Part shown: positions 1-9,675 of the stretch, one piece after another
Layout of the letters: each line of letters begins with the position of its first letter
Numbering within the stretch: position 1 is the stretch's first letter
Virus record (IMG/VR): IMGVR_UViG_2698536471_000020
Coordinates: 1-9,675 of that record
Length of the DNA stretch: 9,675 bases
Strand: one strand, 5' to 3'
DNA from: a virus
Taxonomy: Duplodnaviria; Heunggongvirae; Uroviricota; Caudoviricetes
The notes under the pieces: generated by a model
What the model was told of the DNA's origin: nothing
The model's input: the letters and a program-made list of their open reading frames with translations, nothing else
The model's database searches: none
Program-made: the position numbers and the translations under genes

Positions 1-38
1 TGTGCCCCCATCGCGCTGGTGAAGAAAACAAGCTCAGA

Positions 39-253
39 TTTTTTGTAAAGAATCTGTCACGCTAAAAGATGTCGAACAAAAATTAACCACAACCATCATC
101 TTTTTTGCATCAACCACATTAAAAACAACAGGTTACACACATGATGATGATGACGATAAAATCACAAAAATGCGCTTTTTTCCGCGCCGCCCGCCCCGTG
201 TTCATACCCACCCCACCAGGAGGACCCGCAAAAAAGGCGGCTGGTGCCGCCTT
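39..253. repeat. Intergenic module copy A (homologous to 2575-2790); includes the capsid-gene terminator
   Basis: Co-linear shared blocks with copy B: ttttttgtaaa, tcgaaca vs tcgacac, triplet run (ATG)4 at 141-152 vs GTG/ATG run at 2675-2689, aaaaatgcgc, tttttccgcgcc, ccgccccgtg, ccaccaggag, A-tract plus GC hairpin. Weaker similarity may extend to position 1 (window edge). Confidence 0.6.
230..253 (-). terminator. Rho-independent terminator after the protease-capsid gene
   Basis: Minus strand reads AA GGCGGC acca GCCGCC TTTTTT G (stems at 236-241 and 246-251), a few nt after the stop codon at 258-260. Confidence 0.7.
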
Positions 254-257
254 GTTG

Positions 258-2147
258 TCAGAGTGAATCTGTCCCGCCTGATTTGACCATACCGCGATAA
301 TCCAGAGCTGCCACACCTGCATCAATACGGACTTTCCAGGCCACGCCGTCAACGATAAAACCTTCCTGCTGTTCAAGGTAAGGCTCGTCATTGCCATCAA
401 GATAAGCCACCTCGATTGTGTCCGTTCCCTGTGCGGAAAGCATGTACCATTGTTTTTCGCTGATATCATCAAGGCGGGGATCGACGATGATATCAAGTAG
501 CTTGTGGTACGGGTTAAAGATCCCGCTGTTTTTATCAGCCCCGAAAGGTGCGGTTGAGTTAATCATCTGCAACGCGCGATCTTCCAGTGCTGCCGGAACT
601 AAAAGGAATTTAGGCGCAATATTCAGCACTTCGCCATTTTTGTCCTTCTGTGTGCGCATCAGGTGACGTGCTGCACTAAGTCCCGGTGTTGTCAGTCCTG
701 CTTCAATCAGGTTGCTGTGTTTTTTGTCAAACAGCGTTATTCCGTCAGAAAGTTTTACGTTGCCTGTAAGCACCAGATTAACCAGATTTCCCACCGTTCT
801 TGATGCTGCACGGCCCATAGCCATTGGCACCGTTGATAACTGATCAAGGTCATCATTGATTATCGCCTGGCGGGTAATGCTGAAAATATTCCCGTAAGTA
901 GCCAGCGCGATGGGTTCACCGCGATCGCTGGTGGTGATGTATTTATATTCTGCCCCTTCCGGAACTTTGTTTAACGTTGAGAAGCCATTCATACCAACGC
1001 GGCGGGCTTCCCGGAAGTTTGAAAGGGAACCTTTTTTCGTCCACTGGCGGAATGTTTCGCCGCTGTGCTCCCAGCCTGCAAGCACTGATTTTTCAGCGCC
1101 ACCAGCAAGGATATCGGTAAAATCGCTGCTGCTGTGGGTGAATGCCGCGTTTACTATCTGCGAGCGTGTGCTGTAGCTGCCCGTGCTTATACCACGATGG
1201 GTTAATGATGCCTGTGCCATATCGAAAAGGCTCATCATGGCGTAAGGATTACCGCGTTCGGCCCGTTCGTGACCAAGACGCGCATTAAGCCCCTGACGCA
1301 TGGCATCGCCAGTTATATTGCCGTTATCCGTGTACGCGTAGTAAAGATTTGCGGGGGTGGTTTTGTTTGTTGGCGTTGATTCTTTACCCATAGCGAGTAA
1401 AAGGCGTTCGCGTGCATTCTCAACGCTACATTCTGAATCCGCAAGACAACTTATAGCCAGGTCGTTATATCTTCCGTTGAAGGTGCCAAACAATTCACGG
1501 ATGCCGTTAAGTCGTTCCTGTTCGCCACTGCCAGTTTTCTGGCTGATCATGCTTTTAATTTTTTCCGGCATATTTGAAAAATCTCCGATTCGTTTTGATT
1601 CAATTCGGGCCATTGCTGTAATCGCGGGTATAACCTCATCTGCGAAACCGTTAGCCTTACACTCATTGCCATCCATCCAGGTTTCCGCCTCCATCATGGA
1701 GGTGATTTCCTGTTTGCTCCTGCCCGTTCTTCCGGCATAGGTTTCTGCCATCGTGTCGCCCAGCTTGTCCATCAGATCAGCAAAGCGGCGAACGTCGCCC
1801 GACACTCCGGCAGTAACACCACGGGGGGCATGTATCATCATCATCGCGTTTTCAGGCATAACGATATGATCTCCACACATGGCAATAAACGAGGCCATAG
1901 AAGCCGCCATGCCTTCAATGTGTACGATTTTTTTTGCCGGATGATTTTTCAGAGCGTTATAGATAGCCAGCCCTTCAAAGATGTCGCCACCAGGTGAATG
2001 GATGCGAAGATGGATTTCAGACGCATTACCACACGCGTTGATCTCGTCAGTAAGTGCCGATGCTTTTACACCGTACCCGCCGATCTCGTCATAAATGCGC
2101 ACATAGACAACATCTGCCATAGCCTTAATGGAAAACCATGTTTTCAT
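258..2147 (-). CDS. Prohead protease (ClpP/S14-like) fused to a scaffold-like linker and a major capsid protein domain (HK97-type, inferred)
   Basis: 629-aa ORF. N-terminal ~190 aa carries ClpP-type signatures (GMAASMAS serine motif, MMMIHAPRG histidine motif). The C-terminal ~300 aa reads as a capsid-like domain by composition and position, not by a specific motif. Start overlaps the upstream small ORF stop (ATGA). Confidence 0.75.
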   Translation of the reverse strand: MKTWFSIKAMADVVYVRIYDEIGGYGVKASALTDEINACGNASEIHLRIHSPGGDIFEGLAIYNALKNHPAKKIVHIEGMAASMASFIAMCGDHIVMPENAMMMIHAPRGVTAGVSGDVRRFADLMDKLGDTMAETYAGRTGRSKQEITSMMEAETWMDGNECKANGFADEVIPAITAMARIESKRIGDFSNMPEKIKSMISQKTGSGEQERLNGIRELFGTFNGRYNDLAISCLADSECSVENARERLLLAMGKESTPTNKTTPANLYYAYTDNGNITGDAMRQGLNARLGHERAERGNPYAMMSLFDMAQASLTHRGISTGSYSTRSQIVNAAFTHSSSDFTDILAGGAEKSVLAGWEHSGETFRQWTKKGSLSNFREARRVGMNGFSTLNKVPEGAEYKYITTSDRGEPIALATYGNIFSITRQAIINDDLDQLSTVPMAMGRAASRTVGNLVNLVLTGNVKLSDGITLFDKKHSNLIEAGLTTPGLSAARHLMRTQKDKNGEVLNIAPKFLLVPAALEDRALQMINSTAPFGADKNSGIFNPYHKLLDIIVDPRLDDISEKQWYMLSAQGTDTIEVAYLDGNDEPYLEQQEGFIVDGVAWKVRIDAGVAALDYRGMVKSGGTDSL

Positions 2148-2371
2148 AGCCAGACCCCTAACGTTGCCCTGTACCAGTATTCAACCGCGCTGCGTGTGAT
2201 TTGTCCTTTCGTGGGTACTGGCATACCCGGGTGATTATCTTTGATGAACTGCTGATAGCGTTCGATCTTCTCCATAGTTCCGGCGTCTATGTGTACCGTG
2301 GCACTTTTATCCGGCTTTCTGGTGTTGTTCTCTGGCATAAATCCGCCTCCGTTTTGATTAACGGGCATCAT
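2144..2371 (-). CDS. Small hypothetical protein, translationally coupled to the protease-capsid gene (more likely start at 2338, giving 64 aa)
   Basis: ORF stop overlaps capsid ATG (ATGA at 2144-2147). The internal ATG at 2336-2338 is preceded by GGAGG at 7-nt spacing, whereas the ATG at 2371 has no clear SD. Function unknown. Confidence 0.45.
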   Translation of the reverse strand: MMPVNQNGGGFMPENNTRKPDKSATVHIDAGTMEKIERYQQFIKDNHPGMPVPTKGQITRSAVEYWYRATLGVWL

Positions 2372-2533
2372 TATTGATCGATAAAAGCAATAGATAAATC
2401 ATTTTCTACCTAAAAATCAGATTATGATTTTTCTGATTATTCTCAGAGAGGCAAAGTTATTGACGCATTTTTGCCATTGAAGCAGTATTAAGACTCGTCA
2501 TCCTGGCGATAAAAACTCCTTTGTCGTGTAAAA

Positions 2534-2569
2534 GCGCCTCCGGTAACAGCAATCGGGGGCGCTTTTTTT
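2534..2569. terminator. Terminator-like GC hairpin with flanking A/T runs, readable on both strands
   Basis: Plus strand: GCGCCTCCG (2534-2542), 11-nt loop, CGGGGGCGC (2554-2562), then T7 (2563-2569). Preceded by AAAA, so the minus strand also reads hairpin plus TTTT with one C/A mismatch. Confidence 0.5.
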
Positions 2570-2574
2570 GCGCC

Positions 2575-2790
2575 TGTTTTTTGTAAATGTTTTCGGGAAC
2601 GTTCCGGTGATGAACAAAAAACAACCTGATTCGACACTAAAAATTTTTATTTCTCAACATATCAATAACTTATAGTGGTGGTGATGGTGCCATAAAAATC
2701 AAAAAATGCGCCTTTTTCCGCGCCCCTCCGCCCCGTGGACAGGCCACCCCCACCAGGAGTACCTACAAAAAAGCCGGATTGCTCCGGCTT
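2575..2790. repeat. Intergenic module copy B (homologous to 39-253); includes the ssb-operon terminator
   Basis: Same block order as copy A; contains triplet run GTGGTGGTGATGGTG (2675-2689), conserved G-rich block on the minus strand (CTCCTGGTGGGGGTGG...CACGGGGCGG...GCGCGGAAAAAGGCGCATTTTTTG) and terminator hairpin 2773-2788. Confidence 0.6.
2767..2790 (-). terminator. Rho-independent terminator after the SSB-like gene
   Basis: Minus strand reads AA GCCGGA gcaa TCCGGC TTTTTT G; SSB-like stop is at 2805-2807. Confidence 0.7.
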
Positions 2791-2804
2791 CTGTCACTCG
2801 TTGC

Positions 2805-3227
2805 TTAAAACGGTATGTTATCCCCGTACGGATCATCGTTACCCGCCTGTTGTTTTGCCCTGTTCAGTGCGTCAGTAGCCTGCCCCTGCTGGCCTTTTTT
2901 GCCGCCCGGTCGCGCCGTTCTCGCACTGATTACGCTGTCTGCGATAACCTGCCAGCCCTGCCGCGTTTCGCCGTTCTGGCCTGTCCACTGGCTTACCTGC
3001 ATGTTACCCGCCACGCTCACCAGCTCGCCTTTGCGGTGTTTTGCCAGTGCGTCGGCCTGTCTGCCAAACGCCAGGACGGATAACCACATCGTAGCCGTTC
3101 CGTCATCTGCCTGGCTGCACGGCAGGGGGACAGCCATACTCGCCATCGTCATTTGTGTGCCCTTGCTGGTGGTCTTTAACTGTGGGTCAGCCACCAGCCG
3201 CCCGTAAGCCGCTATCTGTGCTGTCAT
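2805..3227 (-). CDS. ssb: Single-stranded DNA-binding protein (SSB-like, OB fold with acidic C-terminal tail)
   Basis: 140-aa ORF. The pattern GRLVADPQLK...WLSVLAFGRQADALAKHRKGELVSVAGNMQVSQWTGQNGETRQGWQVIADSV parallels the E. coli SSB OB-fold core; Gly/Gln-rich linker; C-terminus DDPYGDNIPF resembles the canonical SSB DDDIPF tip. ATG overlaps the upstream ORF stop (ATGA). Confidence 0.75.
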   Translation of the reverse strand: MTAQIAAYGRLVADPQLKTTSKGTQMTMASMAVPLPCSQADDGTATMWLSVLAFGRQADALAKHRKGELVSVAGNMQVSQWTGQNGETRQGWQVIADSVISARTARPGGKKGQQGQATDALNRAKQQAGNDDPYGDNIPF

Positions 3228-3502
3228 GATTCCACCTCTACGTTTTTAACGTTGATGGTTGTCACCTGTTCAGCTTCCGCAATCTCCCGCTCTGTCAGCG
3301 TGGCAAAATTTGCCGCCGTCGTGGTCATGAATGCGCTTATCAGGTCGGGATGTTCCTTCGCGTATCCTTCCCCCGCGTGGCGGTCTATCGTTCTGATTGC
3401 CACCTTTAAAGCGTGCTCTGTCATGTCTAACGCGCGATATTTCGGTTCTGTTCTGTCTCTGTGTTTTTTGAGTGATTTATTAAATTTCCCTGAAGTGTGC
3501 AT
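3224..3502 (-). CDS. Hypothetical protein (92 aa from the ATG at 3502), translationally coupled to ssb-like
   Basis: The track ORF extends to 3553, but the ATG at 3500-3502 is preceded by GAGGGGG and the longer form would run into the iteron array. Function unknown. Confidence 0.45.
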   Translation of the reverse strand: MHTSGKFNKSLKKHRDRTEPKYRALDMTEHALKVAIRTIDRHAGEGYAKEHPDLISAFMTTTAANFATLTEREIAEAEQVTTINVKNVEVES

Positions 3503-3550
3503 ATTTATTTTTACCCCCTCGTTTAAAAAGTTTTGAGTTGTGCCTCCCCC

Positions 3551-3775
3551 CATCTACCCATCTACCCGAATGCTCATCATGTCAGTAATGGCGCGGCTTT
3601 CAGCGGGTAGATAGCTTTTTTGGCTCCTCTACCTGCCGTCTACCCTGCTACCTGAAACTGATAAAATCAGGTAGAAGAGGTAGAGAGCTTTTATTAGCCT
3701 TCTACCTGGCCCTCTACCCACTTATCATGTTGAATAATATACGTTTATTTCATTCAGGTAGATGGGGTAGAGGGC
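3551..3775. repeat. Iteron array / putative replication origin
   Basis: At least 11 copies of the hexamer GGTAGA/TCTACC in alternating orientation, in pairs: TCTACC at 3553, 3561, 3628, 3639, 3701, 3713; GGTAGA at 3606, 3670, 3679, 3757, 3766; plus near-copy GCTACC at 3647. Longer unit GGTAGAKRGCTTTT three times; AT-rich spacers. Lies directly 3' of the primase-helicase gene. Confidence 0.65.
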
Positions 3776-3787
3776 TTTTACAAAAAA

Positions 3788-5542
3788 TTATAAAAACGCG
3801 TCGCAATCGTCTGTTGTAATTGCGTTGGTCTGCGTTACTCCCTTAACTTTTCGCGTAATATATTCATGCCCGTAAACTTTCGCCGCTGGCTTCATGGCCT
3901 TGCTGAACTCAGCCACGTTTAGCGGTTTGCTCCTGCCTGCGTATGCCATAAACGCCAGATAGACGCGGTAAAGGCTGTTCCTGGTCGTGTACTTCACTGA
4001 ATCACCACCGCCACCCATCATCAGGCCGCGCGCTTCCTCCAGAAAATTCAGGAACTGGCAAAACTCAATAACCGGATCCGTCTGTTGCTTTATTGCCAGT
4101 GCTTCATCACCGTCACGCTGTTCCAGTAGTAAAGCCCTCGCCTTTTCAGGGTCGGTAAAGTTCGCCAGCAAGCGGCGGATAATAACGGGGATTTCAGCCG
4201 CAATTTTTTCCGGTAGTTCCCTGTCTTTTTCGGCCTCACTAACAATATTGTCGAAACGGAAAATCACGCGACGACGTGCCACACCTCCGGCCCGTTCGGT
4301 GAATATCATCGGGTTATTATTGGTCGCCAGCACCACCGCCCTGATTACCGCCGTGAAACGCTTTTCATATTTCGGGTTTATTTCCACGGGGTCGCCGCCC
4401 GTGATTTTCTTGATGCCCGTTCCTTCGCCTGTATATTTCGGCTGGTCTGCTAGGACGATAAGACGACTCCCGACAACCTGCGCACGTCCACCAGCATCAT
4501 CAAGCGATGTCATTTCAGCGCTTACCGTGTTCTGTTTCCCTGCCAGAAGGCTGGCTATGTGTGTGAATGTACTTTTACCGCTCCCGCCGTCTCCGGTGGC
4601 CTCAATAAACATCTGCCAGTCGTACCGGTTCGCCATAATCATGTACAGCGCGGCACATATACGCATCATCTTGCGCGGGTCTTTTCCGGCTGCGTGCTCA
4701 AGCCATTTATGAAAGTTTGGCGCGTTGTCGCGGATATTCTCCCCTGGTGCTGGTGGCGTGTACTCAATGCCGTTGTGCGTGGTGATCCAGTTCTCCGGCG
4801 TGTGCGGGGAAAATTCCCCCGTTTTCAGGTCAAGCGCACCATTGGCGAACGGCAGCAAATCGCCGGACGGCTCGCCCATTGGTTCGGCAATAACTTTTAA
4901 CGCTTCCACGGCGTTATTGATTACGCGCTTGCTGAAAGTGGCCCTGTGCTCTGAATAGATCGCCACCATTTCGCGGCTAAGTTCCATTGTGCTGACCGGA
5001 CACCATACCCCGCCGCGCCATACGTGAACAATTTCACTTTCAGGATGTACGCAAACGCCATCAAAGCGATCGGCAAGCAGCTGCGCGCGCTCACTGTCCG
5101 CCATCTGCGAAAGTTGCGCCTTTTGCTTTACCGGAAGCTCAATGACCAGACCATCAGAAAGATTCTGGCGTTCACGGGCCAGGTATTCGCGCCAGTTCTG
5201 CACCTCCTTGCCGTGCATACCCTCAGGATAAAAATTTGCATCCTGTACACCAGCCGCCGCCAGCTTTTGACCAATCGCCTTTATCATTACTGGTGCAAGA
5301 TATCCGGCCCTGAATATGCGCACGGATTTTCTGCCTTCCGGCACAATTTGCAGCTTATCCAGTTCTGATAACTGCTGCTCCCCAAGCCACACAGGAGGCT
5401 CATTATCTCCGGCCATACGCGCGTCATGTTCCTGCCATTGTTTTGCGTGTGACCAGGCATCACTACCCGCAAAAATAATGACTTCTGTTTCTTTGTGTTT
5501 TATGCCGCGTGACTGCTGTTTTACGTTCGGTGCCAGTTTCAT
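3788..5542 (-). CDS. Replication protein: primase / SF3-type helicase (P4 alpha C-terminal / D5-like family)
   Basis: 584-aa ORF with Walker A P-loop GDGGSGKST and downstream hydrophobic stretch LIVLAD (Walker B-like); size and position (after alpA and small genes, before origin iterons) as for satellite pri/rep genes. ATG overlaps the upstream ORF stop (ATGA at 5539-5542). Confidence 0.8.
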   Translation of the reverse strand: MKLAPNVKQQSRGIKHKETEVIIFAGSDAWSHAKQWQEHDARMAGDNEPPVWLGEQQLSELDKLQIVPEGRKSVRIFRAGYLAPVMIKAIGQKLAAAGVQDANFYPEGMHGKEVQNWREYLARERQNLSDGLVIELPVKQKAQLSQMADSERAQLLADRFDGVCVHPESEIVHVWRGGVWCPVSTMELSREMVAIYSEHRATFSKRVINNAVEALKVIAEPMGEPSGDLLPFANGALDLKTGEFSPHTPENWITTHNGIEYTPPAPGENIRDNAPNFHKWLEHAAGKDPRKMMRICAALYMIMANRYDWQMFIEATGDGGSGKSTFTHIASLLAGKQNTVSAEMTSLDDAGGRAQVVGSRLIVLADQPKYTGEGTGIKKITGGDPVEINPKYEKRFTAVIRAVVLATNNNPMIFTERAGGVARRRVIFRFDNIVSEAEKDRELPEKIAAEIPVIIRRLLANFTDPEKARALLLEQRDGDEALAIKQQTDPVIEFCQFLNFLEEARGLMMGGGGDSVKYTTRNSLYRVYLAFMAYAGRSKPLNVAEFSKAMKPAAKVYGHEYITRKVKGVTQTNAITTDDCDAFL

Positions 5543-5838
5543 TTTTTACCCCTGAATACGTTAAGCATCTTTTTTATTTCCTGAATATTGGCGCGTGCTT
5601 TCTCCCTGCTGGTGGGCTTGCTGCGTTGCGCTGCCTGCACCAGAGAAAAATCACGGTCGAACTGATAAACGGGCATCACGCAATCATATTCGTAACCTTC
5701 ACGGAGGTAAGTTACGCACCGTCCCGCCACGCCCTTAATCATTACCGTGCCGCCGTACTGGTCGCGGTAAATATCACCGCGCGTAAATTTAGGGTGAGTG
5801 TTGCCACTGGCAGTTAAGCCAGAATATTTAAGTTTCAT
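5539..5838 (-). CDS. Hypothetical protein (99 aa), translationally coupled to the primase gene
   Basis: ORF with GGAGA Shine-Dalgarno about 9-10 nt upstream of the ATG; ATGA overlap with primase start. No motif recognised. Confidence 0.55.
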   Translation of the reverse strand: MKLKYSGLTASGNTHPKFTRGDIYRDQYGGTVMIKGVAGRCVTYLREGYEYDCVMPVYQFDRDFSLVQAAQRSKPTSREKARANIQEIKKMLNVFRGKK

Positions 5839-5843
5839 TATTT

Positions 5844-6074
5844 TTATTCTCCGGTGTGGGGCGCGTTATTATTTTCGTGAATTGCCATTGCCTTATCCAG
5901 TTCATCAATAACAGGCGATAGTAATGTCTGAATGGCTGCAAACATTAATACACCTGATTCCTCACCACCTTCCGGCACTTCAATTAATTTAATTAACAAC
6001 GCATTCATTTCGCGTGCTTTAATTAATGCGTTTTCAGAGTGGATTAATACTTCAAAAGGGATTTTATGCATCAC
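5844..6074 (-). CDS. Hypothetical small acidic protein (76 aa), in an AT-rich segment
   Basis: ORF preceded by AAGGGAG; predicted helical, many Glu/Asp. Local sequence is visibly more AT-rich than flanking genes (GC not computed). Confidence 0.45.
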   Translation of the reverse strand: MMHKIPFEVLIHSENALIKAREMNALLIKLIEVPEGGEESGVLMFAAIQTLLSPVIDELDKAMAIHENNNAPHTGE

Positions 6075-6294
6075 AAATTTTCTCCCTTATTCTTTTAATG
6101 TCCTCATTAAGGATGTCTGTAACTTTTATCAGCGAGTTTTTGGCAATTATTTTTATTGTTTTAAGTTTTCTTTTGTCGTGCTCCGACTGTGATTTTCTCT
6201 CCATAATCTCCACCATGTGGGTAACATCAACGAGCGCACGTATCAGTATTTGCATTGCTTCTTCTGCTGCGTCCGGTGTGGTTTTATTGTGCAT
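6064..6294 (-). CDS. Hypothetical small protein (76 aa), in an AT-rich segment; overlaps the downstream ORF by 11 nt
   Basis: ORF preceded by AGGGGA; Lys/Glu-rich helical composition. No motif recognised. Confidence 0.45.
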   Translation of the reverse strand: MHNKTTPDAAEEAMQILIRALVDVTHMVEIMERKSQSEHDKRKLKTIKIIAKNSLIKVTDILNEDIKRIREKICDA

Positions 6295-6496
6295 AAAGCA
6301 TCCCCTGAATATTCGTGTTAATCATTCCGGCACGTTTTGTGATTTCCTGTAATGATTCCCTTGTGGCGACAATTGCTTCATCTGGTAAGTGGTAATTACA
6401 CACCACGCGACCTTTATCCACATTGACCAGTAGCTGCCCTGTGAATTTCTCACGAAACTGAATGCGGTTAAGGTCAGTAAGTGACAGATTAATCAT
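6284..6496 (-). CDS. Hypothetical protein (70 aa from the ATG at 6496), start overlaps the icd-like stop
   Basis: Strong SD AGGAGG 6 nt upstream of the ATG at 6494-6496; ATGATTAA start/stop overlap with the icd-like gene. The track ORF start at 6538 lies inside icd-like and lacks an SD. Confidence 0.5.
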   Translation of the reverse strand: MINLSLTDLNRIQFREKFTGQLLVNVDKGRVVCNYHLPDEAIVATRESLQEITKRAGMINTNIQGMLYAQ

Positions 6497-6677
6497 GGCG
6501 CACCTCCTGACGAATACGGGCGGCAAATACAGCAACACAACCGGACGGGCAACGGTTACGCGCTTCGCGTTCCGTCCAGGCGGTTACGTGGATGATTTGA
6601 TGTTCTGACGCGCCAAAGATGATAAAGCGCCAGAGAAAGGCGGTTTGAGAATGTACAAGGGTAGGGATAGTAGCCAT
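6489..6677 (-). CDS. Icd-like small protein (host cell division inhibitor Icd-like family, 62 aa)
   Basis: It is the C-terminal tail of the 416-codon track ORF, but a strong SD (GAGGAGG) sits 8 nt upstream of the internal ATG at 6675-6677. Sequence MATIPTLVHSQTAFLWRFIIFGASEHQIIHVTAWTEREARNRCPSGCVAVFAARIRQEVRHD fits the remembered Icd-like pattern (F-W-RF ... ERxAR ... FAARxP/Q-E); family assignment is from memory, not a search. Confidence 0.6.
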   Translation of the reverse strand: MATIPTLVHSQTAFLWRFIIFGASEHQIIHVTAWTEREARNRCPSGCVAVFAARIRQEVRHD

Positions 6678-6839
6678 GTTGGCAGCCTCCTCAGTGTGGT
6701 TAAGATAACCGCCACCGGAAACGCCAATTTCGCTGGTGGCGGACTGTACAGGGTTGGCGTAACCGGACACTGAAGAAACCGGCGCGGATTGCTCCGCCCC
6801 CGTACAGCCCACCATTGATAAGGTGTGACTATGCGGCAC

Positions 6840-6861
6840 AAAAAAACACGCGGGGCGCGTG
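6840..6861 (-). terminator. Rho-independent terminator inside the leader upstream of icd-like
   Basis: Minus strand reads CACGCG ccc CGCGTG followed by TTTTTTT (plus-strand A-run 6840-6846, stems 6847-6852 and 6856-6861). Confidence 0.7.
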
Positions 6862-7103
6862 TTATGCGCTTCAGTTTTGCCCAGGACGCCAATCCCGGCA
6901 CCCGTTTTATGAGGTGCGCGGGAATCATAGCCATTTTTGCTGGTGGCGATCAACTGGTTTTTTACACCCGCTTTATTCAGGTTGTGTGAGTCCCGCCCTT
7001 GCGGGTGTGTGGTATGATTTCTCATAGCTACCTCGATACTTTCGCTATCGTTGGTGGTCAGAGGCTGCGAAAGGACGGCAATCCTTTTCAGCCTCGTTTG
7101 CAT

Positions 7104-7207
7104 TGAGTGATAAACACTCAGCTGGATTCCAGTATAATCACTAAGTGGAATCCACTTCAAGCGTTTTGTTTTGGTCTTTTTCGTGTATACTGGATTCCAG
7201 TAATCAC
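7104..7207. promoter_or_regulatory. Divergent promoter/operator region with three TGGAWTCCA palindromes
   Basis: Palindromes CTGGATTCCAG (7122-7132), AAGTGGAATCCACTT (7143-7157), CTGGATTCCAG (7190-7200); extra inverted repeat TGAGTG-ataaa-CACTCA (7104-7120). Minus-strand promoter TTGAAG (7160-7155), 18-nt spacer, TATACT (7136-7131) overlaps the plus-strand TATAAT (7133-7138). Direct repeat CTGGATTCCAGTA(T)AATCAC at 7122-7142 and 7190-7207. Confidence 0.6.
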
Positions 7208-7221
7208 AAAGGGAACCAGAA

Positions 7222-7401
7222 ATGGAAAGAGACCATATCAATAACAAATCACAGAAATTACAGGCTCGCGCCCCGCATGAAGTTGTTGAGGCTATGGAGC
7301 AAGTAAAAGAAACAGGCGAGAGCACTGCGCAATTTATCGTTACAGCCATGCGAGGCGAGATCAAACGCCGCCAGCGCCGTAAGGCCAAAGAATCAGAATA
7401 A
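7222..7401 (+). CDS. Small ribbon-helix-helix-like DNA-binding protein (59 aa; below the ORF-track size cut-off)
   Basis: ATG at 7222 with AGGGA about 8 nt upstream, TAA at 7399-7401. Translation MERDHINNKSQKLQARAPHEVVEAMEQVKETGESTAQFIVTAMRGEIKRRQRRKAKESE has an RHH-like layout (basic strand RAPHEVV, two short helices, basic tail). Sits immediately downstream of the operator palindromes. Confidence 0.45.
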   Translation: MERDHINNKSQKLQARAPHEVVEAMEQVKETGESTAQFIVTAMRGEIKRRQRRKAKESE

Positions 7402-7458
7402 TCACTATCAGCGCCGTGGTGTGAGGTACTACGGCGCATTGCTTTACAGGGCAGTACC

Positions 7459-7686
7459 ATGACTAACAACACACTATCACCAATACAAGACACGCAAACG
7501 CAAGATGATGAAATCATCCGGCAAAGGCAGTCAGAAGCCTGCGCCAGAGTTGAGGAAGAACTAACCAGAACAAAAATACCACCACCAGCGCCGCGCTTAA
7601 TGCCACCAGAAAAATTTGCCCTTGAAGATTTTGTCGAGAAATACCCACGGCGGTTAAAAGCCACTAAAAACCGACCGCCTGGCTGA
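7459..7686 (+). CDS. Hypothetical protein (75 aa), possibly co-transcribed with the RHH-like gene
   Basis: ORF with protein-like charged composition but a weak SD. A hairpin GCGCCGT (7411-7417) / ACGGCGC (7431-7437) lies between it and the RHH gene. Convergent with alpA. Confidence 0.3.
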   Translation: MTNNTLSPIQDTQTQDDEIIRQRQSEACARVEEELTRTKIPPPAPRLMPPEKFALEDFVEKYPRRLKATKNRPPG

Positions 7687-7832
7687 TAGCCTTGTCCACC
7701 AGCTACGGCGGTGCTAAGATTGAAAGCTGCATAAGTCATGAAATAAACTCCTTAGCGGTGCATACGCGCCGCTTCTTTCTTCACGAACAACTACAAACAA
7801 AAACACGGACGGAATTTAAAGAATGAATATTC

Positions 7833-8027
7833 TTAATTGACGCGTTCGCGGTTTTTGACCCACGCCACAACCTCAGACTTAACCCAGCCAACAGAACGAC
7901 CGCCGAGACTGATACGGGAAGGGAAGCGGCCCTGCTTTTCCATCTCGTAACGAGTTGTGCGGCAAACGCCTGTTAGCTCTCTGCATTCTTTTTCGCGGAT
8001 TACACGATCTTCATTTATTTCGCGCAT
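7833..8027 (-). CDS. alpA: AlpA-family transcriptional regulator / excisionase-like protein
   Basis: 64-aa ORF; HTH followed by GGRSVGWVKSEVVAWV matches the AlpA (Phage_AlpA) pattern; located directly downstream of the integrase on the same strand. Confidence 0.8.
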   Translation of the reverse strand: MREINEDRVIREKECRELTGVCRTTRYEMEKQGRFPSRISLGGRSVGWVKSEVVAWVKNRERVN

Positions 8028-8360
8028 AAAAAGCCCTACATAAAATTACGTATAGAAATTTTTGTTTCGCTGTGGATATACGGAAAGAGATTACTTCTTA
8101 GCTTTTCTTACCTCTTAAATTGAAGGCGTAACCTTGCCAAAAGCTATGCTCGCCAAGGTTCGCAAGGGTTCGTTGTTGTTCATAAAATCGTTGCACACCA
8201 GGAAAGACAATTCAACATTAAAATTCCCTCTACAGTGAGGGATAATTAAAAAAACAAATTAAAACAGTCACATAAAAGCATGCACTTTGAAATAAAGGAA
8301 AATATTAAAACTCAAGTAGACAATCGCTGTTTTCAAATTTTTTCAATACTTGACACATAT

Positions 8361-8393
8361 AAATCGTCGATATTTGCCGATATTCGACGATTT
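8361..8393. promoter_or_regulatory. Inverted repeat in the int-alpA intergenic region (candidate regulator binding site)
   Basis: Perfect 10-bp arms AAATCGTCGA (8361-8370) and TCGACGATTT (8384-8393), extending to about 13-bp arms with one indel; consensus TTGACA at 8350-8355; region 8040-8436 is AT-rich. Confidence 0.4.
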
Positions 8394-8436
8394 ATTTTAG
8401 AGGGCCATTTTTCGCAAGAAAAACAGCCGTAATTTG

Positions 8437-9675
8437 TCAAGAATTTTGAGAGTAAATTCGCGGGGTCATAACAACGATTTTTTCATCATTGTTCTGGAGA
8501 AGCTCGAGACGCTCAACCCATAGATTAAGAGCGTCACGTTTTGCATCGAGATAACGGGAGTGATTATAGACTCGTTGCACTCCTGGCAACTGGTGCGCGG
8601 TTAGCTGCTCCACTACATGAGGATCCACGCCTAAATCGTTCAGCATCGTTGTAAACGTGTGCCGGATGTCGTGCAACGTCCAGGGGGCTTGATTAATGCG
8701 TCTGTGTGCCGTTCTTCCGTACTCTGATACAGATGATTGCCCTTTCAGTTCTCCGAGCAATAAGCCTGTATGCCTGTTCTGCTCAACCAGCTGCGTGACG
8801 AACGGCAAGATCGCTTCCGGTATAGGCCGGAATATTGCTACCTTCGTTTTGCTGTGCTCCTTCGGAACGGTCCAGAGCATTTCTTTAAAATCCCATTCCT
8901 GGACCTCAGAGCGTCTTAGCTCAGTGGTACGGCATCCGAAGACAATCAGGAGGCGAATCAGGGCGCTGTAGTACGGTGGGTAAATTTTTTCATCCAGGGC
9001 GCGGAGTAATTCCCCAAGCTCCTTGTTTGTTAGTACGCGCTGGCTTATTTCTGCTTTTTTCCCAACATCACCGACAACCATATCATCAAGAACGTTGCTG
9101 ATTGCGTAGCGTCGTTTGCGGCAGTACTTAAGCGCCTGCTTGCATACCTGCAACAAAAAACCTGCTGATACCGGATTACGCTTAGCAAGCTGATCAAAAC
9201 AGGTCAGCCAGTGGCGTAGCTCGCATTTTTCCAGCGGCATAGCACCAATCTGGCTGATTATGTGTGTATTGATCCGGCTCTTCAGAGATTCGTAGTCTGT
9301 GCGCTTTTCCTTCGCGTACGATTCAAGCCAGTAAGTGAGCGCTTCCTTAACCGTAACAGGTGATAACGCTTCCTGTACGGTGTGATTAAGCTCATGGCGT
9401 GGATTTTTCCCCTCAGCAAGCCAGGCGCGACACTGCGCCGCTTTTTCCCTGGCTGCTTTCAGGCTCAAATCAGGATAATTTCCCAGCCTCAGACGTTCAG
9501 GGGATACCTTCCTGCCTGTTCCGGCCCTGTAAGTGAAATACCAGGTTAACAGGCCATTGGTTGAATGCCTTACGCTAAGGTTGCCACCATCATTAAAAAA
9601 GGTGTTTTTTGTGGTTGGTGATCCGCTTAATTTTCGTAAAAGAGTGTCGCTAAGTCTATGAATTGCCCTGCTCAT
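8437..9675 (-). CDS. int: Tyrosine-type site-specific integrase (P4-type, arm-binding N-terminal domain)
   Basis: 412-aa ORF with catalytic-domain signatures in the translation: GCRTTELRRSE (box I Arg), LHDIRHTFTT (H-x-x-R), VYNHSRYLD (catalytic Tyr region). The ATG is the last 3 nt of the window, so the true start and the att site cannot be verified. Confidence 0.85.
   Translation of the reverse strand: MSRAIHRLSDTLLRKLSGSPTTKNTFFNDGGNLSVRHSTNGLLTWYFTYRAGTGRKVSPERLRLGNYPDLSLKAAREKAAQCRAWLAEGKNPRHELNHTVQEALSPVTVKEALTYWLESYAKEKRTDYESLKSRINTHIISQIGAMPLEKCELRHWLTCFDQLAKRNPVSAGFLLQVCKQALKYCRKRRYAISNVLDDMVVGDVGKKAEISQRVLTNKELGELLRALDEKIYPPYYSALIRLLIVFGCRTTELRRSEVQEWDFKEMLWTVPKEHSKTKVAIFRPIPEAILPFVTQLVEQNRHTGLLLGELKGQSSVSEYGRTAHRRINQAPWTLHDIRHTFTTMLNDLGVDPHVVEQLTAHQLPGVQRVYNHSRYLDAKRDALNLWVERLELLQNNDEKIVVMTPRIYSQNS

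Follow-up and report, generated by a model that had tools for sequence, protein, structure and literature searches.

Among Gram-negative phage-inducible chromosomal islands (PICIs), EcCICFT073 encodes a Pri-Rep protein whose role in replication and transfer has been demonstrated by experiment, together with a capsid and a head-decoration homologue, and PICI origins are placed 3' of pri (PMC6092414). Deletion of the EcCICFT073 capsid gene, which is of the lambda gpE type and non-homologous to the one described below, changed neither transfer nor interference (PMC6092414), and a role for PICI capsid genes in head assembly is therefore no more than putative. Such genes are found in 21 of 29 reference Gram-negative PICIs (PMC10111431), and the SatelliteFinder PICI model counts 'capsid morphogenesis' among its core components (PMC10085698). 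PICIs with a CLP_protease late gene (Tommasini et al. 2023) and isrK/C4 matches in Gram-negative PICIs (PMC10111431; Tommasini et al. 2023) have also been published. Capsid-forming PICIs (cf-PICIs) are defined by portal, adaptor/connector, HNH, terS and terL genes (bioRxiv 10.1101/2022.09.08.507074), and SatelliteFinder separates them from PICIs by their portal/connector/terminase components (PMC10085698). E. coli PICIs and P4 have been argued to be distinct families (Fillol-Salom et al.).

The window analysed here, a 9,675-nt stretch of DNA, is an exact match to positions 2473-12147 of E. coli contig L005, in which the complete island spans 11.03 kb at an intergenic att site between cspD/yljB and clpS. 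The direct repeat ATGATAGTTAT[C/T]TATCA borders the island and is present as a single copy in the empty K-12 site, which together define the island ends. Both att repeats (core length 17-21 bp) are intact, the empty K-12 site is precise, and both copies lie outside the window, attL some 170-190 nt past its end at 9675 and attR roughly 1.2 kb ahead of its first base. EcCIIHE3034 and EcCI18098, for which the cspD-clpS site has been tabulated (PMC6092414 Table S1), have the identical att core ATGATAGTTAT and insertion site. The capsid gene is followed by a single 93-aa gene (orf93), ~0.9 kb of non-coding sequence, then attR and clpS, and outside the att repeats there are host genes only. Since no terS, terL, portal, connector, tail or lysis gene was found among the contig genes of the complete island or its flanks, the island is neither a cf-PICI nor a prophage. 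The second att copy, together with flanks devoid of tail, lysis and full replication modules, bears out the initial annotation in its reading of an integrative phage satellite rather than a prophage or plain integrative element. We conclude with high confidence that the window represents ~88% of a classical Gram-negative PICI of the EcCICFT073/EcCIIHE3034 family from E. coli, with putative P4/P1-type RNA control and predicted helper-type cos sites (Table 1); the island is a new mosaic PICI of an already known classical family.

Table 1 Features of the island within the 9,675-nt window, listed from the integrase end.
Feature	Position	Strand	Basis
Tyrosine integrase, 412 aa; leftmost island gene	8437..9675	-	Pfam Phage_integrase + Arm-DNA-bind_3
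AT-rich int-alpA spacer	8028..8436	-	GC 34% in 8001-8500
alpA, PICI activator, 64 aa	7833..8027	-	PF05930, E=4.7e-16
Small divergent ORF, 75 aa	7459..7686	+	gene call in contig L005
YlcI/YnfO-family small gene, 59 aa	7222..7401	+	NF041551, E=2.4e-20
Divergent promoter-like region	7100..7165	.	consensus matches
isrK-type RNA	6841..6917	-	Rfam RF01394, 66 bits vs gathering score 50, E=1e-12
C4-type antisense immunity RNA	6732..6819	-	Rfam RF01695, 77.6 bits vs gathering score 45, E=2.8e-14, full-length
Icd-like (P4 Kil-like) ORF, 62 aa	6489..6677	-	NF033153, E=9e-15
Cluster of four small overlapping genes	5539..6496	-	DUF4222 profile; PHROG families of unknown function
orf70 (cluster)	6284-6496	-	
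orf76a (cluster)	6064-6294	-	
orf76b (cluster)	5844-6074	-	
DUF4222 gene (cluster)	5539-5838	-	DUF4222, E=1e-22
Pri-Rep primase-helicase, 584 aa	3788..5542	-	D5_N, DUF5906, Pox_D5; TIGR01613 P4-family primase C-terminal domain
Predicted replication origin, 11 GGTAGA/TCTACC iterons around AT-rich core	3553..3771	.	repeat count
Conserved 92-aa gene, upstream of ssb	3224..3502	-	phrog_1231, E=7e-49
Single-stranded DNA-binding protein (SSB), 140 aa, C-terminus DNIPF	2805..3227	-	PF00436, E=3.7e-16
Predicted cos site A: terminator hairpin, degenerate cosQ, cosN CACGGGGCGGAGGGGCGCGG, cosB of CP-1639 / 1720a-02 type	2604..2790	-	
orf64, satellite-specific small gene	2144..2338	-	phrog_4934, E=9e-51
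ClpP-like prohead protease / scaffold-like linker / HK97-fold major capsid fusion, 629 aa	258..2147	-	NF045540, 889.8 bits vs cut-off 475
Predicted cos site B: terminator hairpin, cosQ GGGTCCT, cosN CACGGGGCGGGCGGCGCGG, cosB of Stx2_95 / VT1-Sakai type	66..250	-	

Every core gene is full-length, and the gene order is that of EcCICFT073 and EcCIIHE3034, in keeping with the Gram-negative PICI layout initially proposed; PICIs whose mobility has been shown by experiment have the identical architecture. Protein identities to EcCICFT073 are 98.5% for pri, 78% for int, 76% for DUF4222, 71% for ssb and 86% for orf93, and those to EcCIIHE3034, which occupies the same att site, are 93.7% for int, 90% for pri and 91% for ssb. 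AlpA is 78% identical to its EcCIIHE3034 and 59% to its EcCICFT073 counterpart, and the spacer between int and alpA is the presumed site of a helper-responsive alpA promoter, after the PalpA experiments in EcCICFT073 (PMC6092414). Within the small-gene cluster, which gave no defence-system match, the DUF4222 protein shares 76-85% identity with its counterparts in three reference PICIs. The elements that the initial annotation listed on one strand (int, alpA, leader, Icd-like ORF, primase-helicase, iterons, SSB and protease-capsid) are all present where it placed them, on the minus strand, but the genes at 7222-7401 and 7459-7686 lie on the plus strand. The former is followed by a hairpin without a T-run (7411-7437) and has a YlcI/YnfO-family counterpart in the equivalent place in both EcCICFT073 and EcCIIHE3034; the latter had no family match in profile searches, and a translated region of EcCI11128 is 65% identical to it. 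A 416-aa ORF at 6489-7739, taken from a mechanical ORF list, was rejected as a gene.

Twelve copies of GGTAGA were counted in the window, where 2.1 are expected; 11 of these fall within 3553-3771, and none of 200 shuffled windows reached 12. This region, directly after pri and inside a DNA block that is 89% identical in EcCICFT073, is the predicted replication origin. The 92-aa gene upstream of ssb encodes a product 71% identical to its counterparts in EcCICFT073 and EcCIIHE3034. By homology to EcCICFT073, where this step was shown experimentally, a lambdoid helper phage would switch on alpA, and AlpA would then activate the island. Int would excise it at the att core, for which the repeats and empty site are observed, and Pri-Rep, aided by the island SSB, would replicate it from the iteron origin; we infer induction, excision, replication and transfer of this island by homology.

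The leader preceding the replication genes contains matches to two RNA families. The isrK-type RNA, a relative of P4 seqA, includes an intrinsic terminator (6863-6845), and the C4-type RNA, a relative of P1 C4 and P4 CI, is accompanied both upstream and downstream by a UUGGCG motif complementary to its loop ACGCCAA. These matches mark the structured leader as a putative isrK/C4 immunity-RNA pair of P4/P1 type. An in-frame 178-aa 'Ash' ORF (6489-7025) overlaps both RNA genes in an arrangement resembling P4 eta: Phage_ASH matches its residues 33-126, directly over the RNA genes, and the NF033153 match covers residues 130-173, the best start for the Icd-like ORF being the ATG at 6677 with a GAGGAGG ribosome-binding site ahead. 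The divergent promoter-like region holds a plus-strand site at 7111-7138 (TAAACA/TATAAT, 10/12 consensus), a minus-strand site at 7160-7131 and, as a possible operator, a 24-bp tandem repeat (7110-7154). While the island is at rest, the immunity RNA would keep the early (replication) operon off: transcripts started at the promoter-like site near 7160 would pass the isrK/seqA-like element and be terminated or blocked by the C4/CI-like RNA, as suggested by the RNA-family matches and by P4 and P1 biology. EcCICFT073, EcCIIHE3034 and the closest complete-genome relative all lack the C4/isrK module, so that the proposed repression by RNA is not general among PICIs.

The duplicated intergenic module noted initially is real (~156-197 and ~2692-2733) and, judged by its sequence, is a pair of cos sites, each a copy of the cos of a different lambdoid (Stx-type) phage lineage. 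Site A has ~90% identity over 167 nt to the DNA that directly precedes terS in phages CP-1639 and 1720a-02, and the lambda-type cos of EcCICFT073 and its helper aligns with it. Site B has 94% identity over ~122 nt to non-coding DNA that lies 115 bp ahead of terS in VT1-Sakai and in Stx2-converting phages, an alignment that extends to about window position 66; the mEp460_4F5 genome record starts exactly at the aligned CACGGGGCGG. In Gifsy-2/mEp460-type lambdoid phages with matching cos, a homologous fusion capsid gene lies ~4.5 kb downstream of cos. The identity of the cos sites is observed, and it suggests that the helper's own terminase would cut and package island concatemers via the two complete cosQ-cosN-cosB copies, with portal, tails and lysis also provided by the helper. 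The carriage of two helper-type cos sites would account for the lack of an Rpp or TerS gene on the island, in contrast to EcCICFT073. With two direct cos sites at a distance of 2.5 kb, sub-genomic cuts are possible in principle, and this counts against the explanation.

The fusion protein comprises a CLP_protease domain (residues 41-173) and a Phage_capsid_4 domain (residues 330-623, E=1e-54), is 51% identical to its homologues in Stx2 phages and mEp460, and belongs to a satellite-specific lineage; in type it is a Gifsy-2/mEp460 protease-scaffold-capsid fusion. Its dN/dS of 0.04-0.10 in all three domains shows that the gene is under purifying selection. The stop of orf64 (dN/dS 0.08) overlaps the capsid gene start (ATGA); homologues of orf64 (39-69% identity) were found in six other genera, in every case immediately ahead of a satellite-type fusion gene, and in no prophage context. 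The fusion, the duplicated module and the leader, which the initial annotation could not assign to a named family, can all be named (Gifsy-2/mEp460-type fusion, cos sites and isrK/C4 RNAs). Its suggestion of a possibly undescribed satellite variant is not supported: CLP_protease-bearing PICIs and isrK/C4 matches in PICIs are already in Tommasini et al. 2023; nor does an own capsid gene set the island apart from classical PICIs, as it had supposed, since EcCICFT073 and 21 of the 29 reference PICIs have one.

We propose that the fusion and its coupled partner orf64 form a conserved satellite-specific late module that most likely interacts with the assembly of helper heads, whether by redirecting their size, as SaPIbov5 Ccm does, or through interference; of the steps in our explanation, this one is the least certain. 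A more specific reading, which we consider rather unlikely, is that the two proteins form satellite-specific, probably smaller procapsids on the helper portal, which the helper terminase fills from the island cos; the island would then stand midway between classical PICIs and cf-PICIs. Several observations speak for it: protease, scaffold-like and capsid parts are joined in one polypeptide with the protease motifs GMAASMA and MMIHAP intact; each domain is under the selection described above; no phage copy more than 60% identical was found among 50,697 phage genomes; the lineage, along with orf64, has been conserved in six other genera, in PICI context throughout; and the protease-scaffold linker carries a 35-aa deletion relative to helper proteins. 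The SaPIbov5 Ccm protein, as cited in PMC6092414, provides a precedent for a satellite capsid homologue giving small capsids. Against this, there is no satellite portal or connector, so that compatibility with the helper portal would be needed.

That the locus is instead a decaying prophage remnant or plain genomic island, which kept its capsid gene and lost mobility, is very unlikely. It is small, lacks lysis and tail genes and has many hypothetical genes, and RefSeq annotates pseudogenes in relatives (such as an internal stop in ssb in RM12581); yet the att repeats, empty site, full-length core genes, capsid-gene selection and architecture described above all argue against decay. Furthermore, the late cassette recurs with 99.3-99.7% DNA identity at three or more att sites, where the integrase and replicase backbones differ, and therefore points to recent mobility and module exchange. 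It is extremely unlikely that the island is a P4-like satellite dependent on P2-type helpers: an integrase with AlpA/Vis, the P4-family primase C-terminal domain (TIGR01613), the CI-like immunity RNA (C4/isrK) and the Eta/Kil-like ORF arrangement (PMC10111431) fit this, but the cos sites match lambdoid phages rather than P2, the capsid gene is lambdoid (Gifsy-2/mEp460 type), and profile searches of the window found no psu, delta or sid homologue, so that, without a sid-psu-delta operon, the island falls outside the SatelliteFinder P4-like definition. The cf-PICI reading of the initial annotation, by which the island makes capsids of its own, fills them by means of its own terminase and borrows helper tails alone, has a probability close to nil, for although int, alpA and pri are as in cf-PICIs and the protease and capsid gene is full-length and under selection, gene content refutes it (no portal, head-tail adaptor/connector, HNH, terS or terL between the att repeats, barring genes hidden in the ~0.9-kb tail without a called gene) and the island measures 11.0 kb against a cf-PICI median of ~14 kb and 15.4 kb for EcCIEDL933. 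The search of the flanks suggested in the initial annotation thus speaks against its own cf-PICI reading.

For the classical PICI that we favour, the capsid cassette was found at ≥80% coverage in 143 of 5,426 complete E. coli genomes. In Kluyvera and Rahnella, relatives of the cassette sit physically inside the fusion gene of Gifsy-2/mEp460-type prophages, at the published C:CLP_protease:110 site (Tommasini et al. 2023).

The entire window is contained as an exact match in the E. coli contig L005 (GCA_008633665.1), one of many E. coli contigs on which the capsid protein is identically encoded. In L005, the element to which the window belongs is 11.03 kb long and lies between cspD/yljB and clpS. 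Extension of the contig in search of a second att copy, as proposed in the initial annotation, uncovered the direct repeat ATGATAGTTAT(C/T)TATCA at each end of this island (L005 2285-2305 and 13318-13338), and a comparison of both junctions with K-12 identified a single copy in the empty site. EcCIIHE3034 and EcCI18098 are listed with exactly this att core, ATGATAGTTAT, and this insertion site (Fillol-Salom et al. 2018, Table S1). Integration at a tRNA or tmRNA gene, which had been mentioned as frequent, was ruled out: ARAGORN found no tRNA in the window, and the island is inserted in intergenic DNA at the 3' end of yljB. Only ~170 nt separate int from attL, while the end past the capsid gene holds a gene for a 93-aa protein (orf93), then ~0.9 kb without called genes, attR and clpS.

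A mechanical ORF listing together with family scans (Pfam, PHROG, NCBIfam) was used to generate the gene inventory, and confirmed every gene that had been named from the sequence. The accompanying description of these genes as all lying on one strand holds for the named genes, int, alpA and the main genes being co-oriented on the minus strand, but not for two small genes of the regulatory zone, which are divergent, as in EcCICFT073. The proposed origin iterons are likewise real, with 11 of the 12 GGTAGA copies in the window (2.1 expected) falling within 3553-3771, the 220-bp gap directly 3' of pri. The Pri-Rep protein itself narrowly exceeds the cut-off for TIGR01613 (109.1 versus 108.7 bits). 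A 416-aa ORF at 6489-7739 was rejected as a gene, as it crosses two RNA genes and a promoter region and runs antisense to two genuine genes. PADLOC returned no matches to defence systems among ten small proteins.

Features of the island within the window, with the evidence for each
Feature	Position	Strand	Evidence
Integrase	8437-9675	-	ORF listing, family scans
alpA	7833-8027	-	ORF listing, family scans
75-aa ORF	7459-7686	+	ORF listing
YlcI/YnfO-family gene	7222-7401	+	ORF listing, family scans
isrK-type RNA with terminator	6841-6917	-	Rfam RF01394, full-length match, 66 (gathering threshold 50)
C4 antisense RNA	6732-6819	-	Rfam RF01695, full-length match, 77.6 (gathering threshold 45)
Icd-like ORF, 62 aa	ends at 6489	-	Family scans
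Four small overlapping genes, including DUF4222 gene	5539-6496	-	ORF listing, family scans
Primase-helicase Pri-Rep (D5_N/DUF5906/P4-family)	3788-5542	-	Family scans
92-aa gene (orf92) and SSB gene	2805-3502	-	ORF listing, family scans
cos A	~2604-2790	-	~90% identical over 167 nt to the terS-upstream region of CP-1639 and 1720a-02
orf64, 64 aa	2144-2338	-	ORF listing, family scans
ClpP-protease/major-capsid fusion, 629 aa	258-2147	-	NF045540, 889.8 bits (cut-off 475)
cos B	~66-250	-	94% identical over ~122 nt to a non-coding stretch of Stx2-converting phages and VT1-Sakai

The island displays the sequence features by which Gram-negative phage-inducible chromosomal islands (PICIs) have been defined (Fillol-Salom et al. 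2018): an att site with direct repeats, int at one end followed by alpA, a primase-replicase of its own next to which, on the 3' side, lies an iteron origin, a length within the range of ~8-15 kb without tail, lysis, portal or large-terminase genes, and a putative helper-exploiting packaging signal in the form of two lambdoid-type cos modules. In the published definition, these stand beside induction by a helper phage, high-frequency transfer and interference with that helper. The PICI model of SatelliteFinder has int, a regulator (alpA), pri-rep, capsid morphogenesis and terS as its core, and forbids tail, holin, portal and head-tail connector/adaptor components (de Sousa et al. 2023, PMC10085698). 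Using Pfam, PHROG and NCBIfam families in place of SatelliteFinder's own profiles, we found four of the five core functions, with terS absent, and no forbidden component; the element would be expected to be classed by this model as a PICI short of one core component, and not as a capsid-forming PICI.

The presence of a capsid gene had led to a comparison with capsid-forming PICIs (cf-PICIs), and the parts that could not be assigned to a named family to the suggestion of an undescribed satellite variant. As in the cf-PICI EcCIEDL933 (Alqurainy et al.), there is an int-alpA-pri left half together with a major capsid protein and a head-maturation protease, here fused in one protein. However, cf-PICIs additionally encode a portal, head-tail connectors, HNH, TerS and TerL and make their own capsids, and portal, connectors and terL are what sets them apart in SatelliteFinder (PMC10085698; bioRxiv 10.1101/2022.09.08.507074). 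No portal or head-tail adaptor/connector gene lies between attL and attR, terS, terL and HNH are all absent from the island, and a phage portal query found matches in prophage contexts only (tblastn). The possibility of a P4-like satellite draws on the alpha-type primase-helicase (TIGR01613) and the CI immunity RNA (C4, isrK), both of which are common to PICIs too and not exclusive to P4; no island protein has a Pfam, PHROG or NCBIfam match to Psu, Delta or Sid of the psu-delta-sid operon that P4-like satellites carry. A complete prophage is excluded by the lack of tail, lysis, terminase and full replication modules in an att-bounded element that is flanked by cspD/macAB and clpS/clpA. When the contig was extended to look for phage genes, as had been recommended, terS, terL, portal, connector, tail and lysis genes proved to be missing from the element, from its flanks in the exact source contig L005 and from two complete-genome relatives, which confirms the satellite identification and rules out both prophage and cf-PICI. 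The reading as an undescribed variant is not supported; the island is a new mosaic member of a published kind, the classical E. coli PICI family of EcCICFT073. For annotation, this means that an island that looks capsid-forming can be filed correctly as a classical PICI of this family, the call between PICI and cf-PICI being made by reading to the att repeats and checking for portal, connector and terL.

To place the island among named PICIs, the sequences of EcCICFT073 and EcCIIHE3034 were taken from their genomes for comparison. EcCICFT073, the model Gram-negative PICI from E. coli CFT073 (Fillol-Salom et al. 2018, 2019), is, like the island, ~11 kb long, and the two have in common the order int, alpA, a divergent ylcI-like gene, an icd-like gene, small genes, DUF4222, pri-rep, iteron origin, orf92, ssb, a late module with a capsid homologue, two cos sites and a terminal 93-aa gene. 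EcCIIHE3034 has the same gene order as the island. Protein identities vary along this shared backbone: Pri-Rep is closer to that of EcCICFT073 (98.5%, versus 90% for EcCIIHE3034), whereas Int (78% versus 93.7%), SSB (71% versus 91%), DUF4222 (76% versus 82%) and the orf93 product (86% versus 88%) are closer to those of EcCIIHE3034. EcCICFT073 differs from the island in its att site (ycfD-phoQ rather than cspD-clpS) and in its late module, which contains lambda gpE-like capsid and gpD-like decoration genes together with RppA, and lambda-type cosN sites in inverted orientation with a non-helper cosB. In the island, the capsid gene is instead a protease-scaffold-capsid fusion, Rpp is missing, and the two cos sites are in direct orientation, each with a helper-copying cosB. 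EcCIIHE3034 also differs in its late zone, where a gene annotated as terminase small subunit accompanies capsid and decoration genes of the lambda type. Tommasini, Mageeney and Williams (2023) described PICIs as organised in four zones, with immunity RNAs and late genes that were captured, a scheme that the island fits exactly, and the late zone of their E. coli CLP_protease PICIs holds a CLP_protease-family gene, as does that of the island. The published CLP_protease genotype, however, occupies tRNA-Ile2, is without alpA and is distinctive in its integrase (Tommasini et al. 2023), whereas the island combines the same late cassette with EcCIIHE3034-type int/alpA and EcCICFT073-type pri.

Capsid genes are found in 21 of 29 reference Gram-negative PICIs (PMC10111431), and EcCICFT073 encodes the capsid homologue c1499 and a head-decoration homologue, with deletion of c1499 affecting neither transfer nor interference (PMC6092414). 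A capsid gene as such does not make the island special; what differs is the type of late module. The three reference PICIs compared possess other capsid types rather than the protease fusion, and a protease-type capsid gene finds no mention in the 2018 supplementary tables (Fillol-Salom et al.). The fusion protein matches NF045540 over its full length, with a CLP_protease domain at residues 41-173 and Phage_capsid_4 at 330-623, and retains the protease motifs GMAASMA and MMIHAP in alignment with those of phage homologues; in solved structures, a sequence match was obtained for the ClpP domain only. The same architecture of ClpP-like protease, linker/scaffold and HK97-fold capsid, colinear over the full length, is present in lambdoid phages of the Gifsy-2/mEp460 type, including many Stx phages, to whose proteins the island protein is ~51% identical, the sole change in length being a 35-aa deletion in the island's protease-scaffold linker. 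The Gifsy-2 capsid gene has reportedly been described as tripartite (Effantin et al. 2010). Whereas the gene follows terS-terL-portal in these phages, in the island it follows orf64, a satellite-specific gene that is conserved across genera and whose stop overlaps the start of the fusion gene.

The fusion gene of the island belongs to a satellite-specific lineage under selection. Between island copies with differences at 5-9% of synonymous sites, no more than a handful of amino acids are changed, with dN/dS of 0.04-0.10 in the protease, linker and capsid parts, and no phage among 50,697 genomes carries a copy that is more than 60% identical. When one genome per species was scanned across genera, every copy with at least 57% identity lay behind an orf64 homologue in an int/alpA/pri context (Kluyvera, Yersinia, Buttiauxella, Moellerella, Rahnella), and copies with at most 52% identity followed portal genes in nearly all loci, usually with terS and terL. 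Two loci of the scan, L022 (Kluyvera genomosp. 1, 2-15149) and L089 (Rahnella victoriana, 132-10932), are helper-embedded PICIs. In L022, prophage terL and portal genes and the first ~114 residues of the prophage fusion gene are followed by a satellite running from int-alpA to orf64 and its own fusion gene (61% identical to that of the window), after which the rest of the prophage fusion gene resumes from residue ~103; L089 has the same left-hand junction, its locus stopping before the remainder of the prophage gene. The split point near residue 110 is the published C:CLP_protease:110 site (Tommasini et al. 2023). As these satellites split the fusion gene of their helper, the cassette is physically linked to helpers that carry the homologous gene.

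Within E. coli, the late cassette (cos A, orf64, the fusion gene and cos B; window 1-2789) is 99.3-99.7% identical at the DNA level across seven further loci (L003, L004 and L006-L010), with 99.6% in L004 and L010. The islands that carry it occupy three att sites (cspD-clpS, yejM/tRNA-Pro and a site next to mug-rpoD), have different integrases and use three replicases (D5_N primase, DUF927 and AAA_25/RepA). The near-identity of the cassette on such different backbones and att sites points to its recent exchange between PICI backbones. We take the mug-rpoD-adjacent site of L004 and L010 to be the tRNA-Ile2 site of Tommasini et al. (2023). At a coverage of at least 80%, the cassette was found in 143 of 5,426 complete E. 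coli genomes (~2.6%), many of them STEC.

The initial annotation had also noted a duplicated intergenic module that it could not name. The duplication was borne out, as a 42-nt repeat inside two modules of ~190 nt, one on either side of the orf64-capsid gene pair, and its matches to lambdoid phages identify the modules as two cos sites. The phage counterpart of cos B lies 115 bp upstream of terS in the Stx2-converting phages and VT1-Sakai. A joint alignment revealed cosQ and cosN to be common to cos A, cos B and these phages, and both elements to be matched, more distantly, in EcCICFT073 and its helper, which have a lambda-type cos. In mEp460_4F5, the aligned CACGGGGCGG is exactly where the genome record starts. 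The two modules are not simple duplicates: rightward of cosN, cos A follows the cosB of CP-1639/1720a-02 and cos B that of Stx2_95/VT1-Sakai. The cos-matching phages have a homologous fusion capsid gene ~4.5 kb downstream of cos, behind terS-terL-portal. EcCICFT073 needs Rpp to redirect TerS to its foreign cosB (PMC6739421). No Rpp or TerS homologue was detected, either by tblastn of the island proteins against EcCICFT073 or in the family scans of these proteins, and mimicry of complete helper cos sites, including cosB, is plausibly the reason why the island has no Rpp. The cos module alone matches several hundred more genomes, including O157:H7 and other STEC. As a mosaic, the island joins to its PICI backbone exact copies of cos sites from two Stx-phage lineages and a capsid-protease gene that is satellite-specific and strongly conserved. 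Helpers of two lineages may therefore be able to package one and the same island, which could answer the question, raised in the literature, of why there are two cos sites in some PICIs (PMC6739421, PMC6092414), and islands bearing the cassette are likely to ride on Shiga-toxin-converting phages, with which they may also interfere.

A further unassigned part was an attenuation leader. The leader is real, but it does not lack a family, as it contains C4 and isrK RNAs scoring above the Rfam gathering thresholds. A strong ribosome-binding site lies 3' of these RNAs, ahead of the Icd-like ORF, and copies of a UUGGCG motif, complementary to the C4 loop, bracket C4. The Pfam Phage_ASH match (residues 33-126 of a 178-aa ORF at 6489-7025, minus strand) falls exactly over the isrK and C4 genes and the intrinsic terminator; this is either a P4 eta-like ORF that overlaps the immunity RNAs, or an "Ash family protein" that is a translation of RNA genes. 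The isrK/C4 insert is absent from EcCICFT073, EcCIIHE3034 and the relative locus L001, and the short Icd-like genes of EcCICFT073, EcCIIHE3034 and EcCI11128 have the same first 18 codons (94-100% identical) without the ~107-codon insert. The P4 eta/CI/seqA/kil arrangement, and C4 and isrK matches in several Gram-negative PICIs, have been described previously (Tommasini et al. 2023). As in P4 (CI/seqA in eta-kil) and P1 (c4-icd-ant), an isrK/seqA-like and a C4/CI-like RNA precede an Icd/Kil-like ORF, with both RNAs inside a longer Ash/Eta-like reading frame, a putative immunity system. Unlike in P1, no ant gene follows, and the operon runs on into the PICI replication genes. Upstream, 1.9 tandem copies of the 24-bp unit ATAAACACTAAGCTGGAATCCAGT (window 7110-7154) lie between divergent promoter-like sites that face the ylcI-like gene and the isrK/C4/icd operon; this repeat may be an operator.

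The sequence itself shows the att repeats with their empty counterpart in K-12, a PICI backbone with its iteron origin, both helper-type cos sites, the immunity-RNA module and an intact, conserved fusion gene. By analogy with experimentally studied homologues, a helper phage would induce alpA, AlpA would activate the island, Int would excise it and Pri-Rep would replicate it from the iterons, after which the helper terminase would package concatemers from the island cos sites into helper-encoded virions. What capsid genes do in Gram-negative PICIs is an acknowledged question (PMC6739421, PMC6092414), for which, as for that of the paired cos sites, the cassette is a good test case. Our preferred guess is that the fusion protein and the orf64 product interact with helper head assembly, through either size redirection or interference. 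A single-sequence AlphaFold2 model of the orf64 product (pLDDT 64) has two helices and is too weak for a fold search; from its sequence, the protein could be a DNA-binding protein of the ribbon-helix-helix type. The cassette of orf64 and fusion gene extends from Escherichia to Yersinia, Rahnella and Moellerella, and its divergence from the capsid genes that the respective helper phages carry is always ~50%. A bolder reading, which we regard as rather unlikely, is that it represents a satellite-specific head lineage that builds satellite-owned, probably smaller, shells on the helper portal, with the two helper-matched cos sites allowing a single island to be packaged by two Stx-type phage lineages. 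If true, the cassette would be a missing intermediate between classical PICIs, whose capsids come entirely from the helper, and cf-PICIs, which take only tails from it, and would give both a function to the long-unexplained PICI capsid genes and a reason for two cos sites.

Outside the window, just inside the two ends of the island, L005 carries an imperfect 73-nt repeat (2384-2456 and 13185-13257) with TTGTTCG repeats and the motif GGTGTAGTTAATGGTGTAGTTAATT; these are probably arm-type sites of the integrase. The same motif is given as the "att core" of EcCIDI14 (Fillol-Salom et al. 2018, Table S1). No Rfam family was matched in the 1.35 kb that follow the capsid gene. The stretch without called genes between orf93 and attR (L005 12430-13340) is highly structured: besides short hairpins and several palindromes that contain GTTAAC, it has a direct repeat of 44 nt (12422-12465 and 12554-12597). 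At the equivalent position, EcCIIHE3034 has an annotated 89-aa ORF on the reverse strand.

Follow-up and report, generated by a model that had tools for sequence, protein, structure and literature searches.

A prohead protease/major capsid protein fusion gene with a candidate internal translation start in a small Escherichia coli phage satellite

We find that the 9,675-nucleotide stretch of DNA analyzed here, referred to as the window (IMG/VR record IMGVR_UViG_2698536471_000020), is most of a small integrative island with the architecture of Gram-negative phage-inducible chromosomal islands (PICIs) of the EcCICFT073 type (Fillol-Salom 2018 ISME J; Fillol-Salom 2019 Mol Cell), that is, an ordinary E. 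coli phage satellite. We hold with good confidence that its 629-aa ORF is a functional member of the NCBIfam family NF045540 in the Late zone of an island of ~10.6 kb, and that it would act by the mechanism proposed below. The fusion is a known gene type (NF045540, Gifsy-2 type) that has already been catalogued, here in a known kind of satellite, and the finding matters little by itself. The initial annotation of this DNA, whose reading of the domains is correct and whose interpretation is partly supported overall, had taken the fusion to be unusual for a small element; the family and the kind of satellite are both known, and single head genes have been recorded in small elements as well. The single detail of the fusion gene that is possibly new is a probable second translation start at Met193, to which the pattern of conservation points. 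Island-borne copies appear to form a clade of their own, which is a modest addition to the known gene type.

Domains and fold of the fusion protein

The uninterrupted 629-aa frame on which the initial annotation was built is present, with an ATG start and 629 codons plus a stop in the ORF list, and we can add that it is read from the minus strand (Table 1). The protease match in Pfam (CLP_protease, E 3.9e-33) spans residues 41-173 and the capsid match (Phage_capsid_4, E 1.2e-54) spans residues 330-623; both are far above chance level. The protein reaches 889.8 bits with the model NF045540 (scaf_prot_MCP1, ClpP-like prohead protease/major capsid protein fusion protein), for which the cut-off is 475, while the sister model NF045541 stays at 382.8 bits, under its cut-off of 525; NF045542 (head maturation protease, ClpP-related) matches residues 16-172 with 201 bits against a cut-off of 120, and PHROG 133 and 4523 ("major head and protease protein") are matched as well. 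The protein combines the features of the NF045540 type, namely a ClpP domain with its Ser and His, an HK97-fold capsid domain and one unbroken frame, and the same 629-aa sequence is already present in NCBI and UniRef, where it is named as a protease/capsid fusion.

Table 1. Positions of the features in the window
Feature	Position	Strand	Basis
Fusion ORF, 629 aa: prohead protease + scaffold-like linker + major capsid protein	258..2147	minus	ORF list, NF045540, PHROG 133/4523
ClpP-like (S14) protease domain, residues ~1-175	1623..2147	minus	Pfam, NF045542, PDB ClpP matches
Ser83 codon	1899-1901	minus	protease domain
His106 codon	1830-1832	minus	protease domain
Glu155 codon	1683-1685	minus	protease domain
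Linker / presumed scaffold, residues ~176-295	1263..1622	minus	Pfam-free, helical in model
Candidate internal RBS (GGAG 1583-1586) + in-frame ATG, Met193 (1569-1571)	1569..1586	minus	conservation, 75 homologues
HK97-fold major capsid domain (predicted), residues ~296-629	261..1262	minus	Pfam, profile search, AF2 + Foldseek
Terminator-like hairpin: 8-bp GC-rich stem, 4-nt loop, U6	229..253	minus	sequence read, RNA fold
cos-like site 1, cosN-like core GGGCGGCGCGGA at 181-192	39..234	minus	similarity to Stx2_95
Small ORF, 64 aa (GGAGG-preceded ATG) or 75 aa (first ATG)	2144..2338	minus	ORF list, PHROG 4934
cos-like site 2, diverged copy with its own hairpin before it, after ssb	2644..2771	minus	similarity, repeat, sequence
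Replication zone	2805..5838	minus	Pfam, NCBIfam, PHROG
SSB	2805-3227	minus	replication zone
Hypothetical	3224-3553	minus	replication zone
D5_N/P4-type primase	3788-5542	minus	replication zone
DUF4222	5539-5838	minus	replication zone
P4-type immunity RNA region: C4 + isrK	6732..6917	minus	Rfam
C4 antisense RNA	6732-6819	minus	Rfam, 77.6 bits, above gathering score
isrK	6841-6917	minus	Rfam, 66 bits, above gathering score
Integration zone	7833..9675	minus	AlpA + integrase
AlpA	7833-8027	minus	Pfam Phage_AlpA
Tyrosine integrase	8437-9675	minus	Pfam Phage_integrase + Arm-DNA-bind_3

The ClpP motifs that had been read directly from the translation are both present, GMAASMAS at residues 79-86 (1890-1913) and MMMIHAPRG at residues 102-110 (1818-1844), and a PDB search finds ClpP structures at E 3e-15. 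Ser83 and His106 are unchanged in all 80 aligned homologues and Glu155 is kept in 77 of them; the latter, aligned by hand to ClpP Asp171, appears to be the third residue of the triad. The protease part reaches a pLDDT of ~60-84 in the full-length AF2 model, and the domain would be expected to cut off both itself and the scaffold. The sequence gave no assignable cleavage site.

The same full-length model (629 aa, 12 close sequences) has an overall pLDDT of 43, with the capsid part below 50, and was unfit for a fold search. Modeling of residues 262-629 with 85 diverse sequences gave a pLDDT of 82.8 and a pTM of 0.81, and a Foldseek search of this model against the PDB returned 236 matches at E <= 1e-3, the top 50 of which are all HK97-fold shell proteins, among them HK97 Prohead II, phage D3, SaPI1 capsids and encapsulins. 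A profile search was needed since phmmer with the capsid part alone was only marginal against the PDB (E 4e-4), and a capsid-domain profile made from 45 diverse homologues matched solved capsid proteins of the Mu-GpT type at E 4e-10. The model confidence, the shell-protein matches and the profile match therefore support a predicted HK97 fold for the C-terminal part, the outcome on which the initial annotation had made its capsid-like reading of this region depend.

Between the two domains, residues ~176-295 matched no Pfam domain. The low-confidence full-length AF2 model places helices at 195-255, and the indel map shows that island copies are without a Pro/Ala/Gln-rich spacer of ~25 aa that the phage copies have after residue 207. 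By analogy with Gifsy-2, the HK97 delta domain and lambda Nu3, this linker would be the scaffold.

A single frame of this kind might in principle come from an assembly or sequencing artefact that fused separate protease and capsid genes, and the initial annotation had asked for a hidden frameshift to be looked for. We give this explanation virtually no chance and regard it as excluded. Several assemblies made independently, from NCBI, ENA and Logan, contain the identical 629-aa protein. Of 144 complete E. coli genomes with the gene, 143 have it at full length (all but 3 of the 144 copies being at least 95% identical). Among species-representative genomes, 80 have homologues of 628-680 aa, and the fusion frame is unbroken in hundreds of independent assemblies. 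A curated family model exists for the fusion, and complete phage genomes carry it too. The only related case, and the only support that we found for an artefact, is the sole exception among the 144 genomes, H57, whose split copy is annotated as two genes.

Selection on the gene points the same way for each of its parts. The dN/dS (Nei-Gojobori) is 0.04 against an island copy that is 92% identical (dS 0.09), and between island clades the protease, linker and capsid parts, each computed by itself, give 0.12-0.25, with the linker at 0.2-0.25. All three parts, catalytic residues included, are thus under purifying selection.

The surrounding island and its relatives

Gram-negative PICIs are divided in PMC10111431 into an Integration zone, a Bro/immunity zone with C4 and isrK, a Replication zone and a Late zone. 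The island has the features by which such elements are recognized: an inward-facing integrase and AlpA at one end, att repeats, a primase module of its own and no lysis, tail or full head module. In the relative L001 (E. coli 2011C-4251), clpS and cspD flank the same island, at whose ends stand imperfect direct repeats of 73 nt, spaced 10,554 bp apart; the window does not reach the island's far end. Portal, terminase, tail and lysis genes are absent from L001 and from L007-L011, as judged from annotation and, for portal and terminase, from tblastn of the island loci. This island clade yielded no homologue of Rpp or TerS, and clade-B relatives carry a DUF1441 TerS homologue. The primase has the P4-family C-terminal domain (TIGR01613) and a C4-type RNA is present; the search for a P4-like satellite, over part of the small ORFs, found no Sid, Psu or Delta in the window or in L001.

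The stop codon of the small ORF upstream overlaps the start of the fusion gene (ATGA). This ORF belongs to PHROG 4934 (E 9e-51), of unknown function, is annotated as 195 bp in L001 and has a counterpart in clade-B islands that is 38% identical. The 93-aa protein encoded downstream was considered as the phage head-tail gene of the same length, to which it has no similarity; it is an island backbone gene common to CFT073. Starting 5 nt past the fusion stop codon is a hairpin that is terminator-like by shape only: the consensus terminator scan did not list it on the minus strand, and its fold z-score of -1.36 against shuffles is not significant.

Just past this hairpin lies a segment with 90% identity over 199 bp to DNA of the Stx2a phage Stx2_95, where the matched segment ends 42 bp ahead of terS. 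A second segment has 76% identity over 135 bp to the same Stx2_95 DNA and corresponds to the direct repeat D1/D3 of L001. The cos-like segment is also found in Stx1/Stx2 phages, Fels-1 and mEp460, and in an O157:H7 prophage it sits between the lysis genes and the DUF1441 terS. The core GGGCGGCGCGGA fits 10 of the 12 bases of GGGCGGCGCGCT, the cohesive end of a phage with a Gifsy-2-type head (PMC12315714). Because of the matches upstream of terS and this cohesive-end match, we read both segments as candidate cos sites matched to helpers with the same type of head gene, with cosN placed by similarity. A search for the lambda cosN (GGGCGGCGACCT) gave a chance-level match within the primase gene only, and the lambda left end has no match in the window but does have one in the CFT073 island. 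The record of mEp460 begins at the terS ATG and was uninformative as to physical cos ends. A strict linkage between capsid cassette and cos type is weakened by the Nissle 1917 PICI, in which an E/D cassette stands beside a 91.5% copy of the Stx-type cos-like segment.

We sorted the 80 species-representative loci by their neighboring genes. Phage-type loci, with terS-terL-W-portal directly upstream, make up 72 of the 80, and their fusion proteins are 43-52% identical to the 629-aa copy; the other 8 are island-type (L014-L019, L049 and L060), with identities of 57-61%. A midpoint-rooted NJ tree, built without bootstrap, groups the 11 island-borne copies in one clade that has all phage copies outside. 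The hosts of this clade are Escherichia, Kluyvera, Trabulsiella, Pectobacterium, Rahnella, Buttiauxella and Moellerella. Island copies measure 628-646 aa, below the phage median of 657 aa, and 10 of the 11 clade-diagnostic substitutions fall in the capsid domain. Lambdoid-type copies (Stx2_95 and mEp460-type) are 52-56% identical to the 629-aa copy; full-length homologues follow terS-terL-W-portal in Stx2_95 (52%), in Pseudomonas phage D14L (48%) and in the complete genome of mEp460.

In L015 and L018 the island is inserted within the prophage's own fusion gene, which it splits into an upstream part (residues 1-~127) and a downstream part (residues 104-655), and it carries its own intact, divergent copy. 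The insertion fits the published helper-embedded PICI site C:CLP_protease:110. This layout could favor late-gene capture by an embedded PICI, for instance by imprecise excision, and such capture by PICIs has been proposed (PMC10111431); the fusion gene would then be a late gene taken from a helper prophage and carried as passive cargo, with no role in the island. This is unlikely because of the selection data, and we rate it as very improbable: the low dN/dS extends over all domains (0.04-0.25), the gene is intact in nearly every E. coli genome that carries it, and the island clade spans several genera at 57-62% identity and must therefore have been long maintained.

A candidate internal start and the role of the gene

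Codons 188-189 of the fusion gene spell a Shine-Dalgarno (SD) core in all 75 homologues compared, as GAG-GAx, AAG-GAx, CAG-GAx or GGA-GAx, and Met193-Pro194 is likewise unchanged in 75 of 75. Residue 188 itself varies (E, K, Q or G) despite the fixed SD core. All 73 of the E, K and Q codons at position 188 end in G, against gene-wide G-ending fractions of 0.40 for E, 0.29 for K and 0.60 for Q; the median of this fraction over 37 comparable columns is 0.43, and the runner-up column reaches 0.79. This bias at a synonymous site is evidence for selection. Over the whole gene alignment, this is the only SD core kept in at least 95% of the sequences, and synonymous sites around it are scrambled. None of the other internal Met codons (97, 158, 179, 200, 253 and 305) has a conserved SD. 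The SD core and ATG193 are 10-14 nt apart, a spacing towards the upper limit of what is functional. The conservation makes a second translation start at Met193 probable and suggests a product of 437 aa and ~48 kDa, a scaffold-capsid protein without the protease.

From the single frame, the initial annotation had concluded that protease and capsid would have to be made in a 1:1 ratio. The frame is indeed unbroken, but the conserved candidate start weakens the obligatory 1:1 stoichiometry. If real, the internal start would explain how the fused gene escapes making one protease per shell subunit, and it would extend the nested-gene scheme of lambda and HSV-1 to protease-scaffold-capsid fusions.

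We propose that induction of a helper would lead to excision and replication of the island. Translation from the first ATG, where the start overlaps the stop of the small upstream ORF, would then give a minority protease-scaffold-capsid protein, and translation from Met193 the protease-less scaffold-capsid protein. Both would assemble into procapsids on helper portals, in which the ClpP domain would remove itself and the scaffold to leave an HK97-fold shell protein of ~35 kDa. Helper terminase would package island DNA from a cos-like site into these heads, which would be joined to helper tails.

What the protein does in the infected cell, whether it forms the shell, mixes with the helper capsid or sets the head size, can be read in several ways, and size redirection, interference and shell supply are all possible. 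The island might encode a satellite-specific capsid that forms smaller shells (e.g., T=3 or T=4) for its ~10.6 kb, or that forces the helper capsid into such shells as Ccm does for SaPIbov5, excluding a helper genome of ~46 kb. We think this doubtful, given that in EcCICFT073, the closest island studied, the packaged DNA has phage length and the capsid gene can be dispensed with; moreover, four copies of the island at 10.55 kb each, or 42 kb, would by inference fill ~91% of a 46.3-kb helper head, and the sequence carries no predictor of triangulation number.

The protein could also act as a decoy that poisons helper assembly, either by assembling together with the 52-56% identical helper capsid or by cleaving helper head proteins. 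PICIs generally interfere with their helpers, the gene is conserved though PICI capsid genes are reported to be dispensable for transfer in related islands, and the divergence from helper copies is moderate, such that subunits could interact but possibly misfit. We nonetheless consider a decoy improbable: deletion of the capsid gene or of the decoration gene in EcCICFT073 left interference unrelieved and did not bring back lambda plaques, and purifying selection on three domains and on the catalytic residues suits a working morphogenetic protein better.

What capsid genes do in Gram-negative PICIs is acknowledged to be an open question, for which the window island is a clean test case: mass spectrometry can easily tell its capsid protein from the helper versions, to which it is only ~52-56% identical. 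The helpers are presumed to be Stx-converting phages and their lambdoid relatives in pathogenic E. coli, whose spread the island may influence.

Comparison with known systems

The fusion arrangement was reportedly described by Effantin et al. in 2010 (Virology 402:355; PMID 20427067) for Salmonella phage Gifsy-2, as a "tripartite capsid gene". The order is the same there, with an N-terminal ClpP-like protease, a central ~100-200 residues and a C-terminal HK97-fold capsid, and the phage versions follow terS-terL-W-portal, whereas the window copy stands alone in a satellite island.

EcCICFT073 shares with the window island the order int-AlpA-immunity RNA-DUF4222-primase-SSB-late genes-93-aa protein, and at the island end the two encode 93-aa proteins with 82% identity. 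Both have two cos or cos-like sites, C4/isrK RNAs and a capsid gene in the Late zone. At the equivalent position EcCICFT073 has two separate genes, one for a lambda E-like capsid protein and one for a D-like decoration protein, with RppA and a lambda-type cosN, whereas the window island has the fusion gene and a Stx/Gifsy-type cos-like site, and no Rpp/TerS homologue.

SaPIbov5 Ccm is likewise a satellite-encoded HK97-fold capsid homologue that has diverged from that of the helper, but it has no fused protease, and the window gene shows no sign of size redirection. According to Alqurainy et al. (2022 preprint, 10.1101/2022.09.08.507074), capsid-forming PICIs (cf-PICIs) bring every protein that capsid formation and packaging require; the window island differs from them in having a single fusion gene, without portal, terminase or connectors. 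As a tentative idea that we hold to be rather unlikely, this island lineage may be an intermediate between classical PICIs and cf-PICIs, which would obtain its own protease, scaffold and shell (perhaps of smaller T) from one nested gene, with Met193 setting the protease-to-shell ratio, and would take portal, terminase, connectors and tails from Stx/Gifsy-type lambdoid helpers.

A nested protease/scaffold scheme is described in bioRxiv 10.64898/2026.09.13.751334. In lambda C/Nu3, HSV-1 UL26/UL26.5 and HFTV1 gp17/gp17.5, an in-frame start after the protease likewise yields an abundant assembly protein without the protease. The fusion gene is unlike these three in that its nested product would also contain the capsid protein, and initiation at Met193 is deduced from conservation. 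In this respect the predicted nested scaffold-capsid product resembles HK97 gp5 with its delta domain.

Islands embedded in the helper capsid gene

At two of the 80 species-representative loci that carry the protease-capsid fusion gene (L015 and L018), an island of the window's family sits inside the prophage's own fusion gene, which it splits at about residue 104-127, while the island keeps an intact, divergent copy of its own. These islands are helper-embedded PICIs, of the same kind as the class described previously (PMC10111431). One complete E. coli genome (NZ_AP045176.1, 2438758-2439791) has a disrupted fusion gene: only 55% of the gene is matched, in two pieces, and the annotation lists two genes under the names "phage major capsid protein" and "Clp protease".

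The methionine codon at position 193 is invariant across 75 homologues from islands and phages, and the Shine-Dalgarno core before it is kept at the nucleotide level; on this pattern of conservation, the internal start may give a nested scaffold-capsid product.

Coordinates of features in the window and in related loci
Feature	Location	Strand	Remarks
Islands inside prophage fusion gene	L015:3218-16146; L018:2642-15782		
93-aa conserved protein, 99-aa ORF, PerC-family regulator	L001:7881-9000		beyond window position 1
161-aa DUF1441 protein, clade-B islands	L007:12171-12656		between fusion gene and 93-aa gene
Internal ATG (Met193) with Shine-Dalgarno core	window 1569-1586	-	conserved across homologues
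C4 antisense RNA and isrK, adjoining	window 6732-6917	-	77.6 bits (C4), 66 bits (isrK)
416-aa ORF, mechanical ORF list	window 6489-7739	-	overlaps C4/isrK; low-complexity translation
59-aa ORF	window 7222-7401	+ (opposite)	length and position match YlcI/YnfO family protein annotated in L001
Two cos-like copies, hairpin before each	window 39-234; 2644-2771	-	
Small ORF before capsid cassette, 64-69 aa	window 2144-2338; L007:9795-10004; L002:463-669	- (window)	one locus for each of three island types

Immunity region and island end

The C4 and isrK RNAs are a P4-type immunity RNA pair with an Icd-like ORF downstream. The 416-aa ORF is almost certainly not a gene, given its overlap with both RNAs and its low-complexity translation; relatives have only small genes annotated in this region. 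Judged by L001, a relative in E. coli 2011C-4251, the island extends ∼1.7 kb beyond window position 1. The PerC-family protein at that end is a homologue of a virulence regulator and is frequent in E. coli PICIs.

Capsid cassette and cos-like sites

In each of the three island types, the capsid cassette directly follows the small ORF, which is assigned to PHROG 4934 (of unknown function) and is patterned as a strand followed by a helix (for example, TVHIDAGTMEKIERY); the window's copy overlaps the start of the fusion gene. The DUF1441 protein of clade-B islands, 48% identical to the small terminase of the Stx2a phage Stx2_95, is absent from the window's island clade. A related PICI in E. coli Nissle 1917 (chromosome 3292006-3304181) has an E/D-type capsid cassette, with separate capsid and decoration genes, and encodes a 180-aa small terminase; the Stx-type cos-like segment recurs, as a 91.5% copy, between its ssb and capsid genes.

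In the window, both the small ORF and the fusion gene lie between the two cos-like copies, which are ∼2.5 kb apart. EcCICFT073 has two cos sites.

Follow-up and report, generated by a model that had tools for sequence, protein, structure and literature searches.

Two cos sites on a single satellite have been described before. In the PICI EcCICFT073 both sites are functional: each confers transfer by lambda and phi80 when cloned, and deletion of both abolishes transfer of the island (PMC6092414). The second site is dispensable and even slightly inhibitory (PMC6092414); therefore, a second cos need not be adaptive. The other site, cos1, has a PICI-specific cosB, which is read by an Rpp-TerS heterodimer (PMC6739421). 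Two putative cos sites were also reported for SaPIbov4 (PMC6092414). In S. aureus, SaPIbov5 has its helper's own cos, carries no terS and encodes a homologue of the helper capsid protein (Ccm) (PMC5052747, PMC8569155). Finally, in helper-embedded PICIs, a segment of 258 bp at the position of cos is 90% identical between satellite and helper (PMC10111431).

The sub-sites of cos are best understood in lambda. Initiation of packaging requires cosN and cosB and has no need of cosQ, while termination requires cosQ and cosN (PMC4669245). cosQ is a highly conserved 7-bp element, natural variation of which is essentially absent in functional lambda-like phages (PMC4669245); its lambda sequence is given as TTTACGGGTCCTTCC in the text of Fig. 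S5 of the EcCICFT073 study (PMC6092414). Conserved, too, are the CG dinucleotides beside the nicks; within the cohesive end, positions 7-12 can change freely, and lambda with mismatched cohesive ends is viable (PMC4669245).

Here we analysed a stretch of 9,675 nucleotides (the window), which contains two similar intergenic modules, copy A (39-253) and copy B (2575-2790), both on the gene-coding minus strand. Very probably, both are lambda-family cos sites in a Gram-negative PICI, and they most likely serve two classes of TerS. Like EcCICFT073, the island is a Gram-negative PICI with int, alpA, a primase gene with ori and a capsid gene. The two also have in common a pair of predicted lambda-type cos sites with conserved cosQ and cosN, each after a terminator T-run and with differing cosB, as well as an orf93 homologue at the right end. 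However, the cos sites of EcCICFT073 are inverted and flank rppA (144 aa; contig L042, 2556 on the plus and about 3312 on the minus strand), whereas those of the window are direct repeats flanking the capsid gene. In EcCICFT073 the terminator hairpin ahead of the capsid gene is the same as that of copy B but is followed by no cos. Moreover, the cosB sequences of the window are near-copies of phage cosB, without rpp or terS, and its cosN and capsid are of the types of another helper group, which has a DUF1441 TerS and a ClpP-MCP fusion in place of Nu1 and E/D.

In its helper cos and capsid homologue the island resembles SaPIbov5 in function, as far as the comparison goes, although SaPIbov5 is a Gram-positive element of unrelated sequence with an HNH-dependent cos and a single characterised cos. 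The same cassette also occurs in islands lying between helper terS and terL (contigs L019, L027 and L039), as in helper-embedded PICIs; the window island, in contrast, belongs to a chromosomal yejM/tRNA-Pro site and is not within a prophage. By its sequence, the island thus appears to be a further variant, in which the capsid gene lies between two directly repeated cos sites, both cosB are of the phage type and Rpp is absent. The strategy is a known one in a new island, since two functional cos sites have already been proven in EcCICFT073 (PMC6092414). The modest and testable twist is the predicted dual helper specificity together with a second site without canonical cosQ. The route to helper exploitation would be unlike that of Rpp: a whole helper cos has apparently been copied, twice, from two specificity classes.

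The island and its gene content

All major or substantial genes of the window are on the minus strand. Their order is int, the AlpA-like ORF, the C4 and isrK RNAs, an Icd-like gene, a DUF4222 gene, the primase gene, a 109-aa ORF, the SSB gene, copy B, a 75-aa ORF, the capsid gene and copy A (Table 1). Iterons and inverted repeats occupy 3554-3787, 3′ of the primase gene and between it and the next ORF. An iteron-like direct repeat (3667-3693 and 3754-3780, 89% identical) lies at the expected site of a PICI replication origin.

The island recurs in E. coli 2012EL-2448 (contig L001), where it is 98.7% identical over a 3.3-kb query from SSB to copy A and partly different in the early region. There, the counterpart of the AlpA-like ORF shows a weak match to Phage_AlpA (E 0.003, below the cut-off). 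The 2012EL-2448 island adjoins tRNA-Pro, between yejM and yejO, and a 16-nt direct repeat, TTTTAGTTATACGTTT, with its two copies 10,084 bp apart, bounds an element of about 10.1 kb. This repeat agrees with the att core, TTTGTAGTTATACGTTT..., that has been published for six PICIs at yejM (Fillol-Salom et al. 2018). The same study characterizes Gram-negative PICIs by an integrase at one end, a specific att site that prophages do not use, genes in a single direction in the order int-alpA-pri/rep, an iteron ori on the 3′ side of the replication gene, and a length of about 8-15 kb. Here we find an integrase at one end, the att site, the order int-alpA-pri, iterons and a length of about 10.1 kb.

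The island is not the catalogued EcCI11128, with which it shares the site and the integrase; EcCI11128 has RepA, terS and a capsid module instead. As a separate observation, EcCI11128 (contig L043, from E. coli O111:H- 11128), with the same yejM att, a near-identical integrase and a differing RepA helicase and late module, illustrates modular mosaicism among PICIs at one site.

The capsid gene encodes a fusion of a ClpP-like prohead protease and a major capsid protein (Pfam Phage_capsid_4, 1.2e-54; CLP_protease, 3.9e-33; phrog_133); helper prophages on contigs L018, L019 and L039 have a homologue with 51-62% identity to it. In Pfam, PHROGs and PDB searches of the window and of the 2012EL-2448 island, no terS, terL, portal or rpp genes were found. 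Two small ORFs follow the modules, a 93-aa ORF (phrog_1561) downstream of copy A, at the place of terS in phages, and the 75-aa ORF after copy B, and neither has a match in Pfam or PDB or to a terminase or Rpp. These two and the 109-aa ORF were considered as TerS or Rpp candidates and rejected, the searches returning only phage families of unknown function; the 75-aa ORF was also compared with the phage head-tail joining protein and found to be unrelated. Of the set that marks capsid-forming PICIs (cf-PICIs), namely terS, terL, portal, protease, capsid and head-tail connector genes of their own, the window and the 2012EL-2448 island have only the protease/capsid fusion and are without terminase and portal.

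The C4 and isrK RNAs, located upstream of the Icd-like gene, form an RNA immunity module of the P1 immI type inside a PICI. A 416-aa ORF across this region (6489-7739, minus strand) looks spurious. Its Pfam Phage_ASH match (aa 271-364, about nt 6648-6929) falls exactly over the isrK and C4 RNA genes, and this Pfam family may partly represent translated RNA genes.

Table 1. Features of the two modules and of the island in the window
Feature	Position	Strand	Sequence or description	Basis or remark
Copy A, terminator hairpin	236-251	-	GGCGGC-ACCA-GCCGCC, intrinsic, after capsid gene	read from sequence
Copy A, T6 run after hairpin	235-230	-		read from sequence
Copy A, cosQ	221-227	-	GGGTCCT, same as lambda cosQ core	alignment with lambda and six phages; pattern search
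Copy A, cosN	183-198	-	CG-GGGCGGGCGGCG-CG	homology to lambda ACG-GGGCGGCGACCT-CG
Copy A, triplet run	140-157	-	ATCGTCATCATCATCATG, proposed R3-like TerS site of cosB	aligns with lambda R3 region
Copy A, rest of cosB	64-135	-		conservation over 15 islands; alignment to VT1-Sakai/Stx2_112808, 83-87% identity
Copy A, AT-rich bend region	135-114	-		candidate sub-site
Copy A, R2-like, inverted	100-93	-	GATGATGG	candidate sub-site
Copy A, R1-like	77-64	-	GTTCGACATCTTTT	candidate sub-site
Copy A, distal end	39-49	-	TTTACAAAAAA	alignment; in A-type phages about 50 nt upstream of terS start codon
Copy B, terminator hairpin	2772-2789	-	AGCCGG-AGCAAT-CCGGCT, intrinsic, after SSB; T6 run ending at 2767	read from sequence
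Copy B, cosQ position	2758-2764	-	AGGTACT, two of seven bases off GGGTCCT	alignment, pattern search; spacing unchanged
Copy B, cosN	2719-2735	-	CG-GGGCGGAGGGGCG-CG; 13, not 12, nt between CG flanks	alignment
Copy B, triplet run	2675-2691	-	GGCACCATCACCACCAC, proposed R3-like TerS site, 1720a-02 type	candidate sub-site
Copy B, IHF consensus	2660-2672	+	TATCAATAACTTA, between R3-like and R2-like sites	exact WATCAANNNNTTR match
Copy B, rest of cosB	2577-2638	-		alignment; candidate sub-sites
Copy B, R2-like, inverted	2638-2628	-	AGTGTCGAATC	candidate sub-site
Copy B, R1-like	2615-2604	-	GTTCATCACCGG	candidate sub-site
Copy B, distal end	2587-2577	-	TTTACAAAAAA	alignment
Integrase	9675-8437	-	at one end of island	
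AlpA-like ORF	8027-7833	-	64 aa	by eye from translation
isrK RNA	6841-6917	-	66 bits	Rfam
C4 antisense RNA	6732-6819	-	77.6 bits	Rfam
Primase	5542-3788	-	D5 type	
SSB	2805-3227	-	terminator abuts copy B	Pfam SSB 3.7e-16
75-aa ORF	2144-2371	-	heads capsid operon; phrog_4934 (function unknown)	
Protease/major capsid fusion	258-2147	-	ClpP-like prohead protease; cos site on each side	

The two intergenic modules and their phage counterparts

Copy B lies 3′ of the SSB stop codon (2807-2805) and 5′ of the 75-aa ORF and the capsid fusion gene, and copy A lies 3′ of the capsid stop codon (260-258). A sequence-only reading of the window had described the two as a duplicated module, and their similarity is real. 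The local alignment score between them is 74, compared with a mean of 10.6 (sd 1.7, maximum 18) for 500 shuffles of copy B and a maximum of 19 against 138 other segments of the window. In a MAFFT alignment of the two copies the mean column identity is 74%, rising to about 85% in a core of about 80 nt. Past the core, the cosB sides of the two agree in only about 63% of positions, each copy being nearer to a different phage than to the other copy. A search of the window for the pattern cosQ-N21-cosN returned exactly two sites, which are copies A and B, where 0.04 would be expected.

As listed in that reading, a terminator hairpin with T6, a G-rich block, a triplet run, an AT-rich stretch and TTTACAAAAAA follow one another in the same order in both copies. 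The shared terminator holds only in part: each copy has a hairpin with T6, but the stems are unrelated in sequence. The stem of copy A shows no homology in the alignment to the stem of copy B or to phage sequence, and the phage-derived homology begins at the T-run.

The conservation is at the level of nucleotides rather than protein, as had been proposed. The plus-strand ORFs over the copies (141-266 and 2706-3083) differ in frame, and a minus-strand ORF over copy A, annotated in 2012EL-2448, has no counterpart in copy B; a coding function was therefore rejected. The sequence-only reading had offered a promoter, a small RNA or a packaging signal, of which the last finds support in cos homology. 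The notion that the module is a small RNA, or a late promoter or regulatory leader for the capsid operon and the downstream ORF, draws on its intergenic position after a terminator, its nucleotide-level conservation, a short GCGC-N8-GCGC hairpin followed by a T-run and one weak sigma-70-like match on the plus strand of copy A (134-162). No sigma-70-like site common to both copies was found in the scan, however, and when the whole window was scanned with Rfam, nothing credible fell within 39-253 or 2575-2790, even with the cut-off relaxed to E<=1. The hits nearest to the modules, at 2513-2611 on the promoter-distal edge, are at chance level (21-23 bits against gathering thresholds of 50-114). 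Folding of the G-rich region had been suggested as a check; the 83-nt cores of both copies fold like shuffled sequences on both strands (z -1.4 to +0.6). Furthermore, phages have the module well inside the late operon, flanked by Rz and terS, at the place of cos in lambda. A regulatory or RNA function is extremely improbable in the light of these data.

The phage counterparts of the modules point to cos. BLAST of copy B against 50,697 phage records matched 24 records of lambdoid E. coli phages, and the module recurs in related islands as well. In every phage record whose annotation was inspected (mEp460, mEp460_4F5, 1720a-02, VT1-Sakai, Stx2_112808, phi458 and PhiR40_1), it is located between the Rz/lysis genes and the small terminase gene. 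The cos of lambda occupies the same place, between the lysis genes and terS. In an alignment that included the joined ends of lambda, the module is homologous to the cosQ-cosN region, with GGGTCCT-N20-ACG-GGGCGGCGACCT-CG in lambda and GGGTCCT-N21-ACG-GGGCGGGCGGCG-CG in copy A. Lambda cos and the module agree in the cosQ core, the left half of cosN (GGGCGG), the CG flanks and the phage position directly upstream of terS, and also in the predicted sub-site order R3-I1-R2-R1, with a candidate IHF-type site after the first R-like element and a candidate inverted middle R. They differ in the right half of cosN and in all of the cosB sequence, in the gap between cosQ and cosN (21 instead of 20 nt), in the position of the R3-like element, which is about 10-16 nt nearer to cosN, and in the small terminase, which is of the DUF1441 type and not Phage_Nu1.

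Copy A shows three traits of cos known from the literature, namely the 7-bp cosQ element, the CG flanks and variable positions 7-12, and its predicted cosQ and cosN are canonical. The pattern search places GGGTCCT 21 nt ahead of ACGGGGCGG, and its cosN is identical to that of Stx2_112808 and 1720a-02. By homology to lambda, the 12-nt 5′ overhang would correspond to 196-185, with the nick positions being those predicted from lambda. Both ends of a linear phage record, LR595868, which starts with CCACGGGGCGGG and ends with ...GGTGGGGTGGCCTG, fall within the homologous stretch of cosN; circumstantially, this speaks well for the G-rich block as the place of cutting. They lie 5 nt away from the nick expected from lambda, which leaves the exact overhang uncertain. 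A literature search with the end strings for published cohesive ends of this phage group gave unrelated papers only.

On the other side of cosN, candidate R3, R2 (inverted) and R1 elements, assigned by position and conservation only, are common to the islands and the phages. The R-like elements are invariant across 15-20 related islands, where the differences are concentrated in the spacers and the right half of cosN. The triplet run of copy A, for example, is invariant in 15 related islands with varying spacers on its flanks, and is also found in the VT1-Sakai/Stx2 phages and in the helper cos of contig L027. In copy B it differs by one base from that of phage 1720a-02 (...ACCAC instead of ...ACCAG). 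The AT-rich stretch probably corresponds to the IHF bend of cosB. In copy B it includes the sole exact match to WATCAANNNNTTR in the window, which alone is not significant (at least one match in 73 of 200 shuffles) and which is at the position of lambda I1 and conserved in 1720a-02 and mEp460. The IHF match of copy A is imperfect. TTTACAAAAAA appears to mark the end of the phage intergenic region, just ahead of terS. Taken together, each module reads as a complete lambda-family cos region (cosQ, cosN and cosB) directly after an intrinsic terminator.

Several database entries draw 'hypothetical protein' CDSs across these sites, including 11979-12182 in 2012EL-2448, mEp460_059 and 1720a-02 AGR48356.1 (RefSeq, GenBank). 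They are probably spurious.

Two probable helper lineages and their small terminases

The two copies have different nearest relatives among phages. Over about 200 nt, copy A shares 87-90% identity with the cos of Stx2-converting phages and VT1-Sakai, and copy B is 89.9% identical to the cos of 1720a-02 and CP-1639, the value for 1720a-02 referring to positions 30-197 of the module. Between the two copies, identity on the cosB side is 63%, while copy A is 83-87% identical to its phages and copy B at least 80% to its own. In the Rpp class, an rpp gene of 139-154 aa with a winged HTH directly follows a cos whose cosB is unlike phage cosB, whereas both cosB sequences of the window are 87-90% identical to it. 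The comparison suggests strongly that copies A and B are the cos regions of two helper-phage lineages and not a simple duplication. The claim of a duplicated module has to be revised in this respect: the similarity stands, and a recent internal duplication does not.

The small terminases of these phages all belong to DUF1441/phrog_141. Between VT1-Sakai and 1720a-02 the proteins diverge only in the N-terminal third, with 52% identity in residues 1-65 against 95% in the remainder. In lambda, the DNA-binding domain of TerS is located at the N terminus (PMC9026076). Thus, the N-terminal region of TerS co-varies with the type of cosB in these phages, and we infer that the modules carry cosB for two TerS specificity classes. 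Since the island has neither terS nor rpp, it would rely on unmodified helper terminase, and the pair of cos sites most likely lets it be packaged by either class. Likely helpers are phages of the Stx/VT1-Sakai type and of the 1720a-02/CP-1639 type with DUF1441 small terminases. This yields testable predictions on which Stx phages mobilize these islands.

An arrangement of this kind exists in contig L027, where an island bearing both types of cos is embedded in a helper prophage whose own cos is of the copy A type and whose TerS is of the VT1 class. The cassette SSB-cos-capsid-cos-orf93 is present in islands followed by helper terL in contigs L019, L022, L027 and L039, and in L027 it also comes after helper terS. 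The islands of these four contigs are helper-embedded PICIs, and the helper cos and TerS of L027 are of the copy A class.

Comparative depth was drawn from E. coli genomes and IMG/VR. Among 5,426 complete E. coli genomes, 2,343 have cos relatives, and 142, many of them from Shiga-toxin-producing strains, carry the 3.3-kb SSB-cos-capsid-cos cassette at 80% coverage or more. The identification as cos would explain a conserved non-coding repeat in a very common element. A primase search of GTDB genomes for other species gave 3 loci, none of them with this cos core.

Copy B and the predicted packaging of the island

The following course of events would be compatible with the modules being cos sites. 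On induction of a resident lambdoid helper, the island would excise and replicate from its own primase and ori. Helper TerS would then bind cosB of the island and place TerL to nick cosN. Staggered nicks in the G-rich block would leave a 12-nt cohesive end, and packaging would run toward the capsid gene until a downstream cosQ-cosN is met in a sufficiently full head. In this scheme cosB would consist of the R3-like triplet run, the AT-rich IHF-type bend and the R2-like and R1-like elements, ending where phages begin terS. The helpers have genomes of 44.5-47.3 kb. Four island units come to 40.3 kb, or about 86% of a helper genome of 47 kb, which would fit the packaging of tetramers into heads of full size, a proposal also made for EcCICFT073.

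Copy B departs from the canonical sites. Two of the seven cosQ bases are changed, and in its cosN the left half and left flank are as expected while the right CG comes only after 13 nt, which is a partial fit; hence the site may be impaired or non-functional. Given what lambda requires for initiation (cosN, cosB) and for termination (cosQ, cosN), copy B might still start packaging but end it poorly. It is a speculative suggestion that copy B is an initiation-only site which leaves termination to copy A. A fuller version, in which two complete helper-type cos sites with cosB of different TerS classes divide the labour, copy B only starting and the right half of cosN being reshuffled, is offered tentatively and is rather doubtful. 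If true, the island would need no terS or rpp gene of its own, termination at copy A would let runs end only after the capsid gene, and the two types of cosB would widen the range of helpers. [quoted passage not shown]

An exact search of IMG/VR found the copy B variant, with AGGTACT, in 24 contigs, of which 20 have it in the SSB-cos-75aa-capsid cassette, and in none of these matches is it ahead of a terS. Compared with the window, the islands with this cassette show 43-99% identity in the primase and 22-96% in the integrase. For the right half of cosN in copy B, at least 6 alleles are seen in about 20 cassettes that are nearly identical otherwise, and some of these alleles are common to copy B sites, copy A sites and the cos sites of helpers. 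Since mismatched cohesive ends are viable in lambda, we infer that such sharing of right-half alleles would result if packaging ran from one cos to another.

These data bear on the alternative that copy B, or both copies, are relics of recombination derived from cos, without a role in packaging, so that only copy A or neither works. AGGTACT in place of GGGTCCT and the extra base in cosN are in keeping with it, all the more as variation of cosQ is essentially absent in functional lambda-like phages (PMC4669245), and the second cos of EcCICFT073 is not needed for transfer. The cassettes are also about 99% alike, too close to show purifying selection, so that conservation of copy B says little about selection. 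On the other hand, cosB of copy B, with the only exact IHF consensus of the window, is 90% identical to phage cos, and cosQ is not required for initiation in lambda (PMC4669245). The variation in copy B is clustered in the right half of cosN, with alleles common to copy A and to helper sites. Such sharing is expected if the sites are cut and re-annealed, which counts against a relic; we consider it unlikely.

Theoretically, copy B may instead be a decoy, in which an intact cosB with a weak cosQ and cosN titrates helper TerS or terminase and so hampers the helper's packaging without serving that of the island. The conserved cosB next to an altered cosQ and cosN would agree with this, and interference of PICIs with helper packaging at the level of TerS is known (PMC6739421). 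However, the known interference is by a protein (Rpp), which is absent from the island; no precedent for such a DNA decoy was found, and one site per island genome would have to compete with the cos sites of the replicating helper. A decoy is thus very unlikely. For copy B, a relic or decoy nevertheless has to be taken as a serious alternative to a working cos site, the cassettes being too alike to reveal selection.

The right half of the predicted cohesive end is hypervariable (2721-2727 and 185-190 in the window) among the cassettes of 2012EL-2448 and contigs L018-L041, which are otherwise about 99% identical. In two related islands (contigs L016 and L017), one cos follows the SSB terminator and another follows the capsid module. 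The first of them, at the cspD-clpS site, has three cos sites, at about 7037 (+), 9479 (+) and 10400 (-): one of the copy A type after SSB, and two of the lambda type, one inverted, flanking a small terminase gene of the Nu1 family.

Follow-up and report, generated by a model that had tools for sequence, protein, structure and literature searches.

Directly behind the pri gene of a virus record assigned to the Caudoviricetes (IMG/VR IMGVR_UViG_2698536471_000020, of which positions 1 to 9,675, the whole stretch analyzed here, are called the window) lies a dense array of short, oppositely oriented repeats, and the question raised by this locus is what the array does for the element that carries it. 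Based on the array itself, the extent to which it is conserved, its orthology to an origin that has been tested, the homologies found for the domains of the adjacent initiator and the covariation between repeat sequence and initiator domain, window 3553-3771 very probably serves an E. coli-type PICI (phage-inducible chromosomal island) as its vegetative replication origin (ori). This origin is already known, being an allele of the described and tested EcCICFT073 origin, since the same initiator and iteron have previously been tied to replication in EcCICFT073. Little is thus gained conceptually, and what is gained comes from comparison: while the spacers have diverged to 64% identity and the central copies have changed their arrangement, the iteron core and the number of copies have been kept; across PICIs and P4, the identity of the iteron follows the C-terminal domain of the initiator; and the layout resembles the P4 ori and crr placed side by side. 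In practical terms, the analysis marks the origin of the island and gives its exact anatomy (core, positions, phasing, gaps and deletion bounds), which can be used in annotation and in the construction of satellite-based vectors.

The window is an E. coli-type PICI with int, alpA, DUF4222, pri, ssb and a capsid-protease fusion, and all of its long ORFs lie on the minus strand. It encodes a tyrosine integrase (int, 8437-9675; ORF and Pfam), AlpA (7833-8027; ORF and Pfam), an Ash/Icd-like protein of 416 aa (6489-7739) with an Ash domain at residues 271-364 and an Icd-like cell-division-inhibitor motif at 368-411, a DUF4222 protein (5539-5838; Pfam), the 584-aa Pri (pri or pri-rep, 3788-5542; Pfam and TIGR01613), which is proposed to be the iteron-recognizing initiator, a 92-aa protein (3224-3502), SSB (ssb, 2805-3227; Pfam SSB match), which follows the 92-aa gene, and a fusion of a ClpP-like prohead protease with the major capsid protein (629 aa, 258-2147, a single ORF). 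No other morphogenesis gene is present in the window, and the island therefore does not qualify as a full capsid-forming PICI. The 92-aa gene truly starts at the conserved ATG at 3500-3502 and not at the ORF-finder start at 3553; the start was taken from the annotation of locus L001 and other relatives. The best genomic match was found in E. coli 2011C-4251 (87% covered, 94% identical), in which the island resides between clpS and cspD, and cspD-clpS is a listed E. coli PICI attachment site (Table S1 of Fillol-Salom et al. 2018, PMC6092414). The integrase, the alpA regulator, the unidirectional gene order and the location of the closest copy all agree with residence in a PICI; Gram-negative islands, unlike SaPI, are transcribed unidirectionally (PMC6092414). 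At 6489-7739 the window diverges from its closest genomic relative, in which this region is divided among several small genes. The AT content of the window is highest at about 5900-6200 (32-39% GC), a stretch that contains AATTAA six times within about 260 bp and overlaps with small ORFs located upstream of DUF4222.

On both strands of the whole 9,675-base window, GGTAGA occurs 12 times, and 11 of the 12 copies are found within 3553-3771, the remaining one being at 2405-2410. The copy nearest to pri, iteron 1 (3766-3771, within the unit GGTAGAGGGCTTTT), and iteron 2 (3757-3762, 9 bp from iteron 1) are on the plus strand and read TCTACC in the sense of pri. They are followed by iterons 3 (3713-3718) and 4 (3701-3706) on the minus strand, 5 (3679-3684, within the unit GGTAGAGAGCTTTT) and 6 (3670-3675) on the plus strand, 7 (3639-3644) and 8 (3628-3633) on the minus strand, the single iteron 9 (3606-3611, within the unit GGTAGATAGCTTTT) on the plus strand, and 10 (3561-3566) and 11 (3553-3558), the furthest from pri, on the minus strand. 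All 11 are exact hexamers. The distal end of the array is about 50 bp ahead of the ATG of the 92-aa gene. A degenerate copy, GCTACC, with one mismatch (3647-3652, minus strand), lies inside the 25-bp middle spacer, and relatives have no conserved copy there. On the plus strand, the orientations from 3553 onward are - - + - - + + - - + +, so that inverted pairs alternate and one copy stands alone. The longer unit GGTAGAKRGCTTTT was found three times, at 3606, 3679 and 3766, and the extended iteron consensus is R-GGTAGA-n-G-G-S.

This density is far from what the composition of the DNA would produce. The composition of 3551-3787 alone predicts 0.11 copies (11 were observed), and 20,000 mononucleotide shuffles of this segment never gave more than three. 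When the entire window was shuffled with its dinucleotides preserved (n = 200), GGTAGA occurred 2.1 times on average and seven times at most, so that the observed 12 was reached in 0 of 200 shuffles. In other 237-bp stretches of the window, the commonest hexamer is present at most six times (median, three). The iterons also show phasing (period, 10.7 bp; R = 0.82), which was matched by 25 of 5,000 random placements; the corresponding values are 10.8 bp and 172 of 5,000 for the CFT073 origin, and 10.6 bp and 2 of 5,000 for an origin built from another iteron, TGTTCACC. Phasing at the helical period places the sites on one face of the helix.

Two large gaps interrupt the array. Gap 1 (3719-3756), a 38-bp spacer between inverted iteron pairs, is 76% AT overall and 80-85% AT in 20-bp windows, and is proposed to be the DNA-unwinding site. 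In the 25-bp middle spacer region, 3650-3669 is 65-70% AT. Gap 2 (3567-3605), the 39 bp from iteron 9 to the last inverted pair, is 46% AT and hence not AT-rich; it holds an invariant, non-iteron block of 21 bp, CAGTAATGGCGCGGCTTTCAG, at 3584-3604. The earlier note, which was made from the letters alone, had described at least 11 copies of GGTAGA/TCTACC in about 220 bp, organized as alternating, oppositely oriented pairs with three longer units and AT-rich spacers, and all of this was borne out by the counts given above. It had also placed the array immediately 3' of pri, which is correct because the array begins 16 bp past the pri stop codon (3788-3790). Strong single-strand folding was predicted for the array as a whole (z = -4.9), although only because it consists of inverted repeats; for the invariant block and the AT-rich gap, single-strand folding was no better than that of shuffles and no hairpin was predicted. 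An Rfam search of the array gave no family, only a sub-threshold match to a plant microRNA (26 bits against a cut-off of 46.5), which was discarded.

Functional evidence comes from an orthologue. Fillol-Salom et al. (2018, ISME J, PMC6092414) placed CFT073 pri together with its downstream region in a temperature-sensitive plasmid; at the restrictive temperature, colonies were obtained with pri-ori, none with the pri mutant, and significantly fewer with delta-ori, so that deletion of the ori lowered colony numbers, abolition not being reported. When the published primers were mapped on CFT073 (with the EcCICFT073 coordinates taken from Table S1 of PMC6092414), the pri-ori insert was found to end at 7308 and the delta-ori insert at 7002 of the CFT073 locus (L010). 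The deleted "ori" (L010, about 7003-7308) therefore corresponds to window positions of about 3479-3782 and contains all eleven hexamers but no other feature of note, and one of the published deletion primers includes the two pri-proximal iterons verbatim. Pri of the window is identical to EcCICFT073 Pri-Rep at 575 of 584 residues (98%). In CFT073, the intergenic DNA behind pri (L010 6997-7284) shares only about 75% identity with that of the window, and has 11 GGTAGA hexamers at places equivalent to those of the window, directly after the pri stop codon, together with the same flanking invariant blocks and both of the 38-40 bp gaps. The two origins differ in the order of the iterons in the sense of pri (aabaaabbabb in EcCICFT073, aabbaabbabb in the window, where a and b are the two orientations), and the two islands differ in attachment site and cargo, EcCICFT073 having a separate capsid and decoration protein instead of the ClpP/capsid fusion. 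The suggestion of the earlier note that this is an iteron origin of the PICI type is thus upheld, since the array is orthologous to the CFT073 segment whose deletion significantly cut Pri-dependent plasmid maintenance. The need for both pri and the segment was shown, by others, in EcCICFT073 only, and by orthology it would be expected in the window as well. The cf-PICI preprint and the EcCIMP1 paper make no mention of origins.

On its distal side, the origin is bounded by a nearly invariant leader of about 40 nt on the minus strand (3503-3545), which contains the ribosome-binding site of the next gene (in the sense of pri, CACAACTCAAAACTTTTTAAACGAGGGGGTAAAAATAAAT, AAAACTTTTTAAACGAGGGGGTAAAAATAAAT) and then reaches the ATG; the leader lay inside the published delta-ori deletion. 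It is conserved far better than the origin spacers, and parts of it recur after the arrays of Serratia and Morganella. The position of this leader directly after the array bears on the possibility that the repeats are mainly operator sites, at which Pri or another protein controls read-through from pri into the orf92-ssb-capsid genes: a protein roadblock there would affect downstream expression, and the array lies within a unidirectional string of genes, where scans of 3350-3950 found neither a terminator nor a promoter consensus that would separate pri from the next gene. Regulation of this kind leaves unexplained, however, why deletion of the orthologous segment causes loss of plasmid maintenance and why an AT-rich gap between inverted pairs is conserved, and the same layout exists in the P4 ori, outside any operon. 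As the main role of the repeats it is extremely improbable; an operator effect could be secondary to origin binding.

If the array is an origin, its iterons should be retained among related elements, and the comparison proposed in the earlier note found the array in every relative examined. Among loci in IMG/VR and in one genome per species with a Pri at least 88% identical to that of the window (78 loci; 77 from IMG/VR and one from Shigella), 78 of 78 carry 6-11 exact hexamers not more than 330 bp after the stop codon; absence from relatives, which would have spoken against an iteron origin, was therefore not encountered. Most of these loci have 9-11 exact hexamers, and the few with 6-7 retain the pentamer GTAGA at all eleven places; in relatives further removed, invariance is confined to this pentamer. 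The 300-bp origin region is present, at 72-99% identity, in 564 of 5,426 complete E. coli genomes, some of which hold up to four GGTAGA-type origins. It was recognized in only two plasmid records and in no phage record.

In an alignment of ten origin copies spanning this range of 72-99% identity (A2), in which the ATG of the 92-aa gene is also conserved, nine hexamers are invariant in all sequences; iterons 1, 2, 7, 8, 9, 10 and 11 are each invariant in 10 of 10 relatives. Pairwise identity is 90% in the hexamer columns as against 64% in the other intergenic columns, and when eleven blocks of six columns were placed at random 20,000 times, the conservation of the hexamers was never equaled; the hexamers are thus under purifying selection. 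The central iterons, by contrast, are rearranged between subtypes, being bbaa in the window (3670-3718) and baaa in the CFT073 type (L010 7068-7119). Iteron 3 is present in window-type and O157-type origins and is shifted by one column in the CFT073 type, and at the place of iteron 4 the CFT073 type has a T-tract, followed by an extra copy in the opposite orientation. Between aabbaabbabb and aabaaabbabb, therefore, the copy number (11) is kept and one copy changes its place and orientation.

The protein expected to read these sites has a TOPRIM-like N-terminal region (residues 1-140), D5_N (153-282) and an SF3 helicase P-loop region (DUF5906, 316-417), followed by a putative C-terminal origin-binding domain (488-576). 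Its Pfam matches are D5_N, DUF5906 and Pox_D5, and it also matches TIGR01613. Residues 488-576 match PDB 1KA8 (E = 8e-6), deposited as "putative P4-specific DNA primase", which we take to be the crystallized origin-binding domain of P4 alpha. Residues 188-432 match PDB 7OLA (E = 3e-15), a chain called "DNA primase", which is the structure of the SaPI5 PriRep5 helicase (Qiao et al. 2022, PMC9371898). At the level of sequence homology, then, Pri combines a helicase with a C-terminal winged-helix origin-binding domain, as an initiator does. The gene had been called a primase-helicase in the earlier note; the primase part of this name is unsupported by sequence motifs, the N-domain showing no recognizable one of a primase. 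Nor could any region of Pri be aligned to the primase domain of P4 alpha, and a profile comparison of the N-domain with the TOPRIM region of P4 alpha was not significant.

Iteron sequence covaries with the C-terminal domain of Pri. In the GGTAGA group, this domain is at least 94% identical even where the N-domain drops to 67%, and islands at cspD-clpS, ycfD-phoQ and yejM alike carry the GGTAGA array. In EcCIRM13514 (at yicC-dinD), whose Pri is 49% identical to that of the window, an array of the same layout consists of TGTTCACC, which is the type 1 iteron of P4, and the Pri homologues of Serratia and Morganella (52-53% identical) are accompanied by TGAACA-type arrays. The C-terminal domains of EcCIRM13514, Serratia and P4 alpha are 44-51% identical to one another and 31% identical to that of the window (Morganella was left out of this comparison). 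EcCI042, which has a helicase initiator of the RepA family, has AAGTGAGG repeats. Together with the homology to 1KA8, this covariation supports, without proving, the prediction that the C-terminal domain of Pri reads the iterons.

The same covariation decides against a role of the repeats as a packaging signal (cos/pac, with sites for the terminase small subunit) or as arm-type sites of the integrase. Short repeated protein-binding sites are indeed known in cosB and in attP arms, and 12-bp arm repeats are annotated in P4 near crr. The array, however, is 4.6 kb from int (8437-9675), no attachment-site core could be located in the window or near the array, and no cosN of the lambda type was found in the array, the lone near match being at chance level inside pri (4389-4400). 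The iteron sequence follows the C-terminal domain of Pri and not the integrase or attachment site, and as it does so in islands that differ in integrase and attachment site, packaging or integration hardly comes into consideration.

A close parallel is P4, in which crr (4291-4590) is directly 3' of alpha and the annotated rep_origin (9086-9809) is 4.5 kb away. The helicase and origin-binding parts of alpha and Pri are homologous (40% identity over alpha 324-756), and both systems have short iterons in both orientations, gaps of 35-40 bp and an array directly 3' of the initiator gene. In the sense of pri, the window reads a a [38 bp, AT-rich] b b a a [25 bp] b b a [39 bp] b b. The proximal half of this array has the pattern of the P4 crr unit (on the plus strand, a a [35 bp, about 70% AT] b b a), and the distal half that of the P4 ori (b b b a [35 bp, 83% AT] b b); because of these shared patterns the PICI array looks like a crr-like half and an ori-like half side by side, a resemblance in layout. 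An AT-rich gap of 35-40 bp equivalent to gap 1 exists in EcCICFT073, EcCIRM13514, the P4 ori and the P4 crr. The window differs from P4 in that its iteron is GGTAGA and not the P4 type 1 iteron, which is used by another E. coli PICI, the above-mentioned EcCIRM13514; in that it has a single contiguous cluster and not two cis sites 4.5 kb apart; and in that no terminator was found after pri, whereas P4 has one between alpha and crr. The second gap is AT-rich in P4 and in the TGTTCACC-type PICI, but the GGTAGA type has the invariant block in its place.

Given this parallel, the array might be a crr-like, cis-acting enhancer of replication and not the start site itself, with Pri bound to it and looping to a second site, as alpha loops between crr and ori in P4. 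The array directly 3' of alpha in P4 is crr, the origin being distant, and the proximal half of the window array follows the pattern of a crr unit (two iterons, an AT-rich gap of 35-38 bp and inverted iterons). However, outside the array the window has a single GGTAGA (2405-2410), the complete CFT073 and 2011C-4251 elements have one each elsewhere, and no second cluster with the GTAGA core was found in the window or in the complete relatives. Moreover, a CFT073 clone with no more than pri and this segment was able to replicate. The distal half has the pattern of the P4 ori, so that both modules appear to be present side by side, and an array that is an enhancer only is very unlikely.

Iteron plasmids share with the window an array of repeated initiator-binding sites beside an AT-rich stretch. 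Origins (oriV) of the pSC101, R6K, RK2 and P1 type have direct repeats of 17-22 bp, DnaA boxes and often IHF sites, and these plasmids depend on host DnaB and DnaC. In contrast to this, the window has cores of 5-6 bp in inverted pairs and its own helicase, and neither 17-22 bp direct repeats nor a DnaA-box match (3551-3787) or an IHF consensus (in the array) was found. The origins of SaPI are defined as 6-12 penta- or hexanucleotide iterons immediately downstream of rep, with a central AT-rich region flanked on each side by at least two iterons in opposite directions (PMC9371898), and the layout of the array agrees with this definition. The window has 11 exact hexamers with the invariant core GTAGA immediately 3' of pri-rep, and two iterons (3757-3771) and two inverted ones (3701-3718) flank the 38-bp, 76% AT gap. 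In SaPI, Rep/PriRep is a self-loading SF3 helicase, and the iterons are read by the winged-helix domain at its C-terminus (PMC9371898); the helicase core of Pri matches the SaPI5 PriRep5 structure 7OLA, as mentioned above. The SaPI iterons are unrelated in sequence to GGTAGA, and there is one central AT-rich region in SaPI, as opposed to two large gaps and an invariant non-AT block in the window.

The mechanism by which the origin would work is modeled here on P4 alpha and the SaPI Reps, and from these we infer the direct binding of Pri to the iterons, the melting site, the loading and oligomeric state of the hexamer and the source of the primer. After induction, Pri would be made from the gene immediately upstream of the array, and its C-terminal winged-helix domain (about residues 488-576) would recognize the 5-6 bp iteron core GTAGA/GGTAGA. 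Pri would bind cooperatively on one face of the DNA, on both sides of the 38-bp AT-rich gap; with the sites on one face and inverted pairs flanking the gap, the bound subunits would meet and build SF3 helicase hexamers on the DNA, no separate loader being needed. The duplex would then melt in the AT-rich gap (3719-3756), the SSB of the island, encoded two genes downstream, would coat the single strands, and after priming by Pri or by host DnaG, the host polymerase and replisome would complete replication.

Gap 2, which is not AT-rich and holds the invariant block, is not accounted for by this model. A more elaborate proposal, which taken as a whole we regard as rather doubtful, is that the array is a compact fusion of a P4-like crr half and an ori half; that in the GGTAGA lineage the AT-rich gap of the ori half was replaced by the invariant, GC-containing block of 21 bp (3584-3604), which would be a separate functional site (for example, a priming or start site or a site for a host factor); and that the "primase" of Pri is a TOPRIM-like module common to island initiators of the SF3 and RepA types. 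This module would be without canonical catalytic motifs, and priming would be performed by host DnaG and not by Pri.

The core of the block, CCGCGyCATTACTG, is kept in all GGTAGA-type origins, even the most diverged, and is absent from TGTTCACC-type origins. A scan of IMG/VR with the 15-mer GCCGCGCCATTACTG gave 120 loci; around 105 of them there are no iterons, and these matches seem to reflect chance or coding sequence. In the P4 ori, CATTACTG lies between iterons at the place equivalent to the block, which may be a coincidence. Finally, E. coli O145:H28 RM13514 holds two PICIs with different origin specificities, the GGTAGA type at cspD-clpS (L011 7570-7788) and the P4-type TGTTCACC at yicC-dinD (L012 8055-8300).

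What the first reader, a model, noticed from the sequence alone, without database searches (positions are those of the whole stretch)
5844..6294. AT-rich two-gene cassette of overlapping small helical proteins between icd-like and the primase gene
Two 76-aa ORFs (one Lys/Glu-rich, one markedly acidic) overlap by 11 nt and sit in a segment visibly more AT-rich than the flanking genes, suggesting separately acquired cargo. Small acidic proteins in phages and satellites are often anti-restriction or helper-interference factors; a toxin-antitoxin-like pair is an alternative. Neither matches a family I recognise.
Basis: inference. Interest (0 to 1): 0.55.

Follow-up and report, generated by a model that had tools for sequence, protein, structure and literature searches.

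The report
Small early-operon genes of an E. coli phage satellite
The two small AT-rich genes are real, but they are not a self-contained cargo cassette: they are two slots in a chain of overlapping genes running into the replication gene of an E. coli phage satellite, one slot always filled and one optional, and their function is unknown.

Summary
Two overlapping minus-strand genes (OrfA 5844-6071/6074, acidic; OrfB 6064-6294, Lys/Glu-rich) lie in a GC trough (0.38 against 0.485 for the window). Both are under purifying selection and are predicted two-helix hairpins. The "separately acquired two-gene cassette" reading is only partly right.

They are links in a chain of overlapping genes: isrK/seqA-like element, C4 RNA, Icd-like gene, OrfC, OrfB, OrfA, DUF4222, primase. 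The layout matches the P4 left operon (CI RNA/eta, epsilon, orf151, cnr, alpha).

In 79 of 79 DUF4222-anchored islands the gene directly upstream of DUF4222 belongs to the OrfA superfamily (phrog_2196). It is always acidic and is independent of replicase type. OrfB-type genes (phrog_5146) occur in 59 of 72 complete slots. The AT trough is present whichever genes fill the slot, so it does not mark recent acquisition.

No Pfam, NCBIfam, PADLOC, PDB or fold match exists. A toxin-antitoxin pair and a DNA-mimic anti-restriction protein are both disfavoured.

Most likely they are small binding proteins made when the satellite's replication operon is derepressed. The function is inferred, not shown. 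Modest interest: uncharacterised members of a known kind of element.

The parts
5844..6071 (-). OrfA, 75 aa (76 aa if the GTG at 6074 is used). Acidic two-helix hairpin of the phrog_2196 superfamily. It occupies the constant position directly upstream of DUF4222.
6064..6294 (-). OrfB, 76 aa. Lys/Glu-rich two-helix hairpin and a divergent member of phrog_5146. It occupies an optional slot position.
6284..6496 (-). OrfC, 70 aa, phrog_340. An optional slot gene that overlaps Icd-like by 8 nt and OrfB by 11 nt.
6489..6677 (-). Icd-like gene (NF033153). It is the C-terminal part of an Ash/eta-type reading frame (PF10554 over 6489-7100) and the counterpart of P4 eta/kil.
6732..6819 (-). C4 antisense RNA (P1 C4 / P4 CI type). 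Its 12-nt loop UUUCUUCAGUGU is complementary to the Icd-like Shine-Dalgarno region ACACUGAGGAGG (6699-6688).
   Evidence: 77.6 bits, gathering score 45; PMC10111431.
6841..6917 (-). isrK-type element (relative of P4 seqA). It carries a second C4-loop target (AACUGAAG) followed by an intrinsic terminator (6863-6845 plus a T-run).
   Evidence: 66 bits, gathering score 50.
6924..6953 (-). Sigma-70-like promoter candidate (TTGATC, 18 nt, TATGAT) just upstream of the isrK/C4 leader.
   Evidence: consensus scan only.
5539..5838 (-). DUF4222 gene (phrog_285). It starts 5 nt after OrfA, uses an RBS inside OrfA's last codons, and overlaps the primase by 4 nt.
3788..5542 (-). D5_N/DUF5906 primase-helicase, 40% identical to the C-terminal two thirds of P4 alpha. 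It is the last gene of the coupled chain.
3545..3780 (.). Array of at least 14 copies of an 8-nt iteron (TCTACC[C/T] / GGTAGA) in both orientations, directly downstream of the primase. Probable origin or crr-like region.
   Evidence: position analogous to P4 crr.

Best explanation
OrfA and OrfB are two independently inherited small protein genes in the early (replication) operon of a PICI-type, capsid-forming phage satellite integrated in the E. coli chromosome.

The operon reads on the minus strand: promoter, isrK/seqA-like leader with terminator, C4 (CI-type) antisense RNA, Icd-like/eta, OrfC, OrfB, OrfA, DUF4222, primase-helicase, then an iteron-rich origin. Each gene overlaps the next or starts within 5 nt of it, and each ribosome-binding site lies inside the end of the preceding gene. 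The small proteins are therefore made, by translational coupling, only when the operon is derepressed. In this island that means when the C4 RNA block on the Icd-like ribosome-binding site is overcome.

This is the architecture of the P4 left operon. OrfC, OrfB, OrfA and DUF4222 occupy the interval that epsilon (helper derepression), orf151 and cnr (copy-number control) occupy in P4, but they are not homologous to them.

OrfA is the local allele of a fixed, fast-diverging, always acidic helical-hairpin gene found just upstream of the replicase module in enterobacterial PICIs and cf-PICIs. OrfB is one allele of a frequent but dispensable neighbouring slot.

Inferred function, not shown: both are non-enzymatic helical-hairpin proteins, probably dimerising into four-helix bundles. 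They would act by binding another macromolecule, most likely a helper-phage or host protein, at the onset of satellite replication. They are not mobile cargo, a TA pair or a DNA mimic.
For: Operon and coupling:
- Overlaps of 8, 11 and 8 nt, a 5-nt gap and a 4-nt overlap, each with a Shine-Dalgarno sequence inside the upstream gene.
- No convincing internal promoter or terminator.
- PGAP calls the same chain of genes.

RNA control:
- C4 scores 77.6 bits and isrK 66 bits, both above their gathering scores.
- The C4 loop is complementary to the Icd-like RBS and to a site just before the leader terminator.
- PMC10111431 states that the Rfam C4 and isrK profiles detect P4 CI and seqA relatives in Gram-negative PICIs.

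P4 frame homology:
- AlpA matches Vis at 43% identity, and the primase matches alpha at 40% identity (E 3e-110).
- The window frame 6489-7100 and P4 eta both match PF10554.
- P4 shows the same 8-nt overlaps at its gene junctions.

OrfA as a fixed position:
- 79 of 79 DUF4222-anchored loci carry an OrfA-superfamily gene at position -1 (A 19, A2 54, A3 6).
- The three subtypes are united by profile searches and by phrog_2196.
- The same position relative to the replicase is seen in Klebsiella, Salmonella and Citrobacter cf-PICIs.
- The superfamily has 246 clusters, all in Enterobacteriaceae and all unnamed.

OrfB as an optional position:
- A B-type gene is present in 59 of 72 complete slots.
- OrfA occurs alone.

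Independence from the replicase:
- Identical OrfA and OrfB occur with D5_N, AAA_25 and DUF927 replicases.

Proteins are functional:
- dN/dS is 0.13-0.38.
- Both are predicted as confident helical hairpins.
Against: - No experiment or homology assigns a function. The fold searches returned only generic hairpins with E above 0.1.
- The binding-protein idea rests on size, fold and analogy with P4.
- C4 and isrK reach Rfam's thresholds in only 2 of 15 sampled sister islands. RNA control is therefore a property of this sub-lineage and not of every island that carries these genes.
- The strict linkage of OrfA to the replicase module across genera could equally point to a replication role.
- Translational coupling and transcription as a single operon are inferred from sequence only.
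- The survey sample is dominated by E. coli.
Confidence: 0.6

Rival explanations
1. OrfA is a replication accessory or regulator, the functional analogue of P4 Cnr, a helicase-loading or origin-remodelling factor. It would work with DUF4222 and the replicase, and OrfB would modulate it.
For: - OrfA-superfamily genes lie directly upstream, or one or two small genes upstream, of the replicase in every element examined, across four genera.
- P4 Cnr sits in the equivalent place.
- Expression is coupled to the primase.
- An iteron origin lies just downstream.
Against: - Identical OrfA protein is combined with three unrelated replicase types, so specific binding to the replicase is unlikely.
- DUF4222 stays 85-88% identical while the OrfA subtypes share only about 16-30% identity, so there is no co-variation.
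- DUF4222 is absent from the Klebsiella, Salmonella and Citrobacter elements that do have OrfA-like genes.
- There is no similarity to Cnr/DUF5375.
Confidence: 0.2
2. This is the first reader's view restricted to OrfB and the optional slot genes. They would be exchangeable accessory cargo aimed at the helper phage, competing phages or host defences (helper interference or anti-defence). AT-richness would reflect a foreign gene pool.
For: - The slot is combinatorial, with 1-5 genes drawn from at least 7 families.
- The OrfB DNA is identical in 22 loci that differ in OrfA allele, replicase, integrase and insertion site, consistent with recent spread by recombination.
- GC is low.
- In P4, epsilon acts on the helper from the same interval.
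Against: - There is no PADLOC, Pfam or NCBIfam hit.
- The AT trough is universal and old, not specific to OrfB.
- B-type genes are present in 82% of complete slots, more like a common operon component than sporadic cargo.
- Defence hotspots described for satellites lie elsewhere; PMC8628076 places the defence-system hotspot of P4-like elements between the integrase and psu.
Confidence: 0.12
3. OrfB (basic) and OrfA (acidic) form a toxin-antitoxin-like pair.
For: - The window pair has opposite charge (pI 8.8 and 4.9).
- Window-type OrfB is always followed by OrfA (10 of 10 contexts; 10 of 10), while OrfA occurs alone, resembling orphan antitoxins.
- A diverged B-A pair exists in L032.
Against: - OrfA-type genes are universal at this position, so the rule that B is always followed by A is trivially expected.
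- The homologous B' is acidic (pI 5.3) and is usually separated from A2 by another gene.
- Mosaic OrfA alleles sit next to identical OrfB DNA.
- There is no toxin or antitoxin domain.
- There is no promoter of its own.
- The pair is embedded in a six-gene coupled operon.
Confidence: 0.04
4. One of the hairpin proteins acts like ColE1 Rop. As a four-helix-bundle dimer it would bind and stabilise the kissing complex between the C4 RNA and its target, tuning immunity of the operon.
For: - Size and predicted helical-hairpin fold resemble Rop in general terms (the resemblance is from my own knowledge of Rop).
- An antisense-RNA switch lies at the head of the same operon.
Against: - Rop was not among the fold-search hits, and nothing scored below E 0.1.
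- OrfA-type genes are present in islands without a detectable C4 (13 of 15 sampled) and in AntA-type cf-PICIs.
- OrfA is acidic, which is unfavourable for RNA binding.
Confidence: 0.03

Closest known systems
Left (early) operon of satellite phage P4: PLE/PLL, seqA, CI RNA within eta/kil, epsilon, orf151, cnr, alpha
   Same: - Same order and strand logic.
- An AlpA/Vis-type regulator lies upstream (43% identity).
- An Ash-family (PF10554) frame contains a C4/CI-type RNA and an isrK/seqA-type site.
- The small genes are joined by 8-nt overlaps.
- An alpha-type primase-helicase follows (40% identity), and then an iteron region.
(PMC10111431.)
   Different: - The small genes themselves are not homologous. 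Neither OrfA, OrfB, OrfC nor DUF4222 matches epsilon (PF25738), orf151 or cnr (DUF5375).
- The element has no psu, sid or delta. Instead it carries its own capsid genes (ClpP-capsid fusion).
immI operon of phages P1 and P7 (c4 antisense RNA, icd, ant)
   Same: - A C4-family RNA sits directly upstream of an icd-like ORF.
- The RNA loop is complementary to the icd ribosome-binding site.
- Downstream genes are translationally coupled.
(. The P1 mechanism itself is from my own knowledge of the P1 literature.)
   Different: Downstream of icd lie small hairpin proteins and a replicase rather than an antirepressor. No Ant-type domain is present.
Gram-negative PICIs and capsid-forming PICIs (EcCICFT073, EcCIEDL933)
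   Same: - Gene order is int, alpA, variable zone, replicase with SSB, then capsid module.
- The O157 island L003 has the same layout, with an OrfA-superfamily gene (A3, phrog_2196/5796) upstream of DUF4222 and a DUF927 replicase.

   Different: The published descriptions read here do not characterise the small genes between the regulatory zone and the replicase.
The unnamed 75-aa family reported between Ash ('epsilon', PF10554) and alpha in 61% of P4-like satellites (PMC8628076)
   Same: Same size (75 aa), same interval (between the Ash-type gene and the primase), and unknown function.
   Different: Identity with OrfA could not be tested because no sequences or supplements are held. Every OrfA-superfamily context I found is PICI or cf-PICI, not psu/sid/delta P4-type, and close P4 relatives lack the gene.
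PHROG families phrog_2196 / phrog_5796 (OrfA type) and phrog_5146 / phrog_2512 (OrfB type)
   Same: Profile matches: OrfA to phrog_2196 at E 2e-8, OrfB to phrog_5146 at E 5e-6. Subtypes A3 and B' match the same families more strongly.
   Different: These families have no assigned function, so membership says nothing about mechanism.

Membership tests
Type II toxin-antitoxin pair | The two genes are inherited together as an obligate pair | tested here: not met
   OrfA occurs without any B-type gene in 13 of 72 slots, and alone next to Icd-like in many E. coli genomes. B' is usually separated from A2 by another gene. Mosaic OrfA alleles sit beside identical OrfB DNA.
Type II toxin-antitoxin pair | Recognisable toxin or antitoxin domain or fold | tested here: not met
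   No Pfam, NCBIfam or PADLOC hit. Both proteins are plain helical hairpins with no fold match below E 0.1.
Type II toxin-antitoxin pair | Autonomous bicistronic operon with its own promoter | tested here: inconclusive
   The consensus scan finds no minus-strand promoter in or just upstream of the pair, and the genes overlap their neighbours on both sides. No transcript data are available.
Type II toxin-antitoxin pair | Toxicity of one product neutralised by the other | not testable with these tools
   Needs expression assays.
DNA-mimic anti-restriction proteins (ArdA, Ocr, KlcA/ArdB) | Match to the family profiles | tested here: not met
   No Pfam hit at E up to 0.1 for OrfA or OrfB.
DNA-mimic anti-restriction proteins (ArdA, Ocr, KlcA/ArdB) | Very high negative charge density that mimics a DNA backbone | tested here: not met
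   OrfA has 12 D+E in 75 residues, net charge -7 and pI 4.9. The whole superfamily has pI 4.5-5.4. This is acidic but far from Ocr- or ArdA-like values; those comparison values are from my own knowledge.
DNA-mimic anti-restriction proteins (ArdA, Ocr, KlcA/ArdB) | Inhibition of type I restriction in vivo | not testable with these tools
   Needs plating assays.
P4 epsilon (PF25738) or P4 Cnr (DUF5375) | Sequence membership | tested here: not met
   P4 epsilon and cnr match their own Pfam families strongly. OrfA, OrfB, OrfC and DUF4222 do not match them, and BLASTP against the P4 proteins gives nothing below E about 2.
P4 epsilon (PF25738) or P4 Cnr (DUF5375) | Position between the CI-RNA/eta gene and the alpha-type primase, in a chain of overlapping genes | tested here: met
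C4/CI antisense-RNA-controlled operon (P1 immI, P4 immunity) | C4-family RNA and an isrK/seqA-type target site above Rfam's gathering scores, on the operon strand, upstream of the icd-like gene | tested here: met
   C4 77.6 bits (gathering 45) at 6732-6819; isrK 66 bits (gathering 50) at 6841-6917.
C4/CI antisense-RNA-controlled operon (P1 immI, P4 immunity) | RNA loop complementary to the ribosome-binding site of the first gene and to a site near a leader terminator | tested here: met
   The loop UUUCUUCAGUGU pairs with ACACUGAGGAGG at the Icd-like Shine-Dalgarno (duplex -27 kcal/mol for the 25-nt window) and with AACUGAAG just before the terminator at 6863-6845. Pairing is by sequence only; regulation is not shown.
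PHROG phrog_2196 (OrfA) and phrog_5146 (OrfB) | Profile match over most of the length | tested here: met
   OrfA residues 2-69 align to positions 1-70 of 74, E 2.2e-8. OrfB residues 1-70 align to positions 1-72 of 74, E 4.8e-6. Related subtypes score E 6e-11 to 2e-31.
PICI / capsid-forming PICI satellite (the host element) | int, alpA and replicase in one orientation followed by its own capsid genes, in a small island at a chromosomal att site | tested here: met
   Pfam hits for integrase, AlpA, D5_N primase, SSB and a ClpP-capsid fusion. A sister island with an identical 5500-6600 segment lies next to tRNA-Pro and yejM.
PICI / capsid-forming PICI satellite (the host element) | Induction and transfer by a helper phage | not testable with these tools
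   Needs experiments.
Rop-like RNA-binding four-helix bundle | Structural match to Rop | tested here: not met
   Rop is absent from the listed Foldseek PDB hits, and no hit falls below E 0.1.

The most novel reading that the evidence does not exclude
The OrfA superfamily is present in every DUF4222-type island surveyed and in cf-PICIs of four genera. It is always acidic, always next to the replication module, and has diverged into subtypes sharing about 16-30% identity while its neighbour DUF4222 stays 85-88% identical. This pattern would fit a satellite specificity factor. It could be a helper- or host-directed binding protein (the functional counterpart of P4 epsilon for PICIs) whose diversification tracks different helper phages. 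In that case the subtype (A, A2 or A3) would predict which helpers can induce or be exploited by a given island.
Probability: 0.12. Interest if true: 0.6.

Novelty: new member of a known kind. Interest (0 to 1): 0.3.

Why it matters
Gram-negative PICIs and capsid-forming PICIs are widespread in Enterobacteriaceae. The literature read here treats the stretch between their regulatory genes and the replicase as uncharacterised.

This analysis turns "two odd small ORFs" into a defined position in a P4-type early operon. One slot (the OrfA superfamily) is filled in every island examined, and the neighbouring slots are combinatorial. That gives experimenters a short, concrete target list for finding how these satellites start replication or interact with helpers: delete OrfA, A2 or A3; delete B or B'.

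The case also shows that a local GC trough inside a mobile element need not mean recently acquired cargo. For the window itself, the practical result is an annotation correction. The cassette is part of an operon headed by a C4/isrK RNA switch, and it is neither a TA module nor an anti-restriction gene.

Tried and rejected
1. Pfam, NCBIfam and PADLOC scans of OrfA, OrfB and OrfC gave nothing.
2. Foldseek searches against PDB (both models) and BFVD (OrfA) returned only generic helical hairpins with E above 0.1. These were not used as evidence.
3. The exhaustive profile search with the OrfA alignment found only 12 clusters at 50% identity, so the family is narrow and offers no informative distant relatives.
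4. tblastn of OrfA and OrfB against the phage collection gave one OrfA hit, itself a satellite deposited as a phage, and none for OrfB. blastn of the region against phages gave none.
5. The species-representative genome scans gave no OrfA locus and one DUF4222 locus, too sparse to use.
6. I tested whether OrfA and OrfB are paralogues. They show no similarity.
7. I considered that OrfB might be a chimera sharing only its N-terminal 38 residues with B'. I rejected this in favour of divergent full-length homology, because both match phrog_5146 end to end.
8. blastn detection of C4 in sister islands was too insensitive (6 of 80). I replaced it with Rfam on 15 loci, where 2 had C4.
9. The link to the 75-aa family of PMC8628076 could not be tested, because no supplements are held and close P4 relatives lack such a gene.
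10. A 10-nt direct repeat, TCCGGTGTGG, brackets the pair (5850-5859 and 6272-6281). About 0.13 such pairs are expected by chance in 521 nt, so I did not treat it as a cassette boundary.
11. A weak terminator-like hairpin inside OrfA (6015-5999) has 5 pairs and a poor T-run, and I dismissed it.
Full report
1. What is in the window.

The window is E. coli chromosomal DNA carrying a PICI-type satellite. On the minus strand it encodes:
- a tyrosine integrase (8437-9675);
- AlpA (7833-8027);
- an Icd-like protein;
- several small genes;
- DUF4222 (5539-5838);
- a D5_N/DUF5906 primase-helicase (3788-5542);
- a phrog_1231 protein;
- SSB;
- a ClpP-protease/major-capsid fusion (258-2147).

The stretch 5500-6600 is 100% identical to part of an island next to tRNA-Pro and yejM in strain 2014C-4587.

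2. The observation.

The two ORFs exist as described: 5844-6074 and 6064-6294, minus strand, 76 aa each, with an 11-nt overlap. PGAP and all homologues start OrfA at the ATG one codon later, giving 75 aa and an 8-nt overlap.

The segment has GC 0.381, against 0.486 for the window. GC3 is 0.33-0.40, against 0.50-0.56 in the flanking genes. It is the most AT-rich coding segment of the window.

OrfA is moderately acidic (pI 4.9, net -7). OrfB is Lys/Glu-rich (pI 8.8).

Both are real genes:
- Homologues are length-conserved and substitutions are conservative.
- dN/dS is 0.13-0.37 for OrfA and 0.375 for OrfB.
- They give weak but full-length PHROG hits to phrog_2196 and phrog_5146.
- AlphaFold2 models are two-helix hairpins with pLDDT 78.8 and 87.7.

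3. The pair is part of a longer coupled operon.

The junctions are as follows:
- Icd-like/OrfC: 8-nt overlap.
- OrfC/OrfB: 11-nt overlap.
- OrfB/OrfA: 8-nt overlap.
- OrfA/DUF4222: 5-nt gap.
- DUF4222/primase: 4-nt overlap.

Each downstream Shine-Dalgarno sequence lies inside the last codons of the upstream gene. This explains the invariant C-terminal T-G-E of OrfA, because GGAGAA is the DUF4222 RBS. A consensus scan finds no credible promoter or terminator on the minus strand inside the pair.

4. The head of the operon is an RNA switch.

Rfam finds two elements directly upstream of Icd-like, on the same strand:
- a full-length C4 antisense RNA at 6732-6819 (77.6 bits; gathering score 45);
- an isrK element at 6841-6917 (66 bits; gathering score 50).

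A promoter-like site (6953-6924) precedes them. The isrK element ends in an intrinsic terminator (6863-6845 plus a T-run).

The 12-nt loop of the second C4 hairpin, UUUCUUCAGUGU, is complementary (with G-U pairs) to ACACUGAGGAGG across the Icd-like Shine-Dalgarno. It is also complementary to AACUGAAG just before the leader terminator (and direct reading).

PMC10111431 states that the Rfam C4 and isrK profiles detect relatives of the P4 immunity RNA CI and its target seqA, and that they hit several Gram-negative PICIs.

The reading frame across this region (6489-7100) carries a full Ash domain (PF10554, E 3e-17). P4 eta, the gene in which CI is embedded, carries the same domain. PGAP names full-length eta in true P4-like prophages "Icd-like".

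5. Comparison with P4.

P4's left operon reads: vis, eta/kil (with CI), epsilon, orf151, cnr, alpha, crr. Its eta/epsilon and epsilon/orf151 junctions overlap by 8 nt.

The frame is homologous:
- AlpA matches Vis at 43% identity.
- The primase matches alpha at 40% identity (E 3e-110).
- Icd-like weakly matches the eta C-terminus (29% over 58 aa, E 0.05).

The small genes in between are not homologous. Neither OrfA, OrfB, OrfC nor DUF4222 resembles epsilon (PF25738, helper derepression), orf151 or cnr (DUF5375, copy-number control).

Directly downstream of the primase, 3545-3780 holds at least 14 copies of an 8-nt iteron (TCTACC[C/T]) in both orientations. This is positionally like P4 crr.

6. 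Is it a cassette, and is it cargo?

Among 5,426 complete E. coli genomes, 479 carry DNA similar to some part of the pair, but only 43 carry both genes. In the evenly spread sample of rows, the rest split roughly as follows:
- about 20% have OrfA alone, abutting Icd-like;
- about 10% have only a partial OrfA remnant;
- most of the remainder share only the first 72 nt of OrfB.

Exact OrfA and OrfB proteins occur in many contexts:
- with three unrelated replicases (D5_N primase, AAA_25 helicase, DUF927);
- with several integrases and insertion sites;
- with different upstream genes.

OrfB DNA is identical in 22 fetched loci whose OrfA alleles differ. One OrfA allele is a mosaic of two others, so recombination cuts inside OrfA.

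For an unbiased survey I anchored on DUF4222 in IMG/VR and obtained 80 loci. I annotated the interval up to the Icd-like gene.
- In 79 of 79 loci with enough upstream sequence, the gene directly upstream of DUF4222 is an OrfA-superfamily member: subtype A (window type) 19, A2 54, A3 (O157/EcCIEDL933-like) 6.
- The gap to DUF4222 is under 40 nt in 78 of them.
- The three subtypes share about 16-30% identity. They are tied together by a family profile (L002 E 6e-13; L003 E 0.002) and by phrog_2196 (A E 2e-8; A3 E 6e-11; Klebsiella copy E 3e-18).
- All subtypes are acidic (pI 4.5-5.4).
- The slot holds 1-5 genes, most often 3.
- B-type genes (phrog_5146) are present in 59 of 72 complete slots: window-type B in 10, always with A; B' in 49, usually with X and A2.
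- B' is acidic (pI 5.3), so the basic/acidic contrast of the window pair is not conserved.
- OrfA subtype and replicase type combine freely.
- The window's exact arrangement (Icd, C, B, A) is rare: 1 of 80 here, and 18 of about 1,296 records.

Beyond Escherichia:
- OrfA-superfamily genes form 246 clusters in Escherichia, Shigella, Klebsiella, Salmonella and Citrobacter. All are unnamed and without Pfam domains.
- They lie in canonical cf-PICIs, directly or one gene upstream of the replicase. None was found in a psu/sid/delta P4-type element.

7. The GC trough.

Across the 72 complete slots the mean GC values are: slot 0.447, Icd-like 0.554, DUF4222 0.493, replicase 0.534. The slot is lower than both flanks in 68 of 72 loci, whichever genes occupy it. 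OrfA alleles that differ at dS of about 0.9 all keep GC 0.36-0.40. The shift is therefore a long-standing property of this operon segment and does not mark recent import into this island.

8. Function.

Nothing assigns one:
- no Pfam, NCBIfam or PADLOC hits;
- no fold match below E 0.1 in PDB or BFVD;
- no discussion of these genes in the PICI, cf-PICI or EcCIMP1 papers read.

What is shown is the anatomy, the regulation-competent leader, the coupling signals, purifying selection, the fixed position of OrfA and the optional nature of OrfB.

What is inferred:
- The proteins are made only on derepression of the early operon.
- They are small non-enzymatic helical-hairpin binders, probably dimers, acting at the start of satellite replication on a helper or host target. 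P4 epsilon and cnr act from the same interval.

The alternatives fare as follows:
- A Cnr-like replication role for OrfA is the main rival. It is weakened because identical OrfA pairs with three replicase types, and because DUF4222 does not co-vary with OrfA subtype.
- A TA pair is unlikely: co-occurrence is not obligate, no domains match, there is no promoter of its own, and the charge pattern is not conserved.
- A DNA-mimic anti-restriction protein is unsupported.
- A Rop-like RNA-complex binder is a low-probability idea. Most sister islands lack a detectable C4 (2 of 15 have it) yet keep OrfA.

9. Verdict.

These are uncharacterised members of known PHROG families in a known kind of satellite. 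The useful new points are:
- the C4/isrK-headed operon, organised like the P4 left operon;
- the rule that an OrfA-superfamily gene always precedes DUF4222 and the replicase.

Interest is modest, at 0.3. It would rise if OrfA subtypes turn out to set helper specificity.

Noticed in passing
window 6732-6917 (-): A full-length C4 antisense RNA (6732-6819) and an isrK/seqA-type element with an intrinsic terminator (6841-6917) lie upstream of the Icd-like gene. The C4 loop is complementary to the Icd-like ribosome-binding site. Only 2 of 15 sister islands have these RNAs at Rfam's threshold.
   Followed up: yes
window 6489-7739 (-): The 416-aa ORF listed here is an artefact of a long open frame running across the RNA genes. 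Its 6489-7100 part encodes an Ash-family (PF10554) frame like P4 eta, of which the Icd-like protein is the C-terminal end. Gene callers differ between loci, giving products of 62 to 163 aa.
   Followed up: partly
window 3545-3780: A dense array of at least 14 copies of an 8-nt iteron (TCTACC[C/T] / GGTAGA) in both orientations lies in the AT-rich gap just downstream of the primase gene. It is probably the satellite's replication origin, positionally like P4 crr.
   Followed up: partly
window 258-2147 (-): A single 629-aa ORF fuses a ClpP-type prohead protease domain (residues 41-173) to a major capsid protein domain (330-623). The same fusion recurs in several sister islands (L011, L015, L019), while others have separate capsid genes.
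   Followed up: no
window junctions 6489-6496, 6284-6294, 6064-6071; also P4 (L031) 8168-8175 and 7888-7895; L002, L003, L006, L010: Module boundaries repeatedly use the same kind of junction. The upstream gene ends in ...H-A-stop or similar, with the next gene's ATG embedded (ATGCNTAA), so that many slot genes begin M-H/R/L-K/N. This shared junction could act both as a translational-coupling signal and as micro-homology for swapping modules.
   Followed up: partly
L006-L009 5001-5252 (protein P0120): An OrfA-family protein carries an 8-10-residue N-terminal extension (MFSNNTPD...) identical to the start of an OrfB variant (P0114). It looks as though an OrfB gene was deleted, leaving its first codons fused in frame to OrfA.
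   Followed up: no
window 7222-7401 (+) and 7459-7686 (+): A YlcI/YnfO-family gene and a 75-aa ORF are transcribed divergently from the early operon and convergently with alpA. Each is followed by a terminator-like hairpin (7411-7437, 7754-7773). The number of YlcI-like copies varies between islands (L004 has two). Their role is unknown; they may be regulatory.
   Followed up: no
window 5850-5859 and 6272-6281: A 10-nt direct repeat, TCCGGTGTGG, brackets almost exactly the OrfB-OrfA pair (spacing 422 nt). About 0.13 such pairs are expected by chance in this region, so it is probably coincidental.
   Followed up: partly
L035 2494-2610 (E. coli PK8275 and about 10% of the hits sampled): An unannotated remnant of the first 39 codons of an OrfA-type gene lies next to SSB, PerC and ProQ/FinO genes and IS elements. 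This is a decayed satellite.
   Followed up: no

Follow-up and report, generated by a model that had tools for sequence, protein, structure and literature searches.

The window, meaning the whole stretch of 9,675 nucleotides analyzed here, very probably (roughly nine chances in ten) carries an antisense-RNA immunity module of the P4/P1 family, located ahead of an operon with icd(kil)-like and primase genes in a PICI-type satellite. This assignment is built on homology, architecture and covariation of the pairings, whereas RNA processing and stability, Rho dependence and the immunity phenotype are those that we infer by homology, together with the direction in which the a1 and b1 sites act. The initial annotation had described an attenuation-type leader with a possible RNA switch upstream of the icd-like gene. 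All of the leader features it named are present on the minus strand, with coordinates agreeing to within 0-2 nt, and its reading is supported in essence. The system itself is already known, as prior literature equates isrK with P4 seqA and C4 with P4 CI, and no new kind of mechanism is revealed. The features of the leader are far beyond chance by Rfam scores, folding, the rank of the b2 target and covariation.

Two adjacent RNAs and their pairing sites

We scanned the whole window with Rfam covariance models, using gathering scores of 45 for C4, 50 for isrK and 46.7 for c4-a1b1. Exactly two matches exceeded their gathering scores, and these are adjacent and both on the minus strand. The isrK-like RNA (RF01394, P4 seqA-like) spans 6917-6841 with 66 bits (E 1e-12) over model positions 1-77 of 77. 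The C4 antisense RNA (RF01695, P4 CI-type) spans 6819-6732 with 77.6 bits (E 2.8e-14) over model positions 1-87 of 87, so that the C4 scan put forward by the initial annotation returned a full-length match well over the threshold. The sister model c4-a1b1 (RF03163) reached 21.2 bits in the window, below its gathering score. No riboswitch or leader family matched at E-values up to 5.

The isrK-like RNA comprises hairpin 1, a hairpin 2 with site a1 in its loop (UUGGCGU, 6892-6886), a linker with site b1 and an intrinsic terminator, all on the minus strand. Site a1 is complementary to a' of C4, and b1 (AAACUGAAGCGC, 6877-6866, with the core ACUGAAG at 6875-6869) is complementary to the b' loop of C4. 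b1 ends in GCGC and holds no Shine-Dalgarno (SD) sequence; in the specificity class of the window it is weaker, with a 7-bp core and mismatches on the flanks. The terminator (6862-6840) has a G+C-rich stem of 8 bp, five of them G-C pairs, followed by TTTTTTT. Hairpin and U-run thus agree with the strong terminator that had been described here, but rather than a generic attenuator the structure is the 3' end of the isrK/seqA-like RNA, matching isrK model positions 56-77. A classical leader-peptide or riboswitch attenuator was rejected, as no such family matched and the terminator belongs to the isrK match. Production of both C4 and the mRNA would need read-through of this terminator.

C4 is built as a long closing helix around two hairpins. 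The closing helix is tRNA-acceptor-like, with the 7-bp end GGUGGGC/GUCCGCC followed by ACC(A), as in P1, and the acceptor-like end with ACCA provides RNase P substrate features that are visible in the sequence. From the annotated ends of P1 C4, the mature RNA is predicted to be about 79 nt long (6813-6735). Two segments of C4 have partners in the downstream RNA. The single-stranded junction a' (ACGCCAA, 6760-6754) forms 7 bp with the a2 target (UUGGCGU, 6727-6721), at a fixed offset of about +23 nt. The 12-nt loop of hairpin 2, b' (UUUCUUCAGUGU, 6778-6767), whose first four bases UUUC are the anti-SD part, forms 12 bp with the b2 target (ACACUGAGGAGG, 6697-6686). b2 includes the SD GAGGAGG (6692-6686), which ends 8 nt before the AUG of the icd-like gene (6677-6675). 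The initial annotation had noticed most of this second pairing, as a segment CUUCAGUGU (6775-6767) complementary to ACACUGAGG (6697-6689) beside the SD. The segment proves to be the b' loop and its partner the b2 target, and the duplex grows to the full 12 bp. No other position in the 9.7-kb window complements the b' loop as well as b2, and we found no further C4 targets elsewhere in the window. Whole-RNA RNAduplex and cofold energies returned either long non-specific duplexes or no intermolecular pairing, and were set aside in favor of covariation.

The icd-like ORF, which resembles P4 kil, starts directly after b2 (6677-6489, minus strand; 62 aa, MATIPTLVHS...). It matches NCBIfam NF033153 with 57.3 bits (cut-off 25), the same model that P4 Kil matches with 73.9 bits. 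Co-oriented, overlapping genes follow on the minus strand from 6496 to 3788: three ORFs (6496-6284, 6294-6064 and 6074-5844), a DUF4222 gene (5838-5539) and a D5/P4-type primase-helicase gene (5542-3788). Presumably, the RNA module controls all of these genes.

The leader stem described in the initial annotation was also recovered. It forms a hairpin at 6742-6709 (minus strand) in which an outer helix pairs CCGCCACC (6742-6735) with GGUGGCGG (6716-6709), an inner stem pairs GAAA with UUUC, and a2 lies in the loop. The C4 closing helix uses the 5' arm of this hairpin (6742-6735) as its own 3' arm, so that the two helices compete and are mutually exclusive. The competing hairpin forms in the minimum free-energy (MFE) structure of the full, unprocessed transcript, in which a1/b1 also pair with a'/b' in cis. 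Folding of the 266-nt transcript, one of the checks suggested at the outset, gave z = -4.5, with 0 of 200 shuffled sequences folding equally well.

Covariation among homologous loci

To retrieve homologs, we searched with the C4 hairpin-2 stem and the AACCC motif as the sole fixed elements, and obtained at least 120 viral contigs. Hairpin 2 is uninformative for covariation because the search pattern fixed it. Across the contigs, 30 distinct b' loops and 19 distinct a' junctions combine in 43 ways, which we treat as specificity classes. The b' that best matched a downstream flank was the cognate one in 32 of the 43 classes, compared with about 1.4 expected by chance; for a' this held in 26 of the 43. 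The offsets of the sites are constant, and in every case b2 continues into GGAG(G), 6-9 nt 5' of the start codon. In b1, which is a copy of b2, the GGAGG is replaced and the site ends in GGCGA, GGCGG or GCGC. In 19 of 20 diverse loci, isrK adjoins C4.

Pair counts for the C4 half were taken from an alignment of 61 sequences. The C4 closing helix was paired in 95.7% of cells, with 11 of 17 pairs compensatory, and C4 hairpin 1 in 98%, with 5 of 5 compensatory. For the two target duplexes, the values were 82.3% of cells and 8 of 12 compensatory pairs for b'/b2, and 86.2% and 6 of 7 for a'/a2. The C4 fold with both duplexes was 91.5% paired overall, against 75.1% in shuffles (0 of 500 reached the observed value) and 35-48% with slid partners. 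The upstream half, counted in an alignment of 84 sequences, behaved similarly: isrK hairpin 1 was paired in 96.8% of cells (6/6 pairs compensatory), isrK hairpin 2 in 91.2% (3/5), a1/a' in 96.8% (4/6) and b1/b' in 93.2% (8/9). Here the isrK fold with a1/a' and b1/b' was 89.8% paired, against 71% in shuffles (0/500). The competing hairpin covaries among homologs as well, with 90.8% paired and 6 of 8 pairs compensatory in the outer helix and 88% and 4 of 4 in the inner one, compared with 35-67% for slid controls. All four long-range pairings and the informative helices are thus supported by covariation across about 60-84 homologous loci, a check that the initial annotation had suggested.

The b' loop of the window occurs in 16 viral contigs, which include two a-classes. 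In near-identical relatives, a', a1 and a2 switch together, from ACGCCAA/UUGGCG to AGGCUAA/UUAGCC. All 16 contigs are satellite-type and have the same Icd-like ORF after the module, with no phage of matching b' specificity among them. The sequences of the a and b sites offer a simple predictor of co-immune versus hetero-immune satellites and phages. To our knowledge, the site-by-site covariation, the reassortment of a and b and the competing hairpin are apparently undescribed in the reports on PICIs and on the Stx2 phage F039 that are discussed below.

Promoters and a nested reading frame

A consensus scan of the minus strand located a candidate promoter at 6953-6924 that resembles the internal promoter PLE of P4, with a -35 box TTGATC (6953-6948), an 18-nt spacer and a -10 box TATGAT (6929-6924). 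It ends 7 nt before isrK position 1, and the predicted transcription start is at about 6917. In the c4-a1b1 alignment, the 5' flank of the model falls on this -10 box. Both boxes align with those of homologs, and the -10 box also aligns with that of the P1 promoter P1c4 (P51b). Among homologs, the internal promoter-like site and the terminator are conserved in position. The initial annotation had instead started the transcript from a promoter at 7160-7131. A sigma-70-like site is indeed found there on the minus strand (TTGAAG-18-TATACT, consensus scan), but the transcript's own promoter is probably the one at 6953-6924, directly 5' of isrK. By P4 logic (PMC10111431), the upstream site may correspond to the P4 late promoter PLL. 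A divergent plus-strand promoter (7111-7138) for a YlcI/YnfO gene (7222-7401, plus strand) has a -10 box that overlaps the one of this upstream site.

An open frame passes through both RNAs in frame with the icd/kil-like ORF. On the minus strand it is open from 7739 to the stop at 6489 (416 aa), with a candidate start AUG at 7025-7023 that is preceded by an SD (GAGG, 7034-7031) and lies between the promoter at 7160-7131 and the internal promoter. The nested ORF beginning there (7025-6489) is eta-like: the frame is 32% identical to P4 Eta (E 1e-7), and the translation over approximately 6929-6681 matches Pfam Phage_ASH with 54.6 bits. The P4 ORF at 8812-8168 has the same composition, a Phage_ASH domain followed by an Icd-like domain. 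In P4, eta and kil are published nested genes, and the ORF and the RNAs coexist (PMC10111431). An alternative-frame ORF of 116 aa (6584-6934) had no family match. The internal promoter and the eta/kil-type nested ORF, like the a'/a2 pairing, did not appear in the initial annotation.

We considered whether the region is merely protein-coding (Ash/Eta family) or a plain terminator attenuator, with the RNA matches being incidental. The long open frame, its Phage_ASH score and the RefSeq annotation of the isrK/C4 region in relatives as 'ash family protein' speak for a coding region, as does the state of the frame in homologs: 66% of specificity classes keep it open over 245 nt or more ahead of the gene start, compared with values of 31% and 9% in the two alternative frames. 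Yet codon-position variability in the eta frame is 0.96, 1.00 and 0.94 bits, without 3-nt periodicity, and among homologs the loops and junctions differ in length by 1-2 nt. RNA-compensatory substitutions in nine helices or duplexes, the full-length matches to both covariance models and the coexistence of ORF and RNAs in P4 also argue against a purely coding region, and we regard this explanation as highly improbable. Since the frame is kept open with neither codon periodicity nor constant length, selection appears to act on the open frame plus RNA structure rather than on protein sequence. We also rejected a reading of 'Ash' as nothing but translated RNA genes: given the published P4 genes (PMC10111431) and the frame test, the frame is the counterpart of P4 eta/kil and is conserved as open. 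CDSs labeled 'Ash family protein' in RefSeq and PICI papers cover isrK, C4 and the eta-like frame, and should be read as an immunity region.

Proposed regulation, related modules and the host island

The antisense-RNA immunity module would operate as follows. Transcription from 6953-6924 would begin at about 6917, and most transcripts would end at the terminator (6862-6840), giving an IsrK/seqA-like RNA of about 77 nt with a1 and b1. Read-through transcripts would carry the C4/CI RNA, which by P1/P4 homology would be cut by RNase P at its 5' end and trimmed at its 3' end; C4 has been described as an RNase P substrate (PMC2190699). Mature C4 would bind the mRNA through junction a' at a2 and loop b' at b2. 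As b2 covers the SD of the icd-like gene, we propose that translation is blocked. Rho would then terminate the untranslated RNA, as in P1 and P4, and the replication genes would stay silent, which would be the immune state. The a1/b1 copies would compete for C4, either as part of the leader or on a free RNA that serves as a decoy. In cis they could help termination or folding; in trans they could titrate C4, a possibility suggested by the Gifsy-1 data. Transcripts from the upstream promoter could translate the eta-like ORF through the RNA region and so bypass immunity as in P4. For the window this bypass is speculative, because alpA is not adjacent to the module as it is in P4 and two opposite-strand genes intervene.

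From the -10 box through to the AUG, the window can be aligned collinearly with both P4 and P1, and these two have the same Rfam pattern. The initial annotation was thus right to liken the leader to P1 c4 and P4 CI; the relation is one of homology, not the analogy it proposed. In P4, C4 scores 74.9 bits (8507-8420, within the old CDS of a 'cI gene product'), isrK scores 60.8 and c4-a1b1 scores 44. The parts follow in the same order as in the window, with an internal promoter, isrK/seqA with its terminator, C4/CI, and a2/b2 (seqC) on the SD of a Kil/Icd-like gene. An eta-like frame likewise crosses the RNAs, the Kil-type ORF likewise starts with MAT..., and a P4-type primase-helicase likewise lies downstream. 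The six a/b sites of the window all have P4 counterparts, but with other sequences. Those of P4 are GUGAGAA for a1 (isrK hairpin-2 loop), UUCUCAC for a' and GUGAGAA for a2, together with UAUCCUGUGAAG for b', UUCACAGGAGG for b2, on the SD of Kil (MATTLTP...), and UUCACAGGCGA for b1. The isrK terminator and C4 are also spaced differently, about 107 nt apart in P4 and 21 nt in the window, and between the module and the alpA/vis homolog of the window lie two opposite-strand genes and palindromic repeats.

In a P4-style alternative, C4/CI would pair with seqA (a1/b1) and seqC (a2/b2) on the nascent RNA and promote premature termination directly, with termination as the primary event and masking of the ribosome-binding site as a secondary one. 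The window shares every element with P4, and the a1/b1 sites covary with C4 as tightly as a2/b2 do. In the P4 literature, as far as PMC4825925 and PMC10111431 relay it, CI-dependent premature termination needs both seqA and seqC. Against this order of events, b2 always overlaps the SD and b1 is a copy lacking GGAGG, which argues for ribosome exclusion at b2 as the selected feature. Moreover, a scan of the minus strand from 6840 to 6400 found no intrinsic terminator, with none downstream of C4. Work by Biere (1992) and Forti (1999) reportedly traced termination in P1 and P4 to lack of translation, which would also count against termination as the primary event. We therefore consider a termination-first mode possible but doubtful.

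In P1, C4 scores 68.8 bits, c4-a1b1 51 and isrK 35, the last overlapping c4-a1b1. The P1/P7 immI region shows the same arrangement, and NC_005856 annotates promoters, a1, b1, c4, a2, b2, icd and ant in this order. The placement of a' in the junction and of b' in the loop matches that in the window, b2 likewise extends into the SD, an Icd-family ORF comes next, and the acceptor-like closing helix ends in ...CCACC. P1 differs in that its operon controls an antirepressor (ant), whereas the operon of the window encodes replication functions. In addition, the a1b1 region of P1 passes the c4-a1b1 model and falls under the isrK threshold, and in the window this is reversed.

The Salmonella prophage Gifsy-1 (IsrK-orf45/STnc1160-anrP) also has an IsrK with a read-through terminator and a processed RNA of about 80 nt downstream. 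IsrK has been called a structural homolog of SeqA, and STnc1160 was suggested to act like CI (Hershko-Shalev et al. 2016, PMC4825925). In that system, compensatory mutants proved the pairing of G28 and G31 in the middle hairpin of IsrK with C162 and C159 (PMC4825925). By our own numbering from the Rfam isrK alignment, G28 and G31 map to a1 of the window, so that the helix of G28/C162 and G31/C159 would be the a1/a' pairing. Gifsy-1 differs from the window in being a lambdoid prophage that has an antirepressor gene downstream and no icd-like gene, and in its published model, in which IsrK is an activator and the C4 position is interpreted as orf45, a translated ORF that overlaps C4.

By this model, an IsrK-like RNA would act positively in the window too, opening an inhibitory structure in trans, and C4 would be merely part of the mRNA (orf45/Ash). 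In Gifsy-1, IsrK in trans raises downstream translation more than 100-fold and orf45 is translated, and the cis pairing of a1/b1 with a'/b' in the MFE of the window resembles 'structure A' of Gifsy-1 (PMC4825925). A C4 acting purely in cis would nevertheless make a2 and b2 superfluous, and these sites covary with C4 and sit on the SD of the icd-like gene. A processed RNA of about 80 nt (STnc1160) was in fact detected at the C4 position of Gifsy-1 (PMC4825925), and the homologs of C4 in P1 and P4 have been proven to repress in trans. Positive control of this type is unlikely to be the main mode here. If IsrK is a decoy for C4, positive control in Gifsy-1 and repression by C4 are compatible. Given the IsrK activator model, the sign and mode of a1/b1 action may differ between elements.

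Tandem C4 and isrK matches lie between the integration and replication zones of Gram-negative and helper-embedded PICIs (Mageeney et al. 2023, PMC10111431), and 'immunity repressor RNAs' are listed in the PICI organization given there. In the Stx2 phage F039 (LC710660), isrK and C4 are annotated in tandem as ncRNAs. Both reports (PMC10111431 and LC710660) differ from our analysis in giving model matches only. The present case is a clean, fully dissected example of the P4/P1 RNA immunity switch, in which both recognition sites occur three times, before a PICI-type replication operon. A broader picture can be offered tentatively, and we do not consider it probable as a whole. In it, the C4 RNA, not a protein, would be the master replication repressor; a and b would form a two-site combinatorial immunity code, reassorting independently between islands; modules could be stacked two or three in series as 'locks'; and an upstream divergent-promoter/palindrome switch beside the YlcI/YnfO gene would provide a helper-responsive bypass that drives translation of the eta-like frame through the RNA genes.

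The remaining genes of the window describe the element that carries the module. On the minus strand, int (8437-9675) and AlpA (7833-8027) lie on one side of it, and SSB (2805-3227) and a ClpP-protease/HK97-capsid fusion (258-2147) on the other. Among complete E. coli islands, the nearest one covers 87% of the window at 93.9% identity. This homolog, in E. coli 2011C-4251, is about 10.5 kb long, lies between clpS and cspD and ends with a PerC gene; it contains no portal or terminase genes. The gene order is int, AlpA, primase, SSB, ClpP-protease/capsid fusion and PerC, and its gene content and site agree with the definition of a Gram-negative PICI. Judged by gene content, the element is classified as a Gram-negative PICI-type satellite. 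A P4-like satellite in the sense of SatelliteFinder (int, alpA, alpha, epsilon, sid, psu, delta) was rejected, since only int, alpA and a P4-type primase-helicase are in common. Neither the window nor the complete homolog in E. coli 2011C-4251 yielded a sid, psu, delta or epsilon gene, and where P4 has these genes the window has SSB, DUF4222 and the ClpP-protease/capsid fusion instead. The island is thus not a strict P4-like satellite, yet its immunity and replication front end is P4-type. DNA similar to a 751-nt query containing the module and the icd-like gene was found in 2109 of 5426 complete E. coli genomes (approximately 39%).

Recognition sequences of the C4 RNA and tandem modules

The C4 antisense RNA carries two recognition segments, a' in a junction and b' in a loop, each with complementary sites. 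Across viral loci L005-L124, which are homologous to the window, the a and b recognition sequences have been reassorted independently of each other. Five different a' sequences were found with the b' sequence UUUCCGUAUGCG, and at least seven different b' loops occurred with the a' sequence ACGCCAA. At the sequence level, this independent reassortment suggests a combinatorial immunity code read at two sites.

In two of the viral loci, the unit comprising the isrK-like RNA, the C4 RNA and the Icd-like gene is repeated head-to-tail with a period of 656 nt: three times in L019 (9709-11209, minus strand) and twice in L094 (10288-11132, minus strand). The copies that were examined differ from one another in a'/b' specificity, and the repeated modules could act as immunity "locks" in series. 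Several E. coli matches carry the RefSeq label "Icd-like protein (x2)", which may reflect the same head-to-tail repetition.

Hairpins and divergent promoters around the leader

The conserved hairpin at 6709-6742 (minus strand) displays a2, one of the sites complementary to a'. Because it recruits the 3' arm of the closing helix of C4, only one of these structures can form at a time. This competition might time processing, or it might restrict the presentation of a2 to unprocessed transcripts. Further upstream, a G+C-rich hairpin of 8 bp, GAGGCUGA...GCAGCCUC, at 7060-7094 (minus strand), separates the upstream promoter from the candidate start of the P4 eta-like frame; it had no Rfam match. In most E. 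coli relatives, similarity to the window is lost upstream of about 7062.

Two divergent promoters with overlapping -10 boxes were located in this upstream region, one directed toward the YlcI/YnfO gene (7111-7138, plus strand) and the other toward the RNA module (7160-7131, minus strand). They are flanked by two exact copies of the 13-nt repeat CTGGATTCCAGTA (7122-7134 and 7190-7202), which has the palindromic core CTGGAnTCCAG, and by the related sequence GTGGAATCCAC at about 7144-7154. From its sequence, the arrangement at 7111-7202 looks like an operator-controlled switch. Directly after the YlcI/YnfO gene, a terminator-like 12-bp hairpin (7411-7437, plus strand) falls within a long minus-strand open frame.

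Ash annotation and the protease/capsid gene

The Pfam "Ash protein family" (PF10554) and the RefSeq "ash family protein" coding sequences correspond to the isrK and C4 RNA genes translated in the eta frame. The stretches concerned are 6681-6929 (minus strand) in the window, 2834-3382 in locus L002 and 8171-8584 in P4 (L004). In a paper on PICIs, "Ash family protein" figures as one of the best-conserved coding sequences of EcCIMP1-like islands, and the RNAs go unmentioned.

Elsewhere in the window, a single 629-aa ORF (258-2147, minus strand) encodes a ClpP-like prohead protease fused with an HK97-type major capsid protein. In the homologous island of E. coli 2011C-4251, no other morphogenetic gene accompanies the fusion, and a gene for a PerC regulator comes next. 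Such content is unusual for a PICI that lacks portal and terminase genes.

What the first reader, a model, noticed from the sequence alone, without database searches (positions are those of the whole stretch)
7104..7207. Three TGGAWTCCA palindromes overlapping face-to-face promoters
Three near-identical palindromes within about 80 bp overlap a minus-strand promoter (TTGAAG, 18-nt spacer, TATACT) directed toward the icd-pri leader and a plus-strand TATAAT (7133-7138) directed toward the RHH-like gene. The 21-bp unit CTGGATTCCAGTA(T)AATCAC is directly repeated. This is a classic operator arrangement for a repressor or activator controlling divergent transcription, and a likely decision point for induction of the island.
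Basis: seen in the sequence. Interest (0 to 1): 0.6.

Follow-up and report, generated by a model that had tools for sequence, protein, structure and literature searches.

The report
Repressor operators at satellite's divergent promoters
The three palindromes are very probably the binding sites of a tiny, uncharacterised Arc/Mnt-like repressor encoded next to them. This suggests that many Gram-negative phage satellites, which were thought to lack a master repressor, carry an exchangeable repressor-operator cassette guarding their replication operon.

Summary
Three exact TGGAWTCCA sites (7123-31, 7146-54, 7191-99) occur where 0.1 is expected by chance.

In 113 related loci from Enterobacterales genomes and IMG/VR, three TG-N5-CA sites sit at nearly fixed positions (about -99 or -111, -76 and -31) upstream of a 59-62 aa YlcI/YnfO-family gene. 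The N5 core is the same within a locus and differs between loci. It co-varies with the protein's N-terminal strand (Mantel r 0.45-0.52, p 2e-4) and not with AlpA (r 0.00).

- Site 2 fills the spacer of a conserved leftward promoter (TTGAAG-18-TATACT, 7160-7131).
- Site 1 abuts that promoter's -10.
- Site 3 abuts a conserved rightward -10 (TATACT, 7186-91), which serves the small gene.

The promoters are back-to-back, not face-to-face.

Best reading: these are operators of a ribbon-helix-helix repressor that shuts the icd-primase operon and autoregulates. Binding itself is untested.

Unexpectedly, one minus-strand frame stays free of stop codons across the operators and antisense to the repressor gene in about 90% of loci. 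This resembles the phage P4 vis-eta-kil "translate-through" design.

I found no published work on this protein family. I rate it a new variant of a known kind.

The parts
7123..7131 (.). Operator site 1 (TGGATTCCA; extended palindrome CTGGATTCCAG, 7122-7132). It overlaps the last base of the leftward -10 and covers the predicted leftward start region.
   Evidence: A homologous TG-N5-CA site lies at about -99 (type A) or about -111 (type B) from the ylcI-like ATG in 107 of 113 loci.
7146..7154 (.). Operator site 2 (TGGAATCCA; extended GTGGAATCCAC, 7145-7155). It lies inside the 18-nt spacer of the leftward promoter and abuts its -35.
   Evidence: The site is at -76 in 101 of 113 loci and is always directly followed by the reverse complement of TTGA(A/C)N.
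7191..7199 (.). Operator site 3 (TGGATTCCA; extended CTGGATTCCAG, 7190-7200). Its first T is the last T of the rightward -10, and it covers the predicted ylcI-like start region.
   Evidence: The site is at -31 in 107 of 113 loci and is always fused to GTATACT.
7131..7160 (-). Operator-controlled leftward promoter (called P_L1 here): -35 TTGAAG at 7160-7155, 18-nt spacer, -10 TATACT at 7136-7131. The predicted start is about 7124.
   Evidence: Consensus scan. Both hexamers are conserved in register in 44 register-matched loci.
7186..7191 (+). Conserved -10 (TATACT) of the rightward promoter for the ylcI-like gene (called P_R here). There is no good -35, only a conserved TTT about 17 nt upstream. 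The predicted start is about 7198.
   Evidence: GTATACTG is almost invariant in the family profile. The consensus scan does not report it because the -35 is poor.
7111..7138 (+). It is present in the window, but its -35 is not conserved in relatives. The TATAAT is the mirror image of the leftward -10.
7222..7401 (+). Gene for a 59-aa YlcI/YnfO-family protein, the predicted Arc/Mnt-like ribbon-helix-helix repressor. A Shine-Dalgarno-like AAGGGA lies at 7209-7214.
6489..7739 (-). Long minus-strand 'through' ORF: 416 aa from its first ATG, and open from 7752. It runs antisense to orf75 and the ylcI-like gene, crosses all three operators and both promoters, and ends in an Icd/Kil-like domain. It is the counterpart of P4 eta.
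6489..7025 (-). Nested ORF (178 aa, same frame as the through ORF). It is the first translated gene on the P_L1 transcript, with SD GAGG (plus-strand CCTC at 7031-7034). Its C-terminus is Icd-like. It is the counterpart of P4 kil.
   Evidence: NF033153 scores 54.5 bits at residues 130-173. Sequence.
7061..7095 (-). Stable hairpin in the 5' leader of the P_L1 transcript. It carries a 13-nt repeat of a motif found inside the isrK-like RNA.
   Evidence: Fold of 7124->7020: -33.6 kcal/mol, z = -2.75. Repeat family D7.
6924..6953 (-). Second leftward promoter, homologous in position to P4 PLE: TTGATC-18-TATGAT. It ends 7 nt before the start of the isrK-like RNA.
   Evidence: Scan. It aligns column for column with P4 TTGCCT-18-TATAGT.
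6841..6917 (-). isrK-family RNA (P4 seqA-type element) with its own terminator.
   Evidence: Rfam RF01394, 66 bits against a gathering score of 50.
6732..6819 (-). C4-family antisense RNA (P4 CI / P1 C4 type immunity RNA).
   Evidence: Rfam RF01695, 77.6 bits against a gathering score of 45.
7833..8027 (-). alpA (P4 vis-like regulator/excisionase). It is co-oriented with the through ORF, and its stop codon lies 94 nt upstream of the through ORF's first ATG.
   Evidence: Pfam PF05930, 58.9 bits. Geometry.

Best explanation
The three TGGAWTCCA palindromes are operators for the 59-aa YlcI/YnfO-family protein encoded immediately to their right (7222-7401). I predict this protein is an Arc/Mnt-like ribbon-helix-helix (RHH) dimer.

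Each 9-11 bp site has the form TG-N5-CA and would take one dimer. The variable N5 core would be read by the variable N-terminal strand (residues 11-17, QKLQARA here). The invariant TG/CA arms would be read by invariant residues.

The sites sit on two back-to-back promoters:
- Site 2 fills the spacer of the leftward promoter P_L1 (7160-7131), and site 1 abuts its -10. P_L1 drives the leader, the icd-like gene and the DUF4222-primase-SSB-capsid operon. Bound protein should therefore occlude RNA polymerase and keep the island's replication operon off.
- Site 3 starts at the last base of the -10 of the protein's own promoter, so the protein should autoregulate negatively.

In this window P_L1 lies upstream of a P4 PLE-like promoter and the isrK/C4 immunity RNAs, and its transcript has a ribosome start (ATG 7025) ahead of them. 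By analogy with P4, P_L1 is in the position of the immunity-insensitive promoter, which would make the RHH/operator unit the gate for induction.

What is shown: the existence of the sites, their non-randomness, the conserved architecture, the co-variation with the protein, and the lack of co-variation with AlpA.

What is inferred: binding, repression rather than activation, start sites, dimer stoichiometry, and how repression is lifted. Repression might be lifted by a helper-phage antirepressor, or by AlpA-driven read-through transcription and translation of the antisense open frame that collides with and silences the repressor gene.
For: 1) Non-random: 3 exact sites against 0.10 expected, and 0 of 200 shuffles reach 3.

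2) Conserved architecture: in 51 genome loci from at least 20 genera and 62 IMG/VR loci, three TG-N5-CA sites lie at -31 (107/113), -76 (101/113) and about -99 or about -111 from the ATG. The leftward -35/-10, the rightward GTATACT and the Shine-Dalgarno sequence are conserved around them. The spacers and the N5 cores are not conserved between loci.

3) Concerted change: the mean 9-mer distance between sites of one locus is 0.80. Between loci whose proteins differ in the strand it is 3.37.

4) Co-variation with the protein strand: 22 strand motifs map onto 21 N5 cores (for example QKLQAR-GAWTC, QKMSAR-GCACC, QMTTVR-AAATA, QQLNAR-AATCG, KKLEAR-TCAGC, QALKAR-TGGCC). Mantel r is 0.45-0.52 with p = 2e-4. 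The correlation is unchanged after controlling for divergence of the spacer DNA (partial r = 0.45).

5) AlpA is excluded as the specificity partner: r = -0.002, p = 0.49. Eleven locus pairs have less than 15% AlpA divergence but different operators and strands. Nine pairs have the same operator and strand but more than 70% AlpA divergence. orf75 is absent from all other genera.

7) The gene is real: substitutions in its frame are conservative (mean BLOSUM62 +0.17, against -0.99 in the antisense frame).
Against: - There is no experimental binding, footprint or transcription start data.
- The operator and the gene are physically adjacent, so some co-variation could come from linkage. The concerted three-site identity, the partial Mantel test and the recurrence of the same pairings in different genera and AlpA backgrounds argue against this, but they do not abolish the concern.
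- RHH membership rests on weak sequence signals and on a monomer model whose N-terminal segment is drawn as a low-confidence helix rather than a strand. Foldseek found no PDB match.
- P_R has no recognisable -35 and was not called by the promoter scan.
- The sign of regulation is inferred only from the positions of the sites.
Confidence: 0.75

Rival explanations
1. The YlcI/YnfO-like protein binds the sites, but the unit is a switch rather than a plain repressor. As with P22 Mnt at Pant/Pmnt, occupying sites 1 and 2 would shut the leftward promoter and thereby stimulate the adjacent, weak rightward promoter. The main output would be positive autoregulation and bistability. Alternatively, occupancy at site 2, next to the -35, might activate.
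For: The two -35 regions are adjacent and back-to-back (7155-7160 and about 7163-7168), so RNA polymerases may compete. P_R lacks a good -35, as promoters that need help often do. Site 2 to site 3 spacing is invariant at 45 bp.
Against: Site 3 starts at the last base of the P_R -10 and covers the predicted start region in 107 of 113 loci. That is a repressing position. Site 2 lies inside the spacer, not upstream of the -35, which is not an activating geometry.
Confidence: 0.12
2. The sites are bound by a different factor: AlpA, a helper-phage protein or a host protein. The small ORF would be a bystander.
For: AlpA is the only experimentally established regulator of Gram-negative PICIs (PMC6092414). 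It is encoded about 630 bp away on the strand of the controlled operon.
Against: The operator core does not co-vary with AlpA (r = -0.002). Many loci have no alpA within 3 kb. A host or helper factor could not explain more than 20 locus-specific cores that track the neighbouring protein's strand across genera.
Confidence: 0.06
3. The repeats are not protein operators. They would act as nucleic-acid structure or as another kind of cis element: hairpins in the read-through or leader RNA, replication iterons, or recombination sites.
For: The 15-nt inverted repeat 7122-7136 / 7186-7200 could pair in a transcript that spans both arms (I3). PICI origins do use iterons.
Against: In most specificity classes the sites are direct, non-palindromic repeats (for example TGAATCGCA three times in the same orientation), so they cannot form hairpins. 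Their positions are locked to the -35 and -10 hexamers, not to each other's complement. PICI origins lie downstream of pri (PMC10111431).
Confidence: 0.04

Closest known systems
Phage P22 immI region: Mnt and Arc ribbon-helix-helix repressors at the overlapping divergent promoters Pant/Pmnt (my own knowledge of the classical literature; Arc sequence compared)
   Same: A very small RHH repressor is encoded beside, and transcribed away from, the promoter it controls. The operators lie within the spacer and start region of that promoter, and the repressor autoregulates. The N-terminal motif ARAPHEV aligns with Arc LRWPREV. The system forms a secondary 'immunity' layer of a mobile element.
   Different: - Sequence similarity to Arc is not significant (hhalign probability 16%).
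- There are three dispersed single sites of the form TG-N5-CA, rather than one 21-bp Arc operator or one 17-bp Mnt operator.
- The controlled operon encodes icd-like and primase/replication genes, not an antirepressor.
- One regulator is present instead of two.
- The gene is embedded antisense in a long open frame.
Satellite phage P4 left operon: vis (alpA homologue) - eta/kil nested ORFs - PLE/PLL promoters - CI RNA immunity
   Same: The window contains the same parts in the same order: isrK/seqA-type RNA, C4/CI-type RNA, a PLE-like promoter aligned to P4 PLE, a long ORF that begins upstream of the promoter next to alpA/vis and ends in an Icd/Kil-like domain, and then primase. The eta/kil logic is described in PMC10111431.
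   Different: - P4 has no protein repressor and no gene antisense to eta.
- About 840 nt are intercalated here between alpA and the PLE-like promoter. They carry orf75, the RHH gene, three operators and an extra promoter.
- None of the 60 other genome loci carrying the cassette has the C4/isrK RNAs.
Stl/Rpr master repressors of SaPIs and other Gram-positive PICIs
   Same: The functional layout is the same: a repressor gene transcribed divergently from the excision/replication operon, with its operators in the intergenic region, keeps the island quiescent (PMC6092414).
   Different: - The proteins are unrelated (large HTH proteins against a 59-aa RHH-like protein).
- In SaPIs the repressor lies between int and the replication genes with int on its own side. 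Here int and alpA are co-oriented with the replication operon.
- No helper-phage antirepressor is known for the protein described here.
Phage P1/P7 immI: operator Op51 (C1 repressor) - c4 RNA - icd - ant
   Same: A protein-repressor operator sits at the promoter of an operon whose leader encodes a C4 antisense RNA followed by an icd gene (Rfam C4 and NCBIfam Icd-like hits).
   Different: - P1 C1 is a large, unrelated repressor encoded elsewhere in the genome and binds asymmetric 17-bp sites.
- No ant gene follows icd here.
Plasmid RHH repressors such as CopG of pMV158 and the ParB of pCXC100 (PDB 3no7)
   Different: The biological context differs (plasmid copy number and partition). The sequence relationship is below significance.

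Membership tests
NCBIfam NF041551, YlcI/YnfO family (N-terminal domain) | Profile score above the curated cutoff | tested here: met
   72.3 bits against a cutoff of 30, E = 2.4e-20, residues 9-50. RefSeq annotates the identical protein WP_000439004.1 as 'YlcI/YnfO family protein'.
Ribbon-helix-helix (Arc/MetJ/CopG) superfamily | Sequence-profile membership in an RHH family | tested here: inconclusive
   Only sub-threshold hits were found, mostly to RHH families. PSK_trans_fac gives E = 0.024 for the window protein and 2.9e-4 for a relative. RHH_1 gives 4.5e-4. TacA1, HicB-like and CB_ParB_C also appear. PDB 3no7 gives E = 0.015. hhalign against Arc gives probability 16%.
Ribbon-helix-helix (Arc/MetJ/CopG) superfamily | Strand-helix-helix fold with the N-terminal strand pairing in a dimer | tested here: inconclusive
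Ribbon-helix-helix (Arc/MetJ/CopG) superfamily | Binds repeated or (pseudo)palindromic sites overlapping its target promoter | not testable with these tools
   Candidate sites, and their co-variation with the predicted strand, were found. Binding needs EMSA or footprinting.
P22 immI-type module (Mnt/Arc - Pant) | The controlled operon encodes an antirepressor | tested here: not met
   The operon encodes Icd-like, DUF4222, D5-type primase, SSB and a protease/capsid fusion, with no Ant/KilA-N/Bro domain in the window. I therefore treat it as working like immI but not as a member.
P4-type immunity region | CI/C4-family RNA and seqA/isrK-type element in the leader of the primase operon | tested here: met
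   C4 scores 77.6 bits and isrK 66 bits, both above gathering score. They are in the same order and strand as in P4 (74.9 and 60.8 bits).
P4-type immunity region | Long ORF starting upstream of the early promoter near vis/alpA and ending in a Kil/Icd-like domain (eta/kil nesting) | tested here: met
   The window ORF 7739->6489 ends in NF033153 (52.9 bits). The P4 ORF 8812->8168 ends in NF033153 (73.1 bits). The frame is open across the promoter in 42/51 and 58/62 related loci.
P4-type immunity region | Immunity exerted by RNA only, with no protein repressor at the early promoter | tested here: not met
   The window has an extra operator-covered promoter and an RHH-like gene. P4 has neither.
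Gram-negative PICI (Fillol-Salom 2018 definition) | int, alpA and pri present and co-oriented, with a capsid-related late gene | tested here: met
   int 8437-9675(-), alpA 7833-8027(-), D5-type primase 3788-5542(-) and ClpP-protease/major-capsid fusion 258-2147(-).
Gram-negative PICI (Fillol-Salom 2018 definition) | No divergent repressor gene; regulation by the activator AlpA alone | tested here: not met
   A divergently transcribed regulator gene with operators lies between alpA and the replication operon. [quoted passage not shown]

The most novel reading that the evidence does not exclude
YlcI/YnfO-like RHH proteins would be the missing master repressors of a large group of Gram-negative PICI/P4-like satellites. 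They would come as exchangeable repressor-operator cassettes with more than 20 specificity ('immunity') types.

The repressor gene is written antisense, wobble-in-register, inside a P4 eta-like ORF. That ORF is kept free of stop codons only so that ribosomes can follow RNA polymerase coming from alpA. Helper-induced, AlpA-driven read-through would then do three things at once: escape Rho and RNA immunity, sweep the repressor off its operators, and silence its gene by convergent transcription. The result would be a protein-plus-antisense bistable switch for satellite induction.
Probability: 0.35. Interest if true: 0.85.

Novelty: new variant of a known kind. Interest (0 to 1): 0.7.

Why it matters
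Work on Gram-negative PICIs has left open whether these satellites have a repressor at all. [quoted passage not shown]

A conserved repressor-operator cassette at the head of the replication operon gives that question a concrete, cheap experimental handle. The cassette is present in about 9% of complete E. coli genomes and across Enterobacterales.

- The natural series of more than 20 matched strand/operator pairs is a ready-made specificity code for a minimal DNA-binding protein. It is also a source of orthogonal small repressors for engineering.
- The stop-free antisense frame over a real gene is a clean, statistically strong case of selection on synonymous sites for translation of the opposite strand. 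It extends the P4 eta mechanism to many satellites.

Tried and rejected
- Foldseek of the AF2 model against the PDB gave no match.
- A profile of the close family against PDB sequences gave no RHH hit, only chance-level hits.
- tblastn of the protein against 50,697 phage genomes gave no match at E <= 1e-3. I therefore found no evidence that helper phages carry the regulator.
- Pfam DUF3950, the K-12 YlcI domain, does not hit the window protein.
- K-12 ylcI lies beside nohD/cos without the three-site layout, so it gives no functional lead.
- I searched the literature for YlcI/YnfO/DUF3950, for PICI plus RHH/operator, and for P4 eta/kil. Nothing on this family was found. One hit on a PICI 'repressor' (EcCIMP1_025) concerns an unrelated PerC/ANR-like protein.
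- I tested whether the cassette always travels with C4/isrK RNAs. It does not: 0 of the 60 other genome loci have them at gathering score.
- I tested AlpA as the partner and rejected it.
- I tested orf75 as the partner and rejected it, because it occurs only in near-identical E. coli islands.
- I tested whether the plus-strand TATAAT promoter is conserved. It is not.
- I considered that the minus-strand ORF is the real gene and the small ORF an artefact. I rejected this because substitutions are conservative in the small ORF's frame and radical in the antisense frame, whose product is Ser/Cys/Leu-rich.

Full report
**The observation.** The window region 7100-7221 contains exactly three matches to TGGAWTCCA, at 7123-7131, 7146-7154 and 7191-7199, and the window has no others. 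Dinucleotide-preserving shuffles give 0.10 matches on average, and none of 200 shuffles reaches three. The direct repeat is real but slightly misdescribed. An exact 13-mer, CTGGATTCCAGTA, occurs twice and is followed by TAATCAC at a 2-nt offset (D6 and D12). The more informative symmetry is a 15-nt inverted repeat, CTGGATTCCAGTATA / TATACTGGATTCCAG (I3).

**Context.** The window is a Gram-negative PICI/P4-like satellite. Its genes are:
- int 8437-9675(-)
- alpA 7833-8027(-)
- two small plus-strand ORFs: orf75 at 7459-7686 and a 59-aa ORF at 7222-7401
- on the minus strand, an Icd-like ORF, small ORFs, DUF4222, a D5-type primase, SSB and a ClpP-protease/capsid fusion

The 59-aa protein is a YlcI/YnfO-family protein (NF041551, 72 bits). 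The leftward leader carries an isrK-family RNA (6917-6841, 66 bits) and a C4-family antisense RNA (6819-6732, 77.6 bits). Phage P4 has the same two RNAs in the same order, where they correspond to seqA and the CI immunity RNA. A second leftward promoter, TTGATC-18-TATGAT (6953-6924), aligns column for column with P4 PLE.

**Comparative test.** I collected 60 loci encoding relatives of the 59-aa protein from one-genome-per-species bacterial genomes. I later collected 80 more from IMG/VR as a replication set. The genome loci come from Serratia, Xenorhabdus, Pectobacterium, Yersinia, Proteus, Morganella and other Enterobacterales. When anchored on the start codon, the upstream 125 nt show one architecture throughout:
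- A TG-N5-CA site at -31 (107 of 113 loci), whose first T is the last T of an almost invariant GTATACT.
- A TG-N5-CA site at -76 (101 of 113), directly followed by the reverse complement of TTGA(A/C)N.
- A third site at about -99 (type A, as in the window) or about -111 (type B).
- A TAnnnT hexamer on the minus strand 17-18 nt from that -35.

There are therefore two back-to-back promoters. The leftward one (P_L1) has site 2 in its spacer and site 1 at, or just downstream of, its start. The rightward one (P_R) has site 3 at its start. In type B loci the -10 stays in place while site 1 moves 12 bp. This shows that the -10 and the operator are separate elements.

**Who binds.** The N5 cores are nearly identical among the three sites of a locus (mean 9-mer distance 0.80). 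They differ between loci whose proteins differ in the N-terminal segment (3.37). Across 113 loci, 22 strand motifs map onto 21 cores. Examples are QKLQAR-GAWTC (the window), QKMSAR-GCACC, QMTTVR-AAATA, QQLNAR-AATCG, KKLEAR-TCAGC, QALKAR-TGGCC and LQ(V/L)SVR-AACAC. The same pairings recur in the independent IMG/VR set.

Mantel correlation between operator distance and strand distance is 0.45-0.52 (p = 2e-4). It is unchanged after controlling for divergence of the 36-nt spacer.

AlpA shows no correlation (r = -0.002, p = 0.49). Eleven locus pairs have near-identical AlpA but different operators and strands. Nine pairs have the same operator and strand but AlpA more than 70% different. orf75 is confined to near-identical E. 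coli islands. The gene and its operators therefore behave as one exchangeable cassette, with the small protein as the specificity partner.

**Mechanism proposed.** One dimer would bind per TG-N5-CA site. The variable strand would read the core, and invariant residues would read the TG/CA arms. Occupied sites 1 and 2 sit 23 bp apart, centre to centre, about two helical turns. They would occlude P_L1 and keep the icd-primase-capsid operon silent. Site 3 would give negative autoregulation.

In this window P_L1 lies 207 nt upstream of the PLE-like promoter and the immunity RNAs. Its transcript carries SD GAGG and ATG 7025, which open a 178-codon ORF. That ORF runs through the isrK and C4 sequences and ends in the Icd-like domain. 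In P4, transcripts that are translated across this region escape CI-dependent termination (PMC10111431; the details are from my own knowledge of Forti et al. 1999). P_L1 is thus in the position of the immunity-insensitive promoter, and its repressor would be the gate for induction. Binding, the sign of regulation and the start sites are all inferred.

**An unexpected layer.** One specific minus-strand frame has no stop codon across both the 130-nt intergenic region and the whole repressor gene. This holds in 42 of 51 genome loci and 58 of 62 IMG/VR loci. The other two frames average about 4 plus 2-4 stops, and neither is ever open across both regions.
- The open stretch is 99-568 codons long (420 in the window, 7752->6489) and continues into the first gene of the leftward operon.
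- Its wobble positions coincide with those of the repressor gene.
- Substitutions are conservative in the repressor frame (+0.17) and radical in the antisense frame (-0.99).
- The codon preceding each Gln/His codon never ends in T (0 of 216, against 23% T at third positions overall). This is exactly what avoiding an antisense TGA requires.
- Synonymous resampling gives a 40% chance per locus of an open frame, yet 49 of 49 distinct genes have one.
- In about ten loci the frame's first start codon overlaps or abuts the alpA stop.

This is the P4 vis-eta-kil design. The P4 ORF 8812->8168 overlaps vis, contains both RNAs and ends in an Icd-like domain. The difference is that here a repressor gene and its operators are written into the opposite strand. 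It suggests that AlpA-driven read-through, translated in this frame, bypasses and perhaps silences the repressor. I could not test that.

**Comparison and novelty.** The unit works like P22 immI (Mnt/Arc at Pant/Pmnt) and like the Stl-str region of SaPIs. It sits in a P4-type left operon. It is not a member of the first, because no antirepressor is controlled and the sequence link is insignificant. It is not a member of the second, because the protein is unrelated. It departs from P4, which has no protein repressor. Published descriptions of Gram-negative PICIs report unidirectional genes, activation by AlpA and no identified repressor.

The cassette is detectable in 485 of 5,426 complete E. 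coli genomes. One of these (L064) is an island inserted in a prophage terminase gene. I rate the finding as a new variant of a known kind. Its interest is well above average because it offers a concrete candidate for the 'missing' repressor and a natural table of protein-operator specificities.

**Limits.** All the evidence is comparative. Adjacency of the gene and its sites means that linkage contributes to the co-variation. Loci were retrieved by protein similarity. The site-calling script used promoter landmarks, and 11 of 113 loci deviate from TG-N5-CA at site 2 or site 3. No dimer or DNA-complex model could be built.

Noticed in passing
window 6489-7752 (-); also L002-L061 and L065-L144: A minus-strand frame is kept free of stop codons across the operators and antisense to the whole repressor gene. 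It is open in 42/51 and 58/62 loci, while the other two frames are never open. The frame is conserved as an open frame, not as a protein. The codon before each CAN codon never ends in T (0 of 216). This resembles P4 eta.
   Followed up: yes
window 6924-6953 (-), 6841-6917 (-), 6732-6819 (-): A P4 PLE-like promoter is followed by an isrK-family RNA and a C4-family RNA, all lying inside the nested 178-codon ORF. None of the 60 other genome loci with the cassette has these RNAs, so the window is a mosaic of two regulatory layers.
   Followed up: partly
window 7061-7095 (-) and 6883-6895: A stable hairpin in the P_L1 leader (z = -2.75) carries AGGACGGCAATCC, a 12/13 copy of AGGACGCCAATCC found inside the isrK-like RNA. 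It may be a second target for the C4-like RNA, like the a1b1/a2b2 or seqA/seqC pairs.
   Followed up: no
window 7130-7143 and 7394-7407: CAGTATAATCACTA (the flank of site 1 and the leftward -10) recurs as CAGAATAATCACTA (13/14) at the stop codon of the repressor gene. I have no explanation for this.
   Followed up: no
window 7459-7686 (+): orf75 has no family hit and occurs only in near-identical E. coli islands. It lies antisense to the open through-frame, so it may not be a real gene.
   Followed up: partly
L001 (NZ_CP027368) 8854-10129; junction at about window 6972: The same cassette, alpA and int (99.7% identity) are joined at about 6972 to a different left arm. That arm has a short Icd-like gene and no immunity RNAs. 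The reading frame is preserved across the junction.
   Followed up: partly
L064 (NZ_CP027766) 4777-17246: An island with an identical cassette is inserted in the large-terminase gene of a lambdoid prophage (a helper-embedded PICI). It carries a BRO-N gene between alpA and the cassette.
   Followed up: no
L132 3086-3937 (-): In a 62-kb IMG/VR contig, an AntA/AntB antirepressor gene overlaps the start of the through ORF that runs over the cassette. This suggests the cassette also occurs in phage-sized elements.
   Followed up: no
L002, L006, L007, L011, L019, L023, L029, L034, L053 (about 5400-6100): The int-alpA RNA motif (RF02996) is present near the integrase end of many related loci. It was not detected in the window even at E <= 1.
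   Followed up: no
L062 (E. coli K-12) 5252-5446 (-): The name-giving YlcI of prophage DLP12 lies next to nohD/cos. It has a typical RHH-like sequence but no three-site TG-N5-CA layout upstream.
   Followed up: partly

What the first reader, a model, noticed from the sequence alone, without database searches (positions are those of the whole stretch)
7222..7686. Divergent plus-strand pair: RHH-like regulator (unannotated, 59 aa) and a 75-aa ORF
The only plausible plus-strand genes in the window start immediately after the operator palindromes. The first is below the ORF-track length cut-off and has a ribbon-helix-helix-like sequence, so it is a candidate repressor of the divergent icd-pri promoter. 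The second is less certain. The pair is convergent with alpA, which is unusual if all island genes are assumed co-directional.
Basis: partly seen in the sequence, partly recalled or inferred. Interest (0 to 1): 0.5.

Follow-up and report, generated by a model that had tools for sequence, protein, structure and literature searches.

The report
Small repressor gene of a phage satellite
The 59-residue plus-strand gene very probably encodes a small DNA-binding repressor that sits on three matching sites over the promoter of the island's replication genes, so it is a candidate for the repressor whose existence in Gram-negative phage satellites the literature calls unclear; the 75-residue gene next to it is a separate orphan gene found only in E. 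coli.

Summary
Both ORFs exist exactly as described (7222-7401, 59 aa; 7459-7686, 75 aa), just downstream of three copies of TGGAWTCCA. The window is an E. coli phage-satellite island (int, alpA, C4/isrK RNAs, Icd-like gene, primase, protease-capsid fusion).

ORF1 is a YlcI/YnfO-family protein, already annotated as such in RefSeq, and its predicted fold is ribbon-helix-helix. In 46 loci from many Enterobacterales genera it keeps the same slot and strand. Three 11-bp sites (GTG-N5-CAC type) lie at fixed offsets (-31, -76, about -100) from its start codon. At least 11 operator classes each pair with their own beta-strand residues in ORF1. They do not track AlpA or the Icd-like gene. The sites overlap the cores of the leftward and rightward promoters. 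ORF1 is therefore best read as an autoregulated repressor of the replication operon. This has not been tested experimentally.

ORF2 is not a conserved partner of ORF1. It belongs to an orphan family found only in E. coli, occurs in tandem arrays, and each copy follows a conserved hairpin.

Unexpectedly, both genes and the operator region lie antisense inside a 416-codon leftward ORF that is strongly selected to stay open. This ORF is an extended version of P4's eta.

The parts
7222..7401 (+). ORF1, 59 aa: YlcI/YnfO-family ribbon-helix-helix protein, the proposed operator-binding repressor. Predicted beta strand about residues 9-17, helix A 19-28, G-E-S turn 32-34, helix B 35-58 with the invariant EIKRRQR motif.
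7122..7132 (.). Operator O1 (CTGGATTCCAG). It overlaps the last two bases of the leftward -10 box and the leftward start region.
   Evidence: A homologous site lies at about -98 to -111 from the ORF1 ATG in other loci.
7145..7155 (.). Operator O2 (GTGGAATCCAC). It lies in the spacer of the leftward promoter and abuts its -35 box.
   Evidence: A homologous site lies at -76 in nearly all loci.
7190..7200 (.). Operator O3 (CTGGATTCCAG). It overlaps the last two bases of the rightward -10 box and the ORF1 transcription start region (autoregulation).
   Evidence: A homologous site lies at -31 in nearly all loci.
7131..7160 (-). Leftward promoter: TTGAAG (7160-7155), 18-nt spacer, TATACT (7136-7131). 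It drives the isrK/C4 leader, the Ash/Icd-like gene and, inferred from gene order, the genes up to the primase.
   Evidence: Promoter scan, 9 of 12 matches. The equivalent promoter was found independently in L003 and L014.
7186..7191 (+). Conserved TATACT, the proposed -10 box of the ORF1 promoter. The -35 is poor. A rival plus-strand promoter, TAAACA-16-TATAAT at 7111-7138, exists in this window only.
   Evidence: TATACT is kept at the same offset in almost all loci whatever the operator class. The scan found the rival promoter.
7411..7437 (+). Conserved hairpin of 10-12 bp between ORF1 and ORF2. It starts exactly 48 nt before the ATG of every ORF2-family gene. It could be a weak terminator, an attenuator or a processing/stability element.
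   Evidence: 12 pairs. (fixed 48-nt spacing in all E. coli copies). (89% of cells paired, 3 pairs with compensatory changes).
7459..7686 (+). ORF2, 75 aa: member of an orphan family found only in E. coli. One long helix, a Pro-rich linker and a conserved C-terminus FALEDFVEKYPRRLKATKNRPPG. Function unknown.
   Evidence: 41 clusters, all E. coli, all 'hypothetical'. AF2 gives helix 8-37 and helix 55-61, pLDDT 75. The plus frame is more conservative than the overlapping minus frame.
7754..7773 (+). Terminator-like hairpin plus T-run that ends the plus-strand unit. On the minus strand it is not followed by a T-run.
6489..7739 (-). 416-codon leftward ORF (ATG 7739 preceded by AAGGAG). It runs antisense through ORF2, the hairpin, ORF1, the operators and promoters, and the isrK/C4 leader. 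It ends as the Ash/Icd-like protein. It is an extended analogue of P4 eta/kil.
   Evidence: ribosome-binding site. Residues 236-415 match PHROG 29966 (347 bits) and Pfam Phage_ASH; residues 1-212 match nothing. Selection for openness. P4 comparison.
6841..6917 (-). isrK-type RNA element (relative of P4 seqA) in the leftward leader.
   Evidence: Rfam RF01394, 66 bits against a gathering score of 50.
6732..6819 (-). C4-type antisense/immunity RNA (relative of P4 CI RNA).
   Evidence: Rfam RF01695, 77.6 bits against a gathering score of 45.
7833..8027 (-). alpA, the known activator of Gram-negative PICIs. It is convergent with ORF1/ORF2 and lies upstream of the long leftward ORF.
   Evidence: Pfam Phage_AlpA, E 4.7e-16. 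Role taken from PMC6092414.

Best explanation
ORF1 encodes a small ribbon-helix-helix DNA-binding protein of the YlcI/YnfO (DUF3950) family. I propose that, as dimers, it binds three 11-bp operators (GTG/CTG-N5-CAC/CAG; here TGGAWTCCA cores). O1 and O2 bracket the -10 box of the leftward promoter that drives the isrK/C4 leader, the Ash/Icd-like gene and the primase operon, so binding there should repress the island's early/replication operon. O3 overlaps the end of the -10 box and the start site of ORF1's own promoter, so the gene should be negatively autoregulated.

The central 5 bp of the operators and residues 12, 14 and 17 of the beta strand have diversified together into at least 11 specificity classes. 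This is what an island-specific 'immunity' repressor is expected to do. The protein works on top of the P4-like C4/CI RNA immunity encoded in the leader.

Shown here (in silico): family membership, the fold prediction, the fixed operator geometry, the promoter overlap, and protein-operator covariation that is independent of the neighbouring genes.

Inferred: that binding represses; that ORF1 maintains quiescence of the island; and how repression is lifted. My preferred inference for the last point is that AlpA-dependent leftward transcription enters from alpA, is translated as the 416-codon eta-like ORF, runs antisense through ORF2 and ORF1 (interfering with their expression), and bypasses the repressed internal promoter, as the late PLL transcript does in P4.

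ORF2 is an independent small gene of unknown function. It is probably expressed by read-through of the conserved hairpin.
For: Family: NCBIfam YlcI_YnfO_N scores 72.3 bits against a cut-off of 30. PHROG 949, E 3.4e-27, is the same PHROG as K-12 YlcI, E 2.5e-35.

Synteny: in 46 loci from Serratia, Xenorhabdus, Pectobacterium, Proteus, Yersinia and others, the homologue always sits on the plus strand between pri/Icd (minus strand) and alpA/int (minus strand).

Operators: three sites lie at -31, -76 and about -98 to -111 from the ATG in nearly every locus.

Covariation: the Mantel r between operator distance and beta-strand distance is 0.73. It is 0.22 for AlpA and 0.19 for the first leftward ORF. 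Sixteen locus pairs have the same AlpA but a different operator and a different ORF1. Five pairs have AlpA more than 50% different but the same operator and the same beta strand. Residue 14 has the highest adjusted mutual information with operator class (0.84), followed by residues 17, 5 and 12.

Further E. coli variants occupy the same slot with their own triple operators: a 65-aa DUF3950 type with TGTGCGCACA and a 101-aa type with TGAATCACA.

Promoters: the leftward promoter TTGAAG-18-TATACT overlaps O1 and O2. Equivalent promoters were found independently in L003 and L014.

Against: There is no experimental evidence of binding, repression or plus-strand transcription.

The covariation test cannot tell which DNA strand of the ORF1 region is being read, because the antisense frame is also open. 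The assignment to ORF1 rests on its fold, ribbon-helix-helix sequence pattern, ribosome-binding site and codon-position pattern.

The -35 box of the proposed ORF1 promoter is poor, and a rival plus-strand promoter exists in this window.

No operator lies near the alpA promoter, so ORF1 cannot be the sole master switch.

Some related E. coli islands (L049-L052) have no ORF1 at all.
Confidence: 0.7

Rival explanations
1. ORF1 binds the same operators but is not the maintenance repressor. Instead it is a Cro-like or Vis-like protein made after induction, which shuts off or tunes the internal leftward promoter. Alternatively it is a CopG-like copy-number controller of the primase operon when the island replicates as a plasmid.
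For: The promoter and operator geometry fits any negative regulator. In P4 the internal promoter PLE is constitutive in the lysogen and immunity is provided by the CI RNA (PMC10111431); this window carries the same C4/isrK RNAs. Some islands lack ORF1.
Against: Diversification into many operator/protein specificity classes is typical of immunity repressors. The gene has its own autoregulated promoter and is oriented against the AlpA-driven induction transcript, which fits expression in the quiescent state.
Confidence: 0.17
2. ORF1 and ORF2 form a type II toxin-antitoxin pair: an RHH antitoxin that autoregulates through the palindromes, plus a small toxin.
Against: ORF1 consists only of the DNA-binding domain plus a short basic tail, with no toxin-binding extension. 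ORF2 is absent from all 46 loci outside E. coli. It occurs without ORF1 and as 2-4 tandem paralogues. A strong hairpin separates the two genes. No toxin family or PADLOC family matches either ORF. Two of the three operators serve the divergent promoter, not the ORF1 promoter.
Confidence: 0.04
3. The plus-strand ORFs are 'shadow' ORFs of the long leftward ORF. The leftward ORF would be the only real gene, and the plus frames stay open merely because third codon positions coincide.
For: The minus frame is open across the whole cassette and is under strong selection. One gene caller preferred the long minus ORF in L049. ORF2 has a weak ribosome-binding site and weak codon-position contrast.
Against: For ORF1: a confident family and fold assignment; ribosome-binding sites; a plus-strand codon-position pattern; and conservation over genera with 59-64 aa length. 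The part of the minus ORF antisense to ORF1/ORF2 matches no family. For ORF2: the start codon is fixed 48 nt after the hairpin; discrete stops follow the basic tail in very divergent paralogues; and the plus frame is more conservative than the minus frame (synonymous fraction 0.33 against 0.28, mean BLOSUM62 1.41 against 0.70). This rival is close to excluded for ORF1 but stays open for ORF2, at about 0.2.
Confidence: 0.05

Closest known systems
Phage P22 immI region (Mnt and Arc ribbon-helix-helix repressors controlling the ant operon). This comparison rests on my own knowledge of the system.
   Same: A very small RHH repressor is transcribed divergently from an accessory 'immunity' operon. 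Its operators overlap the core of the divergent promoter and its own promoter. An antisense RNA acts in the controlled operon.
   Different: No sequence-level relationship was detected. There are three 11-bp GTG-N5-CAC sites rather than one 17-21-bp operator. The controlled operon carries C4/isrK RNAs, an Ash/Icd-like gene and a primase, not ant. The gene is embedded antisense in a translated ORF.
Satellite phage P4 immunity region (vis, the nested eta/kil ORFs, internal promoter PLE, seqA and CI RNA, then epsilon and the alpha primase).
   Same: Same order: alpA/vis, then a long ORF ending in an Ash/Icd-like domain, with an internal promoter, an isrK-type and a C4-type RNA inside it, then the primase. 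In P4 these are C4 at 8420-8507, isrK at 8615-8692 and the ORF at 8168-8812 overlapping the end of vis. In the window they are C4 at 6732-6819, isrK at 6841-6917 and the ORF at 6489-7739.
   Different: P4 has 72 nt between vis and the isrK element and no plus-strand gene there. The window has 916 nt holding ORF2, a hairpin, ORF1 and three operators, and the long ORF is stretched to 416 codons to span them. No protein repressor with operators at PLE of this kind is annotated in the P4 record.
Stl/Rpr master repressors of SaPIs and other Gram-positive PICIs.
   Same: A repressor gene is transcribed divergently from the excision/replication operon of a phage-inducible island (PMC6092414).
   Different: Stl lies next to int and is co-oriented with it (PMC6092414). 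It is much larger and, from my own knowledge, a helix-turn-helix protein that is inactivated by helper-phage proteins. ORF1 is a 59-aa RHH protein, opposed to int and alpA, and nothing is known about how it is inactivated.
YlcI (DLP12) and YnfO (Qin) of E. coli K-12, Pfam DUF3950.
   Same: Same NCBIfam and PHROG family. YlcI has the same strand, helix, G-x-x turn and helix pattern. An intermediate 65-aa DUF3950-type variant occupies the ORF1 slot in L057.
   Different: YlcI lies at the cos end of a lambdoid prophage, divergent from the terminase gene nohD. Reading its upstream sequence by eye I saw no comparable triple operator. Pairwise similarity to ORF1 is weak. Neither protein has a published function in the library searched.
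CopG of plasmid pMV158, and RHH antitoxins (ParD, MazE6, TacA).
   Same: Small RHH proteins that repress the promoter of a replication or toxin operon and autoregulate. They are the best structural matches.
   Different: CopG is co-transcribed with the gene it controls. Antitoxins carry a toxin-binding tail and have a conserved toxin partner, and ORF1 has neither.

Membership tests
Ribbon-helix-helix (MetJ/Arc/CopG) superfamily | Strand, helix A, G-x-S/T/N turn, helix B topology in about 45 residues. | tested here: met
Ribbon-helix-helix (MetJ/Arc/CopG) superfamily | Obligate dimer whose paired N-terminal strands form the DNA-reading ribbon. | not testable with these tools
   Only monomer prediction is available. 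The monomer model shows residues 8-16 as short helices. Alternation of variable polar residues (12, 14, 16) with hydrophobic ones (13, 15, 17) fits a strand.
Ribbon-helix-helix (MetJ/Arc/CopG) superfamily | Sequence-specific binding to short repeated or palindromic operators through strand residues. | tested here: met
   This was tested in silico only. Three sites lie at fixed offsets. Operator core and beta strand covary (Mantel r 0.73; residue 14 has AMI 0.84) independently of the neighbouring genes.
YlcI/YnfO family (NCBIfam NF041551; Pfam DUF3950) | Score above the curated cut-off of the family model. | tested here: met
   NF041551 scores 72.3 bits against a cut-off of 30. RefSeq gives it the same name. 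Pfam DUF3950 itself was not hit by the window protein, but it is recorded for the 65-aa variant in the same slot in L057.
Type II toxin-antitoxin system (RHH antitoxin) | An adjacent toxin gene that is conserved together with the antitoxin gene. | tested here: not met
   ORF2 is absent next to ORF1 homologues outside E. coli. ORF2 occurs without ORF1 and in tandem arrays. No toxin or PADLOC family hits.
Type II toxin-antitoxin system (RHH antitoxin) | A C-terminal toxin-neutralising extension on the antitoxin. | tested here: not met
   ORF1 is 59 aa. Helix B runs to residue 58.
PICI master repressor (Stl/Rpr type) | Transcribed divergently from the xis/replication operon and controls it. | tested here: inconclusive
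   The divergent arrangement and the operators on the leftward promoter are present. Control itself was not tested.
PICI master repressor (Stl/Rpr type) | Lies next to int and is co-oriented with it; repression is lifted by a helper-phage protein. | tested here: not met
   ORF1 is opposed to int and alpA in all loci. Derepression cannot be tested here.
P4-type RNA immunity module | C4/CI-type RNA and a seqA/isrK-type element inside a long ORF that starts just after the alpA/vis gene and contains an internal promoter. | tested here: met
   Rfam C4 scores 77.6 bits and isrK 66 bits. The 416-codon ORF starts 94 nt after alpA with an AAGGAG ribbon-binding site. The same elements are present in P4. 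This applies to the surroundings, not to ORF1 or ORF2 themselves.

The most novel reading that the evidence does not exclude
The RHH gene and its operators form one half of an antisense-embedded genetic switch. In the quiescent island, ORF1 represses the internal leftward promoter. On induction, AlpA-dependent transcription from upstream must be translated without interruption through a 416-codon 'spacer' ORF. That ORF runs antisense across ORF2, ORF1 and the operators. This is why the antisense frame is kept free of stops over hundreds of codons in many genera, and it would at once silence the repressor by convergent transcription and carry RNA polymerase past the C4/isrK termination system. 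ORF1 would then be the Gram-negative PICI repressor whose existence PMC6092414 calls unclear, with many immunity types.
Probability: 0.35. Interest if true: 0.75.

Novelty: new variant of a known kind. Interest (0 to 1): 0.6.

Why it matters
Gram-negative phage-inducible islands (PICIs, capsid-forming PICIs, helper-embedded PICIs) move virulence and defence genes between bacteria. They are thought to be switched on by the activator AlpA, and the founding paper says it is unclear whether they have a global repressor at all (PMC6092414).

This analysis gives a concrete candidate with precise, cheap tests: a 59-aa protein, three mapped operators, and at least 11 natural specificity classes that predict which residues read which bases. 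The family name YlcI/YnfO/DUF3950 has no assigned function, so a DNA-binding role with a recognition code would annotate thousands of genes. About one in five complete E. coli genomes matches this region.

The selection that keeps a long antisense reading frame open across the repressor gene and its operators is a clean natural case of two-strand coding. It is tied to a regulatory decision and suggests how the P4 eta mechanism has been elaborated.

Tried and rejected
2. hhalign of the family against K-12 YlcI alone gave a probability of 5%. The link to YlcI rests on shared HMM families and an intermediate variant.
3. tblastn of ORF1 against 50,697 phage records gave no match. The satellite subfamily is therefore not in sequenced phages at that sensitivity.
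4. PADLOC gave no defence-system match for ORF1, ORF2 or the paralogues.
5. My first codon test for antisense openness counted TTA/CTA/TCA codons and used the wrong frame relation. It showed no depletion. The correct test, on wobble-plus-CA/TA contexts, showed 2 observed against 56 expected.
6. The ORF2 structure is one long helix. I judged a fold search pointless and did not run it.
7. The toxin-antitoxin reading is rejected for the reasons given under rival explanations.
8. AlpA or the Icd-like protein as the operator binder is rejected, because the same AlpA occurs with different operators.
9. I looked for EcCICFT073 in two 45-49-kb stretches of CFT073 and found only the helper prophage and core genes. 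Whether the prototype PICI carries ORF1 remains untested.
10. Literature searches for YlcI, YnfO, DUF3950, and for an RHH or repressor in Gram-negative PICIs, found no functional description.

Full report
**What the window is.** The ORF list and family scans show a phage-satellite island on the minus strand:
- integrase, 8437-9675
- AlpA, 7833-8027
- an Icd-like gene ending at 6489
- several small genes and a DUF4222 gene
- a primase, 3788-5542
- SSB
- a ClpP-protease/capsid fusion, 258-2147

Rfam finds a C4 antisense RNA (6732-6819, minus strand, 77.6 bits) and an isrK-type element (6841-6917, minus strand, 66 bits) in the leader of the leftward operon. A 99.7%-identical locus lies between clpS and cspD in an E. 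coli chromosome. The same regulatory cassette occurs in a helper-embedded island that interrupts a terminase gene of an Stx1 prophage in an O157 strain. About 1134 of 5426 complete E. coli genomes match part of the 1.2-kb query.

**The observation.** ORF1 (7222-7401, 59 aa) and ORF2 (7459-7686, 75 aa) are present exactly as described. Three exact copies of TGGAWTCCA lie at 7123-7131, 7146-7154 and 7191-7199 and nowhere else in the window. RefSeq annotates both ORFs: ORF1 as 'YlcI/YnfO family protein' (WP_000439004.1) and ORF2 as hypothetical.

**ORF1 is a real gene and most likely a ribbon-helix-helix protein.**
- It scores 72.3 bits on NCBIfam NF041551 (cut-off 30) and E 3.4e-27 on PHROG 949.
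- There are 108 homologue clusters from Escherichia, Salmonella, Klebsiella, Serratia, Yersinia, Xenorhabdus, Pantoea, Pectobacterium and others. Invariant residues are N7, K9, S10, R16, E33, Q37-F-I39 and E46-I-K-R-R50.
- Codon positions diverge as 0.30/0.23/0.535, the pattern of plus-strand coding.
- An AlphaFold model (pLDDT 85.8) gives helix 19-28, a G-E-S turn and helix 35-58.
- Foldseek and PDB sequence searches were negative, so the fold call is moderate in strength.
- Sub-threshold Pfam hits of family members fall in RHH families.
- K-12 YlcI shows the same pattern and the same PHROG.

**The operators belong to ORF1.** I fetched 46 loci from other genera. In all of them the homologue is on the strand opposite to pri/Icd on one side and to alpA/int on the other. 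Upstream, three 11-bp sites lie at -31, -76 and about -98 to -111 from the ATG in nearly every locus. The outer GTG/CAC arms are conserved. The inner 5 bp differ between lineages: GGATTCC-like, GCACC, TCAGC, AATCG, TGGCC, TGCTC, TCTTA, CGGAC, AAACA, AACAC and AAATA.

Each operator class goes with one or a few closely related beta-strand sequences.
- The Mantel correlation of operator distance with beta-strand distance is 0.73. It is 0.22 with AlpA and 0.19 with the first leftward ORF.
- Sixteen locus pairs share AlpA but differ in both operator and ORF1.
- Five pairs differ by more than 50% in AlpA but share operator and beta strand.
- Residue 14 is the best single predictor of operator class (AMI 0.84), followed by residues 17, 5 and 12. 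Invariant R16 matches the invariant arms.
- Two more E. coli variants in the same slot carry their own triple operators: a 65-aa DUF3950 type with TGTGCGCACA and a 101-aa type with TGAATCACA.

One caveat applies. The covariation test cannot say which strand of the ORF1 DNA is read. The assignment to ORF1 rests on its fold, ribosome-binding site and codon-position pattern.

**Promoter geometry.** The scan finds a leftward promoter, TTGAAG-18-TATACT, at 7160-7131. O2 lies in its spacer next to the -35 box. O1 overlaps the last two bases of its -10 box and the start region. Equivalent promoters were found independently in L003 and L014. On the plus strand a TATACT (7186-7191) is conserved at the same offset in almost all loci, and O3 overlaps it in the same way as O1 overlaps the leftward box. 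Its -35 is poor. In this window only, a second plus-strand promoter (TAAACA-16-TATAAT, 7111-7138) is also possible. Sites inside core promoters imply repression of the leftward operon and autoregulation. That step is inference.

**ORF2 is something else.**
- No homologue is found next to ORF1 outside E. coli.
- Sequence and profile searches find 25 and 41 clusters respectively, all E. coli and all hypothetical.
- The family shares an N-terminal Q/R/E-rich helix and a C-terminal (F/L)A(L/I)(E/D)xF(L/V)xK...RR.K...NRPPG motif.
- AlphaFold gives one long helix (8-37) and a short one (55-61).
- In related E. coli islands the family occurs as 2-4 tandem paralogues, and also without any ORF1 (L049-L053).
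- Every copy starts exactly 48 nt after the start of a conserved hairpin (window 7411-7437). The hairpin pairs in 89% of cells, with three compensatory pairs.
- Among six orthologous alleles the plus frame is more conservative than the overlapping minus frame: synonymous fraction 0.33 against 0.28, and mean BLOSUM62 1.41 against 0.70. Differences by codon position are 305, 274 and 440.

I conclude that ORF2 is probably a real orphan gene of unknown role and not a partner of ORF1. A toxin-antitoxin reading fails its defining tests.

**The unexpected context.** The minus strand carries a 416-codon ORF (7739-6489; ATG preceded by AAGGAG). It runs antisense through ORF2, the hairpin, ORF1, the operators and promoters, and the isrK and C4 elements. 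It ends as the Ash/Icd-like protein. Residues 236-415 match PHROG 29966 (347 bits) and Pfam Phage_ASH. Residues 1-212 match nothing.

The same holds in related loci, with 357 to 623 open codons in the E. coli islands and long open frames in most other genera. This is selected for and is not chance:
- In 43 distinct ORF1 genes, 251 contexts could create an antisense stop. 56.4 stops are expected and 2 are observed.
- In ORF2-family genes, 16.6 are expected and 0 observed.
- Ordinary genes of the window behave as expected: int 17 observed against 14.7 expected, capsid 18 against 18.3.
- In the 190 nt upstream of ORF1, the continuing minus frame has no stop in 33 of 43 distinct regions. The other two minus frames have 5.4-5.7 stops on average and are never open.

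**Comparison with P4.** P4 has the same plan: vis, then a 214-codon ORF (eta) that overlaps the end of vis and contains isrK-type and C4-type RNAs. According to PMC10111431, eta holds an internal constitutive promoter, and translation of eta from the late transcript prevents CI-RNA-dependent termination. P4 has only 72 nt between vis and the isrK element. The window has 916 nt, filled by the plus-strand cassette and spanned by the extended ORF.

**Model.**
- In the quiescent island, ORF1 represses the internal leftward promoter and itself, on top of the C4/CI RNA immunity.
- After helper induction, AlpA acts. It is an activator in E. coli PICIs (PMC6092414). A protein of the same name in Pseudomonas is a processive antiterminator (PMC7969949 and PMC9371919), which I treat only as a lead.
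- AlpA would drive leftward transcription that is translated through the long ORF, collides with ORF1/ORF2 transcription, and reaches the primase operon.
- Only the anatomy is shown. The dynamics are inferred.

**Novelty.** No paper in the searchable library assigns a function to YlcI, YnfO or DUF3950, or describes an RHH repressor in Gram-negative PICIs. Published maps of these islands list integration, Bro, replication and late zones without this gene. RHH repressors with divergent promoters are a well-known kind. What is new is the role in these islands, the recognition-code diversification, and the antisense embedding in an eta-like ORF.

Noticed in passing
window 6489-7739 (minus strand): A 416-codon leftward ORF with a strong ribosome-binding site (AAGGAG, 8 nt before ATG 7739). 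It overlaps ORF1, ORF2, the operators, both promoters and the isrK/C4 RNAs. Only its last 180 residues match known families (Ash, Icd-like). The frame is kept open by selection: 2 antisense stops observed against 56 expected in ORF1 genes, and 33 of 43 upstream regions stop-free against 0 of 43 for the other two frames.
   Followed up: yes
window 6732-6819 and 6841-6917 (minus strand): A C4 antisense RNA (77.6 bits) and an isrK-type element (66 bits) lie in the leftward leader, in the same order as in P4 (CI RNA and the seqA region).
   Followed up: partly
window 7411-7437; L050 3210-4247; L053 2403-3725: A conserved hairpin followed by ATTGCTTTACAG precedes every ORF2-family gene by exactly 48 nt. 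The hairpin-gene unit is repeated 2-4 times in tandem in some E. coli islands, giving a cassette-like array of small orphan genes.
   Followed up: partly
window 7363-7377 (codons 48-52 of ORF1): Third-position diversity drops to 0.22-0.32 in the codons AAA CGC CGC CAG, against 0.5-0.7 elsewhere in the gene. On the minus strand this stretch forms a small GC hairpin followed by TTTGAT, and it was flagged as terminator-like in L003 and L014. This suggests a nucleotide-level constraint on top of the invariant EIKRRQR motif. Codon S10 is TCA in 40 of 42 genes.
   Followed up: partly
window about 7056-7095, and the matching position in most loci (e.g. GGCCCGG...CCGGGC followed by TTCGCTATTTT): A conserved GC-rich hairpin lies between the leftward start site and the first leftward start codon. 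Read on the plus strand it looks like an intrinsic terminator pointing towards ORF1. I saw it only by eye in the upstream sequences.
   Followed up: no
L053 2940-3119; L058 2992-3168: A second, different small RHH gene (PHROG 228, Arc-like repressor, E 2.5e-6) with its own palindromes (TGTAATG/CATTACA) lies further along the plus-strand array in some E. coli islands. It is preceded by a copy of the leader hairpin region, as if a second regulatory module had been recombined in.
   Followed up: no
L055 (NZ_CP022050.2 4241714-4270445): An island with the identical ORF1 protein is inserted in the terminase large-subunit gene of an Stx1a prophage in an O157 strain. This is a helper-embedded satellite of the type described in PMC10111431.
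   Followed up: partly
L028-L038 (Pectobacterium, Dickeya): ORF1 homologues of the KSQQLNARFP class keep their three operators, but no alpA or int lies within 6 kb, and the long antisense frame is interrupted by 1-2 stops. These may be a different or decayed element type.
   Followed up: no
L048 7252-7446 (E. coli K-12 DLP12): ylcI lies at the cos end of the prophage and is divergent from the terminase gene nohD, so the phage branch of the family sits in a quite different context from the satellite branch.
   Followed up: partly
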